DNA of 64,000 bases from positions 96,001-160,000 of the IMG/VR virus record IMGVR_UViG_3300048672_000512, one strand, 5' to 3'. The translations under genes and the position numbers were made by a program. Shown here piece after piece: positions 1-64,000 of this stretch. The notes beneath the pieces are model-generated. The model worked only from the letters and a program-made list of their open reading frames with translations, searched no databases and had not been told where the DNA came from. The first letter of the stretch is position 1, and every line of letters starts with the position of its first letter. Source of the stretch: a virus.

Positions 1-584
1 TTTGAAAAGAACAGTTGCTGTGCAAGACCTGGTTCATCAGAATACGAGTCTGTAAAAGCTACGTTACCTTCACTGATGAATAGGGCTAACCAGTAAGCAA
101 GTTCTGGTGTCATATGTGTAGGAACTGTCATATGACCTGGCTTAAAGTCCACCCGTGACCCAGGAGACATACCTACTCGATTTCCTAGTTTATTAGTCTT
201 TGTTGCGTCATAGGCGCGCGGCTTTCTAGGTACTGGCAGCGGAACATTAAGCTTAAGTGGAGTTTTGCGCGTTACCTTGTTTCGACTGATACACAACAAG
301 TCTCCAACCTTTATTTCATCAGCGCGCTTCCATGTTGTTTTTCCACCGTCAAGAACTAACAGTGGGTGATTTCCAGTTGCCTGAACACAGTTTCCGGTAG
401 CCGCAGTTACGCGAAGCGTTTCTTGATAGCCATTGTAAACCCAGGCTACAGCCTTAGCTTTGCCGAATCTAGAGTCCATGTCTGCGTTTATGCTAAACGC
501 ACGCTTGAATTCCTTTCCACTACCTAGTGAGTCTATGCGCACTAGACCCTTTGTAGTAGGTATTAGCGTATTACCAGCAAGACA
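1..584 (-). mobile_element. Intein with LAGLIDADG endonuclease in portal gene, partial
   Basis: Block A CLAGNTLIPTTKGLVRIDSL starts at Cys codon 584-582; block B QATGNHPLLVL; WKRADEIKVGDLL; LAGLIDADG-like MTPELAYWLALFISEGN. The C-terminus is outside the window. Confidence 0.9.
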
Positions 585-1652
585 AGCATAGCTAGCGTCT
601 CCGGATAAAAATGCTTCAGAGATACCTAGACCTCGAAGTTTCATCGGAACAAGTTGTTCAGCAACATCTGTCCATTTCCAGAAGTCACCTCCGGGCCTTA
701 TCTCGTTGACCTGAACACCGTCACGAGTAATGATCCAGGCTCCAAGCGTATCCAGTTCCGTGCGCTGAAATTCAGCAAGCATTGTAGCAAGCTCACCGTC
801 AGACGGAATCCAGTTTTCGTTACCCGCCATGATGTGCGAAGTGGATCGTTGACGCTTGTGAGCTTCAACAAGCGTGCCGCGAAACATCACTTTTTCAAAC
901 AGATAGAACGGCAAGAGGCGCTTGAGATAAGAAACATGAGTCCTATCTCTAAGCGCCTTTCGTGGAATGTAGATTGTAGTAAGCGGATCCAGCACCGCAG
1001 TGCCAGCAGCGTACGTGTCTATCAGCGCCCGTGGATAGCTTTCCATCAGACGATCAAGATACGGACTTCCAGCGTTCATGAACTGCGACAGCTGCGAAGC
1101 CGAGTTCATCTTTACAACAGGGTCAAGAGAATGAAACGGTTGAGGTGAAATGCTTGCGTTTGCAACGTCATGCAGCATGACATCCTGAAATACCTTTGCT
1201 TCAGCATTGTAGATCATCGTGCCAATAAAGGCGCCGTCCACAAGGTAGGCATTTGATATTTCCTGCATCAAGGACCGAATGTTGATGCGTGAGAGGTTTT
1301 CACCGAACAGATCCAGTTCCTTGTTCTCAAGGCCGGCTAGCGTGAAGTCTGAAAAAGGAAAGCTGGAAGACATGTCAACAGCGGAACCAGCAATAGGATC
1401 CATGTAGTACATGTCACGGTAGTACTGAAGCAGAAACTGCTCGTTGTACTCCGGAATGATACCAGTGAGAAGCGTGTTGTATGATGGCGCACCAAACACT
1501 GCAGTGCTCATAGGAGTACCACCAGACGGGGTGATCCAGTTAGCAGTAACGTCCTTCTTTGATGCTGCTTTCACCTGAACACCTGAAGACTTTACAGCAG
1601 TGTTTCTGAACTGAGTCAGGTCTGCGGTGGAAGAGAGTCGCGTTTTCAACAT
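1..1652 (-). CDS. Portal protein with intein, partial (runs off the window edge)
   Basis: Hand-translated open frame from ATG 1652 (MLKTRLSSTADL...) to base 1 with no stop; absent from the track because it is open-ended. Contains YYRDMYYMDPIAGSAVD and NEIRPGGDFWKWTD...LRGLGISEAFLSGDASYA, which resemble jumbo-phage portal proteins. Confidence 0.75.
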   Translation of the reverse strand, partial: MLKTRLSSTADLTQFRNTAVKSSGVQVKAASKKDVTANWITPSGGTPMSTAVFGAPSYNTLLTGIIPEYNEQFLLQYYRDMYYMDPIAGSAVDMSSSFPFSDFTLAGLENKELDLFGENLSRINIRSLMQEISNAYLVDGAFIGTMIYNAEAKVFQDVMLHDVANASISPQPFHSLDPVVKMNSASQLSQFMNAGSPYLDRLMESYPRALIDTYAAGTAVLDPLTTIYIPRKALRDRTHVSYLKRLLPFYLFEKVMFRGTLVEAHKRQRSTSHIMAGNENWIPSDGELATMLAEFQRTELDTLGAWIITRDGVQVNEIRPGGDFWKWTDVAEQLVPMKLRGLGISEAFLSGDASYACLAGNTLIPTTKGLVRIDSLGSGKEFKRAFSINADMDSRFGKAKAVAWVYNGYQETLRVTAATGNCVQATGNHPLLVLDGGKTTWKRADEIKVGDLLCISRNKVTRKTPLKLNVPLPVPRKPRAYDATKTNKLGNRVGMSPGSRVDFKPGHMTVPTHMTPELAYWLALFISEGNVAFTDSYSDEPGLAQQLFFS

Positions 1653-2041
1653 TTTGTATTTTCTACTGGTTGGGAGGTGATTGCTACGCTATGAATGCTG
1701 CCTTGCATGAACCTGATCAGAACGTCAGTGCGTATCATTGATGCTGGCTGGTTCACATCTATGCGTACGTAGTGAAGAGCTTCAACTGTTGCTTTCTTCA
1801 AAAACAGACGCTGCTTGGTGCACTCCTCGTGTATGGCCTTCACAAGATTTTCCACGTCTACGCTATCACTATCTACCGCGTTCATAGTAGTAGTCGCCAT
1901 GCATGTGGTGTACGACTTTGGGTTGAAAGCGGCAAACCGATAGTGAACTCCGTTTGCATGTAGAACCCTGCGCAGAGGATACTGAACTGCGTCTCTGTAC
2001 CTTGCTGCACATGACAACAAAGCTGGTGTCTCGATTACCAC
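1646..2041 (-). CDS. Hypothetical protein
   Basis: Track ORF 1646..2089; GTG at 2041 after AAAGG is the likelier start; its stop overlaps the portal ATG. Confidence 0.7.
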   Translation of the reverse strand: MVIETPALLSCAARYRDAVQYPLRRVLHANGVHYRFAAFNPKSYTTCMATTTMNAVDSDSVDVENLVKAIHEECTKQRLFLKKATVEALHYVRIDVNQPASMIRTDVLIRFMQGSIHSVAITSQPVENTKC

Positions 2042-2054
2042 TTTCAAGCCTTTC

Positions 2055-3170
2055 TTACTTTGAGTACTGCGGATACCACTTCTTAGCAAGGTAATCCAAG
2101 AGCTGCTCTATAGTCCACTTGTGCTTGCGAAGAATAGTCATCAGGTTGTCTAGATTCTCGCGCTCTTTTGTTGGCATACCGTAAGGGTCGCTCTTTGCAT
2201 TATGCATGTCGTTCTTGACACCAGTCAGAACGTCTTTCCTGTAATAGTCGTTACGCGCCCAGTCGTACAACCTATCGTACAGGTATTCAATAGAGCGGAA
2301 GTTTCCAGAAGAAGAATGCTTCTTCACAATAGCGCTACGCAGGTTCCCGGCTTCTACAGAGTCTCCAGTAGCAGACTCAGGAAGGCGCATAGCATAAAGC
2401 GCTAGCAATCCGACAAGGCTTCCTGTCTTATGCGTTCGCATGAAGTCGTAGGCCCTTGGCGGAGTCTTTTCTTCTGGCACCTTGACTATAAGGTTCGTGT
2501 AGTAAGAGAGCGGGTAGTTTCTACCTTCTGACGCCTTTGAATTTCTCAGAGCAGCCGCGCTATCAAACACAAGAAACGGTATGCCTGCTTTGACGCACAG
2601 CTTCTTCATCTGAAGTTGCTGCTTCAGCGTTTTCAACGTTTCTCGGTAGATGTACTTAAGATGCGTAGGAATGTCATCTTCACTGCCATGAAACGCAGGA
2701 TTGTTAATGATCTTCTTGTACTTCTCAAGACCTTCGCTTGAAATACCCTGAGCATAAATTGCGGTTATGTAGCTGGAAGCCTTCTTGATCACCGGACTAT
2801 CAGAAAGAATGCGGTCTTCTGCTTCAAAGTTTTGAAACTCTTCACCTTTATTCTGCCAGTAATCAACAGGTTTTGCTGCGTAGCGCTCATTCAGTTTGCG
2901 ACCGTTGAGCTTCAATACTGCGTAGTAGCCGTAGTCTGTTTTGTAGACATACGAACTCGTCATCGTACGCGCTGTACTCAGATAGTATTTCCCTTTGGAA
3001 ATGGTTTCTTCGTACTCAGAGCCGTCAGCTGGCTTTAGATGAAACTGATCCGTTGCAAGGATCTGCGCTGCTGCTCGCAAGCTTGTTAGGTGAAACAGAA
3101 CGTCTGTAGCTGCCGCCTTCAGGTTGAGGCTACCAGTTGACGTCCTTGCTTCAAGTATCTGTATAGCCAT
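2055..3170 (-). CDS. Putative ADP-ribosyltransferase-fold protein
   Basis: Ordered motifs VLFHLTS / YYLSTAR / EAEDRIL match the H(R)-ST-ExE pattern of ART folds; 371 aa. Confidence 0.45.
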   Translation of the reverse strand: MAIQILEARTSTGSLNLKAAATDVLFHLTSLRAAAQILATDQFHLKPADGSEYEETISKGKYYLSTARTMTSSYVYKTDYGYYAVLKLNGRKLNERYAAKPVDYWQNKGEEFQNFEAEDRILSDSPVIKKASSYITAIYAQGISSEGLEKYKKIINNPAFHGSEDDIPTHLKYIYRETLKTLKQQLQMKKLCVKAGIPFLVFDSAAALRNSKASEGRNYPLSYYTNLIVKVPEEKTPPRAYDFMRTHKTGSLVGLLALYAMRLPESATGDSVEAGNLRSAIVKKHSSSGNFRSIEYLYDRLYDWARNDYYRKDVLTGVKNDMHNAKSDPYGMPTKERENLDNLMTILRKHKWTIEQLLDYLAKKWYPQYSK

Positions 3171-3173
3171 CTA

Positions 3174-3848
3174 TTATCCTATGGAAGTAACAAAGTAAGG
3201 GTCTACAATGACTGGAGTCGAGCCGCGTTCTGCAACCGTAATATGGTTCAGAGAAAGAATAGTACGCTGAGGTGCTATGCGTACGATCTGGCAGACAGTT
3301 CGTATGAACGCACTGTACTTCATTGCGTCCTCATGCGAAACCTCTTCGCAGTTGGACAGACGAGCAAGCTCTTGCAGAAAGCGTTGCACATTAGTAGCTG
3401 CTTTCTTGAGTTCCTGCATTGCATGAAGTTGACCAACGCGGTCCCCAGGAAGTGCCGATGTCAGATCAAAGCCGTGAAGTTCCAGAAACTTAGCCAGTGG
3501 ATCCATAGCAGGAATCTTCTTCAGACGTTCAGCATAGACTTGCGTCATGTAAATCCCGTCTGTTGTGCCTGAAGTGACGTCCAGAATCTTCAGAACGTTC
3601 GGCCCCATGTGCTGTTGGCAGAACTTCATCCAGGCTAGATGCACCTTATGCGCAGGAGACATTTCGCTTCGCCCTTCAGCAAACAGCACATACGTGTATT
3701 TGTGGTCTGGCGAGATGAAAGTGGAAGTGTTGATGCCGTGATACAGAAGAAGGAAACCCTTCTGTTTCAGACGCATTAGAATACGCTTCTGTGTAGCCTC
3801 AGGCACCAGAGGGTGCTGAACTGGAAGTGCTGTTACTGATTGAGTCAT
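3174..3848 (-). CDS. Kinase-like paralog, probably catalytically dead
   Basis: Paralog of 3853..4536 (shared VTALP N-terminus and RGSTPVIVDP), but the catalytic loop reads LSLNHITV with no Asp/Asn pair. Confidence 0.55.
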   Translation of the reverse strand: MTQSVTALPVQHPLVPEATQKRILMRLKQKGFLLLYHGINTSTFISPDHKYTYVLFAEGRSEMSPAHKVHLAWMKFCQQHMGPNVLKILDVTSGTTDGIYMTQVYAERLKKIPAMDPLAKFLELHGFDLTSALPGDRVGQLHAMQELKKAATNVQRFLQELARLSNCEEVSHEDAMKYSAFIRTVCQIVRIAPQRTILSLNHITVAERGSTPVIVDPYFVTSIG

Positions 3849-3852
3849 ATTA

Positions 3853-4536
3853 TCACCGATGTTTTACAGCCGTGTACCACGGATCAACGATAACTGGAGT
3901 TGATCCACGCAGCATCACGTTCAGGGAATGAAGATCTATAACACTGGAATGCGGGCACTTTTTGATAACTTCAAGTACCACTTCAAAGAATGGCAGAAGA
4001 GACTGCGGTATCTCGTAGTCAGCGTCTACTTCACCGTCAGTAGCTTCGTTCATAGCAGAAGCAATACCTTCAGCAGTCTTGACATTACGCAGCTTGTCCA
4101 TCGCAGCATACTGCCATTCACGATCACCGTAGCGAACCTCGGGTAGATTCAGAGCTAGTTCACTAAGTGCTTTTGATACAGGATGCATTCTACCTAGAGG
4201 TTGCAGAAGTTCTGCATGCACTTGAATCATGGAAGCATCTTGAAAGCTTCCGTCCTGCATGTCATAAGCGTACATGACGTAGTCGCTACGGCTACGAGAC
4301 ATGCACTCATGAAGCCACTGCAAATGAACCTTGCGCTTCTCAGCATGCGCTGGAACACTATCAAGAAAGAGAATAAGTGCGCTGCTACCGTCAGGTGTCT
4401 TGTAGACAGACTTGTCGTTGCCATCACCTAGCAACGAGTAGCCTTGCTCTTGAAGATACTTGCGAATAGCAGACGTTACACTCTTTGGAAGAAGCGGCGT
4501 GTTGATCGGAAGAGCGGTAACTTGTGTTTGTTTCAT
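3853..4536 (-). CDS. Protein kinase-like protein
   Basis: Gly-loop LLGDGNDKSVY, catalytic loop IDLHSLNVML, metal-binding VIVDPW. Confidence 0.7.
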   Translation of the reverse strand: MKQTQVTALPINTPLLPKSVTSAIRKYLQEQGYSLLGDGNDKSVYKTPDGSSALILFLDSVPAHAEKRKVHLQWLHECMSRSRSDYVMYAYDMQDGSFQDASMIQVHAELLQPLGRMHPVSKALSELALNLPEVRYGDREWQYAAMDKLRNVKTAEGIASAMNEATDGEVDADYEIPQSLLPFFEVVLEVIKKCPHSSVIDLHSLNVMLRGSTPVIVDPWYTAVKHR

Positions 4537-4757
4537 GCTTCGTCCTCAGGTTTAGGTAGAACCGTGCGGTCATCCCAACACACAAAGACGTTCTGATTGG
4601 CGCAGATCGTTGTCTGCATAGGCTTCTTGCAATATGGGCAAACGCCAGGCGTGTCGTTAGTCATGCCTGCAGTTACCTTCTTTTCGCTTGCAGACGCCGT
4701 AAGCTTTGCGCCCAGATAGGCACCAAAAGCCTTGTCAATATAGGTTTTTTCTAGCAT
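4533..4757 (-). CDS. Small Zn-ribbon protein
   Basis: CPYC...C...C; ATG 4757 preferred because the track start lies inside a terminator. Confidence 0.65.
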   Translation of the reverse strand: MLEKTYIDKAFGAYLGAKLTASASEKKVTAGMTNDTPGVCPYCKKPMQTTICANQNVFVCWDDRTVLPKPEDEA

Positions 4758-4787
4758 GTTTCTTCTCTGTGAGAGTTTCCGTTTACG

Positions 4788-4828
4788 AAACAAAAATGGG
4801 CGGCCGCACAATTAAGTACGCCGCCCAT
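4788..4828 (-). terminator. Rho-independent terminator
   Basis: Minus strand ATGGGCGGC...GCCGCCCAT followed by TTTTGTTT. Confidence 0.75.
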
Positions 4829-4840
4829 TCATGGAAGTTG

Positions 4841-5371
4841 TCAGACCAGAGGGTCCAAACCTCGCTTTTTACGCCAGTTAACAACCGAGTCATCACCCTC
4901 CGTTGCTAGGCGACACGCCATTGCAGCTACCTGAACTGCTTCTTTTCGCACGCTAGCTTTTGGTTCATCTAGAACTGCTTTTACCAGTTCACCCGATTCT
5001 TCAGAAAAGGCTAGCGTAGTGATTTCAGTGTCTGGAAACTTTGCTCGTGCTTTAGCTATTTCGGCTGCAACCTCCTGCATAAATCTGCGATCTTCTACAG
5101 TCAAGTCAAAGTTAGAGTTGAGTGCTTCTTCTGCGTTTGCCCACGCTAGAGTAGCCTTCAATGCTTCTTCGTAGCATGGATTTTTATCACTGACGATAAC
5201 GTACTTGCGGGCGGGTTTTCCGCGTAGCTGACGTCTACTCTCTACAGCTGACAGAATTTGAAACAGCTGCTTAATTTCTTCAGTAGCTATGTCGCCGGCC
5301 TCATAAGCCATCTGCAAGTCCCGGCGTTTTACCACCAAGTAGCGAGCATCCAATTTATCAATCTTTTCCAT
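4841..5371 (-). CDS. Protein with C-terminal MazG-like NTP pyrophosphohydrolase domain
   Basis: LAFSEESGELVKAV...VRKEAVQVAAMACRL matches the all-alpha NTP-PPase EExxE...E pattern; RBS AAAGGA precedes ATG 5371. Confidence 0.65.
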   Translation of the reverse strand: MEKIDKLDARYLVVKRRDLQMAYEAGDIATEEIKQLFQILSAVESRRQLRGKPARKYVIVSDKNPCYEEALKATLAWANAEEALNSNFDLTVEDRRFMQEVAAEIAKARAKFPDTEITTLAFSEESGELVKAVLDEPKASVRKEAVQVAAMACRLATEGDDSVVNWRKKRGLDPLV

Positions 5372-5382
5372 GATGTGTCCTT

Positions 5383-8300
5383 TCAACGGTTGTGAGAGTT
5401 GTAATGCTGCATAGCTGGTGACCGGAAGCCACTTAGCACTATGCCGCGTGTCACTTTCTTCTGATCGTCTGTTCCTTCTCCGGAACCAATGGTAGCAAAC
5501 TTGGTTGTGTATTCATGCAGCTTCGGATTGAAAGCTAGTATGTACAAAACGGTAAGCGCGCGTAGCATGTCATCTGTATAGCCTTCTCCTTTGGTGAGAA
5601 CTCCCATCACGTATTTCACAGTCATGAACTGCAAAAGCAAGTGGTCAATCGGCTTGCCAACAAAGTCTTTCTTGAAGTTCTGTGACAGCATCACTTCCTC
5701 GGGAGTCATGGAAAGCATTGGCAGGTCTAGGCTACCGTTGTCTACAGCAGTTTCAAAGTACGGAAAGTGCTTAGGTTGCAACGACAGTTGAAGCGTCTTC
5801 ACTTTGTTAGCCGTATCCTCTGTCAGCTGCTGAAGCATGTCAATGCTGTTCCATCTGTCGGCACCGACGATTACAACGTTGCAGTCTTTCACCATTGGCA
5901 GAATTACATGTTTGTACAGGTACGGGAAGTTTATCTTGGTCCCAGGCCGAGCGACAACTTCAAGAATAGACGTTACGACAAGCGTGCTAGCTTTTCTGTA
6001 ACCCAGAGCTAGAGCAAAAGCGTTGTTTGTGAGCCCTGCGTCCAGAGACAGAATGTGCGGCTCCCATACAGACTTTGTTCCTTCCTTGAGGAAGTGGGCT
6101 AGCGTTCTGCCAAGATTTTTTTCATCAGCATCATAGACGATTCGATGTTCGTTCCTTCTATCATTGGAGAACAGACCTACAACCTGTTGAGAAGTGAAGG
6201 TTGCTGCACTCAGCACCGGCGGGTTTGCTCCAAAGTCGCGCTCTGCCTTTTCTGGATTCTTTGCGTACGCAGACTTGATAGTAGCCGAATCTCTTGGCAT
6301 GAACGGGTTGATGTCCCAAGTAGGCAGCTGCAAACCAAGCATCATTGCATCCGGATTCTTCGCCTCTTCAAGCAACCGGCACATCTTGTCCTTCTTGGAC
6401 ATTGGAGACGAGATAGCTAGATTGAGAGCCATTGGAATGGTGTTGATACCTTTCCTGTACAGGTGACTGACTTCTTCTCGCACCGTCATTAGCGAGTTCT
6501 CAAGCGACTGCCACACTTCGTCTGCATTTGCATGCTCGCGTTCTTCATCTTCTTCCATTTCGTCAGAAGCAGTGTTGACGATAGGAAAGATACCGATCTC
6601 TTCAACTGAAGACAGGGCGCGTGTGTTATGAGAAGTCAACCCGTTAGCATAGAATGCGTGCCCATCTGGAACAGTAACGTCAAACACTGTGACTTTACCT
6701 GTTTGTTTCACTACAGAAGTAACCCTTTCAAAGTGCGGCTGCAGTTTGTAAAGCGTCCTCAAGCCGCTAGCAAATTCTGGATGCATTTTAGCTAAAAACT
6801 CAAGTACGTCTGGACGCTCATAAGCTAGAAACTCAGGAACTCTTCCATCAATCGTGTTACCGCGAATTTTAGACTTTGGTCTTGAGTTCTTTATGAGGCG
6901 CATTGGCGCTGGTCGTACCAACTTCTCCCCGTCAGGAGAAACGAAGTATTTGGACCTAGGAGGTGCCGAATACCAAAGGTTTAGAACCACGCGTCTCAAG
7001 TAAGGGACAGCGCGTCGGTCTGAAGCATAACCAGGAGGTGCACTCTTTATACGATCCTTGAACCTATTGACTTTTGCTCGTTTGAATGTCTCAGAAAACA
7101 AATAGGCATCGTGGCCCGTAAGCGTTAACAGCCATGTTGTGTAGTGCTTAGGTGCATTCTGCTTGTTGCGCCCCATAGACTTAAACTCTACAGACTTGTG
7201 TACACGTCCTACTAAACCGTAGACTTGAAGCAGTATAGTCTGAAGTTGACGTATGAGTTTTTCACTAGCTGATGCTAGTTCAACTTCCACTCCAGTGTCA
7301 GTGCCACGTAGCTTAGCTTTCTTTGTAGGTCCACCGTTTATGTGTCCGTCGCACGCAAAATATGCCTCTAAGTATTCATGAAGAACCTCCCTAGGTGCTG
7401 TACGCACACTAGTTGGTATTTGCTTTTCTGCAGATAGACAGTTTGTGTAGCCCCAGGATTCAAGAACTTTGGTAAAGCTAGAGTTGTTCGGGCTAGGTTT
7501 GTCGTTAACAAAGACACCGTAGGACGCAACACTGATGTTCTTAACATCCTCGCCACGTGCTCGGATATGATAGCCAAGACGTGAAGCAGCTTTCGTAAAC
7601 CTGCTCACCACCGCTGGATCGCCTGAAGTTATTTCGTTTCTGTACCCATTTGCCGTAAACGTGCCAAGTATCGTTGCCTGATCGATTGTCAGTTCGTTGC
7701 TGCCAAACATAGGTCTAGACCTGTTAGTTCTAGATACTATGTAATCACCCTCTTTGATAGAGTCTGCACGCACCCATGCAAAGGACAAATCCGGACGCAT
7801 TACAAGCATCGGATGCTCAGGTGTACACCCTATCTTTATTCCGTTCAACGTCGTTATCTCAAATATGCTACGACTAGCTTTAGCATATACGTGAGACACA
7901 TCCTTTGTACCAGTAAGGGAATCCACTTTCAACTTTGACGGTGTCAGACCTAGTGGTATGTTCAGTTCATCAAAGTGCAGGAAACCATCTGACGTGTTTA
8001 TCATCACGTCGCCCGTCAAGCAGTCTCCCCGAAGTTGGCGCTTTAACGGACCCAGAGGATACAAGTCTATGTTCTTGTGCAGGAATCTTGTTCCAAGAAC
8101 GCCGGTTTTCAGCAGTTCAATTCCATACTTTACTTGGTTGAACTTCAACATAGCGTAGTAGTCTTTGTACCACTGCGAGTTGTTCAGCAAGTCTCTTACT
8201 GGATTCCAAGAAAGACGAATAGCTCGCGCGGCAGACAAACCCACAAACGTGTACGTAAGTGGCGTGAAGTCCTGAATACCACGACAGATAGTGCTCAGCT

Positions 8301-9090
8301 TCGGAGCCTTTAGCAGGCAGTGCAAGTGATAAGTGGAAACCGTTGTAGCTACACTGGTCTTACCACTACGCTGACCCCAACACATTGCAATGCTATTGTA
8401 TGGAACCAAGTCACCATGCAAAATCAATTCAGACTTTGATGTTCCGCACTTTGGGCACTTTCCGTTTTCAAGGAGAATCAGACGCTTGACAAGATCCTTT
8501 ATCTCCATGTCTACCGGTATGTTGTAGATGTCCGAGTACCACTTTGGCTTTGTGCACTTTGGACAATACTCAGCTAAGCCGAGAACCATAGACCACAGCT
8601 GCCGAGCAAACGGTATCTTGACAGACTTCCCTGCAATATCAGTGCAGTAGTGCAGATAGTTCTTGGCACGAGGAAGATCGCGATCGTCTATCTTTAGATC
8701 TCGAATTGTTTTGGTGTCCTCGTCATAAGCCTCGCTCATAGCGTCGAGAATGAAGTTGCCGTCTGCACCACCAAGCTCTTGATTCAGCTCTTCGTCTGTG
8801 AGGCTTTCAATGTCGTCCTCTTCGATGTCCCACAGTGAAGACTTTTTCTTCTTTGCTTTAGCTTCTGGTTTCTGCTTGACAGGAGGTTTCGCTGCTGCAG
8901 TCTTTGGCTTTAGAAGCTCTACTGTTCTAGGCTCAACCTCGATACCAAAAGAAAAGGCTTCCTGCATGGACCCTACTTCCTTCAGACGTGAGAACTTGTC
9001 GCAGTAGTGACCGGAAACCGTCTTGAGTTTATCTCGGCAAGTCAGATACTTTGAGCAGGTCAAGCAGGAGCTTTTCTTTAGGTTAGCCAT
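5383..9090 (-). CDS. terL: Terminase large subunit with intein (about 769 aa after splicing)
   Basis: Walker A WGQRSGKTS, Walker B LSSVEEIG, RDFGANP, nuclease motifs LSLDAGLTNNAFALA, VGADRWNS, YTDDMLRA. Confidence 0.9.
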   Translation of the reverse strand: MANLKKSSCLTCSKYLTCRDKLKTVSGHYCDKFSRLKEVGSMQEAFSFGIEVEPRTVELLKPKTAAAKPPVKQKPEAKAKKKKSSLWDIEEDDIESLTDEELNQELGGADGNFILDAMSEAYDEDTKTIRDLKIDDRDLPRAKNYLHYCTDIAGKSVKIPFARQLWSMVLGLAEYCPKCTKPKWYSDIYNIPVDMEIKDLVKRLILLENGKCPKCGTSKSELILHGDLVPYNSIAMCWGQRSGKTSVATTVSTYHLHCLLKAPKLSTICRGIQDFTPLTYTFVGLSAARAIRLSWNPVRDLLNNSQWYKDYYAMLKFNQVKYGIELLKTGVLGTRFLHKNIDLYPLGPLKRQLRGDCLTGDVMINTSDGFLHFDELNIPLGLTPSKLKVDSLTGTKDVSHVYAKASRSIFEITTLNGIKIGCTPEHPMLVMRPDLSFAWVRADSIKEGDYIVSRTNRSRPMFGSNELTIDQATILGTFTANGYRNEITSGDPAVVSRFTKAASRLGYHIRARGEDVKNISVASYGVFVNDKPSPNNSSFTKVLESWGYTNCLSAEKQIPTSVRTAPREVLHEYLEAYFACDGHINGGPTKKAKLRGTDTGVEVELASASEKLIRQLQTILLQVYGLVGRVHKSVEFKSMGRNKQNAPKHYTTWLLTLTGHDAYLFSETFKRAKVNRFKDRIKSAPPGYASDRRAVPYLRRVVLNLWYSAPPRSKYFVSPDGEKLVRPAPMRLIKNSRPKSKIRGNTIDGRVPEFLAYERPDVLEFLAKMHPEFASGLRTLYKLQPHFERVTSVVKQTGKVTVFDVTVPDGHAFYANGLTSHNTRALSSVEEIGIFPIVNTASDEMEEDEEREHANADEVWQSLENSLMTVREEVSHLYRKGINTIPMALNLAISSPMSKKDKMCRLLEEAKNPDAMMLGLQLPTWDINPFMPRDSATIKSAYAKNPEKAERDFGANPPVLSAATFTSQQVVGLFSNDRRNEHRIVYDADEKNLGRTLAHFLKEGTKSVWEPHILSLDAGLTNNAFALALGYRKASTLVVTSILEVVARPGTKINFPYLYKHVILPMVKDCNVVIVGADRWNSIDMLQQLTEDTANKVKTLQLSLQPKHFPYFETAVDNGSLDLPMLSMTPEEVMLSQNFKKDFVGKPIDHLLLQFMTVKYVMGVLTKGEGYTDDMLRALTVLYILAFNPKLHEYTTKFATIGSGEGTDDQKKVTRGIVLSGFRSPAMQHYNSHNR
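6625..8022 (-). mobile_element. Intein (466 aa) with LAGLIDADG homing endonuclease
   Basis: CLTGDVMINTSDG...IGCTPEHPMLV...ATILGTFTANG...YLEAYFACDGHI...VFDVTVPDGHAFYANGLTSHN followed by extein Thr. Confidence 0.95.
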
Positions 9091-9717
9091 TTACTCTACT
9101 TTCTTTCTAGTTCGGCGCTGCGTCTTTGCTGGTGTTTCTTCAACCTGCGGCTTCTTCATGTTGTGCAGCTCTTTCAGAAGCTTGTCAGCTAGGTTGACAT
9201 CCGTAACTTCACTGGACACAACACGGGCAAGAAACAGGTTCTCTTCCTCTGGCGAAAGCTTCATGAATTTCCGTACAAAGCTTGCTAGTTTGCTACGGAT
9301 AGCGGCTAGCATGTAGGCTTCGCTCTTCATGATGATGGGGTCCATACCGGGATCCTCACCTAGTGCTATCGTCAGAATCTCTTTTGCGTCAGCAACACCG
9401 TTGAAGAAAGCCAGAGACAGTGGAGCAATCTCCGTAAGAAAGAATTCACGGCACTCGGTTATCGGGTCGCTTACTAACCCGTGCAATTCCTGCTTTAGCT
9501 TTTCCGCTCGATCCAGCACCATCTGGTTTACTGGATCCGGACGCTTTGCTAGGCTTGCGTCCGGCGCTAGATACGGAAGGTTTGACGACTGGTTGCTTTT
9601 GAGTGTTGAGCTTCTTTTTAGCTGCGTTGGTTGCAGCCTTCGTAGCTTTCGCTTGCTTGTCATGGCGGGTTGTTGGAGCATTGGAAACCTTTGCTGACGC
9701 ACTGTCAAAGGCGTCAA
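9091..9717 (-). CDS. Hypothetical helical protein directly upstream of terL (start uncertain, possibly ATG 9522)
   Basis: Track ORF; the C-terminal 140 aa look protein-like. Position makes it a small-terminase candidate (inference only). Confidence 0.6.
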   Translation of the reverse strand: MTPLTVRQQRFPMLQQPAMTSKRKLRRLQPTQLKRSSTLKSNQSSNLPYLAPDASLAKRPDPVNQMVLDRAEKLKQELHGLVSDPITECREFFLTEIAPLSLAFFNGVADAKEILTIALGEDPGMDPIIMKSEAYMLAAIRSKLASFVRKFMKLSPEEENLFLARVVSSEVTDVNLADKLLKELHNMKKPQVEETPAKTQRRTRKKVE

Positions 9718-9940
9718 AGTCTATTGAAGAAGCATGAACCGGAACTGCTCGCTTCTCCTTGTTTTGAATAACAGGACGGCGAGACATAAGAAGTGCAATA
9801 TCGTCACCAAGCTCTTCCAGAACGTAGCTCAGATCTTCATCTGAAAGATTCGGATCTTCCATCAGAATCTTGAGGGCTGTGCGAAAGCGTCCGCGCCATT
9901 CCTCTTTTGAAAGTGTTAGTAGTTCGTTAGAAACAGTCAT
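9446..9940 (-). CDS. Hypothetical protein, Lys/Ala-rich C-terminus
   Basis: ATGA-coupled to the upstream ORF; overlaps 9091..9717 in another frame. Confidence 0.6.
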   Translation of the reverse strand: MTVSNELLTLSKEEWRGRFRTALKILMEDPNLSDEDLSYVLEELGDDIALLMSRRPVIQNKEKRAVPVHASSIDFDAFDSASAKVSNAPTTRHDKQAKATKAATNAAKKKLNTQKQPVVKPSVSSAGRKPSKASGSSKPDGAGSSGKAKAGIARVSKRPDNRVP

Positions 9941-10401
9941 ACGTACACCTCTGAGCTTTCAGGTGGAAGAACAAGCCAACCTGACATGGTAGGCACAAGT
10001 TTTACTGTGAGCCCTACTATCTTCAGGTCACTTGAACGGTGATACGCACCCTCAAAAGCAAGAACTCGGTAAGGGTCACTAGACAGGATGTGATTCAATT
10101 CTGCGTACACATCAAAGCCGACTAACAGAGTTTCACCTCCTGCACCTAGTTGCTGGCGAATGCCGCTGTTAGCTGACATGATAGCCATCAGTAAGTCTTT
10201 CTTGCTGAAGTCAAGAACCTCATGCTTTACCGTCGTGTCTGCTCCGCATAAGAGCATATTGTTTTTCACCAATGCAGCTACGATGCGTTTTGTTTTTCTG
10301 CCTGCACGCGGTGAGACTGTCAATTGATTTGCAAACGTATCACCGACAGTGTAGCGCTTTACGATACGGACATGGTCAGAAGTGCTCATACTATTCCTCA
10401 T
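9937..10401 (-). CDS. Hypothetical protein
   Basis: 154-aa ORF coupled to the dnaB stop. Confidence 0.65.
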   Translation of the reverse strand: MRNSMSTSDHVRIVKRYTVGDTFANQLTVSPRAGRKTKRIVAALVKNNMLLCGADTTVKHEVLDFSKKDLLMAIMSANSGIRQQLGAGGETLLVGFDVYAELNHILSSDPYRVLAFEGAYHRSSDLKIVGLTVKLVPTMSGWLVLPPESSEVYV

Positions 10402-11759
10402 TCATTAAGATCTGCAGTGTAATCCGTCGGCTGCTTGAAGTTTCCGCCCTTGGTGCGCTGACGGTCGGAATTCTTGCTAACCGTTTCAATCTTGTTCAGG
10501 TCTTCCGGTGTCATGTCAGTTACCAGCATCTTTCCGTAGTCGATCTTCAAGGTGAATGGCTTGTCAACTTGGTTACGTGACTTGAGAATGTCAACGTTGA
10601 GATATCCTTGTTCCTTGGATTCCTTTGTAGCTACAAAAGACCAAGCTACGCTTGCATGTTCCTTGACAGTTTGGCTGTACTTTAACTTACCGTCTTCGTT
10701 AACTTGAGCAAGCATGACAACAACTCGGTTTGTACGTTCGGCATACACCTTACCAAGACGGGCAATCGATCCTAGTTTCTTCCATTGTTCATCACCGTCA
10801 GCCCCAGCAAGAAGAGTGATGTAATCAATGTAGACAAGATCTGACTGAATTGAGTCCATTGAAGCTAGCAGCTGTTCAGCTGTCAGATCTTCCTTTGGTT
10901 TGAAGATTGTGTACTTGCCACCTGCTGCAGCTATGCGCTTGTCAGCACGCCGCAAGCGTCGGTAGACAAGGTCGCGTTCACCAGAGGCTAAGCGCTTCAG
11001 GAAGATGTCAATGCTGGACATACCAGACAGGTTTGACATGGTTCTAGAAAGCATTTCAGCCCCGGCCATTTCGAGCGGAGCTAGAGAGGTTTTGTAACCT
11101 AGTTCAGCCTGATTGATGTTAAGCTGATTTGCAATAATGGACTTACCTGAACCAGAGCTTCCACCAATGATAACAAGCGACCCGCGAAAGAGTCCTCCAT
11201 TCACCGAGTCCCAGGTCTTGAAGCCAGTAGGAATTACGTCATCAGTTTCCTCGTTATACAGGATCTCTTCTGCATGCTTCAGCACGTTGGAGTCAACACC
11301 CATCGTGATGATTTCAGCTTCACTGCCTCTACGTGTTTGAAGCCTAGCGACACGCTCGTTGATTTCCATCAATAGACGTTCAGTGTCTACTCGTGGTTTC
11401 TTGAGATTGTTCAGAATGCCATCAGCAAGTGCAAACAGCAAGCGCGTCTTTCGATAGCTGTCAAGCTGATGTAGCAGGTCTTCTGAATCAGCTATGGTCT
11501 TTGGTGGACGCTCGGAATTGCGAAGAAACTCTCGCGTCTCTTCACTCAGACCAATGTCATCACACAGCAGAGCAAATTCAGGTACGTTGCCTTTTCTTTC
11601 AAAGTACGAACGAATTCGTATGTAGGCAGACTTACCTTCTTGCGTATGAAAGAACGTGTCATCAAGTGCACCTAAAAGTGAACCTGAAACCACGGAGTTG
11701 CGCGAACACAATCCGCGCAGTGCTCTACTTTCATGGATTGATGAAAAGAGTTTTGCCAT
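10398..11759 (-). CDS. dnaB: DnaB-like replicative helicase
   Basis: IPTGFKTWDSVNGGLFRGSLVIIGGSSGSGKS, LEM, VYIDYITLL, LAQVN, ILKSRN. Confidence 0.9.
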   Translation of the reverse strand: MAKLFSSIHESRALRGLCSRNSVVSGSLLGALDDTFFHTQEGKSAYIRIRSYFERKGNVPEFALLCDDIGLSEETREFLRNSERPPKTIADSEDLLHQLDSYRKTRLLFALADGILNNLKKPRVDTERLLMEINERVARLQTRRGSEAEIITMGVDSNVLKHAEEILYNEETDDVIPTGFKTWDSVNGGLFRGSLVIIGGSSGSGKSIIANQLNINQAELGYKTSLAPLEMAGAEMLSRTMSNLSGMSSIDIFLKRLASGERDLVYRRLRRADKRIAAAGGKYTIFKPKEDLTAEQLLASMDSIQSDLVYIDYITLLAGADGDEQWKKLGSIARLGKVYAERTNRVVVMLAQVNEDGKLKYSQTVKEHASVAWSFVATKESKEQGYLNVDILKSRNQVDKPFTLKIDYGKMLVTDMTPEDLNKIETVSKNSDRQRTKGGNFKQPTDYTADLNE

Positions 11760-11762
11760 CTG

Positions 11763-12608
11763 TTATTTCTTGATCAGAAAGCGATACCGGTAACCGTCTG
11801 GTGAACTGCTATGTGCATAGTACTTAGCCATTTCCGCACTACTATGTATGCGAGTTGAGGCAAGAACTTCCAACGTGTCTGCGTCCTCAACTTCAAATGC
11901 ATATACTTTGTATCCTTCAGCAAGACACGTAGTAACCATGCGCTCCCAGAATTTACGTCCTAGTTTTGATTGAGTTTGATCTGACAAAATACAATTGTTC
12001 AGGTCAAGGAGCTTCTCAAAAGCAAGTTGAGCTACGGACTTTGACGTTCCAAGAGCCTTGGCGCTAGCTACAGCAGGATCCTGCCAAACCGAGGTCTGCG
12101 CTGCAGTACCTCTCGGTAGGCTTGTTGGTAAGTTGTTTCCAACAGGTGTAAGCTCTACTTCGTCAAGTGTGCATAGGTAGGCAAGCTCTCCATCAACACT
12201 AGCAAACAAGAATGGTGACTGCATGAAAGTTGTTTCATACACAATTAGCTTGTCAGTCACCTTCAGAAATACCTTTACACTCTCCCTATTGCTGGACAGT
12301 TCCTTGAGTAGGCTTGACCTTCCTTCTGGAGTTTTTACATACGTTGGTAGGTGCTCGTCTATCTCTGCAGGTGACGCGGTTATGGTTTCTAACATAGGTT
12401 GCACACCATTTCGTGTTCGCATCTTGAGCTTAATCAAATCAACTTGCCAAGGCTCAACGTCGCCGTACTGACGCCTGTATGCAGCTTCTAGTAGTGCATA
12501 CTGCTTCTTATTTGGTTGAGTATGAAACGTGAACCTGGAGTGTATAGTTATCTTCTGTGTTGGTGCCAGAGGTGCACAGTAACCATCGGTGTGTGCTTTG
12601 TTAGTCAT
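11763..12608 (-). CDS. GNAT-like protein, paralog 1
   Basis: SVWQDP...AFEKLL...ILSDQTQSKLGRKFW resembles the acetyl-CoA-binding half of GNAT folds. Confidence 0.45.
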   Translation of the reverse strand: MTNKAHTDGYCAPLAPTQKITIHSRFTFHTQPNKKQYALLEAAYRRQYGDVEPWQVDLIKLKMRTRNGVQPMLETITASPAEIDEHLPTYVKTPEGRSSLLKELSSNRESVKVFLKVTDKLIVYETTFMQSPFLFASVDGELAYLCTLDEVELTPVGNNLPTSLPRGTAAQTSVWQDPAVASAKALGTSKSVAQLAFEKLLDLNNCILSDQTQSKLGRKFWERMVTTCLAEGYKVYAFEVEDADTLEVLASTRIHSSAEMAKYYAHSSSPDGYRYRFLIKK

Positions 12609-12609
12609 A

Positions 12610-13458
12610 CTATTTCTTTATGAAGAAACGGATGCAGTGCCCGGATGGGTCGCTAGCCCCAGAGTAGTAGCTGCCCATTTCATTCACATTCTCTACTCCG
12701 ACAGACTCAGATACATGAAATTCTCCAGGAGAACCTTCAAGCACAGTAAAAGCGTACACCTTGTAGCCACTAGCAAGTGCCTGAGAAACCATTCGTTCCC
12801 AAAACTTGCGCCCTAGCATAGACTGAGTTTCGTCAGATAGAATGCAGCCCTTTGTGTCAAGAAGCTTCCAGAATGCTGCTTGTGCAATAGACTTGCCGTT
12901 CAGACTCAAGGTTCTGCTTAGTTCTGGATCCTGCCATACAGAAGCCTGATAGGCAGTAAGCTTTGGTAACCAATCTGGTAGACTGAAACCGTCAGGCTTA
13001 ACTTCAGATTCGACAAGCTCGCACAGGTATGCTAGTTTGCCATCAACTTCAGCAAACAGGTAGATTTCTCCGTCAGGTAGCTCCGTTCGGTAAACCAAGT
13101 TGCCGTTGTTGAGCTTCAGAAAAGGTCGGGCCGTGTGATGCTTCTTTATGTAGGCAAGCCTTGCTGCGCGAGATTCTTCCGTTTTTACATAGTCTGGAAC
13201 ATAGTCGTCAATTTCTGCAGGAAGCGCAGTGACCCTAGTAAAAGCATTAAGTTTGACGCCATTGCGTATGCGAAGAGCCTGTTTCAGGTAGTCTGAAGAC
13301 AGTCCATCTTGCAACCCTGCACAGAGGTGTGCGTCTTTCAGAGAGTGAAGCTGATTGCTACTAGGCTGCTTATGGCTCTTGAAGAAAGTGCGGGTCGTTA
13401 TCGTTTTATACGGCTGAAGCGGAGCGCAGTATCCGTCAGTATGCGCTTTGTCAGGCAT
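12610..13458 (-). CDS. GNAT-like protein, paralog 2
   Basis: Shares KAHTDGYCAPL and ILSDETQSMLGRKFWERMV with 11763..12608; AGGAG precedes ATG 13458. Confidence 0.45.
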   Translation of the reverse strand: MPDKAHTDGYCAPLQPYKTITTRTFFKSHKQPSSNQLHSLKDAHLCAGLQDGLSSDYLKQALRIRNGVKLNAFTRVTALPAEIDDYVPDYVKTEESRAARLAYIKKHHTARPFLKLNNGNLVYRTELPDGEIYLFAEVDGKLAYLCELVESEVKPDGFSLPDWLPKLTAYQASVWQDPELSRTLSLNGKSIAQAAFWKLLDTKGCILSDETQSMLGRKFWERMVSQALASGYKVYAFTVLEGSPGEFHVSESVGVENVNEMGSYYSGASDPSGHCIRFFIKK

Positions 13459-13584
13459 TTGCACTCCTGTCAACCGCAGCTGCATCCTTTTCAGGCGCGT
13501 GCAGAGTTCCGATGACAGGAGTTGTACACAGCCAGGGGCAATACATCTTGTACAGATAGGAAATAGTCAAGCTCCAGAGCATCA

Positions 13585-14172
13585 TCACATCACCTCTACT
13601 TTTCGTTTAACAAGACCCGACGAGTGAAAGAAAACTTGATTCACAGGTCGGTACAGTTTGGTTGCAAAGAAGGTAACCGGATCTTCACCGGCTAGAACAA
13701 ATACCAGCTTAGCATGACCCCGTTTAGCGTCTATCAGATCCTGCGCTAGTTCAAGCCGATGTGGCGTCGTCACGTTTGACAGGCCTTGAACAACAATGAA
13801 ATCTGCTTCGCTGCTTAGTATCGGTTGATCGTACTTTCCAGATAGTCGCCCCCATTGAATCTTCCTGTTAGCGGCGCACTCGATTGCTTTGTGAACAAGG
13901 TGCGCTGCAAAGTAAAGAGCTACCTGATCACTAGGTGCGGAAGAGACTCCGTAGATGCCAGGTTCAAATGGATCTTCAAGAAACCCACGGTAACTGTTCA
14001 GCTGCACAGACTCCGGAAAGAACTTCTCTTTGAGAAAGTCTGAGTTCGTTCCAAAACCTGTTGGGTTGAAACTGAACGGCTTCTGCTGATAAACGTAAGA
14101 AGGAACCTCGATTCCCCTTACTAGAAAGTCTGCGTGGCTTGGAAGTTTTATGAGGCTACTTCGAGTTGTCAT
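13585..14172 (-). CDS. Hypothetical protein, possibly a degenerate P-loop (helicase-loader-like)
   Basis: GIYGVSSAPSDQVALYFAAHL and DFIVVQGL sit where Walker A and B would, but lack the canonical residues. Confidence 0.35.
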   Translation of the reverse strand: MTTRSSLIKLPSHADFLVRGIEVPSYVYQQKPFSFNPTGFGTNSDFLKEKFFPESVQLNSYRGFLEDPFEPGIYGVSSAPSDQVALYFAAHLVHKAIECAANRKIQWGRLSGKYDQPILSSEADFIVVQGLSNVTTPHRLELAQDLIDAKRGHAKLVFVLAGEDPVTFFATKLYRPVNQVFFHSSGLVKRKVEVM

Positions 14173-14761
14173 TTGTGTCGTTCCGCAACTTCAACCCCTT
14201 CTGAGATATGACCAAGTGCGTAAGTATGAAAACGTCAGAATGACCCCAGAGGTCAGCTTCAAACTTGTCCAAGTCTGCGTGATTATGCAGTTGAACAAGT
14301 CGGTTTGGAGTCTCCCGCCTGCTATAGAAATAGACAAACAAAGCAGGGTCAAGAAAAGCTTTCATGAGGCAGTAACCCCAGAAAGCCTTACCATCTTCTG
14401 TCTGCTGCGTGTCTGTTATAAGGGCACCAAACTTCGGAAGAAGCTTTTCAAAGAAGACGTGACTAGCAAAACCGGCGGTTGCCGGCACATTCTTGTTCTT
14501 CCAAACAAGGACTTGGCGACCAAACTTGTTTCCACCACCTCGCACCTTACGGTAGCGAACAAAGTAGACTATAACATCGTTCTTCACCAAACACACATAA
14601 CCAGTACCACCATCGCCAAATTCGTAAACATCAGCACCGTTCCACTTATCATCAGGTGGTACTTTGCTGATCTTTTTCTTCAGATATAGACGTTCAAGCC
14701 CCTGCACCATTGCTGACTCATTCAGAGGCGGAATTAGTTGCACTGCAGTTACCTCATTCAT
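14156..14761 (-). CDS. GNAT-like protein, paralog 3
   Basis: QVLVWKN...FFEKLL...LITDTQQTEDGKAFW; begins MNEVTAV. Confidence 0.45.
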   Translation of the reverse strand: MNEVTAVQLIPPLNESAMVQGLERLYLKKKISKVPPDDKWNGADVYEFGDGGTGYVCLVKNDVIVYFVRYRKVRGGGNKFGRQVLVWKNKNVPATAGFASHVFFEKLLPKFGALITDTQQTEDGKAFWGYCLMKAFLDPALFVYFYSRRETPNRLVQLHNHADLDKFEADLWGHSDVFILTHLVISQKGLKLRNDTNDNSK

Positions 14762-16398
14762 TACAGACCTTCACGTACTGAGCCATAATCCACATAGTTC
14801 TTCTTTCGCTTCTTGGTATTTGAAAACCACTGCATCAACTCCTTCTCTACAGGTTGCGGTACGATAGGATTGAATCCCGGCTTGACAGCATTCCAGTACT
14901 CATTCCGCCGTGTTGACCGCATTATATCGCAGTCATCAAGCGTAAACACAATCAACGGATCCGGCTTGCCGTCCATCGGTGTGAGTATTCGAGAGATTCG
15001 CTGTTGTGCTTTTGGGAGGTTGGAGTTCAGTCCGCACTCAACAATTGCAGACGCTCTTGGAACATTCAGACCCACTGATAGCAGCGCAATGTTGCCTACA
15101 AGAATCTTGCACTTGTACTGCCTTGCTGCATTCACAATCTCCATGCGTCGGTCAACCTTTTTGCTCTTAGGAAGGCCACCGTAGAATGGAAGAGCGAAAC
15201 CAGCCGTCTCAGTCTCCTCGTTTATGTAACGCGTCCATTCAAGAATAGCATTCACGCGACTGAGAGGAATGAGGACTAGGTGCCCTTGCTTTGCAAGTTC
15301 GATTGCTCGCTTGCAGATAGTGGTCTTGCGAACCGTGTTTGACTCAAGCCTTGAAACCAGCGAAGTGAAAGACGCCTGCCCCATTCCTGCAGTCCACTCC
15401 TTCTTTGGCATGTTTAGCAGTTCAACACGTGGACGCAAACGATCAATTTCTGCTTTGTAGATAACCTGACCAACAAGGTCATTAGCTATCTTGAACTCTT
15501 CCGTTACCTTTCTGGCAGGGGTTCCGGTAAGTCCGATTATGTAGGTAGCGTTGAAGGCGGCAAGAACTCGGCTTGACTCCTTAGCTGGAACGCCGTGCAC
15601 TTCGTCAATCACTACAACCTCAAACATGTCTGCAATGTCTTGAAGAAGCTTCTTTCCGCGCTGTTCGCTAAAGAATGTGGCGAACGTAGCTAGACATACA
15701 TCAGTAGCCTGAAATTCTTCAAGTTTTGTGCATATACGAACTTGCTCCGGTTTCGCATTGGTAAAGGCCTCTGCTGTTTCTGAACCTATGAAGGTTTCTC
15801 GAAACTGCTTTAACCACTCAGACTGATGCGCAATAATGAGAGTCTTCTTTCCAACTCTACAAGCTATAGCAGCTCCCATCAAAGTCTTGCCAGACCTAGG
15901 TGGTGCTTCTATGATACCGAACTTTTTCTTCAGTGCTGTCGCGACAGCAGCCTCCTGGTAGTCTCGAAGCGGAACCGTTGTCTTGATCGCTCTGGAAAAA
16001 GGTTCTGAGTCTGGACGCTCAACCTGAAGCTCAAGGTTGCTGTAGCCGCACTCAGTAAGAACTTCAAGCAAGCGCTTCTTTCCGCCGCGAGGAACCTTCC
16101 AGTATTTAGACTTTCCAACCTGAACTGGCTTCTGAGTAGTTCTACCACCCAGAAAGGCAGCGCAGCTATCGCAGGTTTCACTCGGCCTGTCGTCAAGATG
16201 CTCGCAATTCTTGCACGCTTCCTCTTTGAAGAAGAAGTAGGTGAACTTCTCTTCCAGGCTAGTTACAACACGTTCCGTGATGTTCTTGATCGGTATGTAG
16301 TAGCCATTTGCTCGAATGATCTTCAGCGGTGCTTCAAAGACGCTGTCTGACGGTCTTGGTAACGGACGATCAACTTCAATGTCCTTGGTTATTGGCAT
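14761..16398 (-). CDS. uvsW: SF2 helicase, UvsW-like
   Basis: LRDYQ, APPRSGKT, VIDEVH, GLTGTP, LSVGLNVP, QRISRIL; N-terminal CxxC..CxxC. Confidence 0.85.
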   Translation of the reverse strand: MPITKDIEVDRPLPRPSDSVFEAPLKIIRANGYYIPIKNITERVVTSLEEKFTYFFFKEEACKNCEHLDDRPSETCDSCAAFLGGRTTQKPVQVGKSKYWKVPRGGKKRLLEVLTECGYSNLELQVERPDSEPFSRAIKTTVPLRDYQEAAVATALKKKFGIIEAPPRSGKTLMGAAIACRVGKKTLIIAHQSEWLKQFRETFIGSETAEAFTNAKPEQVRICTKLEEFQATDVCLATFATFFSEQRGKKLLQDIADMFEVVVIDEVHGVPAKESSRVLAAFNATYIIGLTGTPARKVTEEFKIANDLVGQVIYKAEIDRLRPRVELLNMPKKEWTAGMGQASFTSLVSRLESNTVRKTTICKRAIELAKQGHLVLIPLSRVNAILEWTRYINEETETAGFALPFYGGLPKSKKVDRRMEIVNAARQYKCKILVGNIALLSVGLNVPRASAIVECGLNSNLPKAQQRISRILTPMDGKPDPLIVFTLDDCDIMRSTRRNEYWNAVKPGFNPIVPQPVEKELMQWFSNTKKRKKNYVDYGSVREGL

Positions 16399-16407
16399 TT
16401 AGATCTT

Positions 16408-16932
16408 TCATGTTACGTTCACTTCTCTCTTGTCAAGAGTGATCTTGAATATGTCTATAAGGTTGCGCAGACCAAACGCAGTTTGATCGATATCCTTTAT
16501 GTACAGGTCAACCGTGTCCTGCGTAGACTCAAGTTGAGACTGCAGGCGGATTGACCTTGAAATCAGCCTGTCGATAGCTGCGCGCCTGTCTTGTTGAGTA
16601 CGTCCGTATTCAGCTAGTTCTTCCGAGTACTCAGTTTGAATATGCCTACGCACGTTCGACATAGATACAGACAGGAGTTCATACGTGCGACTGCACAGAA
16701 CACGTAGCTCTGTCAAACGCGAACGAGCTGCCATGTCACCAGTCAACGCCTTTTGAATCATCGATGGAGTAAGCGCTGCAGTTGACAGCTTTCTGGAAGA
16801 TCGTGCGGAATGCAGAAACTCAGCTTCTCTAAGAATCTCTTCACAGTCGATAGCCGCTTCCACCGTATCGCGTATGTTGCGAAACCTAAGAAACTCAGCA
16901 TCCTTGTTTAGAATTGCTTTAAGGTTTGACAT
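16408..16932 (-). CDS. Helical protein, possible UvsY-like recombination mediator
   Basis: Adjacent to uvsW; the C-terminal DIDQTAFGLRNLIDIF loosely recalls the UvsY C-terminus. Confidence 0.4.
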   Translation of the reverse strand: MSNLKAILNKDAEFLRFRNIRDTVEAAIDCEEILREAEFLHSARSSRKLSTAALTPSMIQKALTGDMAARSRLTELRVLCSRTYELLSVSMSNVRRHIQTEYSEELAEYGRTQQDRRAAIDRLISRSIRLQSQLESTQDTVDLYIKDIDQTAFGLRNLIDIFKITLDKREVNVT

Positions 16933-16935
16933 GGA

Positions 16936-17358
16936 TTAGATCATTGTCAGGTAGCTATGCAACTTGTCGTCCAACTCGCCACCTACAACCAACGTGCCCT
17001 TGTTTGGAACATGGTAGACGCACAGCTGCTTGGTGCGAATCGGAACCTGTATCTCCGAGTTCTCAACGCTGACGTTTGCTGCTGTTTCTCGCCATGAGTT
17101 ATGAACGTACAGAAGACCTGTAGGTAGGGCTATGAGAGGCTGCGGACTCTTGAAAAGATAACCAACCTGCTCGTTGCCTCTAAACAAGGTTCCAACAGAC
17201 ATTGGAAGCCTGAGCCCTTCAGCCGTTGAAGTTAGCCTCTTTGCTCTAACCGAGTCTCCTGCAACCAGCTTAGCCGTCGTGAAAATGTAGGAGTTATCTA
17301 CAACTGGCAGCGTGTAGAAAATTCCTTGCACGTACGTAGCTCTTATTAAGTACGGCAT
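16936..17358 (-). CDS. Hypothetical protein
   Basis: 140-aa ORF in the operon. Confidence 0.65.
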   Translation of the reverse strand: MPYLIRATYVQGIFYTLPVVDNSYIFTTAKLVAGDSVRAKRLTSTAEGLRLPMSVGTLFRGNEQVGYLFKSPQPLIALPTGLLYVHNSWRETAANVSVENSEIQVPIRTKQLCVYHVPNKGTLVVGGELDDKLHSYLTMI

Positions 17359-17366
17359 ACATCAGT

Positions 17367-18464
17367 TCAAATTTCTGAAGTCTGAGCGGCAAACAAGAGT
17401 TCGTCAGTCTTGACGCATAGGGCTCCGTCATTGACTGACATGGTAACGGTGTCGGTTGAGCACTTGGAAAGAATGTTCTGAAGGAACTTCACTTCCAGTC
17501 CAAAGGTAGCGCTGCCTTTGCCATTCACCTCAAGCGAGCTTGACGCTTTACCTGCAGAGCTGTTTACTGACAGAGCTAGCGTGCTGCCCTTGAGAGCAAA
17601 CTTGATAACGGCGTCAGCACCGCCCTTGGAATCGTATAGAGAAACTGCTTTGGCAGACATCAAGTAGTCTTCAAGAGCTTCCTTGCTTACCGAGAAGTAG
17701 TTGCTGTCTCGTGTACCAAGTTCCTTTGCTTTGGTCAGCACGAGGTCACCAGTAGGTTCGTTATCGGCAAGCTCTGTCATCATGGTGACGATGGTGAAGT
17801 GCCCACTGCGAATGAGAACAGCCTCGTTTGAAACTTGCATCACCACGTCACTTGAAGGCAGTTCCTTCATGGTAGTTGCAAACCTTGGATAGGCCACATT
17901 CAACTCCATCGGCTCGATGTCAAAGGTGTTCTTTGCACCAGCGTAAACAAGCTGAAAGCCATTCGAGTCATAGCCTACAAGAGACACCATCTTGGACGTA
18001 ACACGAATAAACAGACGCGGATCCGTTTGTGCGCTGTGTACTTTCTCAAGCTTCAGCAATGGAAGCTTTTCGTTTAGAAAAGCCCAGAAGGATGCTGTCA
18101 TCTTGAACTCGGTTGCGTCCTTCAGAAGGCTTACTTCCGGAACAACAGCAGCTGTAGTTGCACGCAGTTCCACGTTAGACCTTCCTGAGGAAATGACAAG
18201 CATGTCATTCTTCAGAGCGTAGGCTACATTTGTTTTCTTGCCAAGAGCAAGTTGCAGAGTATCGTAGGGAACCTGTATGGATTCAGAGCCGGTTAGAAAG
18301 GTGACAGGAAAGATGAACTTTGCAGATCCATACAGCGACGACATCGTCACCATAGTTCCCGACTTGTGACTAGTGAAGATCGCACTTGGAAATGCACCGA
18401 TTACCTTCTCTACCACCTTGAGGTAGACGTTAAGAGACGGGGCAGAATCTTTTTTGGTAGCCAT
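17367..18464 (-). CDS. DNA polymerase sliding clamp, bacterial beta (DnaN)-like
   Basis: 365 aa from ATG 18464 (RBS AAGGA); repeated beta-alpha pattern; C-terminal FGLEVKFLQNILSK...VTMSV resembles the beta-clamp third domain. Confidence 0.6.
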   Translation of the reverse strand: MATKKDSAPSLNVYLKVVEKVIGAFPSAIFTSHKSGTMVTMSSLYGSAKFIFPVTFLTGSESIQVPYDTLQLALGKKTNVAYALKNDMLVISSGRSNVELRATTAAVVPEVSLLKDATEFKMTASFWAFLNEKLPLLKLEKVHSAQTDPRLFIRVTSKMVSLVGYDSNGFQLVYAGAKNTFDIEPMELNVAYPRFATTMKELPSSDVVMQVSNEAVLIRSGHFTIVTMMTELADNEPTGDLVLTKAKELGTRDSNYFSVSKEALEDYLMSAKAVSLYDSKGGADAVIKFALKGSTLALSVNSSAGKASSSLEVNGKGSATFGLEVKFLQNILSKCSTDTVTMSVNDGALCVKTDELLFAAQTSEI

Positions 18465-18522
18465 TTTTGGTCCTTGCTGGTAAGAAGTGGGTTTACCTAT
18501 GAACTTCACAGTTTCCACGCGT

Positions 18523-18561
18523 AAAACGAAAACGGCGAACTCCGTTGAAGAAGCTCGCCGT
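18523..18561 (-). terminator. Rho-independent terminator
   Basis: ACGGCGAGCT...AGTTCGCCGT followed by TTTCGTTTT, just after the topoisomerase stop. Confidence 0.75.
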
Positions 18562-18577
18562 GTGGTGTTGCTTTGAA

Positions 18578-20752
18578 TTAAAAGATGGAGTCCAGACCTT
18601 CCGTCAGAGCATCCTCCAACAAATGAACATCCAGTTGCGGACCTAGCTCATCCAGGTCTTCATCCGGTATGTATTCATTCTTTGGTTTTTTGCTTTCCTT
18701 CTTGACTTCATTCTTGCGCAGATGTGGATTCACTTCTGAAGGAGCATTGTCAGGTTCTTCCTCTGCACTTTCAGACGGATCCTCAGGAGTGGCACCGTCG
18801 GGAGTTTCAGGTTGCCTCTTTCCTGCAGGCTTGCGCGGTGCAGTTTCGCTATCCTGTTCCTGACTGTCATCAGTAGGTTCGGCGTCAGCTTCTTCACTGT
18901 TGTCATCGGGTTCTTCTGAGCGAACGCGGTCCTTGTTCTTGTCAGAGGAACCTTCAGGTGCTTCATGAGAACGCTCAGTTTCTGTCTGCTTGTCAGGTGG
19001 CGTTTCGTGTTCGTCGTCAACAGGATCACCAGTAGGCGCCTCGGCTTCTGCAAGGACTCTAGAGGACTCGACTCGGTGCTGATTCAGAAGTTTTGCCAGA
19101 TAGGTTGGCAGCGGCTGTGCGTAGTGTTCAAACACCTTTGCCTGAGCTTCAGGTGAAATGTAGTTGCTAAGCGCGGTAGCTGGAGTTACTTCCTGACCAC
19201 CATTGACACGACGCACGTGACCGAGAGTCTTTCCAACTTTCATTGCTGCAACCTTCACAGCATCAAGCACTTCCGCTGATGTCTTGAAGGTCTTCCTCTT
19301 CTCATACAGCTTTTCAACTTCAGCATTGAAAATCTCTGTACCCTTCAGCGTTCTAACCGAATGGATGGTAAGCGATCCAGCACCGCACTCTCGCCACACT
19401 CGATTCACTTCAGACGGAGTAACGTACTTGCGCATTCCGTTTTTCAACTGATAAGTGAAAAGATGATCAGCAGGTGCTTTTCCTTCCACCAGAGTACGCA
19501 GGCAGCTCATGATGTGCTTTCCTAGCGCGTCTTGTGCTACATATTCGTGCTTCTGACGAACAGCATCCTTGCCAAGGTAAGATAGAAGGAAGCCGTTTGG
19601 TCGCAGCGTCAAGTGTTTTACAAGCAGAGTAGCTAACCCAAAAGTGGGTTTGCCATCAGCTTCGTTACCCTTTCCACCAATGCGGCAAGAGAACTCATAG
19701 ACAAGCTCAAGCATCAGCGCTGCTACAGTGTCCTTGTTGCTTTCGTCGAACCGTTTCAGTAGAGCTAACCAGCGCTGTCTGACTGCTGCAATTCTAGGTG
19801 CAAGATCCTGCACCTTTTCAAACTTCTCCTTCTTGTTTTCTGTCTTCTTCTTGTGCAGATAGAAGTAGCCACCAGCAGTTCCATCCGCCCGGATAGATTG
19901 AAAGATCCAGTCACCTCTGTCTGAGTCATTCATGCGAACGGTAGGAAACATAGCAGCGCTAGGCACGCCGTCAATCTCGTCACCGTTTGCGTCATACCAG
20001 TTAGCAGAGCCGTCAACAAGACCGGTAAAACCTTCTGGCATTGTGTGCTCGTATCCGGCCTCGTGCAGCTTCTCTACAGCCTCTTCATACGGCATTAGTT
20101 TCTGACCGTAGTCGTGAACTATGCTTTGCAGCTTTGCTTTCCAGGAGGCTGTAAACTCTCGGCGCAGCGCCAGGTACTTTGAATACTCTTCAGGGTTTGC
20201 TTTCTTCAGACGTGCAGCCTGCGCTACAGACAGGTTGGATGTCTGCTTTTTGGTATTCAGATTGCGCGACGCTAGAGCGCTGATGTCCTTGAGGATTTCA
20301 TCCTGGCTTCTTGTGTCGTTTGCCGTAACAAAAGGCGTTGCTACCCAGATAGGAAAAACCTTTGCGGTGCTGTACCTAGAAAGCGTATTCCATGCGGCCT
20401 TTGAGTCAGCACGCAAGTACAGACCAAAGGCCGCAAACAGCTGCTCAATAGCAGGGTTTCGTTTAGGCCAGGCTTTGTAGGCCTTTACAAAAGCCTTCAT
20501 TCCGTTGCCCACTGCCGGAGCATCAGACTTCTTGTTTTTTAGAGCTAGTGCAACTGCGGTTTTCAGGCCTTCAACCTCCTCAAACATAGGTTTGAGCTTG
20601 TCAGAAAGCAGTGCGTCCTTTGCTTCAACGTTAAGTTTTACGCCACGATTCACGCTTACAACAGCATACAGCGCAAGTGCTAGTGCCTTGAAGTTTGAAG
20701 CATTGAGTTCAGCTACTGAAGCAGCTACTCTTCGCTTTGGATAGTCATTCAC
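18578..20752 (-). CDS. Type IB DNA topoisomerase with long N-terminal extension and acidic tail
   Basis: Catalytic pentad in order: FSCRIG (R), YLGKD (K), HSVRT (R), LGH (H), ALSNYI (Y). Confidence 0.85.
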   Translation of the reverse strand: MNDYPKRRVAASVAELNASNFKALALALYAVVSVNRGVKLNVEAKDALLSDKLKPMFEEVEGLKTAVALALKNKKSDAPAVGNGMKAFVKAYKAWPKRNPAIEQLFAAFGLYLRADSKAAWNTLSRYSTAKVFPIWVATPFVTANDTRSQDEILKDISALASRNLNTKKQTSNLSVAQAARLKKANPEEYSKYLALRREFTASWKAKLQSIVHDYGQKLMPYEEAVEKLHEAGYEHTMPEGFTGLVDGSANWYDANGDEIDGVPSAAMFPTVRMNDSDRGDWIFQSIRADGTAGGYFYLHKKKTENKKEKFEKVQDLAPRIAAVRQRWLALLKRFDESNKDTVAALMLELVYEFSCRIGGKGNEADGKPTFGLATLLVKHLTLRPNGFLLSYLGKDAVRQKHEYVAQDALGKHIMSCLRTLVEGKAPADHLFTYQLKNGMRKYVTPSEVNRVWRECGAGSLTIHSVRTLKGTEIFNAEVEKLYEKRKTFKTSAEVLDAVKVAAMKVGKTLGHVRRVNGGQEVTPATALSNYISPEAQAKVFEHYAQPLPTYLAKLLNQHRVESSRVLAEAEAPTGDPVDDEHETPPDKQTETERSHEAPEGSSDKNKDRVRSEEPDDNSEEADAEPTDDSQEQDSETAPRKPAGKRQPETPDGATPEDPSESAEEEPDNAPSEVNPHLRKNEVKKESKKPKNEYIPDEDLDELGPQLDVHLLEDALTEGLDSIF

Positions 20753-21125
20753 TTGTATTTCCTTTTCTGTTGAGAGCCTTGAGGCGCAGACGTTCCAATT
20801 CAGCCAGCACGTTTACTTCGCCTGTAAATTCTTTGGTTCCAGAAGCACCAGAGGGTTTTCGTATCTCAAGGCGCAAACAGGGAAGGTCTAAGGTATAACG
20901 AAGAGTAATAGTTCTAGCCGCACTTGGTGAGGACGCACGCATCGATGAATCGTGTGCGGTGAACTGGAAACCTAGAGTTTCAGCCGTGTCCAGAAAAGCC
21001 TCTCGCAGCTGTGTAGTTGCGTTTGAGTACAGAGGATTCTCTCGATGCCGCAGGTTGTTTTTCAAGTCCTCTACAACGCATTTAATTTGATAGCGGCAAG
21101 TCTTGTAATTGGACTTTTGATGCAT
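20745..21125 (-). CDS. Hypothetical protein
   Basis: 126-aa ORF overlapping the topoisomerase start. Confidence 0.6.
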   Translation of the reverse strand: MHQKSNYKTCRYQIKCVVEDLKNNLRHRENPLYSNATTQLREAFLDTAETLGFQFTAHDSSMRASSPSAARTITLRYTLDLPCLRLEIRKPSGASGTKEFTGEVNVLAELERLRLKALNRKGNTSE

Positions 21126-21127
21126 GC

Positions 21128-21703
21128 TCAGTCAAACCCAACTAATTCAAATTGAAGACGGTTTACCAAGGACGGCCCAAAACGCCTTAGAAACTTGGTG
21201 GTCGATCCTATGGTGTACTCCACATCGTATCTATCTCGCTGCTGTCTGTAATACAGAACGCCAGCCTTTGTGTAGGCAAAGATGACATCGGAGTTCGTTG
21301 TGTAGACGTCACGAGAATCGTCTACACAAATGCGACAACTTGTCACGTCTGGAAAGCTGCGAGTTGCATACGTGAATGTGAGCGTGTCGTAGTAGTAGAG
21401 CTGCGCGTCACCACTCGTAAGTTTCCATGCTATAGCTAGGCCCATGTTGTTATCAAAGGCTAACGACACGGACTGCACGTTAGCTACTGCAAGCGTGAAT
21501 GCAGTAGCTCCACCAACAGGATTCACAATTATGTTTCCTCCTGTATATGTCACTTCCCAATTCTGATACTCTCTGCCAAGAGATGGGTCACTTACAGCAA
21601 CACCTCCAGGCGCAACGTGATGCAAAGGCGTGTACGCATTGTCATAAGGAGGTTTGAAGTCAGCCACCTCTGGGGCGACAGTGAACGTATTAGCCGGTAT
21701 CAT
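21128..21703 (-). CDS. Tail-fibre/distal tail associated protein
   Basis: MIPAN...GGVAVSDPSLG...W; ATGA-coupled at 21703; lies downstream of baseplate genes. Confidence 0.55.
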   Translation of the reverse strand: MIPANTFTVAPEVADFKPPYDNAYTPLHHVAPGGVAVSDPSLGREYQNWEVTYTGGNIIVNPVGGATAFTLAVANVQSVSLAFDNNMGLAIAWKLTSGDAQLYYYDTLTFTYATRSFPDVTSCRICVDDSRDVYTTNSDVIFAYTKAGVLYYRQQRDRYDVEYTIGSTTKFLRRFGPSLVNRLQFELVGFD

Positions 21704-22614
21704 CCGCGTGCCCAACTTAGCCGAATGTTGAGCGTAAGAACCTTGGTATTATCTTTCGGAATTGGCGTTGGGAACAGGCATTGGAAATTAGTATCTCCAA
21801 ACTGACCAAAACCAAAACGAAGCGCGCCGATGCCGCCTGCAGTGTTTCCTTGCGTAGTACTAAACGATAGCGTGTAGTCTCGATAGTAATTACCATTTGT
21901 GTAAGCAGTAGCCGACGGAGTACCGGGGACAGTAGATCCTGCAGGCTGGGACGTTATTGCTCCTAGAGAAGTTGTGGTAGCTGGATACGCAACAAGGTCA
22001 TAAGTGTTTGAAATAGCAGTGGTATTGAAGATACCAGTTCTAGCTAAAAAACTACCAACGACACAAGCGCGCATGGTATAGCTGTAACTGGTGCCGCCAA
22101 GCGTTACAGAACCAGTACCGTCCGTGATAGGTGGTGCGATGCGAAGACGGTAAAAAACAGTAAGCTGATCTATCGATGTCAGTGTAATAGTTGTCGGAGA
22201 TCCACCTCCATCAACAATCAGAGCACGACTGAACAGTCCACCGGAAGCCGACTGCCAACCAACACCAACTTCAGAGATATTACCAACGACAGCTCCTTGT
22301 GCAAAAGCGAGCGAGAACGTGTGAGTGGTCCTATAGTTTGGTGAGCCTTCATTTGTATAAGAGCTAGCTCCACTTATGGACGAGGATGTAGAGGCTAGAT
22401 AGCTGGAAAGAGACGTCTGCGTGTTAGCTGGCGCGGTGGTTCCGGTTCCAACCTGTGCGTAGTTGATAACCCCAGTAGCTGCGTTACCTATTTTGTCAAG
22501 ACCTGCGTCCAGAATGAGGTTGTCAAACCAGCCGGTTTCTGACACTTGTTGCCCATTGCGAGAAACAACCAAGTTGTACTGACCAGAGATAGATAGGTGT
22601 GTAGTCAAGCTCAT
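21700..22614 (-). CDS. Virion structural protein (tail-fibre module)
   Basis: WFDNLILDAGLD...VGTGTTAP...SEVGVG; Thr/Ser/Gly-rich beta protein. Confidence 0.6.
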   Translation of the reverse strand: MSLTTHLSISGQYNLVVSRNGQQVSETGWFDNLILDAGLDKIGNAATGVINYAQVGTGTTAPANTQTSLSSYLASTSSSISGASSYTNEGSPNYRTTHTFSLAFAQGAVVGNISEVGVGWQSASGGLFSRALIVDGGGSPTTITLTSIDQLTVFYRLRIAPPITDGTGSVTLGGTSYSYTMRACVVGSFLARTGIFNTTAISNTYDLVAYPATTTSLGAITSQPAGSTVPGTPSATAYTNGNYYRDYTLSFSTTQGNTAGGIGALRFGFGQFGDTNFQCLFPTPIPKDNTKVLTLNIRLSWARG

Positions 22615-23957
22615 ACTAAAGTTCCAGATTGAATTGTGGGAAGGTTAACGTGGAAGTCTTCTACCAGTCCGTTGTTGTAATTAACGTAGTTGATGGTAAC
22701 GTCAAGAGCCCCACTTTGAATTGTGGGAAGGTTAACGTGGAAGTCTTCTACCAGTCCGTTGTTGTAATTAACGTAGTTGATGGTAACGTCAAGAGCCCCA
22801 CTTTGAATTGTGGGAAGGTTAACGTGGAAGTCCTCAATAGGTACAGTGTAGGTTGGCGTTGCTGACGCAACCGTAAGCGTACCGCTGACAATTACTGGCA
22901 ATGCGATAGTAGCGTCATCTAACGGCAGCCCCCACAGTTGACCCGTCAGTGCACCGATAGACATTGAGAAGTCATCAATGTACGTGTATGGGTAAATTAC
23001 CGTGGTGAAATACTGAGAAGTCGGAGCTGGTATCGCTGGGCTTGTTATCGTTGGAGAAGCTACGCTTGTATCCGCGTCCACTTCAGTGGCTAAGTAATAG
23101 ACGTCATGCGTTCCTGAAGAGAGACTGCAGTACGTCAGGGACCATTCGCCAGTTCCATCAGTCAGTATCGTATCTATCAGCACGTTGTCAACGTAGACAC
23201 GAATCGTGGTAAACGGCGGTGCTACCTGAGATATGCTCAAACAGGCCTGAATTTCTGGAGCTACACCAGTGTAGACAACAGAAGCATTTGGAGCACCGTA
23301 CACCCAAGCTGCAGTTGTGTCTGTTGGCCGAGTACGTAGACTTGTATCCACATAAACAGAATTCAGAACAACCACATAAGGCGACACTGCTAGAAACAAA
23401 GACGTTAGGGCTGTTACTTCATCAGGAGTAAGATCTGAGGGGTAAGCTATAGATACATGGGATGTTGGATACCAAGTACCTCCAGAAGAAAAAACCGGCG
23501 TGCCAACTTCAGGAGCCTTGTAGCTGTAGAAGTTTGCGTAGTCCTCAGTCCACAGCGTGTGCACTTCCACATCTGTGTTCAAGACGTAACTCAGGAATCC
23601 TTGAATCTTGAAACTTCCCTTTGAATACCAGTAAACTGGCAGGACTTGGGTCAGCCGCTGAAGCTGCGCGTCCGTGAAGACGGAAGCATTCTCAAGAAGC
23701 AAGCCGCTCATTCGCAGCATTTTCAGGTTTGTCTCTCGGTCAAACCAGTCAACTTCTGAGCTTCGTATCAAGCTTGCATTTTGAACTTTAGCCTCTGCGG
23801 CGTCAGTCAATCTGAAGTTGTTACGCAACGCTGCTAGATCGCGTGTTGGCTTATCTACTGACGCTTGAAAGACAGTGTCTATAACGTCAATAAATTCTAA
23901 CCAAGCAGGTGACTGCAGATAGTCGGGGAGTATTAGTGAGCGCCCCATAAGCGTCAA
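22611..23957 (-). CDS. Baseplate wedge/tail-fibre anchor protein with Ig-like segment and C-terminal repeats
   Basis: Follows the gp6-like gene; YWYSKGS...FLSYVL N-domain; VYVDNVLI...GEWS...SGTHDV Ig-like segment; 29-aa repeats. Confidence 0.55.
   Translation of the reverse strand: MTLMGRSLILPDYLQSPAWLEFIDVIDTVFQASVDKPTRDLAALRNNFRLTDAAEAKVQNASLIRSSEVDWFDRETNLKMLRMSGLLLENASVFTDAQLQRLTQVLPVYWYSKGSFKIQGFLSYVLNTDVEVHTLWTEDYANFYSYKAPEVGTPVFSSGGTWYPTSHVSIAYPSDLTPDEVTALTSLFLAVSPYVVVLNSVYVDTSLRTRPTDTTAAWVYGAPNASVVYTGVAPEIQACLSISQVAPPFTTIRVYVDNVLIDTILTDGTGEWSLTYCSLSSGTHDVYYLATEVDADTSVASPTITSPAIPAPTSQYFTTVIYPYTYIDDFSMSIGALTGQLWGLPLDDATIALPVIVSGTLTVASATPTYTVPIEDFHVNLPTIQSGALDVTINYVNYNNGLVEDFHVNLPTIQSGALDVTINYVNYNNGLVEDFHVNLPTIQSGTLV
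22629..22832. repeat. Perfect 87-nt tandem repeat (2 copies plus 30 nt)
   Basis: Unit starts at 22629, 22716 and 22803; encodes DFHVNLPTIQSGALDVTINYVNYNNGLVE. Confidence 0.95.
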
Positions 23958-25669
23958 GCCCTGCGTCCAGAACGCGAAGAGTAGTTTACAGCAATGCTTG
24001 TTGTTCCTTGAGCTATGTAGGAGACAGTAGTCTGATCCTGAGGCGGAATCGGAATGGTCGTTATGGTGGTGCCATCGTCGGTAAACGAAAGCGTGCTGCT
24101 ATCCAAAACTGCTATGACGTATAGCCCGTCGTTCTCGCTGCGACCGTAGACAAAGTAATTTGTCGCTCCAGCAACGGGCGTCCAGGATAGTTGAACGCTT
24201 GAACCTCCGGTTGCTACCGTCACTTCTGCAAACGAGTGTGCTGTGACAATGCCAGCTGTAATAGCAACGCCGATTCCGTAAACGTAGTTACCGGATGCAA
24301 GTGAGCCCGATGACAGTACAGTTGCAGTCGGAGCTGCTACAGCCTGAATAGAAGTTATGACATTGGTGCTAGGGCTTACTATCTCGAAGTATTCAACGCC
24401 AGAATCAGCAGACCGAATAGCGTAAGCAATGTCACTTGTGTACAGGTCATAGCCGATCAACCCGCGTCGTGCCACAAACAGGGCAGCAATGTTGTTCTGC
24501 ACTTTCTGCTGTATGGATGTGAGGTTTGCCCAGGAATAGCAATACACTTTCAGGTCAATGTTGACGGACACAGGTGCTGCGTCCTCAAGAAAGAAACGAG
24601 AAACATAGACCGCACGATCCTGCAGATAGTCAAGAAACGCTTGCTTCTTGGTTGCGTTCCAAGGCACTGACGTTAGTAGCACAACGCGTATCAGGTTCAT
24701 CCATGCCAGTGAATGCGGATTGACTTCGCGCTGCGAGTAGAAAGCGGCGTCTACAACCTCAGGATAAGAAAGAGCTACATCAAGATGCTGTTGCTTCGTT
24801 ACAGCAGAACTGAACGATCCAAAAGTCGGAGCACTTACGTTCTTGAAAACATAGGCCGGCGTTTCGTCTGTTCCACCCGTACATGCACTGGTGAAGGTAG
24901 CAGTCGTGTCAGGAAACGAAGTGCATGTAATGATCTTTCCTGCTGTAGAGACTTCATTACCTGCAGAGCCCAGTGTTACCGTGTACAGAATAGACAGTGA
25001 GTCCACAGTGCTAGGGCGCGTGCCAAGAATCGAAGTACCAAATTCTATAGCAAGTCTGCCGTCTGGAAGCGTGCGATCCTTGAATCCAGGCTTACCTCGC
25101 AGCGTCCAGATACCATCGGTTACCCTTGGAATCTGATTGCCGTTGAGGTAGACGATTACGTCAGTGTCACTTACAGCAAACGAGTATTCACGAGAAACGA
25201 ACCTGGCGTAGTCTTCACCAAGACCTGGAGTAACAACAACCAGAACTTCACCCTCATGAAGGGTAGCGGTAGTCGTCACGCCAGGCTGCAGAAACAGAGA
25301 CTCACGATTGAAAAACAGATTTCCGTTTGATTCAAATTGCGTGTACGCAGGGATGACAACTGCAGTCGTCGTAGTGAATGTTGCAACGGCCGAAGCTGGA
25401 AGCTTTCGTGGCAAGCGTATGCCTTGATAGTCTGCTAGCGCGTATGCTGCGTTATCTGAGATAACCGTGTCAGGAAAGCAATCCTGAACCGAACGGAGAA
25501 TTGCAACGCGGTCTGCAGTTCCAATAGCTGCAAAGATTTCAGCAAAGGCCTGAGCTGTCGGTGAAGAGAGGCTGCCTTCCCACAAACCACGCGAAGCAAG
25601 CTCTGTCTGAATTTGCTCAAGTATCTGATCATGGTCAGGAGCAAGGGACGATAGTTCAAGTGTTGCCAT
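23954..25669 (-). CDS. Baseplate wedge protein (gp6/baseplate-J-like) with FN3-like insert
   Basis: DHDQILEQIQTEL..., TGGTDET, SAVTKQQH...YPEV; C-terminal VQLSWTPVAGATNYFVYGR. Confidence 0.8.
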   Translation of the reverse strand: MATLELSSLAPDHDQILEQIQTELASRGLWEGSLSSPTAQAFAEIFAAIGTADRVAILRSVQDCFPDTVISDNAAYALADYQGIRLPRKLPASAVATFTTTTAVVIPAYTQFESNGNLFFNRESLFLQPGVTTTATLHEGEVLVVVTPGLGEDYARFVSREYSFAVSDTDVIVYLNGNQIPRVTDGIWTLRGKPGFKDRTLPDGRLAIEFGTSILGTRPSTVDSLSILYTVTLGSAGNEVSTAGKIITCTSFPDTTATFTSACTGGTDETPAYVFKNVSAPTFGSFSSAVTKQQHLDVALSYPEVVDAAFYSQREVNPHSLAWMNLIRVVLLTSVPWNATKKQAFLDYLQDRAVYVSRFFLEDAAPVSVNIDLKVYCYSWANLTSIQQKVQNNIAALFVARRGLIGYDLYTSDIAYAIRSADSGVEYFEIVSPSTNVITSIQAVAAPTATVLSSGSLASGNYVYGIGVAITAGIVTAHSFAEVTVATGGSSVQLSWTPVAGATNYFVYGRSENDGLYVIAVLDSSTLSFTDDGTTITTIPIPPQDQTTVSYIAQGTTSIAVNYSSRSGRRA

Positions 25670-25678
25670 TGTTTACTC

Positions 25679-26788
25679 TCATGATTTATTGAAACCTATT
25701 GTAGGACTGAACAGTTCCAACTTTTCATAATAGTTCATGTCGTGGATATACACCACGCGTGAAGCTACCCGATAGTTGCCAGAGAAGGCTTCTTGCTTCT
25801 TGTTCTTGGAGTCTACAACGACTTCCAGCGTGTCTAGCAGCTTTAGGTTTGTGTGCATAGGAGTGACAAGCTCCATACGCATGTTGAACAATCCTGTCAG
25901 CCTGCGATTCTGATACAGGGCTTTCTCATAAAAGCTGTGTACGTTGCCAGAGTCCACTGCTGTGAAGTAGACGCGCCCACGAGCTACGCTGCTTACCACA
26001 GAATCGTTTACAAGAAGCTTTGTGCTCGCTGGCACAAAAACAGAAACGTCAGACAACGTCTGTTGCCCTTGAGTGAAGACACTCTGAGCTACTGCGCTTT
26101 CCTTATATCCAGAAAAATGGTTCGCGGATCCTGCAGTTGAAGCAGGAAGAAAATCGCTAGCTAGGTAGTATCCGGGTTTCGGATCACCCACAGAGAAACG
26201 CGCAATAGGCTCTGACTTCTCCATGACGTTTGAATACACAAGCGTAGCTGACAGGTCAAGGCCTAGCTGCATGCAACTATTCGTTGACTTGTACCCACGC
26301 TCTGCTAACATACGCGCCCACTCGTGGTTCTGATGATTTCCAGAATACCAGACTTGACTATCAGAGGTTGGCGTACCTGAATACTTCAAGCTGCAGGTAG
26401 AGGCTAGGTTTTGAAGCGCGTCGTTTGAAGTGCCATGAAACGGCTGCTTTGTGGTTGCACTCCAGTAAGCAGGTACATCCATGTACGCATCTAGTTCGTA
26501 CCGGTTACCACCTGGCGAAGACAGTCGATTGAATGAATTTAGACGGAACCTATAGGTGTCCGAGGCTTCAGAGGTTCCTACCGTAAGAGCAATCTTGGTT
26601 GCGTCTCCAAGAGTCCCCGAGTTTGGAAAGAAGTCCATGTTGTCATACAGCACCATGTGCAGCATGGGAACGCCAAGTTTGGTGCTGCATGACATGTGGA
26701 TGAAGTCAACTGCATTTGCATACTGGAATGGAAATTCCTTGTCGTCAAAATACAGCTTCAGACTGAGCTGGTTCTTTAACTCATACAT
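25679..26788 (-). CDS. Baseplate hub-like tail protein
   Basis: 369 aa in the baseplate cluster; LKLLDTLEV...FSGNYRVASRV end is typical of hub proteins. Confidence 0.55.
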   Translation of the reverse strand: MYELKNQLSLKLYFDDKEFPFQYANAVDFIHMSCSTKLGVPMLHMVLYDNMDFFPNSGTLGDATKIALTVGTSEASDTYRFRLNSFNRLSSPGGNRYELDAYMDVPAYWSATTKQPFHGTSNDALQNLASTCSLKYSGTPTSDSQVWYSGNHQNHEWARMLAERGYKSTNSCMQLGLDLSATLVYSNVMEKSEPIARFSVGDPKPGYYLASDFLPASTAGSANHFSGYKESAVAQSVFTQGQQTLSDVSVFVPASTKLLVNDSVVSSVARGRVYFTAVDSGNVHSFYEKALYQNRRLTGLFNMRMELVTPMHTNLKLLDTLEVVVDSKNKKQEAFSGNYRVASRVVYIHDMNYYEKLELFSPTIGFNKS

Positions 26789-26791
26789 GAA

Positions 26792-27121
26792 TCAACCCAG
26801 AGTTACAACAGTACCATCTTGAGTGGAGAAGTTCAGAGCTGCAAGCAGGTCGCGCCTATCAGGAATGTTCAGAGTAGTGCCAGGGATAATATCAGCAAAC
26901 GGGTGCAGTGTGTTGTTGTAGAAAAGAATAACCCACCAGAGCGATTGATCGCCCAGGTAGGAATTTGCGATAGCAGGAAGGTTAGCTTCCATTGGTGAGG
27001 TAACCACCACTTTTCGCACAGTAGGAATGCGCTGCTTCAGGTTCTTGAAAGTTGAAGCAAAGATGTCAATAGCCAAACCGTCTTGGGTGACAGCTGCAAA
27101 GTTTGAAAGGTTGAATCTCAT
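26792..27121 (-). CDS. Baseplate gp53/LysM-like protein
   Basis: LPAIANSYLGDQSLWWVILFYNN...PGTTLNIP. Confidence 0.75.
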   Translation of the reverse strand: MRFNLSNFAAVTQDGLAIDIFASTFKNLKQRIPTVRKVVVTSPMEANLPAIANSYLGDQSLWWVILFYNNTLHPFADIIPGTTLNIPDRRDLLAALNFSTQDGTVVTLG

Positions 27122-27124
27122 TTG

Positions 27125-28129
27125 TTATCCTTGCTGCGGACCAGTGTTACTAGAAGCCCCGATGATGTCGTTGATGTCCTGAGACGTAGGAACGAACATG
27201 GTTGAAAACGATACGCTTACCTGAACCTGCGAAGGTGTACCGTCTTCTGTTGTAAGCATCTTGAATTCTGGATCCACACTAGTAACGACAACGGAAGGGA
27301 ACCACTGAAAGCGGCCAATGCTTAAGGATATTTGACCATCCAGAGAGTCGCGTACCGCGTTTGGAAACTGCTTCAAGTCCGTAGTGCTCTTAGCCGTTGC
27401 TGCGTTTCCATCACCCGACTTCTGCACTGACTGTAATGCGCTAGAACCCCAGTTTGCGATTGCAGAGCCCGCTTGATCCGCATTCACATTTGTAAACGGA
27501 ACCTTGACATTGCTGCCAACGACATTCTTTGTGGTGACGTCTGTAGCCCTACCCGCACCTTGCAATGCGTTGCTACCGATTGCACCAGCAGAACCGATTG
27601 TCTGCTTTGTTGCTGCAGTCAGGTTCTTAGTCAGCTTGTCCCAATTGAATTGAGGACCAGGAGCCTGCATAAGGGAACCGGCACTGCTCTCATAGGGAAG
27701 AACCAACGTCATCAGTTGGCGCAATGGAATGATGACGTCTTCCATAGGAGAAGACTCGATGTTGAATATGAGAGGCAGCTGAAAGCTGATGTGACTGGAT
27801 CCACCCCATATCTGAGCCGTAAGAGACTTAGCCATCAGATCCATACCGAAGGCGTTAGCTACAGTTCTTCCAGAGACACCCTTTACATTCAAAAAGCTGT
27901 CTTGGAGTCCATACAACCCCTGAGATATAGAAGGTTCGTATTTAGTAGCTACGCTGAAACTGAATGTCTCAGGCAGGTCTGCCATGAGAGTGAATCCTTC
28001 TCGCTTATCGTTACCAAAGTGCGTAACCGAAGAAGCAATGATGCACACCTTGTAATTCGGATTACCACTACGAACCGAGTGCGAAACCTTTTCAGGTTTG
28101 AACCGATATTCCTTGTTGGTCAGCCCCAT
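27125..28129 (-). CDS. Tail tube initiator/baseplate protein
   Basis: QIWGGSSHISFQLPLIF and VVVTSVDPEF...GTPSQVQVSVSFST; position in the cluster. Confidence 0.55.
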   Translation of the reverse strand: MGLTNKEYRFKPEKVSHSVRSGNPNYKVCIIASSVTHFGNDKREGFTLMADLPETFSFSVATKYEPSISQGLYGLQDSFLNVKGVSGRTVANAFGMDLMAKSLTAQIWGGSSHISFQLPLIFNIESSPMEDVIIPLRQLMTLVLPYESSAGSLMQAPGPQFNWDKLTKNLTAATKQTIGSAGAIGSNALQGAGRATDVTTKNVVGSNVKVPFTNVNADQAGSAIANWGSSALQSVQKSGDGNAATAKSTTDLKQFPNAVRDSLDGQISLSIGRFQWFPSVVVTSVDPEFKMLTTEDGTPSQVQVSVSFSTMFVPTSQDINDIIGASSNTGPQQG

Positions 28130-28138
28130 TGTTTACCT

Positions 28139-29230
28139 TTAGTGTATTGCCACAAGATGACCCGTGGACGTTTGAACTATGTCTTGAGGTTTCTTTTGAA
28201 CAGAAGTACTTGCCGGCAGTCTGCTGCTTGCAGGTTTACTCGATGCCGCTGTAGATGCTTGTGTCTTTTCAGAAGGTGCAGGCGTAGTCGGATTGTTGCT
28301 AACAAGTGCTGGCTGCGTTGTTGACTTAGCTATAACACTGGAGGCCGGTGCATAACTAGTCTTTAGTGCTTTACGGTTTGCGTCTATATACTGACCTACA
28401 GTTTCCGCCTTGCCGCCTATGTTGACGCTTATCGCGTACTGCGTATCTGCTGGCAGGTAGGAAATCTTGTAGTTTGAATCCGAGTCATAAGCGCGTATGA
28501 CGTTCAGCGTATTAGCTGAACCTATCTGATGTGACAGGTAAAGAAACACTGGATCGTTGGCATACTTGCTATCCACCCCTTTATTAATCAGGTACTTCTT
28601 GTTCTCGACAGCTAAGCGCATGGTAGCGTCAAGATTCTCTTCTGGATCAAAGCGGTTGCGCAGACCCATCGCTTTTGCTGTTCTAGCCGTGAACTGACCA
28701 AGACCAACAGCACCTGTGCTTGATATAGCGTTTGGATTGCCGCCAGACTCCACTGCAATTATTCGTAGCATGTCTTCTGGATTCAGACCGTACTGCTTTG
28801 CCTTTTCTCTAATACGCGATTCAAGACTTTCTGATATACCACCGCGACCAAAAGATCCTACAGTAACACCCGAGCTTTCAACCTGAGAAGCTGCCGCTAC
28901 TTCCTCAGAAGACAGTCGAACGTTACGCATGCGCACTTTTGATGGCACGTAGCTTTGTTCTCTGTTGCCTTTGATAGTTGGTGTTTGCGCTGAAGAGATA
29001 ACAGGTTCAATTTCATCCAGCAGGGGTTTCGATTCACCTTTGATGCTAGCTAGTATGTCAGAAAGCTTTATTTTTCTGACTGAATAAAGCAGAAATGCCC
29101 CGCCAGCTATTGCTGCAACGAGGCTAAGAAACTGCATCAGGCTGGAAGTCTTCAGCGGCTGCGAGACTTCCTCTATGTTTGCTACGTCTGCTTTTGACAG
29201 AAGTCTAGTTGAAGGTCGGAAGTCTCGCAT
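28139..29230 (-). CDS. Lytic transglycosylase (SLT domain), tail-associated
   Basis: AKQYGLNPEDMLRIIAVESGGNPNAISSTGAVGLGQF...DPEENL; N-terminal hydrophobic helix. Confidence 0.9.
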   Translation of the reverse strand: MRDFRPSTRLLSKADVANIEEVSQPLKTSSLMQFLSLVAAIAGGAFLLYSVRKIKLSDILASIKGESKPLLDEIEPVISSAQTPTIKGNREQSYVPSKVRMRNVRLSSEEVAAASQVESSGVTVGSFGRGGISESLESRIREKAKQYGLNPEDMLRIIAVESGGNPNAISSTGAVGLGQFTARTAKAMGLRNRFDPEENLDATMRLAVENKKYLINKGVDSKYANDPVFLYLSHQIGSANTLNVIRAYDSDSNYKISYLPADTQYAISVNIGGKAETVGQYIDANRKALKTSYAPASSVIAKSTTQPALVSNNPTTPAPSEKTQASTAASSKPASSRLPASTSVQKKPQDIVQTSTGHLVAIH

Positions 29231-29237
29231 TGTGGTT

Positions 29238-29636
29238 TCAGTTCACTACCGCCAAGTTGAAGTTGAATGTGTCTCGAAACTCAGTATTGACCGCACCGTA
29301 GTTGAGTTGAATTCGATACCCAGGAATCGACACATCTGGAGTCACAACGATGTCTCCGTTGGTAACTCGAATTCTAGGTTCTTGCGAACGAATGCAACTC
29401 AACATGCCAGCTGTAACCTGAAGTGCTGTAACTTCAGAGATTGGTTCACCGAGAGCTTCCAGAAGCTGACCACCCCACGTTGGATTGAAGCTTCGGCTTC
29501 GACATCCAGCGTAGGATACAAACAGGCACTTCAGGTTTGCTTTTATGGAATCAATGCCGGATATGGTGTCTGCCTTTCCGTCTTGCATGTAGAAAGGGTT
29601 GATATCCTTGAATAGTGTGCTTATGCTTATTGCCAT
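29238..29636 (-). CDS. Baseplate gp25-like protein
   Basis: IKANLKCLF...RSFNPTWGGQL...EPI...EPRIRV. Confidence 0.85.
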   Translation of the reverse strand: MAISISTLFKDINPFYMQDGKADTISGIDSIKANLKCLFVSYAGCRSRSFNPTWGGQLLEALGEPISEVTALQVTAGMLSCIRSQEPRIRVTNGDIVVTPDVSIPGYRIQLNYGAVNTEFRDTFNFNLAVVN

Positions 29637-29639
29637 ATG

Positions 29640-30113
29640 TTAAGATAGTCCGTGTTTCTTCTTGTACCGAGCTGCCCAGGTAGCGGGGTTTTTGTCTTTT
29701 AGAAGCACCTCAGCATACTCGTAGGACTCGTCATCGTCTGCTATAGCTATAGTCTCTTCACCTGCTGGAAACCGATCTTTCTTTACATACATAGCATAGT
29801 TGAAACAAAAGTTGTCATCGCTAGCTATCAAAGGCTCACCTAGAGGGAATGGACGTTTAAGTATTTCGGAAGCATACTTGTATGCGTATTCAGCGTCCTT
29901 AGCAATTGCGGCTTCGCCAGCAGGGAAGGGTTTTCTTGAAACACTTGTAGCATACAAATATGCATAGTAGGTACTGTTAGCCCACAGACTTTCAAGTTTT
30001 CTCTTCTCTTCAGGCGTTCTTGCTGCTTCCCAGGCTATCTTTGGTATGCGCGTTTTGGCAGCTTCGTAACCATCAAGGGTTTCGGGGTGAGTGTGGAATT
30101 TGTATAAGTTCAT
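29640..30113 (-). CDS. Helical-repeat hypothetical protein
   Basis: Three approximately 24-aa repeats YAxxYAxxVxKxxFPxGExxIA. Confidence 0.7.
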   Translation of the reverse strand: MNLYKFHTHPETLDGYEAAKTRIPKIAWEAARTPEEKRKLESLWANSTYYAYLYATSVSRKPFPAGEAAIAKDAEYAYKYASEILKRPFPLGEPLIASDDNFCFNYAMYVKKDRFPAGEETIAIADDDESYEYAEVLLKDKNPATWAARYKKKHGLS

Positions 30114-30125
30114 ACTATTTGCTGT

Positions 30126-30896
30126 TTAAGGAATCACAGGAGAAGTTGTACCTGGGCCACCTTGCACTCCACCGTGCGTATGTGTAGAACCGACGTTGAC
30201 ACCTGCCTGCTTCAAGATTCCAGTCACGCTTACGTTTCCGGTAGCAGTTGTGTTTCCAGTTATAGACACATTAGCGTTAGCGGTAACGTCCTGAGTAACC
30301 GTTAGCTTCTTATCTAACAGTGTGTCACCTGTCACTTCAGTGTTTGGCGTGTCAAGTGTTATCTTTGTGGTAGCTTTCAACTTTATGTTTGGAGCTTCCA
30401 TGTTTATATCCTTGACCGCCTTCACTTGCACGGTGCCATCCGCAAGTATTGTCAGCTCGGTTCCGCTCTTGTGCTTGAAGTAGACAGTCTCGGAGCCTTC
30501 TTTGTTGTCCACATAAAAAATGTTCCCGGACGGATCCACAAAGCCACGTCGGTCCGGATAGTTAGTTGCAAGAGGCTCCGGAACTGCAGTTGTTTCCAAA
30601 TGCACATAACCTTCAAATACTGGAAAGTGCACGTCACCGCCCTGAAAGGAAACAAGAAGCTTGCTTCCAATTGCTGGTACAGACACCGTAACGGCACTAT
30701 CCGTAACGCCAAAGGAGGAAGCTACTCTTGGAAGAATCCAAGGTAGGTCTTCAGCCTTCTCAGCATCAATCACATTAGGAATTCTAATACGGACACGCTG
30801 CTGTTTCTTCTTGTCGTTGTTGTCAACCACAGTTGCAAGAAACAGACCGTCGTAACTGGACGTCGCTAGCTGCCTTGAATTGTTGAATGCTGCCAT
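30126..30896 (-). CDS. Baseplate spike (gp5/gpV-like)
   Basis: ATVVDNND...RVRIRIP...LPW...VPAIGS OB-fold; C-terminal HTH metal-binding tip. Confidence 0.85.
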   Translation of the reverse strand: MAAFNNSRQLATSSYDGLFLATVVDNNDKKKQQRVRIRIPNVIDAEKAEDLPWILPRVASSFGVTDSAVTVSVPAIGSKLLVSFQGGDVHFPVFEGYVHLETTAVPEPLATNYPDRRGFVDPSGNIFYVDNKEGSETVYFKHKSGTELTILADGTVQVKAVKDINMEAPNIKLKATTKITLDTPNTEVTGDTLLDKKLTVTQDVTANANVSITGNTTATGNVSVTGILKQAGVNVGSTHTHGGVQGGPGTTSPVIP

Positions 30897-33566
30897 TTAT
30901 CTTGCAAGATGTCCAAGGTTTGCGAAGAAGAAACCACCATCCATCCAGGAGAAAGTAGGAATGGACAGAACGCTATTTGCCTGACTGCTACCAGCTGGTT
31001 GTGACTGTGCTGCGGGTTTGCTTTCCGTCTGCGCTGCTGGTGCAGGCACCGCTTTCTGCATACTAGGTGCTTGAGTATTTACAAGCTTCGGTTGCGTTGC
31101 CGGAGTTGAGGACTTGCCAAGACCGGAAGCAACACTACTGTTTGACGGATACAGAGGCGTTCCGTCTGCATTGGTAACGCGACCACTTGCAGTGCGCTGC
31201 GCTTTGCTGTCAATCGGCCTTGTATCTAGTGTGGCGTTGTAGTCAGTGAGGCGTTCAAGAAGACTACGGGTTGCTGACGGGTAGGACTTGCGTACGTTTG
31301 CGTCACGGATTGCGGTCGGAGACGTTCTTACGAATCCACTGTCAGCTAACAGTCCAGACTTCTCCATATCGTTTATAGTTGTTGATGGCATGGTTATTGA
31401 GTAACCGTCATCACTTATGCTATGTACGTCCGGAGTGTTGAAGCCTAGATTCTGTACGTGTGTAAGAAGGTTGGAAAACTTGCTCTTTGTTGTTGGAGCA
31501 AGTTTGTCCAGGTTAACGCCAAGAGCTGTTACTTTTCCGCTTTCAGTAAGCGCTGTAGTTGTTGGCTTAAGATACCTATCAACAGAGTCTAGCGCTTTCT
31601 TACTGAAATAGCTTTCTACGCTATCGTAAACCCAAGTTCCTATTTTGGAAGCCAGCTCAGCAGCCCAGGAAACAAATTGCTTGCCAACTTCAGTGTTTAG
31701 CACTTTCACTACTAAAGTTCCCAGGCCGGCAATTCCAGCAGTAAGCTCTGCTCCGTCTATCAACCCTTTGATAACCGGATTTTCAAGAAGCATATCAAGA
31801 AGAGTTCCGAAAGAGTCTCTTGGCCTTCTTGCGTTCTCTGCAATCACGTGCAAGTCTGCAGTTTGCGACTCACGCATGCGACGGTCTTCAACTTCAGCGA
31901 CAGCGTTTGCAGCCTGCTGCGTTTCAGAAGTCATACCATAGGAGGGTTCTATGCGTTGTTGCATAGCCTTCTTGTTTGAAGGAAGAGAAAGCAGCTGCAC
32001 TATAGACTGAACTAATGGCTTCAACTGTATCTCTTTGAGCGCAGAGTACGTGCGACTCATGATGGTGCTGGTGTTCTGTGCTACAGGCTGCACAATCTCA
32101 GCAGGCATGTTGCCTACTTTAGACTGCAGAGTTCTTACATCTGCAGTCAGCACCGTCAGCATCTCAATTATTGTCTTGTAGTTCTTAGCATGCTGAACGC
32201 GTTTACTCTGCTCTGCCTTTTCAGGCTTCTTGTTTTTGCGCTCCCACTCGCCAACAGCGCTGGTGTCAGGAACATCAGAAGTTAATCCTGTGTCTGTTGG
32301 AGTTGCAGCTGTCTGCGTTGTGATTGACTCCTGTGCAACCGACTCTTCTTGAGACTTTGCTAGAAGCCTAGTGTCACGTAAGGATCTGCGAAGCTTGCGG
32401 CTGCTAAGAACCGCAGCTTTTCTCAGTGCCCTGCCAACAGCATTCGAGTCTTTGCTTCGCAGGCTTTTAGCCGCACGTTTCAGAATGCTTGCAGTTGCCT
32501 TTGAAGCCGCGTTACCCGCCAACTTACTAGCGGCCTTTGCACCTTGCAACGTCTTTCTGCCCGCCCAACCTAAACCCTTTCCTGCTGCGTCTCCAGCACG
32601 ACGAACAGAATAGGGAAGCGCTTGCGCTGCTAGGTTGTGGATGTCACGGAGGTTAGACAGCCCCTCACGCAGATAGGATGGAACATTCTGAAGCACTCGC
32701 TTTGTGCTACGTCCGACTCGATAAGTGCCTCGAATGAGTCGAAAGGCGTTGTACAGGTTTACACCCTTTATACCTATGAACTTGCCAACGGAAGCTGACG
32801 TCTTGTTGAGTTTGTCAACAGCATTCTGACGCTTCTCTTCAAGGAAGTCTGCAGCCTGAAACACGTCATCAAGCTGCGCAACAACAGGCTGACTAAGCTC
32901 AACGCCACGTGCTGTATGCAGATACTGATAGTTTTCGATTCGACGCTTCAGAAGCTTGTAAGTCTCAAGCTGACCACGCTCGATAGACGTCAGAAGTTTC
33001 TGTACATCTTTGGCTAGAACAAGAAGCAGCTCTTTATCATTGCGTGTCTGTTCATCATGTCCATACTGAATAGCATACAGACGTTGCACACCCGTGTTGA
33101 TAAACGAGTACCTGCGCAACAGGCTCGGCATGTCATTCAACAACTCGGTACGCGTTTCGCGCAGCTGCGATTCTCGATACCGAAGAACCGTTCGGCCAGT
33201 AAACGTCTGTCTCTGCTGAAGCGCAGATGTGAGTGCAATTTCCAGGCTTCGAGTTCTTGCATCGATTGAGCGAAGCGCCTGCAGCGAGTCTGCGTTTTCA
33301 GGCGAGCCTTGAAGCGCTTCAAGTTCAGCGTACAGGTCGCTCAGCTGTGCAATGAAAGAATCGATTGCTAGCTTGTCTGGCAACACCTTTGTTGCTACGT
33401 AGTCCAGTTCGATTCGACGCTTCAGAGAAGAGAACATCAGTTCTCCCTCTGCGTCGCGGTTGAACTTTGGAAAAGACACATTGCTGCGCACGATCGCCTG
33501 AGCAGCCTTTGTATCTCTTATTTTCGGAAGTCCTTTTACTTTGTGCAGAGGCGTCGTGATTGGCAT
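30897..33566 (-). CDS. Tape-measure-like protein
   Basis: 889 aa, helical and Ala/Lys-rich, with a hydrophobic central segment; follows the chaperone-like genes. Confidence 0.5.
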   Translation of the reverse strand: MPITTPLHKVKGLPKIRDTKAAQAIVRSNVSFPKFNRDAEGELMFSSLKRRIELDYVATKVLPDKLAIDSFIAQLSDLYAELEALQGSPENADSLQALRSIDARTRSLEIALTSALQQRQTFTGRTVLRYRESQLRETRTELLNDMPSLLRRYSFINTGVQRLYAIQYGHDEQTRNDKELLLVLAKDVQKLLTSIERGQLETYKLLKRRIENYQYLHTARGVELSQPVVAQLDDVFQAADFLEEKRQNAVDKLNKTSASVGKFIGIKGVNLYNAFRLIRGTYRVGRSTKRVLQNVPSYLREGLSNLRDIHNLAAQALPYSVRRAGDAAGKGLGWAGRKTLQGAKAASKLAGNAASKATASILKRAAKSLRSKDSNAVGRALRKAAVLSSRKLRRSLRDTRLLAKSQEESVAQESITTQTAATPTDTGLTSDVPDTSAVGEWERKNKKPEKAEQSKRVQHAKNYKTIIEMLTVLTADVRTLQSKVGNMPAEIVQPVAQNTSTIMSRTYSALKEIQLKPLVQSIVQLLSLPSNKKAMQQRIEPSYGMTSETQQAANAVAEVEDRRMRESQTADLHVIAENARRPRDSFGTLLDMLLENPVIKGLIDGAELTAGIAGLGTLVVKVLNTEVGKQFVSWAAELASKIGTWVYDSVESYFSKKALDSVDRYLKPTTTALTESGKVTALGVNLDKLAPTTKSKFSNLLTHVQNLGFNTPDVHSISDDGYSITMPSTTINDMEKSGLLADSGFVRTSPTAIRDANVRKSYPSATRSLLERLTDYNATLDTRPIDSKAQRTASGRVTNADGTPLYPSNSSVASGLGKSSTPATQPKLVNTQAPSMQKAVPAPAAQTESKPAAQSQPAGSSQANSVLSIPTFSWMDGGFFFANLGHLAR

Positions 33567-33567
33567 G

Positions 33568-33762
33568 TTAAGTCTTTTGAGTTCGCTTGTTAAGAGCCGA
33601 AGAATTCATGAAAAGCAACTGCTTCAAAGGAACATCAAGGCTCAAGAATACTCCGAACTCTTCTGCAATAAGAGCCTGCGCTTCATACAGAAACTGTTCG
33701 GAGTAGAAGTTAAAGAAACGAGTGTGCCGCGATGGAGATTTCATTCTCCACAGCAGCACCAC
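33568..33762 (-). CDS. Small tail assembly protein (gp51-like or frameshift extension)
   Basis: FYSEQFLYEAQALIAEEFG...; overlaps the end of the upstream gene in the +1 frame. Confidence 0.55.
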   Translation of the reverse strand: MVLLWRMKSPSRHTRFFNFYSEQFLYEAQALIAEEFGVFLSLDVPLKQLLFMNSSALNKRTQKT

Positions 33763-34660
33763 ACTCCTTGCATGTAAACTTCACTTGTTCGATCACGCCA
33801 TAGTCTTGAACGTGATCACGATAGTCACACACCGTTTCGAGTTCATCGACGGTAAGTGACTGCACCAACTCAATTCGGTCTTTCAACGAAACCTGAACTT
33901 GACTTGCATCTTCTCCGTTGTACTTCAGATAGCTAGCAATGTCTGCAAGGTAGTCGATCTCTCGCGTTATGTCTGGCGAAGTGTCAACGATGTCCTCAAG
34001 CTCAAGCAGATCACGAACCGTTGCCGGATGAAAAGCAAAAGGCGTAGACTCAAGAGCACTGCCGTTTTGCGCTACAAACTCTGCAACAGGTCCGTAGTCA
34101 AATTCGTTTTCTGTCAGTGTCGTTCGATTGATAGTGACAATCGTCTTGAGCGTTTCTGGCTTGAGTTCTCCAGACTTGATCTTCTTGAGGTGATCAGGGT
34201 TGTTGCAGAAACCAACGTGCGTAAGCGGGCTTCGTGTGTAGTGGTTGATTCGCAACCAATACAGCAACCAGTAGTAGTCTGGAATCGTCAGGTCAAGCGT
34301 GGAAACAGGAAGGCCGTCAGCGGTATGCAGAAGTGTAGAGACAGCTTCTGCCATGTGACGGTGGTTCTTCTCTGCAGCTGCTCGCGCAAACTTTGCTTGG
34401 TGGTAACCAAGAAGCGGAGAAACCGTCAGTGTCTTGAAATCGTAGAAGTAGAATTTGCTAGGCAGTTGAACGCTGACCACTTTCGGATTGACTGTTGCGG
34501 CATCCGAAGTTGCAGCAATATCAGTTCGAGCAACTGTATTGAACTTCGGGATCTGCACTTGCGCAGGTGCTGTAGTTTCCTGCACCTGAACTGTCGGACG
34601 TCGAACTTGAACGCTGACTCGGTTGTTAGAAGAATTTTGCTTTGACATAGTCTCTTGCAC
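33710..34660 (-). CDS. Baseplate hub/tail assembly chaperone (gp26-like)
   Basis: VQLPSKFYFY, DLTIPDYYWLLYWLRINHY, C-terminal CKECG, ends SFL. Confidence 0.65.
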   Translation of the reverse strand: MQETMSKQNSSNNRVSVQVRRPTVQVQETTAPAQVQIPKFNTVARTDIAATSDAATVNPKVVSVQLPSKFYFYDFKTLTVSPLLGYHQAKFARAAAEKNHRHMAEAVSTLLHTADGLPVSTLDLTIPDYYWLLYWLRINHYTRSPLTHVGFCNNPDHLKKIKSGELKPETLKTIVTINRTTLTENEFDYGPVAEFVAQNGSALESTPFAFHPATVRDLLELEDIVDTSPDITREIDYLADIASYLKYNGEDASQVQVSLKDRIELVQSLTVDELETVCDYRDHVQDYGVIEQVKFTCKECGAAVENEISIAAHSFL

Positions 34661-35612
34661 TTGCTGGCGTGAATGAAGGAATTCCTGATGCTAACAGGGA
34701 CGTAGGTAGTTTCGGCCCGCTAGGACCGCCCTGATCATTATTCACATTATCCAGCATGCCGCTTTCAACTGAAATGTGATCTACAGAAAGCTGCATTGTG
34801 GTAGTAAGGGGTTCAGAGGAACTGCCATTCATCGCATAGGAGTCCCATGAGACAGGAAAGCAACCTATGAAGGTGAACTTCACCAAGGCATTGCGCCTAG
34901 CATCATGCACAATGCAGACAACGTTCCTCTTGTACTGCGACGGCATTCTATAGTTGCCAGTCTTGCTGTCAAACACTGAGTCAAACCAGGAACTAGCAAA
35001 CTGAAACGCCTGAGCTGTTGTATCCGTGAAGAAGGTTATTGCAATACCATCACACGAAAAAGCACCAGCGTAATTCTTAGCCTTGCCTTCTCGAAACACG
35101 GTGTGCACATCGAAGCTAAGGTGTGGCGTTTGTAGCGTCTCAATGTAGATTGGATCTATGATTGAATCGTTCTCACTCACCACTGGATTGACAAAGGCAA
35201 CCCACTCGAATGAAAGCAGCGGATCACCACGAGCCTGCATCTTCTTCTTGAAGTCTGCTTTCGTTTCCGGTGTTGCGTATGGTCCAAAGGCTGCAGTTTC
35301 AAAGGAGTTCAACCCACCCAAGTTTATGCCAAGAGCGGAACCTACATCCTTGAAAAGGTTTGCAGCTTTCTGCGCAGACACCAGAGCTTTGTTAGCAGAA
35401 CCCACAACCTGATTGACGCGACCCATTACGCGACCGGCACCTTGCGAAGCTGTATTAGTGACTCGATCCGCAAAGTTGCTAACCTTGTCTGCTGATACCG
35501 TTACGCGATCAACTACCTTGCCTGCAAAGCGAACAGGTTGCTGCGCTTGTTGTAGCTGAACCTTTGGTTGAAAGATGGATAGGCCTGTGGGTGGTCTTGG
35601 AATGAATGCCAT
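34626..35612 (-). CDS. Tail-tube-fold protein (gp19/gp54-like) with N-terminal extension
   Basis: DPLLSFEW...ITFFTD...YKRNV...FTFIGCFPVSW...MQLSVD. Confidence 0.7.
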   Translation of the reverse strand: MAFIPRPPTGLSIFQPKVQLQQAQQPVRFAGKVVDRVTVSADKVSNFADRVTNTASQGAGRVMGRVNQVVGSANKALVSAQKAANLFKDVGSALGINLGGLNSFETAAFGPYATPETKADFKKKMQARGDPLLSFEWVAFVNPVVSENDSIIDPIYIETLQTPHLSFDVHTVFREGKAKNYAGAFSCDGIAITFFTDTTAQAFQFASSWFDSVFDSKTGNYRMPSQYKRNVVCIVHDARRNALVKFTFIGCFPVSWDSYAMNGSSSEPLTTTMQLSVDHISVESGMLDNVNNDQGGPSGPKLPTSLLASGIPSFTPASARDYVKAKFF

Positions 35613-35880
35613 ATATTGTCCTTATTACCAGCACCCACAAGATGGCTGCTGTTCGAGCGCGATGGCTCCGGTTCAAATACTGTGAACGAGCGATAGCGAG
35701 TTAGGTGTTACCCCACCCCACCCTACGATACCTCCCCTGAGAGATTAACCTAACATACGTAATTAACCTGACGAGCGCAAGCGAGGAAAGGTTGGATCGT
35801 CTACCGAAGCGAAGCGTAGGTAGCGAGCCCACAGGAATGCAGACACAGCCCCTTCCGTGAGATTGCCAAGCGGAAAAACA

Positions 35881-35915
35881 AAACCCCCGGAGACAGCACG
35901 TTTCCGGGGGTTTTT
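35881..35915. terminator. Bidirectional-type terminator hairpin
   Basis: AAACCCCCGGA...TCCGGGGGTTTTT with A/T tracts on both sides. Confidence 0.8.
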
Positions 35916-35956
35916 CGCTTCTGCACCCGAAACTACGGTAGGGCAGGGAAACTGCA

Positions 35957-36028
35957 GTTTCCGATCGTTTTCGTAATGAAAAAACAGCAGGAAACAGTGG
36001 TTTCCGTGCCGAGACGTGTATCTGGGTG
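35957..36028 (-). repeat. 72-bp dispersed element, copy A (inverted relative to 61759..61830)
   Basis: Hand alignment: 62/72 identical to the reverse complement of copy B. Confidence 0.9.
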
Positions 36029-36059
36029 TGTGGTCAGAAAACACGTAAAAACCACTGTT

Positions 36060-36857
36060 TTAGCCTTCGCTGTAATCGAAGCTGAACTGAATGCTGTAGC
36101 GCACGATGTCGCCAGTTTGATCCAGCTGCACGTCATCGATAGACGTCGGAAACACACCAAACAGTTTGATCTCACGAACTACTTGCGGCAGATCGTCATA
36201 AAGCTCAAGACTCACAGTGGTTGAGTAGATAGACTTGTAGCTACCGGCATTTGCTTTCCAGCTACGTGCAAGTTCTTGCCAAGCTAGAAAGGCGTCACGC
36301 GTAGACGAGTCTCGCGTTTCCACCAGCGTCACATTCCAGGTTCCATCCCACTGACGGCGACCTGCAAAGTTCAGCTTGATGCCATGAGCTTCAAGTCCAA
36401 CTTGCTCCAGCTTTGAACCCGGAATAGAAGTGCTCAGCGCCTTGTAGCTGACCTCTCGTGAAAGACTGGATCCGGGAATGTTTGGAATCGTCAAATTCCA
36501 GTTCCACATTTGTAACGGCGTTTTGTTATCGCTTTGGCATTTAACCAAAGCCTCTTTATCTTTCGATAAAGACCAGACTATATCATCGGTCTAACGTGAC
36601 CGTCGCGCGCTCGTGGGTGGAGTATTGTTTCCTCACCACCTAGTCGTTGAACCCACTCTCTTCTCTCGCTTTACGCTACTTAAGAGGCTTGGCTGCTGAT
36701 TGTCCAATGCTTGATGTTTTTAGCGTTCACGTTCACTCTCACGAGTCTCGTTGTAGCCATCAAGCCTCTAAGGATGTTCCAGCAATTCACGCGATTTACC
36801 CTGGACCTGAAGTTAATCCAGCACACTCATCATTTCTTGAAGACCAGGACGTGCCAT
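36060..36857 (-). CDS. Major tail tube protein, spliced: exon 1 36857-36816, exon 2 36518-36060 (166 aa)
   Basis: AAAGGA RBS then MARPGLQEMMSVLD joined in frame to PLQMWNWNLTIP...FAGRRQW...LFGVFPTSI...FSFDY (gp19-like); directly downstream of the sheath gene. Confidence 0.85.
36519..36815 (-). ncRNA. Group I self-splicing intron (IA-like, no ORF), 297 nt
   Basis: P GAAUUGCUGGAA, Q AAUCAGCAGCC, R GUUCAACGACUA, S GAUGAUAUAGUCU; P7 GACUA/UAGUC; P9 CUUUAUC-GAAA-GAUAAAG; 5' splice after U with U.G pair in P1; terminal G. Confidence 0.93.
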
Positions 36858-36868
36858 GTCTGTTTCCT

Positions 36869-38806
36869 TTAAGCAGACGCAATGGTCTGTTCATCAACGG
36901 TAAGACCTTGCTTGGAAATGAACAGCGTAAGCTGAACTTCACGAACGGCAAGGATCGGAGTGATAACAATAGACACTGCAAGAATGCCACTGTTCACAAG
37001 AGCAGCAGTGTTGTTGGTGTCGTCAATAACAACTCGATACGAGCTGATACCGCGACCTGCCTGAACACTTGTCAGATACTCTTCAAGAGCAAACTGCACC
37101 TGCTTGCGCAGAATGTCATCGTTCGGTTCTTGCAGTTGATAGATCAGGTAGTTGTAGCAACTACGCTTGATGATGTTGCAGAGAACACGAATGTTGATGA
37201 ACTGCAACGCGCTGTTGGCACTGTACAGTGTGTTCTGTTCCCAAAACACAATACCGCGTCCAACGAACTTGCGAATGTAGCTGATGTTTGAAGTAGTGAC
37301 CAGCGTAGCTTCGCTATCCGTGTACGTGTTGCGAACGTCAACAACGTTGCCAAGAATCTGACCGCGATTCAAACCAGCAGTAGAGAACCACGGTTGGAAC
37401 GCCCGGAAGGTGCGAGCAAGCAGACCTGCAATAACACCAGACGGCGGAACGTACAGAAGCTTGCCATTGATCGGATCGGTTTCACGAACGTCCTGAGCAA
37501 TCAGAGCTGCATACGAAGAGTTGACATTCAACGTCAGATTCTTGAAGTCAACGACGCTCTGTGCTGTTTGATTACTCGACGGTGCGTCAAGGTAGGCAAT
37601 ACAGTCAGAGCGATTTTCCGCAAGCGTTGTCATGTGCTGTTGCACAGACGCAACCGTGCGGCCAGCGTTGATCAGAACATCAATCGCATACAGTTCACGA
37701 TTGCTGAACTTGTCCCATGCAGCATTCACGTCTGCCGACGTGGGCGCAGCACCAGAAGTACCACCTGCAAGCGCCACGTAAGTAGCCGTAGTGGAAAGAA
37801 CCGGAGTAGTCAGCAGCGAGGTGACGTTCGATTCAACGCGAATGTACTTAGAGTACGGATTGACGCGTTGCGTGATTTCCATCTGCGAGCCAGTCTCGTC
37901 AACCTGCTCAGTGACAGAACAAGTAAACGTTTCAACCGGCGTGACGCTAGAAAACGTCAGGTCAAAGACTTGCAACTTGAAAACAGGGCTTGGAGTGTTC
38001 GTGCCTGCAACAAGGATAGGCTGCGCACCTGCATCCGGAACAATGGAGCCGGTATCAATGTACGAAACAGCGGAGCCACCAACCTGAGCAATCAGACCGA
38101 GGCTTCCAGAAACACGACCGTAGATACGATAGCCAATTGCGTTCTCTACTTTGTTCCACGAGAGGTTGACAGAGTTTGTCGTAGTGACAGAACCAATGAC
38201 AACCGTGAAAGTAGCAGAGGCAACCGTCTCTGTGCCATCCTTTGCAATAGATGCAATCTGGTACGTGTAAGTAGCCGGACTGAGCGAGCCACCCGTCGTT
38301 GACGAACCTGCTGCAGTGTTCGACGGAGCAGCAATGTTGTCAGAAATGATGCGAACAGCAAGGTTGTTTCCGTAGGAACCAGGACCACGATTACTCGTGA
38401 TCTGATAAACGGCTGTCTCTCCGCCACTGACGTTAACACCAAAGTCAGGAGACGTAGGAACAGCAACACCCGAAGAGATACCTTGAATTACAGTGGCACC
38501 GGAACCATCGATCTTTACCGATGCGCCGGAGCGCTTGTGACCAGTGCCAGGAGCACGCACGGCCCACAGGCTGTTGCCCTCAAGAAGAAAGTCAAGAGCG
38601 CAGTAGTGATCAAAAGAAACCGAAGCCTTCGGATCGCCGTAGTGAAAACGGAAGTTGTCAGCAGAGCTGAAGAAGCGAGGAGTGTCATCGCCTTGCGAGC
38701 CAACGACCACAATAGCTGCCGTGCAGCCGCTCACTCCAGTAAGCGAGCTAGACAGGTCAACTTCAGAAATGCGTACGTCAGAAGCACGCTTGGAAAGATT
38801 AGCCAT
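36869..38806 (-). CDS. Tail sheath protein with FN3-like insertion
   Basis: VRISEVDLS, RSDCIAYLDAP, YVPPSGVIAG, FQPWFSTAGLNRG, LQFINIRVL, LQEPND. Confidence 0.93.
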   Translation of the reverse strand: MANLSKRASDVRISEVDLSSSLTGVSGCTAAIVVVGSQGDDTPRFFSSADNFRFHYGDPKASVSFDHYCALDFLLEGNSLWAVRAPGTGHKRSGASVKIDGSGATVIQGISSGVAVPTSPDFGVNVSGGETAVYQITSNRGPGSYGNNLAVRIISDNIAAPSNTAAGSSTTGGSLSPATYTYQIASIAKDGTETVASATFTVVIGSVTTTNSVNLSWNKVENAIGYRIYGRVSGSLGLIAQVGGSAVSYIDTGSIVPDAGAQPILVAGTNTPSPVFKLQVFDLTFSSVTPVETFTCSVTEQVDETGSQMEITQRVNPYSKYIRVESNVTSLLTTPVLSTTATYVALAGGTSGAAPTSADVNAAWDKFSNRELYAIDVLINAGRTVASVQQHMTTLAENRSDCIAYLDAPSSNQTAQSVVDFKNLTLNVNSSYAALIAQDVRETDPINGKLLYVPPSGVIAGLLARTFRAFQPWFSTAGLNRGQILGNVVDVRNTYTDSEATLVTTSNISYIRKFVGRGIVFWEQNTLYSANSALQFINIRVLCNIIKRSCYNYLIYQLQEPNDDILRKQVQFALEEYLTSVQAGRGISSYRVVIDDTNNTAALVNSGILAVSIVITPILAVREVQLTLFISKQGLTVDEQTIASA

Positions 38807-38823
38807 ACGCAGCTTCTCCTATA

Positions 38824-39012
38824 TCAGTTTTGCAGAGTGTGCGACTTGACGCTAGGATTCTGAGCAGACCACTGTGTGTCCATTTCAAATCCTGCGGGAA
38901 GCTTGGCACGACTTTTCGGTTGAATGAAGACTTCAGTGCGTTGACCCGTTTCCGCATTCACGATAGTAGGCTGCACTTGAACGTCTGAGGTGTTGACAAG
39001 TAGAATTTCCAT
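38824..39012 (-). CDS. Small hypothetical virion-region protein
   Basis: 62-aa ORF between structural genes. Confidence 0.65.
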   Translation of the reverse strand: MEILLVNTSDVQVQPTIVNAETGQRTEVFIQPKSRAKLPAGFEMDTQWSAQNPSVKSHTLQN

Positions 39013-39020
39013 TTTCTGTT

Positions 39021-39389
39021 TCAGGCTTGAATAATGAGAACTTGAACTATCTGAGAAACACTAGGATTGGTTATCACTACCTGTGACACAGATCGATCTA
39101 CAAGATGCATCTTTTGCACAACCAGTTCATAACTGAGAGTTCCATCGTTGAACGTGAAGCTACAGTCAAGGTTGCCAGTTGTGTTTATCAGTGTAACTGC
39201 AGAAGGATTCAAGGACGACGGTGTGGTCCAAGTTTGTGTTTCACCTGGGTTGATAGTGAGGTAGCTATTTACCTGACCAGCAGTTGCCGAGGTATAGTTC
39301 AGGGACAACGTAGCGATGTTACGTCGAATGTTGTTGTCAGCTAAAAAGCAGCCGACATTGAATATCACAGCTTTTGTAGCTGACGGCAT
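39021..39389 (-). CDS. Hypothetical virion protein
   Basis: 122-aa beta-rich ORF with AGGAG RBS. Confidence 0.7.
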   Translation of the reverse strand: MPSATKAVIFNVGCFLADNNIRRNIATLSLNYTSATAGQVNSYLTINPGETQTWTTPSSLNPSAVTLINTTGNLDCSFTFNDGTLSYELVVQKMHLVDRSVSQVVITNPSVSQIVQVLIIQA

Positions 39390-39416
39390 CGTTCTCTCCT
39401 AATTAAAAATGAAGAA

Positions 39417-39989
39417 TCACTTCATCGAATACGTTCCAGCTGCACCGACGCCAAGAGTGATCTGAATTACAACGTCAGTACTTTGCAGCATCCAAGTGTT
39501 TTCAGTAGTAACGGCTTCAACAAGTGTCAGGCTACCAACCGAAGGACCGGAGTAGACGCTTACGGTTCCTGCAGTAGGTTTGACAGTAAGCTGCGTCAGG
39601 CCGGTGTTCGTGGTGTCAATAGTGACACCAGAAGTGATTGCAGTGCGAACAATAGCAATTGCCGGAATTGCACCCTGACTTGACAGAACGCTCTGCTGCG
39701 TAGTAAGGCCACCAGCACCAGCACCCGGATCAACGAGCTGTTCGTTTACAACGATAGCGCCGTAAACTGCGTCGTAAACGGTAATCGTGTAAGTGCGATC
39801 ATCAGCAAGATAAACAGAAAGCGAACCCGTGCTGTCAAGATTGACTTCACCTGTTGCAGAGAAAACAGCAGTGCCTTGCGCATTTGCGTAAACACGCGCA
39901 CGGTTACCAGCCGTATCCTTGATGACGCAGTGACCGAGAGGGTAAGAAGAATAGCTTCGAGCGACAAGGGAAAGAGCCATTTGTATCAC
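39417..39989 (-). CDS. Hypothetical virion protein
   Basis: 190-aa Thr/Gly/Val-rich ORF. Confidence 0.7.
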   Translation of the reverse strand: MIQMALSLVARSYSSYPLGHCVIKDTAGNRARVYANAQGTAVFSATGEVNLDSTGSLSVYLADDRTYTITVYDAVYGAIVVNEQLVDPGAGAGGLTTQQSVLSSQGAIPAIAIVRTAITSGVTIDTTNTGLTQLTVKPTAGTVSVYSGPSVGSLTLVEAVTTENTWMLQSTDVVIQITLGVGAAGTYSMK

Positions 39990-40714
39990 CTTTGAGAAGA
40001 TGGGAAGTTTGGAGAAGCAACCGTACTCACGGGAAATGAGTCGGCACTATTGAAAGACCAGAACACCTGACCTGAGCTTGTAGAACCCAGATCATTAAGA
40101 GTTGAGTCAACTTGTATCGAGTCCGCTACCTGACCTTCAAGTAGCGTAGCCTTTGACAAGAAGCCGTACAGCGTAAGCGTTGTTTCCAGCGTGTATTCCT
40201 GAACGTTGTCCAGATCGGCTTCTCGAAGGGGCAGATCGACGTGGTCTTCCAACAGTGTGCCTATTGAAAATGCCGTCTTGCCGTAGTCAATATCAAACTT
40301 CAGAGCACCATCTTGACCTGAGAACATCCAGGTATTTGCAAACGTCAGAAGGTCTGTGTGTTTGTTGGTAACGTAGGTTACCCCTATGACAATGTCAACA
40401 GGCAGATACACAACTCGAAAGGTTCGCTTCTCGTCTGTTGTCACTATAGACACTCGGCCGCGAGAAGAGGACGCTTTGTTCGAGCCACGGTCTGTTGACT
40501 TCGTATAGCTTTGTAGCGATAGAACAGCATACGGGTATTCAACTGTACCGCTGAATAGCTGTTGAATAGCTCGCACCTTATCGGTAGATGTAGTCCAGGC
40601 AACAGGACATCGAAACATGCGCTGAAAGTTTGTCTCCAGACCGTTGAATATGAAGTACTCAACTGGCTTCAGCTTCAAGTTCAGGCCGCTTGCTTGACCG
40701 TTAGTAGCCGCCAT
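39986..40714 (-). CDS. Neck/tail terminator-like protein
   Basis: YPYAVLSL...LPVDIVIGVTYVT; position between head and sheath genes. Confidence 0.5.
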   Translation of the reverse strand: MAATNGQASGLNLKLKPVEYFIFNGLETNFQRMFRCPVAWTTSTDKVRAIQQLFSGTVEYPYAVLSLQSYTKSTDRGSNKASSSRGRVSIVTTDEKRTFRVVYLPVDIVIGVTYVTNKHTDLLTFANTWMFSGQDGALKFDIDYGKTAFSIGTLLEDHVDLPLREADLDNVQEYTLETTLTLYGFLSKATLLEGQVADSIQVDSTLNDLGSTSSGQVFWSFNSADSFPVSTVASPNFPSSQR

Positions 40715-40715
40715 A

Positions 40716-41447
40716 TCAGTATATCCTTTCTACATAAGCATGGAGTGGCTTCATGTCTTCATGGTACACGATCACTTCATACTCTTGTTCAAAAGGAGCT
40801 ACCATCAAGCTGTGAGTCGCCCATAAGAGATGCTGCCTTTGCATTTCTAGTCTATCTTCAACTTCATGGAAGTCGTGCAATTCCATAGGGCTGGAAACAC
40901 CTATGACTTTCAGCACCTCTTTGAAGTCTTCCCGCATTGCCGCGCCAGTCTTGTAAGTCCAGACAACATCCTTCGGATTCGGCTTTATGCTGAAAAGAAT
41001 GTCGCAGTGCCCTGCGTCACGTGCTGGTATTTTTATCGTTCGCAAGTCTGTGTATGACAAGCATGACTTGTGTGGAGTAACCGCTATGGTATCGCCTACT
41101 TCCAAACCCTCTGGACGCTCTCGTATGTCATGAACACGGTACACAACTTTGGGTGTATATAACTCTTTTCTATACAAAACTCTACCAAAGTAAGCAAGCA
41201 GGTTCATGCCACGTTGATAGCTCTTGTTTGAACCTAGGTGCGCTGCTAGGTCTATCTGAGCGTCTAACACCGTTTCTGCTCCCATGTAGACAGAGCCAAA
41301 CCAGTGTGTTGCTGCAGTAAACGTGTTTACGTAAGTAAGAAGCTCGTTGGGATTATCGGAGGCAAGGAGCTTTGAAAGAAAGGCGCCGAACCGATTAACT
41401 TTTGCAATGGATGCTATTCCAGCATTCCAGTCGATAGGTTGCGTCAT
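40716..41447 (-). CDS. Putative ADP-ribosyltransferase (R-S-E), paralog 1
   Basis: VVYRVH / SCLSYT / EQEYEVIV. Confidence 0.55.
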   Translation of the reverse strand: MTQPIDWNAGIASIAKVNRFGAFLSKLLASDNPNELLTYVNTFTAATHWFGSVYMGAETVLDAQIDLAAHLGSNKSYQRGMNLLAYFGRVLYRKELYTPKVVYRVHDIRERPEGLEVGDTIAVTPHKSCLSYTDLRTIKIPARDAGHCDILFSIKPNPKDVVWTYKTGAAMREDFKEVLKVIGVSSPMELHDFHEVEDRLEMQRQHLLWATHSLMVAPFEQEYEVIVYHEDMKPLHAYVERIY

Positions 41448-42331
41448 GAGCCTTCCTCTTCGTCCTCTTCCCTTTTCATTATGGAAGACAGCTTAGCTTC
41501 AAACGGTTTCATTCCGGTGTGCACTATGACTTCAGCCTCTTCAAAGAGTGGCATATAGCTTAGCTTTGTAAGCAGGTTAGCTACAATGTAGAACAGTGCT
41601 AGATTGGTTTTGAAACCGTATCGAATGCTTTGTAGATCGCAAGTGCGTTCTAAGTTATAGACGCTACTGTAGCTAGCTACCGATGGGTCTTCTAAAGCTC
41701 TAGTGTTGCCCAACTTTGCAGCATACTCGTCATACAGTCTGTTTTCTTTTGTCAGAAAGTTTACGCAGTCAGTGTTCCACAGGATAGCGGCGGCTGCAAA
41801 GCCGGATTCAAGAACAACATCAAAATTGCCTTCTGTCCTACCGGGTACTTCTTTGATGTTGCGCTTGGAAAACGAGAGGCATGACTTGTGTGGCTTCACG
41901 GAAACCATGTCACCTACTCTAGGCTGAAATCTGGACCCTTCAAGAGCAAGATCGTGCAGTCGATATAGCTTAGGTTCGTCCTTGATAACTGGGTGTAGCT
42001 GCAGCTTTTTCAGCGTTGCAAACATGGAAACCGAATCTTTGTAGTTCCACATGCTAGATTCAAGAACCACTGGATCCGCTGAGTAGTCTTCGCTTCCACT
42101 GTACAGCTCGCCAAACCATTCTTTTGCAGCGTACAGGGCTAGCAACCATCTCTTAGGATCACGCCGGCAAGCCTTATAGAATTTGCCTGCAGTTGAAACT
42201 TGCAGCTTTTCAGGAAGATTCTCATGAAAAGCTAGTATCTCTTCTTCTGAAGGTAACATGACTGTAGCGTTTTCAACGGGACAAAGAAAAACGGGGAGCT
42301 GGATTAGCTCCATCTCCCCGTGTGCGTACAT
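41444..42331 (-). CDS. Putative ADP-ribosyltransferase (R-S-E), paralog 2
   Basis: KLYRLH / SCLSFS / EEAEVIV; shares PHKSCLS and MKP with paralog 1. Confidence 0.5.
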   Translation of the reverse strand: MYAHGEMELIQLPVFLCPVENATVMLPSEEEILAFHENLPEKLQVSTAGKFYKACRRDPKRWLLALYAAKEWFGELYSGSEDYSADPVVLESSMWNYKDSVSMFATLKKLQLHPVIKDEPKLYRLHDLALEGSRFQPRVGDMVSVKPHKSCLSFSKRNIKEVPGRTEGNFDVVLESGFAAAAILWNTDCVNFLTKENRLYDEYAAKLGNTRALEDPSVASYSSVYNLERTCDLQSIRYGFKTNLALFYIVANLLTKLSYMPLFEEAEVIVHTGMKPFEAKLSSIMKREEDEEEGS

Positions 42332-42362
42332 AGCTGCGATATACGAAAGTGCATAGCAAGCG

Positions 42363-42812
42363 TTAACGCTTGCGGTTAGCAGCTTGAATGTTAGCCAGTG
42401 CCTTGCTAAGAGTCGAAACTCTAGCCGCTGCTATTTCCTCTTGCTGCTTATTGAGGCTGACGTCTACCGGAGCAGCACCATCCTCATACATGTCTTCCTC
42501 TGCTATACCGCCAACGTCTTCATCGTTAGCATCTGCCTTGATTGGAAGTTTGCTGAATCGAAGTTGGGACGCCTGCAGTTGTTTCATGAAGTCAGCCTTT
42601 GTAGCTTTCTTCCGATTAACTTTAGGTTCCGTGTCTGTCTTTTCAACAGGGGCTTTCAAACGAGCAGCTGACGGCTTCAAGATACCCGGAGACGCAGCTG
42701 TTACGGTTAGCGCCTCGCTGGCAAGCTCAGCAAAAAGCGCGGCTGCTTCTACTGTCTTGTTAGCGTGGTACAGTGCAATCGCTGCCTCTACTTTTCGATA
42801 ATTAACTTTCAT
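42363..42812 (-). CDS. Small head/core protein
   Basis: Directly after the major capsid gene; Ala-rich, with many hydrophobic-X-Ala motifs. Confidence 0.6.
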   Translation of the reverse strand: MKVNYRKVEAAIALYHANKTVEAAALFAELASEALTVTAASPGILKPSAARLKAPVEKTDTEPKVNRKKATKADFMKQLQASQLRFSKLPIKADANDEDVGGIAEEDMYEDGAAPVDVSLNKQQEEIAAARVSTLSKALANIQAANRKR

Positions 42813-42831
42813 CGCCTACCTCGAAAGTAGA

Positions 42832-42852
42832 GGGGCGGGATCATCCCGCCCC
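42832..42852 (-). terminator. Hairpin after major capsid gene
   Basis: GGGGCGGGA-TGA-TCCCGCCCC, then a weak U tract TCTACTTT. Confidence 0.6.
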
Positions 42853-42857
42853 CTGTA

Positions 42858-43928
42858 TTAGACGCGCTTACCAGCAGCAACCGTGCGAGTGTTGCAAACG
42901 CTCATTGCAAGCGATTCGCTAAGCAGCCAGCCGCGACCGATCATCTTTTCAGTGGTGCCGTCAATCGGTTGACTGTCAACACCGCCACGATCAGCATAGG
43001 CGCCGTGGAAAGCCGGATCGCTCAGAACGAAGAATTCGCCAGCGTTCATGACCTTGTGTTCCGGGTGACGATACGATTCCGAAACCAGAGTCATACCGTA
43101 CAGCACGCCGAGTTCACCAGTCATGATAAGTTCATGCTTAGCAACCGGTTCAATGGCTTGAATGAACGAAGCGTCACCGACGATGTCAACAAACAGATCC
43201 GAAGCCATCAGGCAGTACATAGCCTTCATGCCCCACTGAACAACGTTCTGACGAACGGCCATCAGCGTCGAAGGCGACATCGTGCCGCTGATCAGCGACA
43301 GGTTGTTGTCAACACCGATTGCGTTGCGCAACAGGTTGGTGTACATGCGGTCTTCAGTGACCATCACACCTTCCAGAGCTTCAACGTGCTTTTCTTCCAG
43401 CACATCGGTGTTGCTTTGGTTGATTTCGTTCTGCGGAACGAAGATGCGACTCACAACCTGAAATTCCGGCGGAGTGAACCACTTGTCAGTCAGGACTTGA
43501 GTTTCAACCTTCGTCGGGCCAGTAACGGTAATAGCCGAAGCGTTCTTGCGACGAACCGGGAAGCGAGCGATGTCACCTTGACGCAGGTCGATCCGATTAA
43601 GGAAACGACGCATGTAACCCTTACGGTTTGCAGTCATGTAGACTTCATTCGCCATCTTTTCACCGAGAATGCGGTGAGCAGTCGGATCATCAAAAGCAGC
43701 TTGAATCAGAACGCGGTTGCGTGCAGAAATCTCAGCAGCTTCTTCGGCTTGACTTGCGGTGATGACGCCGCCATCGGCAGCAGCGGTCATGAGCTGCATA
43801 GCGTTAGCAAGCAGATCTTTCTTGGACGAAGCATTGACTTCGCCGTTATTACCGATAGCGCGTTCGCTACGGCCACTAAAGCGCAGATCGGTTGCAACAA
43901 CGGGTTGCTTCGAGGACTTGATAGTCAT
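42858..43928 (-). CDS. Major capsid protein
   Basis: 356 aa after scaffold and decoration genes; ERAIGNNGEVNASSKKDLL, RKGYMRRFL, PPEFQVVSR, GELGVLYGMTL; strong high-expression codon bias. Confidence 0.85.
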   Translation of the reverse strand: MTIKSSKQPVVATDLRFSGRSERAIGNNGEVNASSKKDLLANAMQLMTAAADGGVITASQAEEAAEISARNRVLIQAAFDDPTAHRILGEKMANEVYMTANRKGYMRRFLNRIDLRQGDIARFPVRRKNASAITVTGPTKVETQVLTDKWFTPPEFQVVSRIFVPQNEINQSNTDVLEEKHVEALEGVMVTEDRMYTNLLRNAIGVDNNLSLISGTMSPSTLMAVRQNVVQWGMKAMYCLMASDLFVDIVGDASFIQAIEPVAKHELIMTGELGVLYGMTLVSESYRHPEHKVMNAGEFFVLSDPAFHGAYADRGGVDSQPIDGTTEKMIGRGWLLSESLAMSVCNTRTVAAGKRV

Positions 43929-43959
43929 ACTTTTCTCTTTAATGGGTTGTGTTCAAAGA

Positions 43960-44637
43960 TTAGGCGGCAGCGTTAAAGCTGATGCCCAGGTACGGATAGT
44001 CGGCCGACGGAGCTTGCACGATGGTTCCAGGAATTGCGGAACCCGAGCCAGCCTGATTGGTGATTTGACCGTTAGCTGCAAGCTTCAGACCAGTTGCGGT
44101 GAACCAGTTAACCGAAGAATCAAACTGATCAGTGAACACAATGCCGGTTTGCACAACCGAAACCGAACCAAAGATGTTGCCAGTGAAACCACCGGGTTGC
44201 ACGTTACCAGCAATCGACTGTGCGTCCGAGACGCTCAGCGTGGTGCGGTAGTAAACGGTGACAGTGAGGCCAACTGCAGTGGTCAGCGTGACGGCGTTAC
44301 CTGTGGTGCTTGCAATAACAATCGAACTGTTGTCAGCGTTATTGACAGCGACCAGCGTACCAGTGACCGGAGTCTTGGCAAGAGTAACGACGTTACCGGC
44401 CGGCACAACAAAAGTTTCTGCTTTGACCGTCGTGGTCGGCAGGAACGGTGCAGCCGAAGTTTGAACAAAGCTGATACCAGCAAAGACTTCAGTACCCGAA
44501 CCGGTAGCCGGCTTGACGGTACGAACGCCGTTGGTGGTGGTAGCAACCATTGCCTGACCGTCAGCGGTCAGGACAGTACCGGTAGCCAGCAGAATTTCGG
44601 TGGCACGGTTGAAATTGGAAAAAGGACCGTAGATCAT
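43960..44637 (-). CDS. Head decoration/minor capsid protein
   Basis: Immediately upstream of the capsid gene; EVFAGIS, VFTDQFDSSVNW, PSADYPYLGISF. Confidence 0.65.
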   Translation of the reverse strand: MIYGPFSNFNRATEILLATGTVLTADGQAMVATTTNGVRTVKPATGSGTEVFAGISFVQTSAAPFLPTTTVKAETFVVPAGNVVTLAKTPVTGTLVAVNNADNSSIVIASTTGNAVTLTTAVGLTVTVYYRTTLSVSDAQSIAGNVQPGGFTGNIFGSVSVVQTGIVFTDQFDSSVNWFTATGLKLAANGQITNQAGSGSAIPGTIVQAPSADYPYLGISFNAAA

Positions 44638-44672
44638 TTGTTACCTTTGAAGGTGAATTGATTCTGAGAGAA

Positions 44673-46721
44673 TTACATGCTGCTGCTGAAACGCAGCGGA
44701 GCATTGCCTGCAAGAATAGCTTGTGCAGCTTCAACAGCGGAGCTAGTCTTTGCAGCTGCAGTAACCATACGACCAGAGATGCCACGTTGAGGGCGCAGCA
44801 AAGCAGGCGTAGCCGAAGCTGTTGTCATCAGTCGAGACTCAACAGACTGAAGTTCATCCGAGATGCCATCCGAGCTTTCGTCGGAATCAAAGTCAGATTC
44901 AATCTCTTCAGGTTCTTGAGTCATGTCAAGAGAAGCGCGCATATCCTCACGGGTCTGCACACTCATTGCTTGCAACTTGGCAGCAACTTCAACGAGGTTA
45001 CGCGTGTACTCAACACTGCTCTTTTCAAACAAAGCAGCAGCAACGCGTTGAGGATTCCGAACGCCAACACGTGCAAGTTCCGTTTCAACGGAAGCACGCA
45101 GCGGATTCTTATAACCCTTCCAGAAGTCACGAGCAAGACCCGCAGCAGACAGAGCAAGACTTTCGGCGAGGATTCGCTTATTAGCCTTTTCCTGCATAGA
45201 AGCTTCGAGCTTGATTTCGCGTGCCTTCTTGTTAACAGCAGCCTGAGTGACAACCGGAACCGTAAGCATACGGAAGCCAAGTTGATTCAAGCCCTTGCGC
45301 ATACCAGACTTTGCAACCACGCGAGAGGCAGCACGCTGATAAGCACCGCTTTCAAAGTCAAGATCAGACGAAGCCTGAATCTTGTTGGTAAGCACAGCAA
45401 TGCTGTTGCAACCCTTGAAAGCAACGATCTTGTTAGCAATGACAGCAAAAGTAAGATCTTCTTCGCTGTCATCCATGTCCATTGCGTCTGCAATGGTGTC
45501 ATGCGTCGAATCTTCGTCTTCGATGGTTTCTTCGACCTTTTCGTTTTCGCTTTCCGGCTCAGAGCTTTCGTCCGAGTCATCAAGGCAAATATCGTCGCCA
45601 GAAACAGCATCAGAATTCGATGCAAGATTCACGTCATCATCGTCATCGGAAATACCAGAAGCGCCGTCAGCGTCTTCAAGTTCACGAGCAACTTCGTCAT
45701 CAGAGACATCGTCAGATTCAGACGATTCATCGTCATCTTCAACGCCAGCTTCGATTTCTTCCATTCCTTCAGGAAGGGCGAAAATAAAGTCGTCGTCCGC
45801 AGCCGCTTCGATTTCTTCGTTTTCAGTTTCTTCGTCGCAGTCTACGGAGGCTTCAATATCCTCCATACCTTCCGGCAAAGCAAAAATGAACGAGTCTTCA
45901 GCGGCTTCAATGGCATAGCTGCTAATTTGCTTTTGCAGCTGATCGCGTTCTTGAGCTTGCTTGCGCTCAAGAGCGTGCATCTTGTTCAGGTGTTCTTGAT
46001 CTTCGTGCTGGTGCTGTTCAAGGTTCTCACCATCTTCGACGCCAGCCTCAATCTCTTCCATTCCTTCAGGAAGAGCAAAGATGAAGTCATCATCAGCAGC
46101 CGCTTCAATCTCTTCGTTTTCAGTTTCGGTTGCGTCTGCGGTGGTGTCAAACGGCCAGTCAAAGTCACTAGTAGCTTGGACTTTCATCGGGTTCTCACTT
46201 TCTACGGTTGCTTGGACATTGTCCAGCAGATCAGTGTCTGCGTTAAGCGGTTCGACTGAAATGTCGCTGCTATCAAACATATTGCGTCCAGCTGTGATAA
46301 CCGGAAGCTTTAGTTCGGATCCGCAAACAGAACAGTGGAGTTCACTGGAAGCTTTAACGTAGCTCTTGTCGATTGTGTTGTGAGAATCACAACTTGAACA
46401 ATGAACTGCGATAAGCGATGCGTCTGTTACGGACGGAAGTGGCAGGTGTTGTTCTGTATTTGTTTCTACGTCAGCTGAACCGCAGGTCACGCAAAACGGA
46501 GATGAATCCGCAGATGCTGTGATGTGCGTTCCGCAGGAATTGCATTGAAAGGCGTCTAGCGGGTGGGCCAGAATCGCTTTCGCAGCGTTTTCCTGCTTCA
46601 GGAACGACGGGTCACTTGATGCAAAAACAAAGACTGGACTTCCCACCGACTTCTCCGCAGCAGCACGAATGCGCAAAGCCTTTTGGCTATTGCTATTCGA
46701 TTTCCTTGCAGAAAAAGGCAT
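44673..46721 (-). CDS. Prohead scaffold/core protein with two Zn-ribbons and acidic repeats
   Basis: GGAG RBS before ATG 46721; CNSC..CVTC and CSSC..CSVC; long D/E-rich centre with a duplicated 32-aa block. Confidence 0.7.
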   Translation of the reverse strand: MPFSARKSNSNSQKALRIRAAAEKSVGSPVFVFASSDPSFLKQENAAKAILAHPLDAFQCNSCGTHITASADSSPFCVTCGSADVETNTEQHLPLPSVTDASLIAVHCSSCDSHNTIDKSYVKASSELHCSVCGSELKLPVITAGRNMFDSSDISVEPLNADTDLLDNVQATVESENPMKVQATSDFDWPFDTTADATETENEEIEAAADDDFIFALPEGMEEIEAGVEDGENLEQHQHEDQEHLNKMHALERKQAQERDQLQKQISSYAIEAAEDSFIFALPEGMEDIEASVDCDEETENEEIEAAADDDFIFALPEGMEEIEAGVEDDDESSESDDVSDDEVARELEDADGASGISDDDDDVNLASNSDAVSGDDICLDDSDESSEPESENEKVEETIEDEDSTHDTIADAMDMDDSEEDLTFAVIANKIVAFKGCNSIAVLTNKIQASSDLDFESGAYQRAASRVVAKSGMRKGLNQLGFRMLTVPVVTQAAVNKKAREIKLEASMQEKANKRILAESLALSAAGLARDFWKGYKNPLRASVETELARVGVRNPQRVAAALFEKSSVEYTRNLVEVAAKLQAMSVQTREDMRASLDMTQEPEEIESDFDSDESSDGISDELQSVESRLMTTASATPALLRPQRGISGRMVTAAAKTSSAVEAAQAILAGNAPLRFSSSM

Positions 46722-46757
46722 GAAACAATTCTCCAGCAATAAGCGTTTTGAAACAAA

Positions 46758-46787
46758 GGAACCCAGTTAGCTGTCTAACTGGGTTCC
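46758..46787. terminator. Perfect 13-bp hairpin at the strand-switch point
   Basis: GGAACCCAGTTAG-CTGT-CTAACTGGGTTCC; U tract on the minus strand. Confidence 0.65.
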
Positions 46788-46870
46788 GTATGAAAAATGA
46801 AGTGCCCACAAACAATGTGAAAGTCACTAGTGTGGACACTAAAGTCAACGCAACTACTGGAGATATTGAT

Positions 46871-47305
46871 ATGACTGTTATTGCATGGGACGGAGAAACA
46901 CTAGCGGCAGACAGAATGGCACTAGTTGGTAACGTCGGAATGCCGACTTGCAAAATTGAAGTGTTTCAAGGTGACCTACTTGCTATCACCGGTGACATAG
47001 CTTATTGCAATTCAGTAAAACGCTGGTACAAAAGCGATGGTGCGATATCTGACTACCCAAGACCGGTAGATGCAGATTCCACAGGGAGACTTATAGTGAT
47101 ACGTAAGGAAGGAGTCTATGAGTATGAGTCAGGACCAGATCCAACCGTCTTGCGTACTTCTAGATATGCTAGAGGCTCTGGCAGAGACTTTGCACTTACG
47201 GCAATGCACCTCGGTAAAAGCGCAGAAGATGCTGTGCGTATAACTTGCGAACTGTGTACCGACTGTGGTCTGGGTGTGGACTCTATCCGCGCTCCGTGGC
47301 TCTGA
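46871..47305 (+). CDS. Ntn-hydrolase / HslV-proteasome-beta-like peptidase
   Basis: GGAG RBS then M-TVIAWDGETLAADR...K...ITGD...GSGRDFALTAM...AEDAV; Thr2 as N-terminal nucleophile. Confidence 0.75.
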   Translation: MTVIAWDGETLAADRMALVGNVGMPTCKIEVFQGDLLAITGDIAYCNSVKRWYKSDGAISDYPRPVDADSTGRLIVIRKEGVYEYESGPDPTVLRTSRYARGSGRDFALTAMHLGKSAEDAVRITCELCTDCGLGVDSIRAPWL

Positions 47306-47335
47306 TTTTTTACTTAAACTACTGGAGATATTGAA

Positions 47336-47905
47336 ATGGAATTTGTCAGCAACGCAGCACGTACCCCACGAGTCTTTCGCATTCATCAGCGTACGAAAGA
47401 AAACAGCGCCATGTGTGTAGAAGTTGTCTACAACAAGGGTGAAGAACGTCAGGTTGACCGGCTGGTGGAAAGCAGAGAAGCCCCGACCTTGGAAGAAGTT
47501 CTGGAATGGGCGGTGCAGCAACGCGCAATTCTTGTCGGCCGTTCTGCAAAGACACCGTCTCAAGTTCGAGAACTTGAGTTTCAGTTGCCGATTGGCAAGT
47601 ATCCGTTCTCTCTTGAGCGAACTTCTCACTATGTGACAGCTGCAATTCAGAACTTCTATCCTCACGTTTTTGAGCAGCGTCAGTATCGAATTCGCATTCG
47701 ACTTCAAGCGTCAAAAGATTCCAACGGACCTGCTACCGTGCTTTTCAATCATGACAACTATCAGGAGCAACTGGAGGCCGAAGTTACAGGTGTAACAAAA
47801 CCTCTTGGGCGTCGCTATCGTGATGCTGCAAAGTACGTGGAGGAACGCACGTTGTGGGGCGTTCCTGTATCGGTTTGCACTCTAGATACTGGAAGCCTCA
47901 AGTAA
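47336..47905 (+). CDS. Hypothetical protein
   Basis: 189 aa, GGAG RBS. Confidence 0.75.
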   Translation: MEFVSNAARTPRVFRIHQRTKENSAMCVEVVYNKGEERQVDRLVESREAPTLEEVLEWAVQQRAILVGRSAKTPSQVRELEFQLPIGKYPFSLERTSHYVTAAIQNFYPHVFEQRQYRIRIRLQASKDSNGPATVLFNHDNYQEQLEAEVTGVTKPLGRRYRDAAKYVEERTLWGVPVSVCTLDTGSLK

Positions 47906-47928
47906 GAAACGCACCCATGCTACGGTCA

Positions 47929-47950
47929 CAACCCCCTGAATAGGGGGTTG
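47929..47950 (+). terminator. Terminator hairpin
   Basis: CAACCCCCT-GAAT-AGGGGGTTG-TTC. Confidence 0.65.
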
Positions 47951-47977
47951 TTCGGTTATGTGTAACATGGGTAAACT
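47948..47977 (+). promoter_or_regulatory. Repeated promoter, variant copy
   Basis: TTGTTC-N18 (containing TGTAACA)-TAAACT, followed by GAAGGTGCGGGTAGC as at 55.67 kb. Confidence 0.6.
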
Positions 47978-48069
47978 GAAGGTGCGGGTAGCAAACTACC
48001 CGGCACACGAAGCCCCAAACAGAACTTGCTGGTTTGCGGGCTGCTCTTACCAAGTAAAGCGAGTGCATC

Positions 48070-48100
48070 GCCTGAGGGTTTCAGAAAAGGAACCCTTTGC
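48070..48100 (+). repeat. Conserved RNA hairpin, copy 1
   Basis: GCCTGAGGGTTTC-N6-GGAACCCTTTGC, same as 53210..53240 apart from the loop. Confidence 0.8.
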
Positions 48101-48145
48101 GATGTGTTTGATAGCACATCCTTTGTAGTTTAATCGGGGATTTTC

Positions 48146-48856
48146 ATGAAGACTCTTTTCGTCTCTAGCGTTGTTCTTTTTGCGGCTTCGGTTTCGGCTG
48201 CACCGACGATGAATGGAAATGCAGTGAACAAGGCTTACGTCAGCGGTAATTCTTCTGCACACGCAGCAACTAGCGGACCTAGCGGTTTCAGCTACAGCCT
48301 TGCGGAAGGCAGGAACGCAGCAACCGCAAACGGAAGTCTTGCCGTTTCAGAAGTTGGCGGTGTCGGTGGTATCGACTTTTCTGGAAACGTCAAAACCAGC
48401 AGCAGCGGTTACGCATTCAACATCGCATCGGAGGGAAGCACAGGTAGTGCATCACTGACCGGATTGTCAACCGGCTACGTGAAGCTCGGAACTGAATACT
48501 ATGGTGATGGTCAATGGGTGATCGGCGGTGGATCTGCGGATGCTGGCTACTACAGCAACACGAAAGGTGCAACGGTCAACATTGCTGCACAGATGAATAG
48601 TGGAGGTCAAGCAAGCGCAGAAGGAGAATTCAAATTCTCAGGTACGGGTCGCGTAGCTGGAAACTACACAAACCCGACGGGAACAAACCTGACTTCTCAA
48701 GTGACAGGAACAGTTGACACTTCGCACAGCTCAGCTGCTACCGTGAACACCGGAACGGTTACGGTTGACAGCAAGCAGCTGACAGCTGCGCAAACGCTGA
48801 CATCGGTAAGCGACGGGGTTGCACAGGCATGGGCTGAACTGGACGATCCGCGCTAA
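48146..48856 (+). CDS. Exported Gly/Ser/Thr-rich beta protein
   Basis: Sec-type signal MKTLFVSSVVLFAASVSA; no Cys in the mature part. Confidence 0.75.
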   Translation: MKTLFVSSVVLFAASVSAAPTMNGNAVNKAYVSGNSSAHAATSGPSGFSYSLAEGRNAATANGSLAVSEVGGVGGIDFSGNVKTSSSGYAFNIASEGSTGSASLTGLSTGYVKLGTEYYGDGQWVIGGGSADAGYYSNTKGATVNIAAQMNSGGQASAEGEFKFSGTGRVAGNYTNPTGTNLTSQVTGTVDTSHSSAATVNTGTVTVDSKQLTAAQTLTSVSDGVAQAWAELDDPR

Positions 48857-48873
48857 GACATAGCTTAGCAAGT

Positions 48874-48929
48874 TGTTACAAACTGTTACACTTTAGTTCT
48901 TGACAGAACGGGTGTAACAGTTTTAGACT
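48874..48929 (+). promoter_or_regulatory. Repeated sigma70-like promoter with TGTTACA/TGTAACA boxes
   Basis: TGTTACAAACTGTTACA...TTGACA(48900)-N18-TAGACT(48924). Confidence 0.8.
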
Positions 48930-48988
48930 GAAATCGCGGGTAGCGCGATTCGCTACCAAAACGCTTAAAGCGCCTTGAGGTAATATCC

Positions 48989-49918
48989 ATGAACTCGAAG
49001 ATCATTGCAGCGGCTGTCCTTTCTCTGTTTGCGGTTTCTGCTTATGCTGCAGATACGCTTTCCAACGGGACAGCTGTTGACAGTAAGGGTGAAGCAACCG
49101 CGAACAACACCGGAGTTGAGAACGGTCTGACGCAGAATTCACGTTCAACCACCAACATGTTCAACTTTCCGCAAGCTGTGCAACCTGGCATGGTTGCAGG
49201 AAACACGCGATGCACAAATCATGGAGTCAATTCGTACGGGATTTTGTGGAATCTGGTTTCCTTTTCCAACCCGGAACACTTGAAGGACGCGGACTGCGAT
49301 GTCGGCGAAGATATCAAGTACCTGACTATCACCTGCCAATTCAAGACAGCTGCAGACCTGTTGACGCTGCACCTCAACAAGAAGTATCCAGACTTGCATG
49401 CAGTGACTGCAGACGGTTCTACAAACCTGAAGTTGGAAGACTGCTTCAAGAAACAGGTTGCAGTACCGCAAGCGCCGATCACGGTCGCGCCGCAACCAGA
49501 AGCAAAGATTGAAGTTCGCAAGGAAACGGTGGTGGAGCGCATTGTTTCCAAGACAATAATGCTGGATGCTGGTGCGATGTTTCATTCGGCCAAAGACACG
49601 CTACAACCTGAAGCTGTGTCATATCTGAAAAGCAAGCTTGCCGTTCTTGCAAACTTGAAGAATGTGAAGGTTGTACGTATTCATGGGCATACCGACGATG
49701 TCGGTTCTCTGCAATACAATCAGAAACTCTCGGAGCGTCGAGCGCAAACGGCCGCTGCAATTCTTCGCAGCCTGGGTTTTGAAGTGTCACCCGAAGTAGT
49801 TGTCGGCTACGGAAAAACGCGTCCAGTCGTCACCAACGACTCTGAAACGGGTCGCGCAATGAATCGGCGTGTCGAGATAGAAGTGACTGGTTCCGAAACG
49901 GTGTCGGAAACCAAGTAA
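48989..49918 (+). CDS. Exported protein with C-terminal OmpA-like peptidoglycan-binding domain
   Basis: Signal peptide MNSKIIAAAVLSLFAVSAYA; IHGHTDDVGSLQYNQKLSERRA...GYGKTRPV...NRRVEI. Confidence 0.9.
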   Translation: MNSKIIAAAVLSLFAVSAYAADTLSNGTAVDSKGEATANNTGVENGLTQNSRSTTNMFNFPQAVQPGMVAGNTRCTNHGVNSYGILWNLVSFSNPEHLKDADCDVGEDIKYLTITCQFKTAADLLTLHLNKKYPDLHAVTADGSTNLKLEDCFKKQVAVPQAPITVAPQPEAKIEVRKETVVERIVSKTIMLDAGAMFHSAKDTLQPEAVSYLKSKLAVLANLKNVKVVRIHGHTDDVGSLQYNQKLSERRAQTAAAILRSLGFEVSPEVVVGYGKTRPVVTNDSETGRAMNRRVEIEVTGSETVSETK

Positions 49919-49925
49919 GGAAACC

Positions 49926-49955
49926 AACGGGGACTCTAGAGTCCCCGTTCTCTTT
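49926..49955 (+). terminator. Terminator (24-bp palindrome)
   Basis: AACGGGGACTCTAGAGTCCCCGTT followed by CTCTTT. Confidence 0.7.
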
Positions 49956-49965
49956 AGGAGTACAA

Positions 49966-50181
49966 ATGGCAAAGCAACAAGAGCTTCCCGGTGATATTGA
50001 AATCAGTATCAAGCTTACCGGCAACCTTTCTGCCTTCAACTACATTCGTGATGCCTTAGCTGAGCGCCCGTATAGAGAAGTAAAGCTTCTGGTGGCAGCG
50101 CTTGAAGCCTCCATTCAGGAGGGAATTGCAAAAGCAACGTCCAAGACAGCAGATCAAATCTTTGGTGAAGGTGCACAATGA
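49966..50181 (+). CDS. Hypothetical protein
   Basis: AGGAG RBS, 71 aa. Confidence 0.75.
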   Translation: MAKQQELPGDIEISIKLTGNLSAFNYIRDALAERPYREVKLLVAALEASIQEGIAKATSKTADQIFGEGAQ

Positions 50182-50372
50182 AAGCTTCAGTCAGCATCAG
50201 CATTGAATTCCGCGAACTTCCAATGGAAAAGGAAAGGGCTGCCGAGATCATCATGCGTACCCTGCAGCAACTAGCAGGAGGTGTGAACTCGCAAAACGAA
50301 CACCTGAAGATTCGTTCTCTTTCTCGCATTGAAGTCTTGCGCCAATTGGAGCTGCACGGCAAGGGCGACTGA
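50178..50372 (+). CDS. Hypothetical protein
   Basis: ATGA-coupled, 64 aa. Confidence 0.65.
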   Translation: MKASVSISIEFRELPMEKERAAEIIMRTLQQLAGGVNSQNEHLKIRSLSRIEVLRQLELHGKGD

Positions 50373-50415
50373 CACGGTGTCAGCAAGTTAGCAGAGCAAC
50401 CTGAGGAAATACATC

Positions 50416-50985
50416 ATGAAGATTATTGAGAACTGCAAGCTTCCGTCACTGAAGCGACTGCAGAAGGGTGCAATGTTTCAGGAAATCAATGCTGCGTTCA
50501 AGGAAGATCCTGTTTGGAAGACTCATGGAGCTGCAGGTCACATAGCAGTCACAAGACGCAAGGATCCATTGGTTGCCAAGATACTTGCACGCTTGCCTTC
50601 TTGGTGTCATGACGTTACGTGCATGCTGGTTGCGGACTTTGCCTGGCCGCATACAGACCTCTTCTGGAAAGACAAGTATATCTTTACACTGGTGCTTGAA
50701 GGAAACCACCAATTCATTGATGCGAAGTACAACCTTGCAGAGAGTAAAGGTACGCAGCCGAGTGTATGGGCAAACGGCTGCAGCACAGACAGGGGCTCTA
50801 TCTTTGTTGTAGACCCAAGAGTCATGCATTGGCTAAAGCCGATAGACTCTATGGTAGACGACATCTTTGTGTCTCTGCAGTGGGAGGTTGACAGAAAGAA
50901 TGCAGCGGAGTTTGCACGCAACCTATTGCAGGCTTGTGGTGGAACACACTGCGAGAACTCACGGTATTCAAAGTGGTTTGAGTAA
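50416..50985 (+). CDS. Putative Fe(II)/2-oxoglutarate oxygenase or cupin-fold protein
   Basis: WPHTD (HxD)...FTLVLEG...GSIFVVDPRVMHWL (distal His). Confidence 0.55.
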   Translation: MKIIENCKLPSLKRLQKGAMFQEINAAFKEDPVWKTHGAAGHIAVTRRKDPLVAKILARLPSWCHDVTCMLVADFAWPHTDLFWKDKYIFTLVLEGNHQFIDAKYNLAESKGTQPSVWANGCSTDRGSIFVVDPRVMHWLKPIDSMVDDIFVSLQWEVDRKNAAEFARNLLQACGGTHCENSRYSKWFE

Positions 50986-50996
50986 AGGAGAAAGCT

Positions 50997-51248
50997 ATGA
51001 AAGCGAAGAGAAGGACAGACGACGCGCAACGGCTGGAAGCACCAATTCTAAAACCGATTCCGGTAATGCGACCGTATCGAGTTGTTGTCTACATGAAGCA
51101 TGAAGACAAACAACGTGTTGAGCTTATGCACTGTCACCCGACAGTGTTTTATTCAAAGCTTGAAATGAGCCTTGTAGCTATCGGCTATACCAAGCAAATG
51201 GCAGCTGAAGCTTACGAGAAAATCTCTGAAGAACTTGTTGGAGATTGA
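50997..51248 (+). CDS. Hypothetical protein
   Basis: AAGGAG RBS, 83 aa. Confidence 0.75.
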   Translation: MKAKRRTDDAQRLEAPILKPIPVMRPYRVVVYMKHEDKQRVELMHCHPTVFYSKLEMSLVAIGYTKQMAAEAYEKISEELVGD

Positions 51249-51249
51249 A

Positions 51250-51522
51250 ATGTCTTTCCTACGCCTGATCGAACTTGCAGAACGCAACATTGAAGAGCTG
51301 GAGTCTCACGCTATTGCACACATGCCCACCATGAAGGCTGGTGTCAGCCATAGCGTGCTTATCAGCAATCAGAAGCAAATTCTGCAAGAGTTGAAGCAAA
51401 AGCTGACGGCTCTTGTTGACAGTGCAGAAGTAGCAACCGTCGCTACGCAACAGGAACCGAAAGTTGATCAGCAGAACTTCGAGCTTATTGATGAACAACT
51501 CACAGAAGAAGTCCACCCGTAA
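51250..51522 (+). CDS. Hypothetical coiled-coil protein
   Basis: GGAG RBS before ATG 51250. Confidence 0.7.
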   Translation: MSFLRLIELAERNIEELESHAIAHMPTMKAGVSHSVLISNQKQILQELKQKLTALVDSAEVATVATQQEPKVDQQNFELIDEQLTEEVHP

Positions 51523-51547
51523 GCGTTCAAAGATTCCAGAGTACATC

Positions 51548-51703
51548 ATGCCATTCGACAAGCGTGTGTTCTACTTCGGAGTCTTTGAATCGCAAATTGT
51601 ACAGCGGCGTGTTGACGCGTCTGACAAGTCGGTTCCTCAATTGCACAACCATGTGCGTGCGCCGAACTCGGTGTTTGACCAAGAAAGAATGACATGCGTG
51701 TAA
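51548..51703 (+). CDS. Small hypothetical protein
   Basis: Internal ATG of track ORF 51464..51703; fills the gap between neighbours; weak RBS. Confidence 0.4.
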   Translation: MPFDKRVFYFGVFESQIVQRRVDASDKSVPQLHNHVRAPNSVFDQERMTCV

Positions 51704-51966
51704 ACCAAGCAGAAGGTATTGCAACCGACACAAACTTTCAATACCTGAATCCACTTACGCATACACCGCCGCTCGGCGTCAAGATAAACATTCTGACAAT
51801 CGGCGGCGTGAACATTCAGGGGATGTGGCCTTCAGCATGGAAGGAAGCCACATCCCCTGAAATCGCTTGGGCGCCTCTTCTTTCTACACCAGCGTGGGCA
51901 AAGAAGAAGATATATGATCGTTATGTCAACAGCGAGAAGAAATCATGTCAGTCTCAATGCGAGTAG
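51694..51966 (+). CDS. Hypothetical phage protein
   Basis: PPLGVKINILTIGGV...W...IAWAPL pattern typical of small phage proteins. Confidence 0.7.
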   Translation: MRVNQAEGIATDTNFQYLNPLTHTPPLGVKINILTIGGVNIQGMWPSAWKEATSPEIAWAPLLSTPAWAKKKIYDRYVNSEKKSCQSQCE

Positions 51967-52595
51967 GTATCGACTTCAACTGCAACCTGTACATGAATCT
52001 GGCGGGTGACGACTCTAGTATTAGTCTTGTTGGCTACCAGTTTCCGCTTCCTTTTGCAGTGCAAGAGGCTATTCTGTGCTATAAAGACCTTTCGACGATT
52101 GTTGTGTCAAGGGTACTTGATATTCTCAAGGAGGACATGGGTATCGTAAGCGCGGACAGTGACCACAAAGCAGACGAACCTGAGGCTGCCGGTTTTGAAC
52201 TAGGCGAGTGGTTGAAGCTAAATAGAGAGGAACTTCTTTTCTGTGCCAAGGAACTCAGTAGCATTGCTGTTGACGGAAAGCTGGAAACTGCAGCGCTTGA
52301 GTCGGAATGCGATTCATGCTGTTCTGAAGTGATGCAGGACATACGAACGCTTAGTTCCCATGTTCGCAACAATGACGGCAGTCCTAATGTTGTCTTTCCG
52401 AACGCGGTAGCAGAGTACCAGCGGCTACTAAACAGGCTCAACCGCTGGCAAGAACTTGTAATGGAGCTTGGTAAGTTGGAGGGTAAAGTTCATCAAGACA
52501 ATCGCGCCTTTCAAATCAGACTACTAAGTGTAGCTAGTGACAGGCTTATCGAACTTCGCTCAATCATGCGTATTACAGAAGGAGAAACAAAATGA
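51945..52595 (+). CDS. Hypothetical protein
   Basis: 216 aa, helical. Confidence 0.7.
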   Translation: MSVSMRVGIDFNCNLYMNLAGDDSSISLVGYQFPLPFAVQEAILCYKDLSTIVVSRVLDILKEDMGIVSADSDHKADEPEAAGFELGEWLKLNREELLFCAKELSSIAVDGKLETAALESECDSCCSEVMQDIRTLSSHVRNNDGSPNVVFPNAVAEYQRLLNRLNRWQELVMELGKLEGKVHQDNRAFQIRLLSVASDRLIELRSIMRITEGETK

Positions 52596-52819
52596 CACCA
52601 GAAGAGCGTATGCAACTCATTGATCAGTTGAATCGATCTTTTGAGGCTGCCCCGCAGTGGGTTAAGGTAGCTGCAAAACATGCAATCGGTTACCCAGAGG
52701 CGAACCCGGAAACCGGGAAGCCATTCGGAAGCTTCAAAGAAGTTCTTGAAGCTGCTGCGGATAGCACACTAGAAATGCTGCGTGACGACTTTGACGACAA
52801 TGGTGACTTGATTTACTAG
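52592..52819 (+). CDS. Hypothetical protein
   Basis: AAGGAG RBS, 75 aa. Confidence 0.75.
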   Translation: MTPEERMQLIDQLNRSFEAAPQWVKVAAKHAIGYPEANPETGKPFGSFKEVLEAAADSTLEMLRDDFDDNGDLIY

Positions 52820-52824
52820 TCAGT

Positions 52825-52873
52825 ACAAACCCCACTATCTACTTGCTAGGTACGTGGGGTTTGTCGCTTCTGC
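52825..52873 (+). terminator. Terminator with TCGCTTCTGC tail
   Basis: ACAAACCCCAC...GTGGGGTTTGT-CGCTTCTGC. Confidence 0.7.
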
Positions 52874-52928
52874 GTTACAAACTGTTACACTTTAGTTCTT
52901 GACAGAGAGTTTGTAACAGGAGTAAACT
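52874..52928 (+). promoter_or_regulatory. Repeated sigma70-like promoter
   Basis: GTTACAAACTGTTACA...TTGACA(52899)-N18 with TGTAACA-TAAACT(52923). Confidence 0.8.
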
Positions 52929-52969
52929 GAAGGTGTGGACACTGTTGTCCGAACGAACTGGAGATAGAC

Positions 52970-53200
52970 ATGACACGCGACGTTGACACTTTCGTTGCTC
53001 AGAACGTTAGCAACTTCCAAGCTAACGAAGACTTTGACGGCGCCGGCATTCTTGAGTTTGAAGAGTTTGCGGGGTCTTCAATAAATGTGGACTACGCAGA
53101 TAACATCGGCGGCATGCTTATCTATTACTCTGGTCAAAACGGCGAACTGGTTGCTTGGTACGACTACGAAAACGGCGACGGGTTTGCTCCTGTGAAGTAA
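52970..53200 (+). CDS. Small acidic protein
   Basis: GGAG RBS; first gene after the promoter. Confidence 0.8.
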   Translation: MTRDVDTFVAQNVSNFQANEDFDGAGILEFEEFAGSSINVDYADNIGGMLIYYSGQNGELVAWYDYENGDGFAPVK

Positions 53201-53209
53201 GAATCTACA

Positions 53210-53240
53210 GCCTGAGGGTTTCTTTTCAGGAACCCTTTGC
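53210..53240 (+). repeat. Conserved RNA hairpin, copy 2
   Basis: GCCTGAGGGTTTC-TTTTCA-GGAACCCTTTGC. Confidence 0.8.
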
Positions 53241-53266
53241 TGTATGTTCCAGCGAGTGAGGATGCA

Positions 53267-53620
53267 ATGCTGAAGACTGTTGTTCAAACCAGTCACGTTT
53301 CAACCGTGAATCTTGTCGTCAAGACGACGCTTTCTAGCCGTGAGATTGAAGGTTGCTTTCTTCTGTACTTTGATCGCGCCGAAGAAGCGCGTTTGCTGCG
53401 TCAGAACAGCTCTTCTGATCACTGGCCGGAAATCAACAAGTCAATGGTGAAGTATGTCACCACGTGGGCGCTGTTCAACTTTGGAATTCTGGAAATTCAA
53501 AGCGCAGCAAGCGTAAACACCGTGCACAAGGTTGTGTCTAGCGACACGCTGCTTTCTCGTCAGGAAATCCTGCGTTGGGTTTCCAAGTTTGTCAAAACTG
53601 AAGCAAGGAGATTCAAATGA
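53267..53620 (+). CDS. Hypothetical protein
   Basis: GAGGA RBS before ATG 53267. Confidence 0.7.
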   Translation: MLKTVVQTSHVSTVNLVVKTTLSSREIEGCFLLYFDRAEEARLLRQNSSSDHWPEINKSMVKYVTTWALFNFGILEIQSAASVNTVHKVVSSDTLLSRQEILRWVSKFVKTEARRFK

Positions 53621-53904
53621 GTAACAAGTACGCAAACCGCGACTTCACTCCGATGTGGCTGTACCATCTTCCTTTCCATACGTACCTGTCCTTCTGCGCT
53701 GCTGACTACATCACGGACGACTTCGGACGCTCTGTCGAAAGCAACTCGGCTGTCTACGGGATTGAAGACGACGATGCAGTCAACAGTTTTGTTGAAGAGG
53801 CTTACGGCCACATTCTCTATCCTGAGTATCGTGTTGTTGACAAGCCTGAGGTTATGAGCTGCACTGAGCATACGCAGTACCCTGAATACCGCGTGATTCG
53901 TTAA
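53617..53904 (+). CDS. Hypothetical acidic protein
   Basis: AAGGAG RBS, 95 aa. Confidence 0.75.
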   Translation: MSNKYANRDFTPMWLYHLPFHTYLSFCAADYITDDFGRSVESNSAVYGIEDDDAVNSFVEEAYGHILYPEYRVVDKPEVMSCTEHTQYPEYRVIR

Positions 53905-53964
53905 TCGTGTTTCTGCGTGGTTGCTAAACCAGCAACCACGCACCTTTCCATCAAGGAGAAAATC

Positions 53965-54300
53965 ATGTCGTATTTCATCATCACAGTCACACGCAAGGAA
54001 AACGGTTTTGATGTGACGCAGTATCTTGAAAAAGGAGAGTGGACTGAGTTTGACTGGTCTAGCTCTATCAAGAACGCATTAGAGTTCTCAACTCAAAGCG
54101 AAGCGCGGGAAACTTTGAACTTGGTATTAGGTCAAAGTCGTGAGTTCGACGGAAGATACCCGTCAAGTCTTATACACAGCGGCTTGGGGCTTAACCGCGC
54201 AAAGCCTACTGGCAAAGCTACATTCAAAATCCTTCTGTGCACAGATCCTGTCGAAGTACACGCACAAGAGCATGCTGATGTAATCCACTTTGATGTATAA
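53965..54300 (+). CDS. Hypothetical protein
   Basis: AAGGAG RBS before ATG 53965. Confidence 0.75.
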   Translation: MSYFIITVTRKENGFDVTQYLEKGEWTEFDWSSSIKNALEFSTQSEARETLNLVLGQSREFDGRYPSSLIHSGLGLNRAKPTGKATFKILLCTDPVEVHAQEHADVIHFDV

Positions 54301-54311
54301 AGGAATGCATC

Positions 54312-54548
54312 ATGAAGATGATAACTGAACACTTTGAGTACCTGAAGCAGGCTGTTGAAGGCCTTGACACTGAAAATACTCGTGCCAGGTACATCGCCTC
54401 AGGGCTGACAACAAAGCGTTATCAATGGGACATTGTCCGAGAGGCTAACTTGACTCCGTGGGTCTGCAAAGTTTTGTATGTGTACCTTGACGACACGCAC
54501 ATACAAACAGCACTAGACCGCGTCATTCCACCGCTTCAAGCCTCCTGA
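54312..54548 (+). CDS. Hypothetical protein
   Basis: AAGGA RBS, 78 aa. Confidence 0.75.
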   Translation: MKMITEHFEYLKQAVEGLDTENTRARYIASGLTTKRYQWDIVREANLTPWVCKVLYVYLDDTHIQTALDRVIPPLQAS

Positions 54549-54565
54549 GCCAAAAGGTACGAATC

Positions 54566-54865
54566 ATGAAAACAGAAAACTCCCTTCAGTATGCTTTTCG
54601 CAAGGTTGGGCTTGCAAGTTCAGAGAAGGCGACTGAAACGCAGCAACCTAAAAAGAAGGTAGCTAGGCAGTACAGGTACAGAAACCTGCCATGTTCTATT
54701 CGACCCGACAACCAGCTGTGGTGCGTTAGCGGCTACGATACCAAGTCTGGAGCTAGCGGGATTCTGGAATGGTGCTACGACGAAATCGACGCAAACTTTG
54801 TAATGAACACCATGTTGACGTGCGGTCACTTTGCAGACCTCAAAGCAGAAAAGTATGCATCATGA
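54566..54865 (+). CDS. Hypothetical protein
   Basis: AAAGG RBS, 99 aa. Confidence 0.7.
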   Translation: MKTENSLQYAFRKVGLASSEKATETQQPKKKVARQYRYRNLPCSIRPDNQLWCVSGYDTKSGASGILEWCYDEIDANFVMNTMLTCGHFADLKAEKYAS

Positions 54866-54874
54866 AAGACTAGG

Positions 54875-55060
54875 ATGCACTGGATACGAAAACGCGGAAG
54901 CCGGAGTCGGCTTCTACGCAGAACCAACAAAACGAGCATTCTAGTGCGAGGTAGCTTTGCAGCACCAATAAAGCGCGCAGGCGAACACAAAGGTGGAATG
55001 CGTTTGCTGACGCATTACCGAATACAACCCTGGGAAACATGGAAGTCTGACAAGGAATAA
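54875..55060 (+). CDS. Small basic hypothetical protein
   Basis: Fills the gap between neighbours; weak support. Confidence 0.4.
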   Translation: MHWIRKRGSRSRLLRRTNKTSILVRGSFAAPIKRAGEHKGGMRLLTHYRIQPWETWKSDKE

Positions 55061-55063
55061 ATC

Positions 55064-55648
55064 ATGAACTACGCAACGATTGAAATGCCGAGACACAAGG
55101 ACCATCCTCCTGTCTTCGAGCAAGAAGTAGAACCGTCCTATAACCAAGTAGCTTCTCAGATTGGCAATCCGATTCAGGTAGCGCTGTGGTCGGCAAACCG
55201 ATTCGAGTTCACAAGCAGCGTTCAGCGCAGCTTCTACTTTTCGTTGCGTAGTTGTCTGCCTCTGTTCTATCTGCTTGGCTTTCTTCTGAGCCTGTACATT
55301 CTAGCCTCGACCACCAAGGAATCGCTGGCGCTTCTGTTTGCTGCAATACGCGGTTTCTGGTTAGCCTGCTGGATGAACTTTGACCCCAGCTGGCAGGAGT
55401 GGTTTGTTTCTGCCTGCGGTGCTGTCGCTAGGTTCTTCTTTGGTGTCATCGGCTCGATTGCAATTGTGCTGTTCATGGTTGCAATGATGGGTCTACTTTG
55501 TTGGGGTGTGAGCGTAATGACGGGTCAGGCAATCTTTGTGCTGCTCACAACGGCAACAAGCCTTGCATGCACACTTGCAGACAATCTGCTAGCTCTGCTG
55601 CGCTGGATGCTACGCAAGAGTTACAAACTGTTACACTTTAGTTCTTGA
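55064..55648 (+). CDS. Membrane protein
   Basis: AAGGA RBS; several hydrophobic helices in the C-terminal half. Confidence 0.7.
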   Translation: MNYATIEMPRHKDHPPVFEQEVEPSYNQVASQIGNPIQVALWSANRFEFTSSVQRSFYFSLRSCLPLFYLLGFLLSLYILASTTKESLALLFAAIRGFWLACWMNFDPSWQEWFVSACGAVARFFFGVIGSIAIVLFMVAMMGLLCWGVSVMTGQAIFVLLTTATSLACTLADNLLALLRWMLRKSYKLLHFSS

Positions 55649-55675
55649 CAACCGGTTTGTAACAGAGGTAAACTG
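55620..55675 (+). promoter_or_regulatory. Repeated sigma70-like promoter
   Basis: GTTACAAACTGTTACA...TTGACA(55646)-N18 with TGTAACA-TAAACT(55670); overlaps the 3' end of the upstream gene. Confidence 0.8.
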
Positions 55676-55719
55676 AAGGTGCGGGTAGCGAAAACCTACC
55701 GTAACCAAAGGAGTTGATC

Positions 55720-55854
55720 ATGAGGGTCTGGACTTCCAAAGAAAGAAAAGCGAAGTTCTCAAACTGCAGAATGTCAACGCATATAATGCAAGATCTTGCA
55801 TGGGCTATCGTTCTTGTTTTACTCGCAGCTGGAACGGCTGTCTTCTGGAGATAA
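55720..55854 (+). CDS. 44-aa single-pass membrane peptide (not in track)
   Basis: AAGGAG then MRVWTSKERKAKFSNCRMSTHIMQDLAWAIVLVLLAAGTAVFWR. Confidence 0.6.
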   Translation: MRVWTSKERKAKFSNCRMSTHIMQDLAWAIVLVLLAAGTAVFWR

Positions 55855-55856
55855 GA

Positions 55857-56075
55857 ATGCAAAAGAAGTTTGCCCGCAACGCTTCTGTCATTGTGCTGCT
55901 GACGATTTTTATTGTCACGGGGCAGACAGCAGAGAACAGCAACAGTGAAGAGGCGCGAGTTACAGAACGCGAAGCACAAATCGGATACCTGATGGAAGTG
56001 GCCCGCGAAACCACAGACCCGTCCACGCGCATGCAAATTCAGGCAATGGTGCGCGATCTTGAAGCCCAACGTTAA
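55857..56075 (+). CDS. Small exported or membrane-anchored protein
   Basis: GGAG RBS; MQKKFARNASVIVLLTIFIVTG. Confidence 0.65.
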   Translation: MQKKFARNASVIVLLTIFIVTGQTAENSNSEEARVTEREAQIGYLMEVARETTDPSTRMQIQAMVRDLEAQR

Positions 56076-56085
56076 GGAGAATGAA

Positions 56086-56250
56086 ATGAGCAAAAACACG
56101 GTTTTGGTAGATTGCACAAAGCGCATCCTTGAACTAGAAGTCAAGGTTGACAAGCTATATAACTACTACTGCGCAGTAGACGCAAAGGAGTCAGACGTTT
56201 GTGATGAAGAGTATGAAGATGCCGAAGGAGAATGTAATGAGCAACCATGA
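56086..56250 (+). CDS. Small hypothetical protein
   Basis: AAGGAG RBS. Confidence 0.65.
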   Translation: MSKNTVLVDCTKRILELEVKVDKLYNYYCAVDAKESDVCDEEYEDAEGECNEQP

Positions 56251-56704
56251 AACGTCAGTTAAGACCAGCATCAAGCTGGAAGTTGGAAAGACGTATAAAG
56301 ACGTCAACGGCAATGTCTTTGAAGTCAAGGAAAAGCGCGGTACAGATATGTCATTCTTCTGTACCGGACATGTTCGCGATGTTTGGTTCAATGAAGATGG
56401 AACCTCGTTTGATGGAATTCCTCCACTGATTGAAGAAGTAGGAGTCTTCGACCCACGCAAACCTGCAGCAACGTTCGATGGCAGGCTTGCAAAGATCGTT
56501 GCGCATCGACCGGAGCTAGCACCGAATGAAACGATAGTTGCGGTGGTGGACGGGAAGTTTCTGTTTTTCTTTGAAAACGGAAGGTATAACAAGGACAGCG
56601 TGTGCAGCACTGATCTTGTCAACATTGATGAAGTTCCTGTGAGCATACGCGGGGTTACCTACCTTGTGACACTGGAACCGAAATTGAGTATTCGCAAGAT
56701 GTAG
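56237..56704 (+). CDS. Hypothetical protein
   Basis: AAGGAG RBS; LEVGKTYKDVNG motif common in phage small proteins. Confidence 0.75.
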   Translation: MSNHETSVKTSIKLEVGKTYKDVNGNVFEVKEKRGTDMSFFCTGHVRDVWFNEDGTSFDGIPPLIEEVGVFDPRKPAATFDGRLAKIVAHRPELAPNETIVAVVDGKFLFFFENGRYNKDSVCSTDLVNIDEVPVSIRGVTYLVTLEPKLSIRKM

Positions 56705-56815
56705 TTTTGCAAAAGGTTCATTGATTTTGGGCGTAGCTGAAAACTGCGCCCAAAGGCGATGCAACCCGCATCGAGCGGACACGCATGTTCCGCGCTAACC
56801 AATGAAAGTCATGCC

Positions 56816-57247
56816 ATGAAGACTCAAGTCAACACCGTCAATCTGCCTACTTCCAAGACGCTTCCGCGTTCCTCGTGGGTTGCTTACCAGCTGATTGCTG
56901 CTGAGCTGACCTCGGTTGTCAAGCAGTGTCAAGCTTCTGAAGATCAGTTCAAGACTCGCCATGGTTGCACTAAGGCCGGCGCAATTGCAGACTGCACCCT
57001 TGTGCTTACCCTGATCCTGAATGATGCCGTGGAAGTCGAACCTTCAACACACTTCGGTGGGTACGACCACAAACCCGCCTTTGAACTCCTGGAAGCTTGG
57101 ATTGAAGTCCGTAAGCCTGAAGTTGCTGCAGAGCAAAAGCGCATCAAGGAAGCAAAGCGCGAAGCGGCTATCCGCAGGCAGCACCATGAAATGTATGGCC
57201 TGGGGGCGCGTCTTCACATGCCGAACGGCAGTCCTGCCAAGCTGTGA
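56816..57247 (+). CDS. Hypothetical protein
   Basis: 143 aa after a structured leader. Confidence 0.7.
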   Translation: MKTQVNTVNLPTSKTLPRSSWVAYQLIAAELTSVVKQCQASEDQFKTRHGCTKAGAIADCTLVLTLILNDAVEVEPSTHFGGYDHKPAFELLEAWIEVRKPEVAAEQKRIKEAKREAAIRRQHHEMYGLGARLHMPNGSPAKL

Positions 57248-57600
57248 TCCAAAAACAAATTGGAAGCGTTAGCTTGTACGTGCTCAGGGATCGAACTTGG
57301 CAACTGTACAAACGCTTCCAGATTGAAGTAAGAAAGAACCACGGGTTTGTTGTGGAAGATCTGATTCCACTTGATGCTCGTGGTTCTCGTCCTCTGTGCG
57401 ACCTGTTGATTTCCATGTTCGTCAAGTCTGAAAAGCCGATGACGCTGCAAGAAAAGATTGCGTCTGGAGCTTCAAAGCTGAAGGTAGAGCTGGAGATTGA
57501 CGGGCGCCCCGTACCGTCAAACATCACGCCAAAGAATTTGCAGAACATTCTGCTTGGTGTGTATCGAAGCTTTAACGAAACTGGAGTAACCGAATCCTGA
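57244..57600 (+). CDS. Hypothetical protein
   Basis: GTGA-coupled, 118 aa. Confidence 0.6.
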   Translation: MIQKQIGSVSLYVLRDRTWQLYKRFQIEVRKNHGFVVEDLIPLDARGSRPLCDLLISMFVKSEKPMTLQEKIASGASKLKVELEIDGRPVPSNITPKNLQNILLGVYRSFNETGVTES

Positions 57601-57614
57601 CAACGTACACAATC

Positions 57615-58031
57615 GTGTGGCAGGCTCAAGGTGAATACGTCTATCAAGAATGCGACAGTGGCTCCTGCACTGTTGGTTACATTCGCGGTGACCTGGAAAT
57701 CGAGTATTTCAAGGACGCGGACTATAACGGCAACGCCCGAGAGGAAGCGCTCTTGCGCTTTGCTAATCTCGGTTATGAAGGAGACGCAAAAGCGACGCTG
57801 ACCCTTCTCATTGACGGTCGGGATCACTGGGACACAAACCAAGCTGATGCTATTGAGGCAGACCTCTTACCTATACGAGTTGCTGCAAAGAAGGCAAAAG
57901 AACAGCGTCTAGCAGAAGAGCGTGAAGCTGCTGCTAACGCTGCTCTTGCAAAGGCTAAGCGTATTGCTGACCGGATGCGCAGAGAAAAGGAACAGCAGTT
58001 TGAGGTGCTGCGCCAAGAGCTTGGAAAGTAA
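57615..58031 (+). CDS. Hypothetical protein with coiled-coil C-terminus
   Basis: 138 aa. Confidence 0.7.
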   Translation: MWQAQGEYVYQECDSGSCTVGYIRGDLEIEYFKDADYNGNAREEALLRFANLGYEGDAKATLTLLIDGRDHWDTNQADAIEADLLPIRVAAKKAKEQRLAEEREAAANAALAKAKRIADRMRREKEQQFEVLRQELGK

Positions 58032-58056
58032 CTCTTTACATACTTGGAGAACGAAA

Positions 58057-58323
58057 GTGACATCACTGCAGGATAACAGCATCGAAACTGACAAACGCTG
58101 GCTAGTGGAGATTCACCTCAAGGACTGGGTTCCGGACTTAAAATCTGGTGGCAGGACGTTGACCTATGTTGAAGTCCTAGCTAGTAGCAACGTGACTGCT
58201 AGGTTTGCTGGATACGACGAATTTGTTAAGTTGACAAAATACGTTCCGGCTTTCAAGAAAATGCTTGAAAGCAACGGGTTGACGCTGCAAGAAATTTGCG
58301 CACCTGACGCAGTTGACCTTTAA
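58057..58323 (+). CDS. Hypothetical protein
   Basis: GGAG RBS before GTG 58057. Confidence 0.65.
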   Translation: MTSLQDNSIETDKRWLVEIHLKDWVPDLKSGGRTLTYVEVLASSNVTARFAGYDEFVKLTKYVPAFKKMLESNGLTLQEICAPDAVDL

Positions 58324-58340
58324 CGCCTAGAGAAATCCAA

Positions 58341-58622
58341 ATGGAAACTAGCAAGGTTGGTCGCCTCTGCGATGGTGATGTTGGTCTTCAATACTTTGAT
58401 TGCGGCGTAGGCTACTACGATCGTAGTATGTATGTTTACGTCACTGATGACTTTGGCAATTCAACTCTTCTTAGCTTTGAAGCAGAAGAAAGTCTTGTGC
58501 ACTACGTAGGAGTGTTCCGAAACGCTACTAGATTAGTAATACCGTACGTTGACGGTTGGGGTTCTAGGTACGAAAACTTTCAGCATGCAATTGAAAGTCC
58601 AACCTCTTACCTCTGGCATTGA
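58341..58622 (+). CDS. Hypothetical protein
   Basis: 93 aa. Confidence 0.65.
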   Translation: METSKVGRLCDGDVGLQYFDCGVGYYDRSMYVYVTDDFGNSTLLSFEAEESLVHYVGVFRNATRLVIPYVDGWGSRYENFQHAIESPTSYLWH

Positions 58623-58635
58623 CTTGGGGATAACC

Positions 58636-58857
58636 ATGTTTTCTGACGATGTTGATCTTGACACTCGCGACGTCTACCAACCAGACGAGTTTATTGAAGG
58701 TACAAACGACTACGGCTACCCTCAGGTGTTCCAATATACAGGGCAGGGTTACATGCCAGTGTGTGCGCAGTGCAATGCCGCCGTAACGCCGAATCGAGGT
58801 GGTGGAATGCTATGTGATACGTGTGAATTTGATGATGAATACAATGATGACTACTGA
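58636..58857 (+). CDS. Small acidic Zn-ribbon protein
   Basis: GGGGA RBS; CAQC...CDTC. Confidence 0.65.
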   Translation: MFSDDVDLDTRDVYQPDEFIEGTNDYGYPQVFQYTGQGYMPVCAQCNAAVTPNRGGGMLCDTCEFDDEYNDDY

Positions 58858-58870
58858 CAGGAGCATGTAA

Positions 58871-59062
58871 ATGGCAAACCACATCCTTGTTAGCATTGAG
58901 AGCTTTCCGCAAGACTGCAAGGCAAGCGCAGAGTTGATTGCTGACGTGGTCAGCAAGATGCTTGAATTGCTAGGAGCAGAGTTTACGGTTGAGTTGCTGA
59001 CCGACTCTGACATGCTAGGTTTGCTTGAACCTGGTTCTGATTGCAATACACTTGACCTGTAA
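58871..59062 (+). CDS. Hypothetical protein
   Basis: AGGAG RBS. Confidence 0.7.
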   Translation: MANHILVSIESFPQDCKASAELIADVVSKMLELLGAEFTVELLTDSDMLGLLEPGSDCNTLDL

Positions 59063-59072
59063 GGAGTTCTCC

Positions 59073-59210
59073 ATGATCAACGATACCTTTGTTTTTTTCG
59101 GCCTTCTGGCAACAACCCTTTTCTCAGGGTTTGCTATGGGCTATATCTATAAGTCAATAGAAGACATAAAGAACGCGGCGCGTAGTAACCAACGCCAATC
59201 AGGAGAATGA
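59073..59210 (+). CDS. Small membrane peptide
   Basis: AAGGAG RBS; one transmembrane helix. Confidence 0.65.
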   Translation: MINDTFVFFGLLATTLFSGFAMGYIYKSIEDIKNAARSNQRQSGE

Positions 59211-59211
59211 A

Positions 59212-59580
59212 ATGAGCATCGAAACTGCAGTCAAGGCAATTGACGAGTATTACCAGTCAGCAAACGAAGTGCCGGTTACCGTTGCCCGTATTCCGGTGGA
59301 ACTTTGGAGTGCACTGAAGAGTGAGATTGAGAAGCAGCATACGGCAAGCCGCGCTTCTCTTCTTGACTACTACATGAAGCGCTCCGGTCAGCGTGCACAC
59401 ATGACGCTTGCCAACTGGTTCTGCGCAGCTACAGGTCACAAGGATGCCGTTCTGCAGAACATTGTCAATGCACGAACCGCTATCGATTACATTCTGAGCA
59501 ACCACCTGACGTTTGATAGCTTGCAATTGCAGAGCTACAACGTCTCCGAGTCTCGTAACCCCAACTTCAGCCGCAGCTAA
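59212..59580 (+). CDS. Hypothetical protein
   Basis: AGGAG RBS, 122 aa. Confidence 0.75.
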   Translation: MSIETAVKAIDEYYQSANEVPVTVARIPVELWSALKSEIEKQHTASRASLLDYYMKRSGQRAHMTLANWFCAATGHKDAVLQNIVNARTAIDYILSNHLTFDSLQLQSYNVSESRNPNFSRS

Positions 59581-59595
59581 TTTCAGGAGAAAATC

Positions 59596-60021
59596 ATGCA
59601 CATCTATCTAGTTCAACGCGGTGCCGTCAAGTCTAAAGTAGCTAAAAACAAGATCAGCGATTCCATAGACCTTGACTACATGGGAAGTGCGGAGTTTGAG
59701 TTTGGCGCTTTGCCGAAGTCACTTCGCGCAATTGAAGCTATCGGCGTTGATAAACACGTCAAGACCAGCTTTGTGCACAAGAACGAAGTTTTCTATGCAG
59801 TTGGCTGGTGCTCACCTGAAGAACTCACTACCTACACTGAAAAGTTCACGCAGGCTCTGGACGGAAAAATCCGCCTGAAGGAAGGCATTCGTAGGAAAAA
59901 TACTGACTTCTGGTGGGACATACAGAATCACGTCTTTGTGACTACGGACGCAATGACAGCAAAGCGCACTCCGTTGTGGATTGCGAACAGCCTCAAGTTC
60001 ATGAACAGTATCGAGGATTAA
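59596..60021 (+). CDS. Hypothetical phage protein
   Basis: AGGAG RBS; LDYMGSAEFEFGALPKSL...FWWDI motif. Confidence 0.8.
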   Translation: MHIYLVQRGAVKSKVAKNKISDSIDLDYMGSAEFEFGALPKSLRAIEAIGVDKHVKTSFVHKNEVFYAVGWCSPEELTTYTEKFTQALDGKIRLKEGIRRKNTDFWWDIQNHVFVTTDAMTAKRTPLWIANSLKFMNSIED

Positions 60022-60023
60022 TC

Positions 60024-60464
60024 ATGATCGTCGTTCCCGACTTCAATGCACCTCGCGCTGTCAGCTTCCTAACTGGCTTCAATCCTAGCAAGCAGTCTTG
60101 GAAGGTCAACAGTTCTCGCTTCTGCGAGTATGCAGAAGCAACCGCAAGAAGTGAAATGCCTTGTTTCAAACTGTTTGAATACATTCACTTTGATGGAGAA
60201 GACCCAGACCCAGACCTGGACACGGATCCGTTCCTTGAAGTGCCAGCGCGACTGGTACAAAGTATTGTCAACGACTACATTGAGTTGGTGAACTCACCAA
60301 CTCGGTACTTTGCCGTGTTTGTTTTCCCCTCCTTAACAGGTGGAGGCCTACCTGCAGAGGTAGGCGAGGTATTTCACGCTACGGTGCTTGAACTGGCAGA
60401 GTCTGAAGTTGACGACTTTGAAAATCAGGTTCTTGCTCTGAACAGCAACAAGTTCGAGAACTGA
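60024..60464 (+). CDS. Hypothetical protein
   Basis: GAGGA RBS before ATG 60024. Confidence 0.7.
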   Translation: MIVVPDFNAPRAVSFLTGFNPSKQSWKVNSSRFCEYAEATARSEMPCFKLFEYIHFDGEDPDPDLDTDPFLEVPARLVQSIVNDYIELVNSPTRYFAVFVFPSLTGGGLPAEVGEVFHATVLELAESEVDDFENQVLALNSNKFEN

Positions 60465-60752
60465 GTGTCCACAGAGTTCAAGTTGCTAGAGTCGCAAAGC
60501 GACGAAGTGGTTCTTGTTGAAAGTTCCTGCTTGTTTTCGCTATTGGTTACTAGCAACAGTAAACCAGAAGAGGTGGATGCAGATCGGACCATGCTTGATA
60601 CTGAGCGATTTACACCAGAGCAAATTGCAATGGCTGGGATACGCATGATACAGGCAGCAGCGTACAACATGGAAGACGCTGAAGGTTTCTATCGAACCAC
60701 TCTCAAACCAAAGCTGGCAGCAGCCCTCGGCGTGCGGGTGGAAATCCTTTGA
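60465..60752 (+). CDS. Hypothetical protein
   Basis: 95 aa, abuts the upstream stop. Confidence 0.6.
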   Translation: MSTEFKLLESQSDEVVLVESSCLFSLLVTSNSKPEEVDADRTMLDTERFTPEQIAMAGIRMIQAAAYNMEDAEGFYRTTLKPKLAAALGVRVEIL

Positions 60753-60857
60753 CACCGGCATCATTGGTGTGCGAGACATTGCTTTGCATGTGCACTCTGC
60801 AAACCCAGTGGGTGCTAAAAACATGCAGCAACTTTGGGCTAACTTTCTAAGGTACAC

Positions 60858-61253
60858 ATGAAGTCACTGTTTCCGATATATCTGAATGCACAGGAGGTGA
60901 CAACGGAGGTGCTGCGGGACTTCCGTGTTCACAACCCTAGGCTTGCGACAATGGTCTGGGGGCGCGTTAGACCACCAAACCTTACTTGGTATGCTCTGAA
61001 TTGCACTGTCTCAAACGTTCGGTGCATTACCATTCGGGTGTATGACATGGATCACGGAATGCGTTATGGCGCCGTAGGAAAGAAAATACACACTGTTACT
61101 GTGACAGAGTTCACCGAGGATGAAGAAAAGCTTCTCGATGAAGCCATTGAAAGTCATGCGTCTGAACTAGCAGCAGAAGAAGTTGCGCGTCTGGAAAGAG
61201 CAGACTACCATGCAAAGATTCTTGCCAAGCGCAAGGAAATGTTCAACCTTTGA
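60858..61253 (+). CDS. Hypothetical protein
   Basis: AAGG RBS, 131 aa. Confidence 0.7.
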   Translation: MKSLFPIYLNAQEVTTEVLRDFRVHNPRLATMVWGRVRPPNLTWYALNCTVSNVRCITIRVYDMDHGMRYGAVGKKIHTVTVTEFTEDEEKLLDEAIESHASELAAEEVARLERADYHAKILAKRKEMFNL

Positions 61254-61267
61254 ACTTGGAGATCAAA

Positions 61268-61696
61268 ATGCTGTTTGATTTTGCAAAGTACGTTTACCGT
61301 GAAGCACGTCCGCACCCGAGTGAATACAACACGGTTTACTACTATCGCCAAGGTGTGGTTGTAGCTAAGAGTGTGGGTAGCGGTGATATTGAGTACTTTA
61401 CCCATGCGCACCCAACCACCACCGGCTGCGTAACCGACCGGTCTTTAGATCAGTTAGCTTTGCAGCTGGCACGAAAAGAGTGGGAGGCGAAACGCAATGA
61501 ACTGAAACAGCTCTTTATTCAAGACCTTCTTGAAGATCTGAACATTGCAGATCACCTTAAGAAGAAACGCTTTCTGGATACAGTAGAAGCTCTTGTAAGC
61601 GAGGAACTTGAAGACGGCTCAGAGGCCTACTACAGGGACTTCTACCGGATTGCAGAAAAGATGGTTGATTTTGGCTGGATGGGTCTGAATACATGA
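61268..61696 (+). CDS. Hypothetical protein
   Basis: GGAG RBS before ATG 61268. Confidence 0.7.
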   Translation: MLFDFAKYVYREARPHPSEYNTVYYYRQGVVVAKSVGSGDIEYFTHAHPTTTGCVTDRSLDQLALQLARKEWEAKRNELKQLFIQDLLEDLNIADHLKKKRFLDTVEALVSEELEDGSEAYYRDFYRIAEKMVDFGWMGLNT

Positions 61697-61715
61697 CGGA
61701 AACAGACCACTAAAC

Positions 61716-61758
61716 AAACCCCTGAAAACACGCAGTTTTCAGGGGTTTTTCGCTTCTG
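61716..61758 (+). terminator. Terminator with TCGCTTCTG tail
   Basis: AAACCCCTGAAAAC...GTTTTCAGGGGTTTTT-CGCTTCTG. Confidence 0.8.
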
Positions 61759-61830
61759 CACCCAGATACACGTCTCGGGCTACAAACCCCTGTTTCCTGC
61801 TGTTTTTTCATTACAGAATCGACCGGAAAC
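61759..61830 (+). repeat. 72-bp dispersed element, copy B
   Basis: CACCCAGATACACGTCTCGG...CTGTTTCCTGCTGTTTTTTCATTAC...CGGAAAC; inverted copy at 35957..36028. Confidence 0.9.
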
Positions 61831-62151
61831 ATGGTGCAGTCGAAGACTGAGAAAGGTTCGGTTTCCGCCGGTTTCTGACGTGACTAGCACGCAGCTGACG
61901 TAGGGGAGTGCGTAGACAGGAGCAAAACCCCTAATAACCATATAGCAACTGTAACCAGTACACCACCCAACACAGCAGGCATGATGCAGACAGAAGATAC
62001 GCGCTTAAGAGCCCCAGCAACCAGGTGGGTAAAAATTGTAGTCCCATACAATTTTTACCCACCTGTAGTACCCACCCCCCATACGAGTGCAGACTGTGAA
62101 GTAGCAGCACAGGAGCACTGCTCCATTAGGCTAAACACACAGAAAGGTGCT

Positions 62152-63654
62152 ATGGCATCGATAGTAGACAACAAGGCAATGCCGATCATCGACTACGCAA
62201 TGTCCTCTGCAGAACTACAGTTCGGTAACGAGGATTCTTCCATAGCTTTGGATCTATCTGGAAAAGAGTACAAGCATGCATACACAACGCTGCTGAAGCT
62301 TAGCAGGAAGTACGCTACTGGATTCAGAGGAAAATTCACTGGTGGTGTAGTGTGTTATGAAAATCGAGCTTCTGCAGACTACCTTGAGATTGATCTATGG
62401 CGGTTTATGGAAAACGAAAAACCGCTAGGTAAAGCACGCTTCTACCTGAACCATTCAGGAGAAAAGTTCTACCTGAACTACGCTGGAAATCCAACGAAGT
62501 TTGCACTGTTGCCTAGCATGCCGGAAATGCAAGGACAGAACGTGCGTGCTATATCCTGCAGAAGCAAGCGCACGTCATCAGTAATCATAAGTGTCTTTCA
62601 AGCGCTGCATGCTGGAATTCTGAAGGATATCGGAGTAGCGATATTCTCTGCGGCTACCATAGAGAGAATAAGCCGTGGAGATCTGCGTATTCAGAAGCTG
62701 GATCTAGCATACTGGCTCTTTCCAAAAGTAAACTCTGCGCCGAAAGTGCGACTGTTCATGGATCATGTAAGAGCAATGTACGGGTCTGTTCGCTATTCGT
62801 CAGGAGCTAGACTTTCACTAGCTGAACTGGTTGGTGTTCGCTTCAAGGATCTTGGAAGCGAAGGTAAGGGTTTCAGCTTGGTTAGGCTGACAACAAGAAA
62901 GAACAACAGGCCAGACGAAAAGTTTCGAGTAACATTCTACGACAAGGAATCTGAAGTCAAGGAAACCAAGTCTCAACCAGTAGCAGCTGAAGACGTAGAC
63001 ACATGCGGTGTTAGGTGGGATCTGAGAATAGATGGAAAGCAGTTGCTTTCCAAGTCAAAGCAGATTCTCTCTGAAATGTCAGGAGAGTTCAAGGTGTGTT
63101 CTCTCGACGTGCTGTTTCCATCGGATGTTTCCGTAACGCTAGATGCTTGCCGAAAGCTGACCGAGCTGATTCTGGAAGACCTAGCCTGGGACTTCATTGC
63201 TACTCCTATGAGTGTAGAAACTGTAGACAGTAGAGTAAGCCTTGACGAAACTGGTGTGCTGAAAAAGTGGAAGGATGAAAGCGCAGATGCAGACTACTGG
63301 CTAGATAAGTATAGCAGCGTGAACAGCTGGTGGTATGGGCTGATTGATGCAAGAAAAAGTCACATACCAAGACACGTCAGCAGAATAAAGAAACAGCACG
63401 GAATAGACATTCGCTATCCATATTGCGCATACATAGCTTTGTGGCTAGCGTTTACAGACAACATGAAGTCGTTAGCCGACAAACTGACTCTTGAAAGTTT
63501 CATGTATCGTCTGCCGGCAATGAATGAAAAGGAATTCATGCAAGAGTTCAAGCACCTGAAGACAATAGCACGAAATCTGCAAGTGAGTGAAAGAGAGAAG
63601 CTGAGCTTTCTAAAAGCTCTATCTTTGGAAAACGCAACCTACGTAGAGGAGTGA
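62152..63654 (+). CDS. Putative Rep_trans-like replication initiation protein (500 aa)
   Basis: AAAGGT RBS before ATG 62152; ordered motifs GNPTKF / IQKLDLAY / FRVTFYDKESE / GVRWDLRI resemble the Rep_trans GNP, RxDxA, RIYxK and RxE motifs. Confidence 0.45.
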   Translation: MASIVDNKAMPIIDYAMSSAELQFGNEDSSIALDLSGKEYKHAYTTLLKLSRKYATGFRGKFTGGVVCYENRASADYLEIDLWRFMENEKPLGKARFYLNHSGEKFYLNYAGNPTKFALLPSMPEMQGQNVRAISCRSKRTSSVIISVFQALHAGILKDIGVAIFSAATIERISRGDLRIQKLDLAYWLFPKVNSAPKVRLFMDHVRAMYGSVRYSSGARLSLAELVGVRFKDLGSEGKGFSLVRLTTRKNNRPDEKFRVTFYDKESEVKETKSQPVAAEDVDTCGVRWDLRIDGKQLLSKSKQILSEMSGEFKVCSLDVLFPSDVSVTLDACRKLTELILEDLAWDFIATPMSVETVDSRVSLDETGVLKKWKDESADADYWLDKYSSVNSWWYGLIDARKSHIPRHVSRIKKQHGIDIRYPYCAYIALWLAFTDNMKSLADKLTLESFMYRLPAMNEKEFMQEFKHLKTIARNLQVSEREKLSFLKALSLENATYVEE

Positions 63655-63657
63655 ATC

Positions 63658-63804
63658 ATGAGTGTGGAAATCAACTATTGGATATTTGCATTACGTGTGT
63701 TAATTCTTTTGCTACCCGCTATTGTCTTGTGGATTCTGGATCTCGCAGCAGCCGCGCATAGTGTAGTTTACCGATTCATGGGTTGGCTTGCTGACAACGA
63801 CTAA
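63658..63804 (+). CDS. 48-aa membrane peptide (not in track)
   Basis: GAGGAG RBS; MSVEINYWIFALRVLILLLPAIVLWILDL. Confidence 0.6.
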   Translation: MSVEINYWIFALRVLILLLPAIVLWILDLAAAAHSVVYRFMGWLADND

Positions 63805-63841
63805 TTTAACATGAAGGTCCACTGTGAGTAAGGATAAAACC

Positions 63842-64000
63842 ATGCCAAATTCCTGTCATGACTACAGGTTTGTTTACGCAAATGGTAGCGGTAGCAAACA
63901 GAAGACTTCAAGGCTGAAGTCTGGTGACATGTTCAAAAGCCCGAACAACGAGGTTCGCCTCAAGGTGATAGTGCCGTCCTGTGACGATGAATATGGACTT
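63842..64000 (+). CDS. Hypothetical protein, partial
   Basis: AAGGA RBS; open to the window end. Confidence 0.55.
   Translation, partial: MPNSCHDYRFVYANGSGSKQKTSRLKSGDMFKSPNNEVRLKVIVPSCDDEYGL

Follow-up and report, generated by a model that had tools for sequence, protein, structure and literature searches.

Organization of the tail-tube locus

The window analyzed was a stretch of 64,000 nucleotides (positions 96,001 to 160,000) of the viral record IMGVR_UViG_3300048672_000512, in which the coordinates, strand and anatomy of an intron-split tail-tube gene were confirmed; the genes and intron parts of the locus given below all lie on the minus strand. The immediate upstream neighbor of the tube gene is a tail sheath gene of 645 aa (36869–38806; PHROG 23 tail sheath, E 3.4e-69; 44% to the phiRSL1 sheath), and its stop codon abuts the ribosome-binding site (RBS) of the tube gene, read from the sequence as AAGGA at 36865–36869. 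The anti-Shine-Dalgarno (SD) duplex of this site was -5.6 kcal/mol, compared with -1.7 and +1.2 kcal/mol for the alternative starts. The tube gene starts with the ATG at 36857, and its exon 1 (36816–36857; 42 nt, 14 codons) encodes MARPGLQEMMSVLD, which matches the N-termini of intron-less homologs; the last codon is GAT, specifying a conserved Asp. A group I intron of 297 nt follows in phase 0 (36519–36815). It opens with an in-frame TAA at 36815, closes with the omega-G, G36519, and encodes no ORF, its frame 0 being broken by five stops. Exon 2 (36060–36518; 152 codons plus the stop) matched PHROG 45 tail tube (E 1.4e-26), and the joined exons give a protein of 166 aa.

A second tube-like protein of 328 aa (PHROG 45/4542) is encoded downstream at 34626–35612, and no tblastn match to it was obtained with the spliced tube as query. 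It is probably a baseplate-proximal tube initiator rather than a substitute for the main tube, a role assigned by inference. Two kinds of intergenic repeats were also seen in the window. One element is shared by 35881–36028, just 3' of the tube gene, and 61716–61830, partly in direct and partly in inverted orientation; the copies are 26 kb apart, and the element is kept in the related contigs L010 and L054. The other is a repeat of ~70 nt containing TTGACA, with three copies at 48875–48945, 52874–52944 and 55620–55690 and a partial copy at 47961–47995, and is probably a regulated phage promoter.

The tube protein and its source phage

An earlier interpretation made from the letters alone (the sequence-only reading) had proposed a 166-aa gp19-like tube product, and both sequence and fold matches bore this out. 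The tube family profile matched T4 gp19 (E 3.3e-18), and the AlphaFold model of P0032, the intron-less twin of this protein (pLDDT 91), gave TM scores of 0.81–0.83 over 156–164 columns against T4 gp19 and the KP1 tube. Sequence, fold and the position after the sheath gene are all those of a T4 gp19-like tube. The tube gene is present as a single copy in the record, which has a CheckV completeness of about 75%. The nearest cultured phages were BcepSauron, BcepSaruman, phiRSL1 and Motura, with 40–44% in tube and sheath, and the source phage appears to be only distantly phiRSL1/BcepSauron-like. We would guess that the host is a proteobacterium.

Gene callers were expected to mis-annotate the split gene, and they do so: P0002, the database protein for this locus, is a 149-aa product. 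The false N-terminus had been predicted as MVKCQ; the database call instead starts with MWNWN. Mis-called versions in the databases have 149 aa here and 169, 191 and 221 aa in relatives, compared with 166–167 aa for the true protein. For a whole lineage of uncultured myophages, the intron model puts right how an essential structural gene is annotated.

Splice junction, same-site introns and intron-less alleles

Both proposed splice sites were upheld, by a gapless alignment of the joined protein to homologs and by exact intron-less alleles in a relative. Alignment with intron-less tube genes, which had been suggested as a check, matched the joined protein from residue 1, and residues 1–165 aligned without a gap to 16 intron-less viral loci and 20 database homologs. 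In these loci and homologs, an N-terminal arm of 13–16 residues ends in Asp and is followed by the residue that starts exon 2. Asp14 was kept in 72 of 74 homologs, which places the intron inside a conserved motif, the Asp-Pro that it interrupts.

Introns at the same site were found in the viral contigs L010, L054, L001, L055 and L009, and the site is occupied in three tube lineages whose proteins are just 54–60% identical. The introns of L010 and L054, close relatives of the source phage, were 91–92% identical to the source intron; those of a phage group of 169–177 kb (L001, L048, L050, L055 and L056) were about 72% identical, and that of L009 was 67% identical. Exon 1 is conserved in every intron-bearing lineage. 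A scan of viral contigs for the junction pattern returned L009 and one chance match, L046.

Three contigs, L051–L053, have exons about 99% identical to those of L001 and lack exactly its 281-nt intron, and the sequence of P0032 is identical, residue by residue, to the spliced product predicted for the intron-bearing L001 gene. The junction GAT|CC is therefore fixed in the L001 group independently of any RNA model.

Identity and structure of the intron

The search with the Rfam covariance model RF00028, also suggested in the sequence-only reading, matched the gap at 36865–36554 with 79.1 bits (gathering cut-off 50; E 1.9e-18), as expected for the group I intron that had been proposed inside the tube gene. 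This was the sole above-threshold match in the window and in the whole 178,048-base record. By every feature testable in this analysis, the 297-nt gap in the tube gene was confirmed as a group I intron. Translational bypass or frameshifting was rejected as an explanation: a complete ribozyme fills the gap, and in L001 and L009 the gap length is not divisible by three.

Energy folding alone gave P1, P3, P4, P5/P5a, P6, P7.1, P8 and both hairpins of the P9 region, with a folding z-score of -2.77. The core helices P3, P4, P6, P7 and P8 are present together with the P, Q, R and S elements, and the P1, P3, P5a, P7.1, two P9-region hairpins and terminal G (G36519) of the sequence-only reading were all located in the sequence. 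P2 is absent from the tube intron. An extra stem, P7.1, lies between P7 and P3, and the intron was therefore placed in group IA, with the reservation that phage introns fit the group I subgroups poorly (PMC11878797).

Five tube introns were aligned with twelve sister introns, and covariation was scored over a 60-pair structure including the P7 pseudoknot. P1 (36801–36821) pairs exon CUGGAU (36821–36816) with the internal guide GUCCAG (36806–36801), placing a U.G pair at the 5' splice site; a P1 of 6–7 bp with the U.G pair was found in all nine tube introns, and that of L009 carries a compensatory change (UUGGAU/GUCCAA). P3 (36603–36794) pairs 36794–36788 with 36609–36603 and encloses P4–P6 and P7.1. 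It was present as proposed, with 7 bp in place of the 6 bp first given, and across the 17 introns 96.6% of its cells were paired, with two-sided changes at 3 pairs. P4, P5 and a long P5 extension occupy 36693–36785, and P5a within it (36765–36758 with 36716–36709) showed two-sided changes at 8/8 pairs. P7 (36575–36647) includes G36645-C36576 and A36647-U36575 with a bulged C36646, and P7.1 (36640–36616) and P8 (36601–36588) lie between its strands. P7 was invariant in the 17 introns, including G36645-C36576, which, by established group I structure, we take to be the guanosine-binding pair. P4 and P6, like P7, were almost invariant across the 17 introns; P7.1 was 100% paired with one two-sided change; and P8, present in the tube intron, varies in length and aligns poorly across relatives. 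At the 3' end (36531–36572), P9 with its GAAA tetraloop (36572–36553) and P9.1 (36551–36531) covaried, with two-sided changes at 6/8 and 6/7 pairs, respectively.

Overall, 87.3% of cells were paired and two-sided changes occurred at 32/60 pairs. None of 500 shuffles scored as high, and slid partners gave 31–49%, in controls that ignore relatedness and with a structure drawn from the tube intron itself. The covariation supports the predicted intron structure, short of proof. The P10 pairing UAAC/GUUA of the sequence-only reading did not hold, as it is out of register and lacks conservation; the in-register P10 of the tube intron consists only of C-G, a mismatch and G-C, and a canonical 3-bp P10 (CCA/UGG) is found in L001, L055 and L009.

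Proposed splicing of the tube RNA and alternative explanations

The gap matches the intron family, its structure covaries, its boundaries are exact in a relative and the protein is identified as a tail tube. We hold with high confidence that a functional, ORF-less, IA-type self-splicing group I intron separates codons 14 and 15 of the only main tail-tube gene. In group I splicing, a guanosine bound in P7 cleaves the 5' site, and the freed exon then attacks after the terminal G. For the tube RNA in vivo, we infer a course of the same kind. Late in infection, a ribosome would translate exon 1 on the sheath-tube transcript and halt at TAA, the first codon of the intron, a halt that would keep it out of the ribozyme core. 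The U.G pair of P1 would define the 5' splice site, and free guanosine at the G36645-C36576 pair of P7 would attack, cleaving after the U. The omega-G and a weak P10 would define the 3' site; the freed exon would attack after the terminal G, and exon ligation would yield the gp19-like tube subunit of 166 aa. Group I introns of bacteria and phages generally have a stop codon at their start, a feature presumed to hold ribosomes off the core (PMC2504315, PMC3984707). Some phage group I introns failed to splice in vitro, outside the cell (PMC11878797); the 'self'-splicing of the tube intron may therefore need host factors.

As read from the sequence, unspliced RNA would give a 14-aa peptide. Tail assembly is likely to depend strictly on splicing, because the gene is the sole copy in the record, exon 1 residues are conserved and the alternative starts have no usable RBS. 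The intron itself would be a selfish element, kept functional because the tube gene is essential.

These arguments bear on the possibility of a genuine intron that has decayed or is not needed, with tube protein made from unspliced RNA via an internal start at TTG 36548 or ATG 36509 and lacking the conserved N-terminal arm. The frame is indeed open for 24 codons before exon 2, the TTG included, an in-frame start codon occurs in the intron tail of every intron-bearing relative, and gene callers choose such starts. However, the positions of these starts vary among relatives and fall inside the P9/P9.1 stems without a usable SD, whereas exon 1 keeps its good RBS and its conservation in all intron-bearing lineages; the near-universal Asp14, the invariant catalytic core and the covarying helices also argue for splicing, and internal initiation is scarcely credible. 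It is very unlikely, too, that the intron has been recruited as a regulatory switch, with tube synthesis gated by GTP level or translation state. In favor of such a role, 42 nt separate the intron from the start of an essential late gene with high expression, and phage introns have been suggested to act as a 'molecular on-switch' (PMC11878797). Yet the same population also contains intron-less alleles of 99% identity, and most tube homologs are intron-less, indicating that the intron is not required; no ligand-binding add-on was seen in it.

Another possibility is that the three intron-less contigs derive from spliced RNA or from misassembly and are not DNA alleles, as the perfect precision of the deletion might suggest; the libraries SRR35939759 and SRR35939771 may be of either kind. 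We regard this as unlikely, since all three carry C at position -13, in contrast to T in 14/14 intron-bearing contigs, and have their own haplotypes downstream, and one of them comes from a GenBank assembly. If the contigs were RNA, splicing would thereby be proven, so that the main conclusion, a functional intron in the tube gene, holds either way.

Relation to known phage introns

Introns in structural genes had been described as few in the sequence-only reading. This was overstated: tail-tube, tape-measure and head-gene introns have been published (PMC2504315, PMC11878797), with tape-measure, terminase and head-gene examples listed in PMC2504315. Capsid-gene group I introns are common in uncultured phages. 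What is new here is the insertion site and the host lineage; the tube intron is otherwise a known kind of element, and no new chemistry or element class is revealed by it.

The R and S elements, an extra stem between P7 and P3, a stop at the intron start and a similar 3' tail are features of the T4 td intron, and the source intron shares them with the group IA2 introns of T4 td, nrdB and sunY. The T4 introns lie in nucleotide-metabolism genes, and those of td and sunY carry homing endonucleases, whereas the source intron has neither P2 nor an ORF and has a long P5 extension.

Two tube-gene precedents were compared. A 1999 report by Landthaler and Shub is said to describe three group I introns in the orf142 tail-tube gene of Twort. 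Staphylococcus phage Twort orf142 is described as a tail-tube gene in PMC11878797, and three RF00028 matches were found in NC_007021 at 16606–17506, directly after the sheath gene. Both Twort and the source phage have group I introns in a tube gene located right after the sheath gene. However, the Twort tube belongs to another family (PHROG 985) and gave no tblastn match to the source tube; its three introns lie near the 3' end, in contrast to the one after codon 14 in the source phage, they show just short sequence matches to the source intron, and the host is Gram-positive. The second precedent is a tube-gene group I intron in the prophage region BwK1 on pBWB401 of KBAB4 (Tourasse and Kolsto 2008, PMC2504315). 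Like the source intron, this Bacillus weihenstephanensis/mycoides KBAB4 intron is single and lacks a complete endonuclease gene, and the two resemble each other in P4-P5, where both have a P5 extension (69% over 75 nt), but the tube sequence is unrelated, the insertion follows about codon 60 and there is extra sequence beyond P7.

The nearest introns by sequence were those of the capsid genes L029–L044 (SU10_MCP PF17236, Phage_capsid_4 PF25209), with 64–74% core identity. They share the P7.1 loop motif and the P9/P9.1 layout with the tube introns; they differ in their host gene, and several contain an HNH ORF between P1 and P3, compared with none of the tube introns. The tube intron is one more sign that phage group I introns also occur outside DNA-metabolism genes; their skew toward such genes is still treated as a central puzzle in a 2025 paper (PMC11878797).

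Intron lineage and possible mobility

On a tree of 49 tube sequences, intron presence required at least three gains or losses, and the closest outside tube homologs of the source phage (64–66%) are intron-less. A scan of viral contigs for the exact P7/P7.1 motif yielded 17 further stretches, some of them near-duplicates, and all eight that were tested lie in major capsid genes; no match was obtained when bacterial and archaeal genomes were scanned for the P7.1 motif, and no near-full-length relative of the intron was found in any cultured phage or plasmid. A looser scan returned many further group I introns, in capsid genes belonging to several families and also in helicase and RNA polymerase genes. 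Capsid-gene introns make up L029–L044 and many of L057–L135 (SU10_MCP, Phage_capsid_4, P22 coat, Phage_capsid_2 and HK97-type), at several different sites and some with HNH ORFs. Related group I cores were also seen in L087 and L070, upstream of what was judged by eye from the translation to be DnaK/Hsp70-like coding sequence.

In a FastTree tree of the cores, with a weak backbone, the tube introns formed one clade (support 0.98) among the capsid-gene introns, and the tube intron may have originated from capsid-gene introns. In a comparison of the intron and tube trees for incongruence, pairwise intron identities were almost equal (0.67–0.73), and the branch on which the intron and tube trees conflict had a support of only 0.88.

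None of the nine tube introns, of 279–307 nt, contains a homing endonuclease gene, and the source intron does not count as self-mobile. No nuclease gene was recognized among the tube-gene neighbors tested; in the record, about 75% complete, there was no match to GIY-YIG or DUF7487. A 136-aa gene of no recognized family (L001:4326-4736) lies between sheath and tube in the L001 group and is absent from the source phage. It was rejected as a partner nuclease, having no Pfam, PHROG or Atlas match and being found beside an intron-less allele as well. In the intron-less relative L176 (L176:55-1035), a 326-aa DUF7487 and TnsA-like endonuclease gene lies two genes ahead of the tube gene, showing that this neighborhood can harbor nuclease-like genes.

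In the L001 population, a silent base 13 nt upstream of the intron site was T in 14/14 intron-bearing contigs checked and C in 3/3 intron-less contigs. This base was the sole difference between L052 and L001 besides the intron, and the rest of the gene is shared freely in the population; L050 and L001 differ at 24/504 exon sites with an identical intron. The linkage at -13, observed with three intron-less contigs, and the free sharing of the rest of the gene suggest that haplotypes exchange the intron, or its absence, within a short block, whether through homing in trans or through ordinary recombination, hinting at recent movement of the L001-group intron without a nuclease of its own. A wider scenario is possible though doubtful, in which the tube introns would be a branch of an undescribed lineage favoring structural genes that jumped from capsid to tube gene, with trans-nuclease homing ongoing and the C at -13 conferring a resistance to cleavage that would allow the intron-less alleles to persist. 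A relative with both intron-plus and intron-minus alleles offers a natural test case for the movement or loss of a nuclease-less intron.

Other endonuclease and intein sequences were seen in the record. A small free-standing HNH gene (G000:C1:30270-30404) lies about 100 kb from the intron, after a 1497-aa ORF with an N-terminal intein-like motif. Outside the window, GyrB- and GyrA-type topoisomerase II genes (G000:C1:167856-177274, L172) contain several inteins with HNH_3 endonuclease domains. The GyrB part consists of two overlapping ORFs, the second of which begins with an intein C-terminal piece, and this arrangement could represent a frameshift or a split intein.
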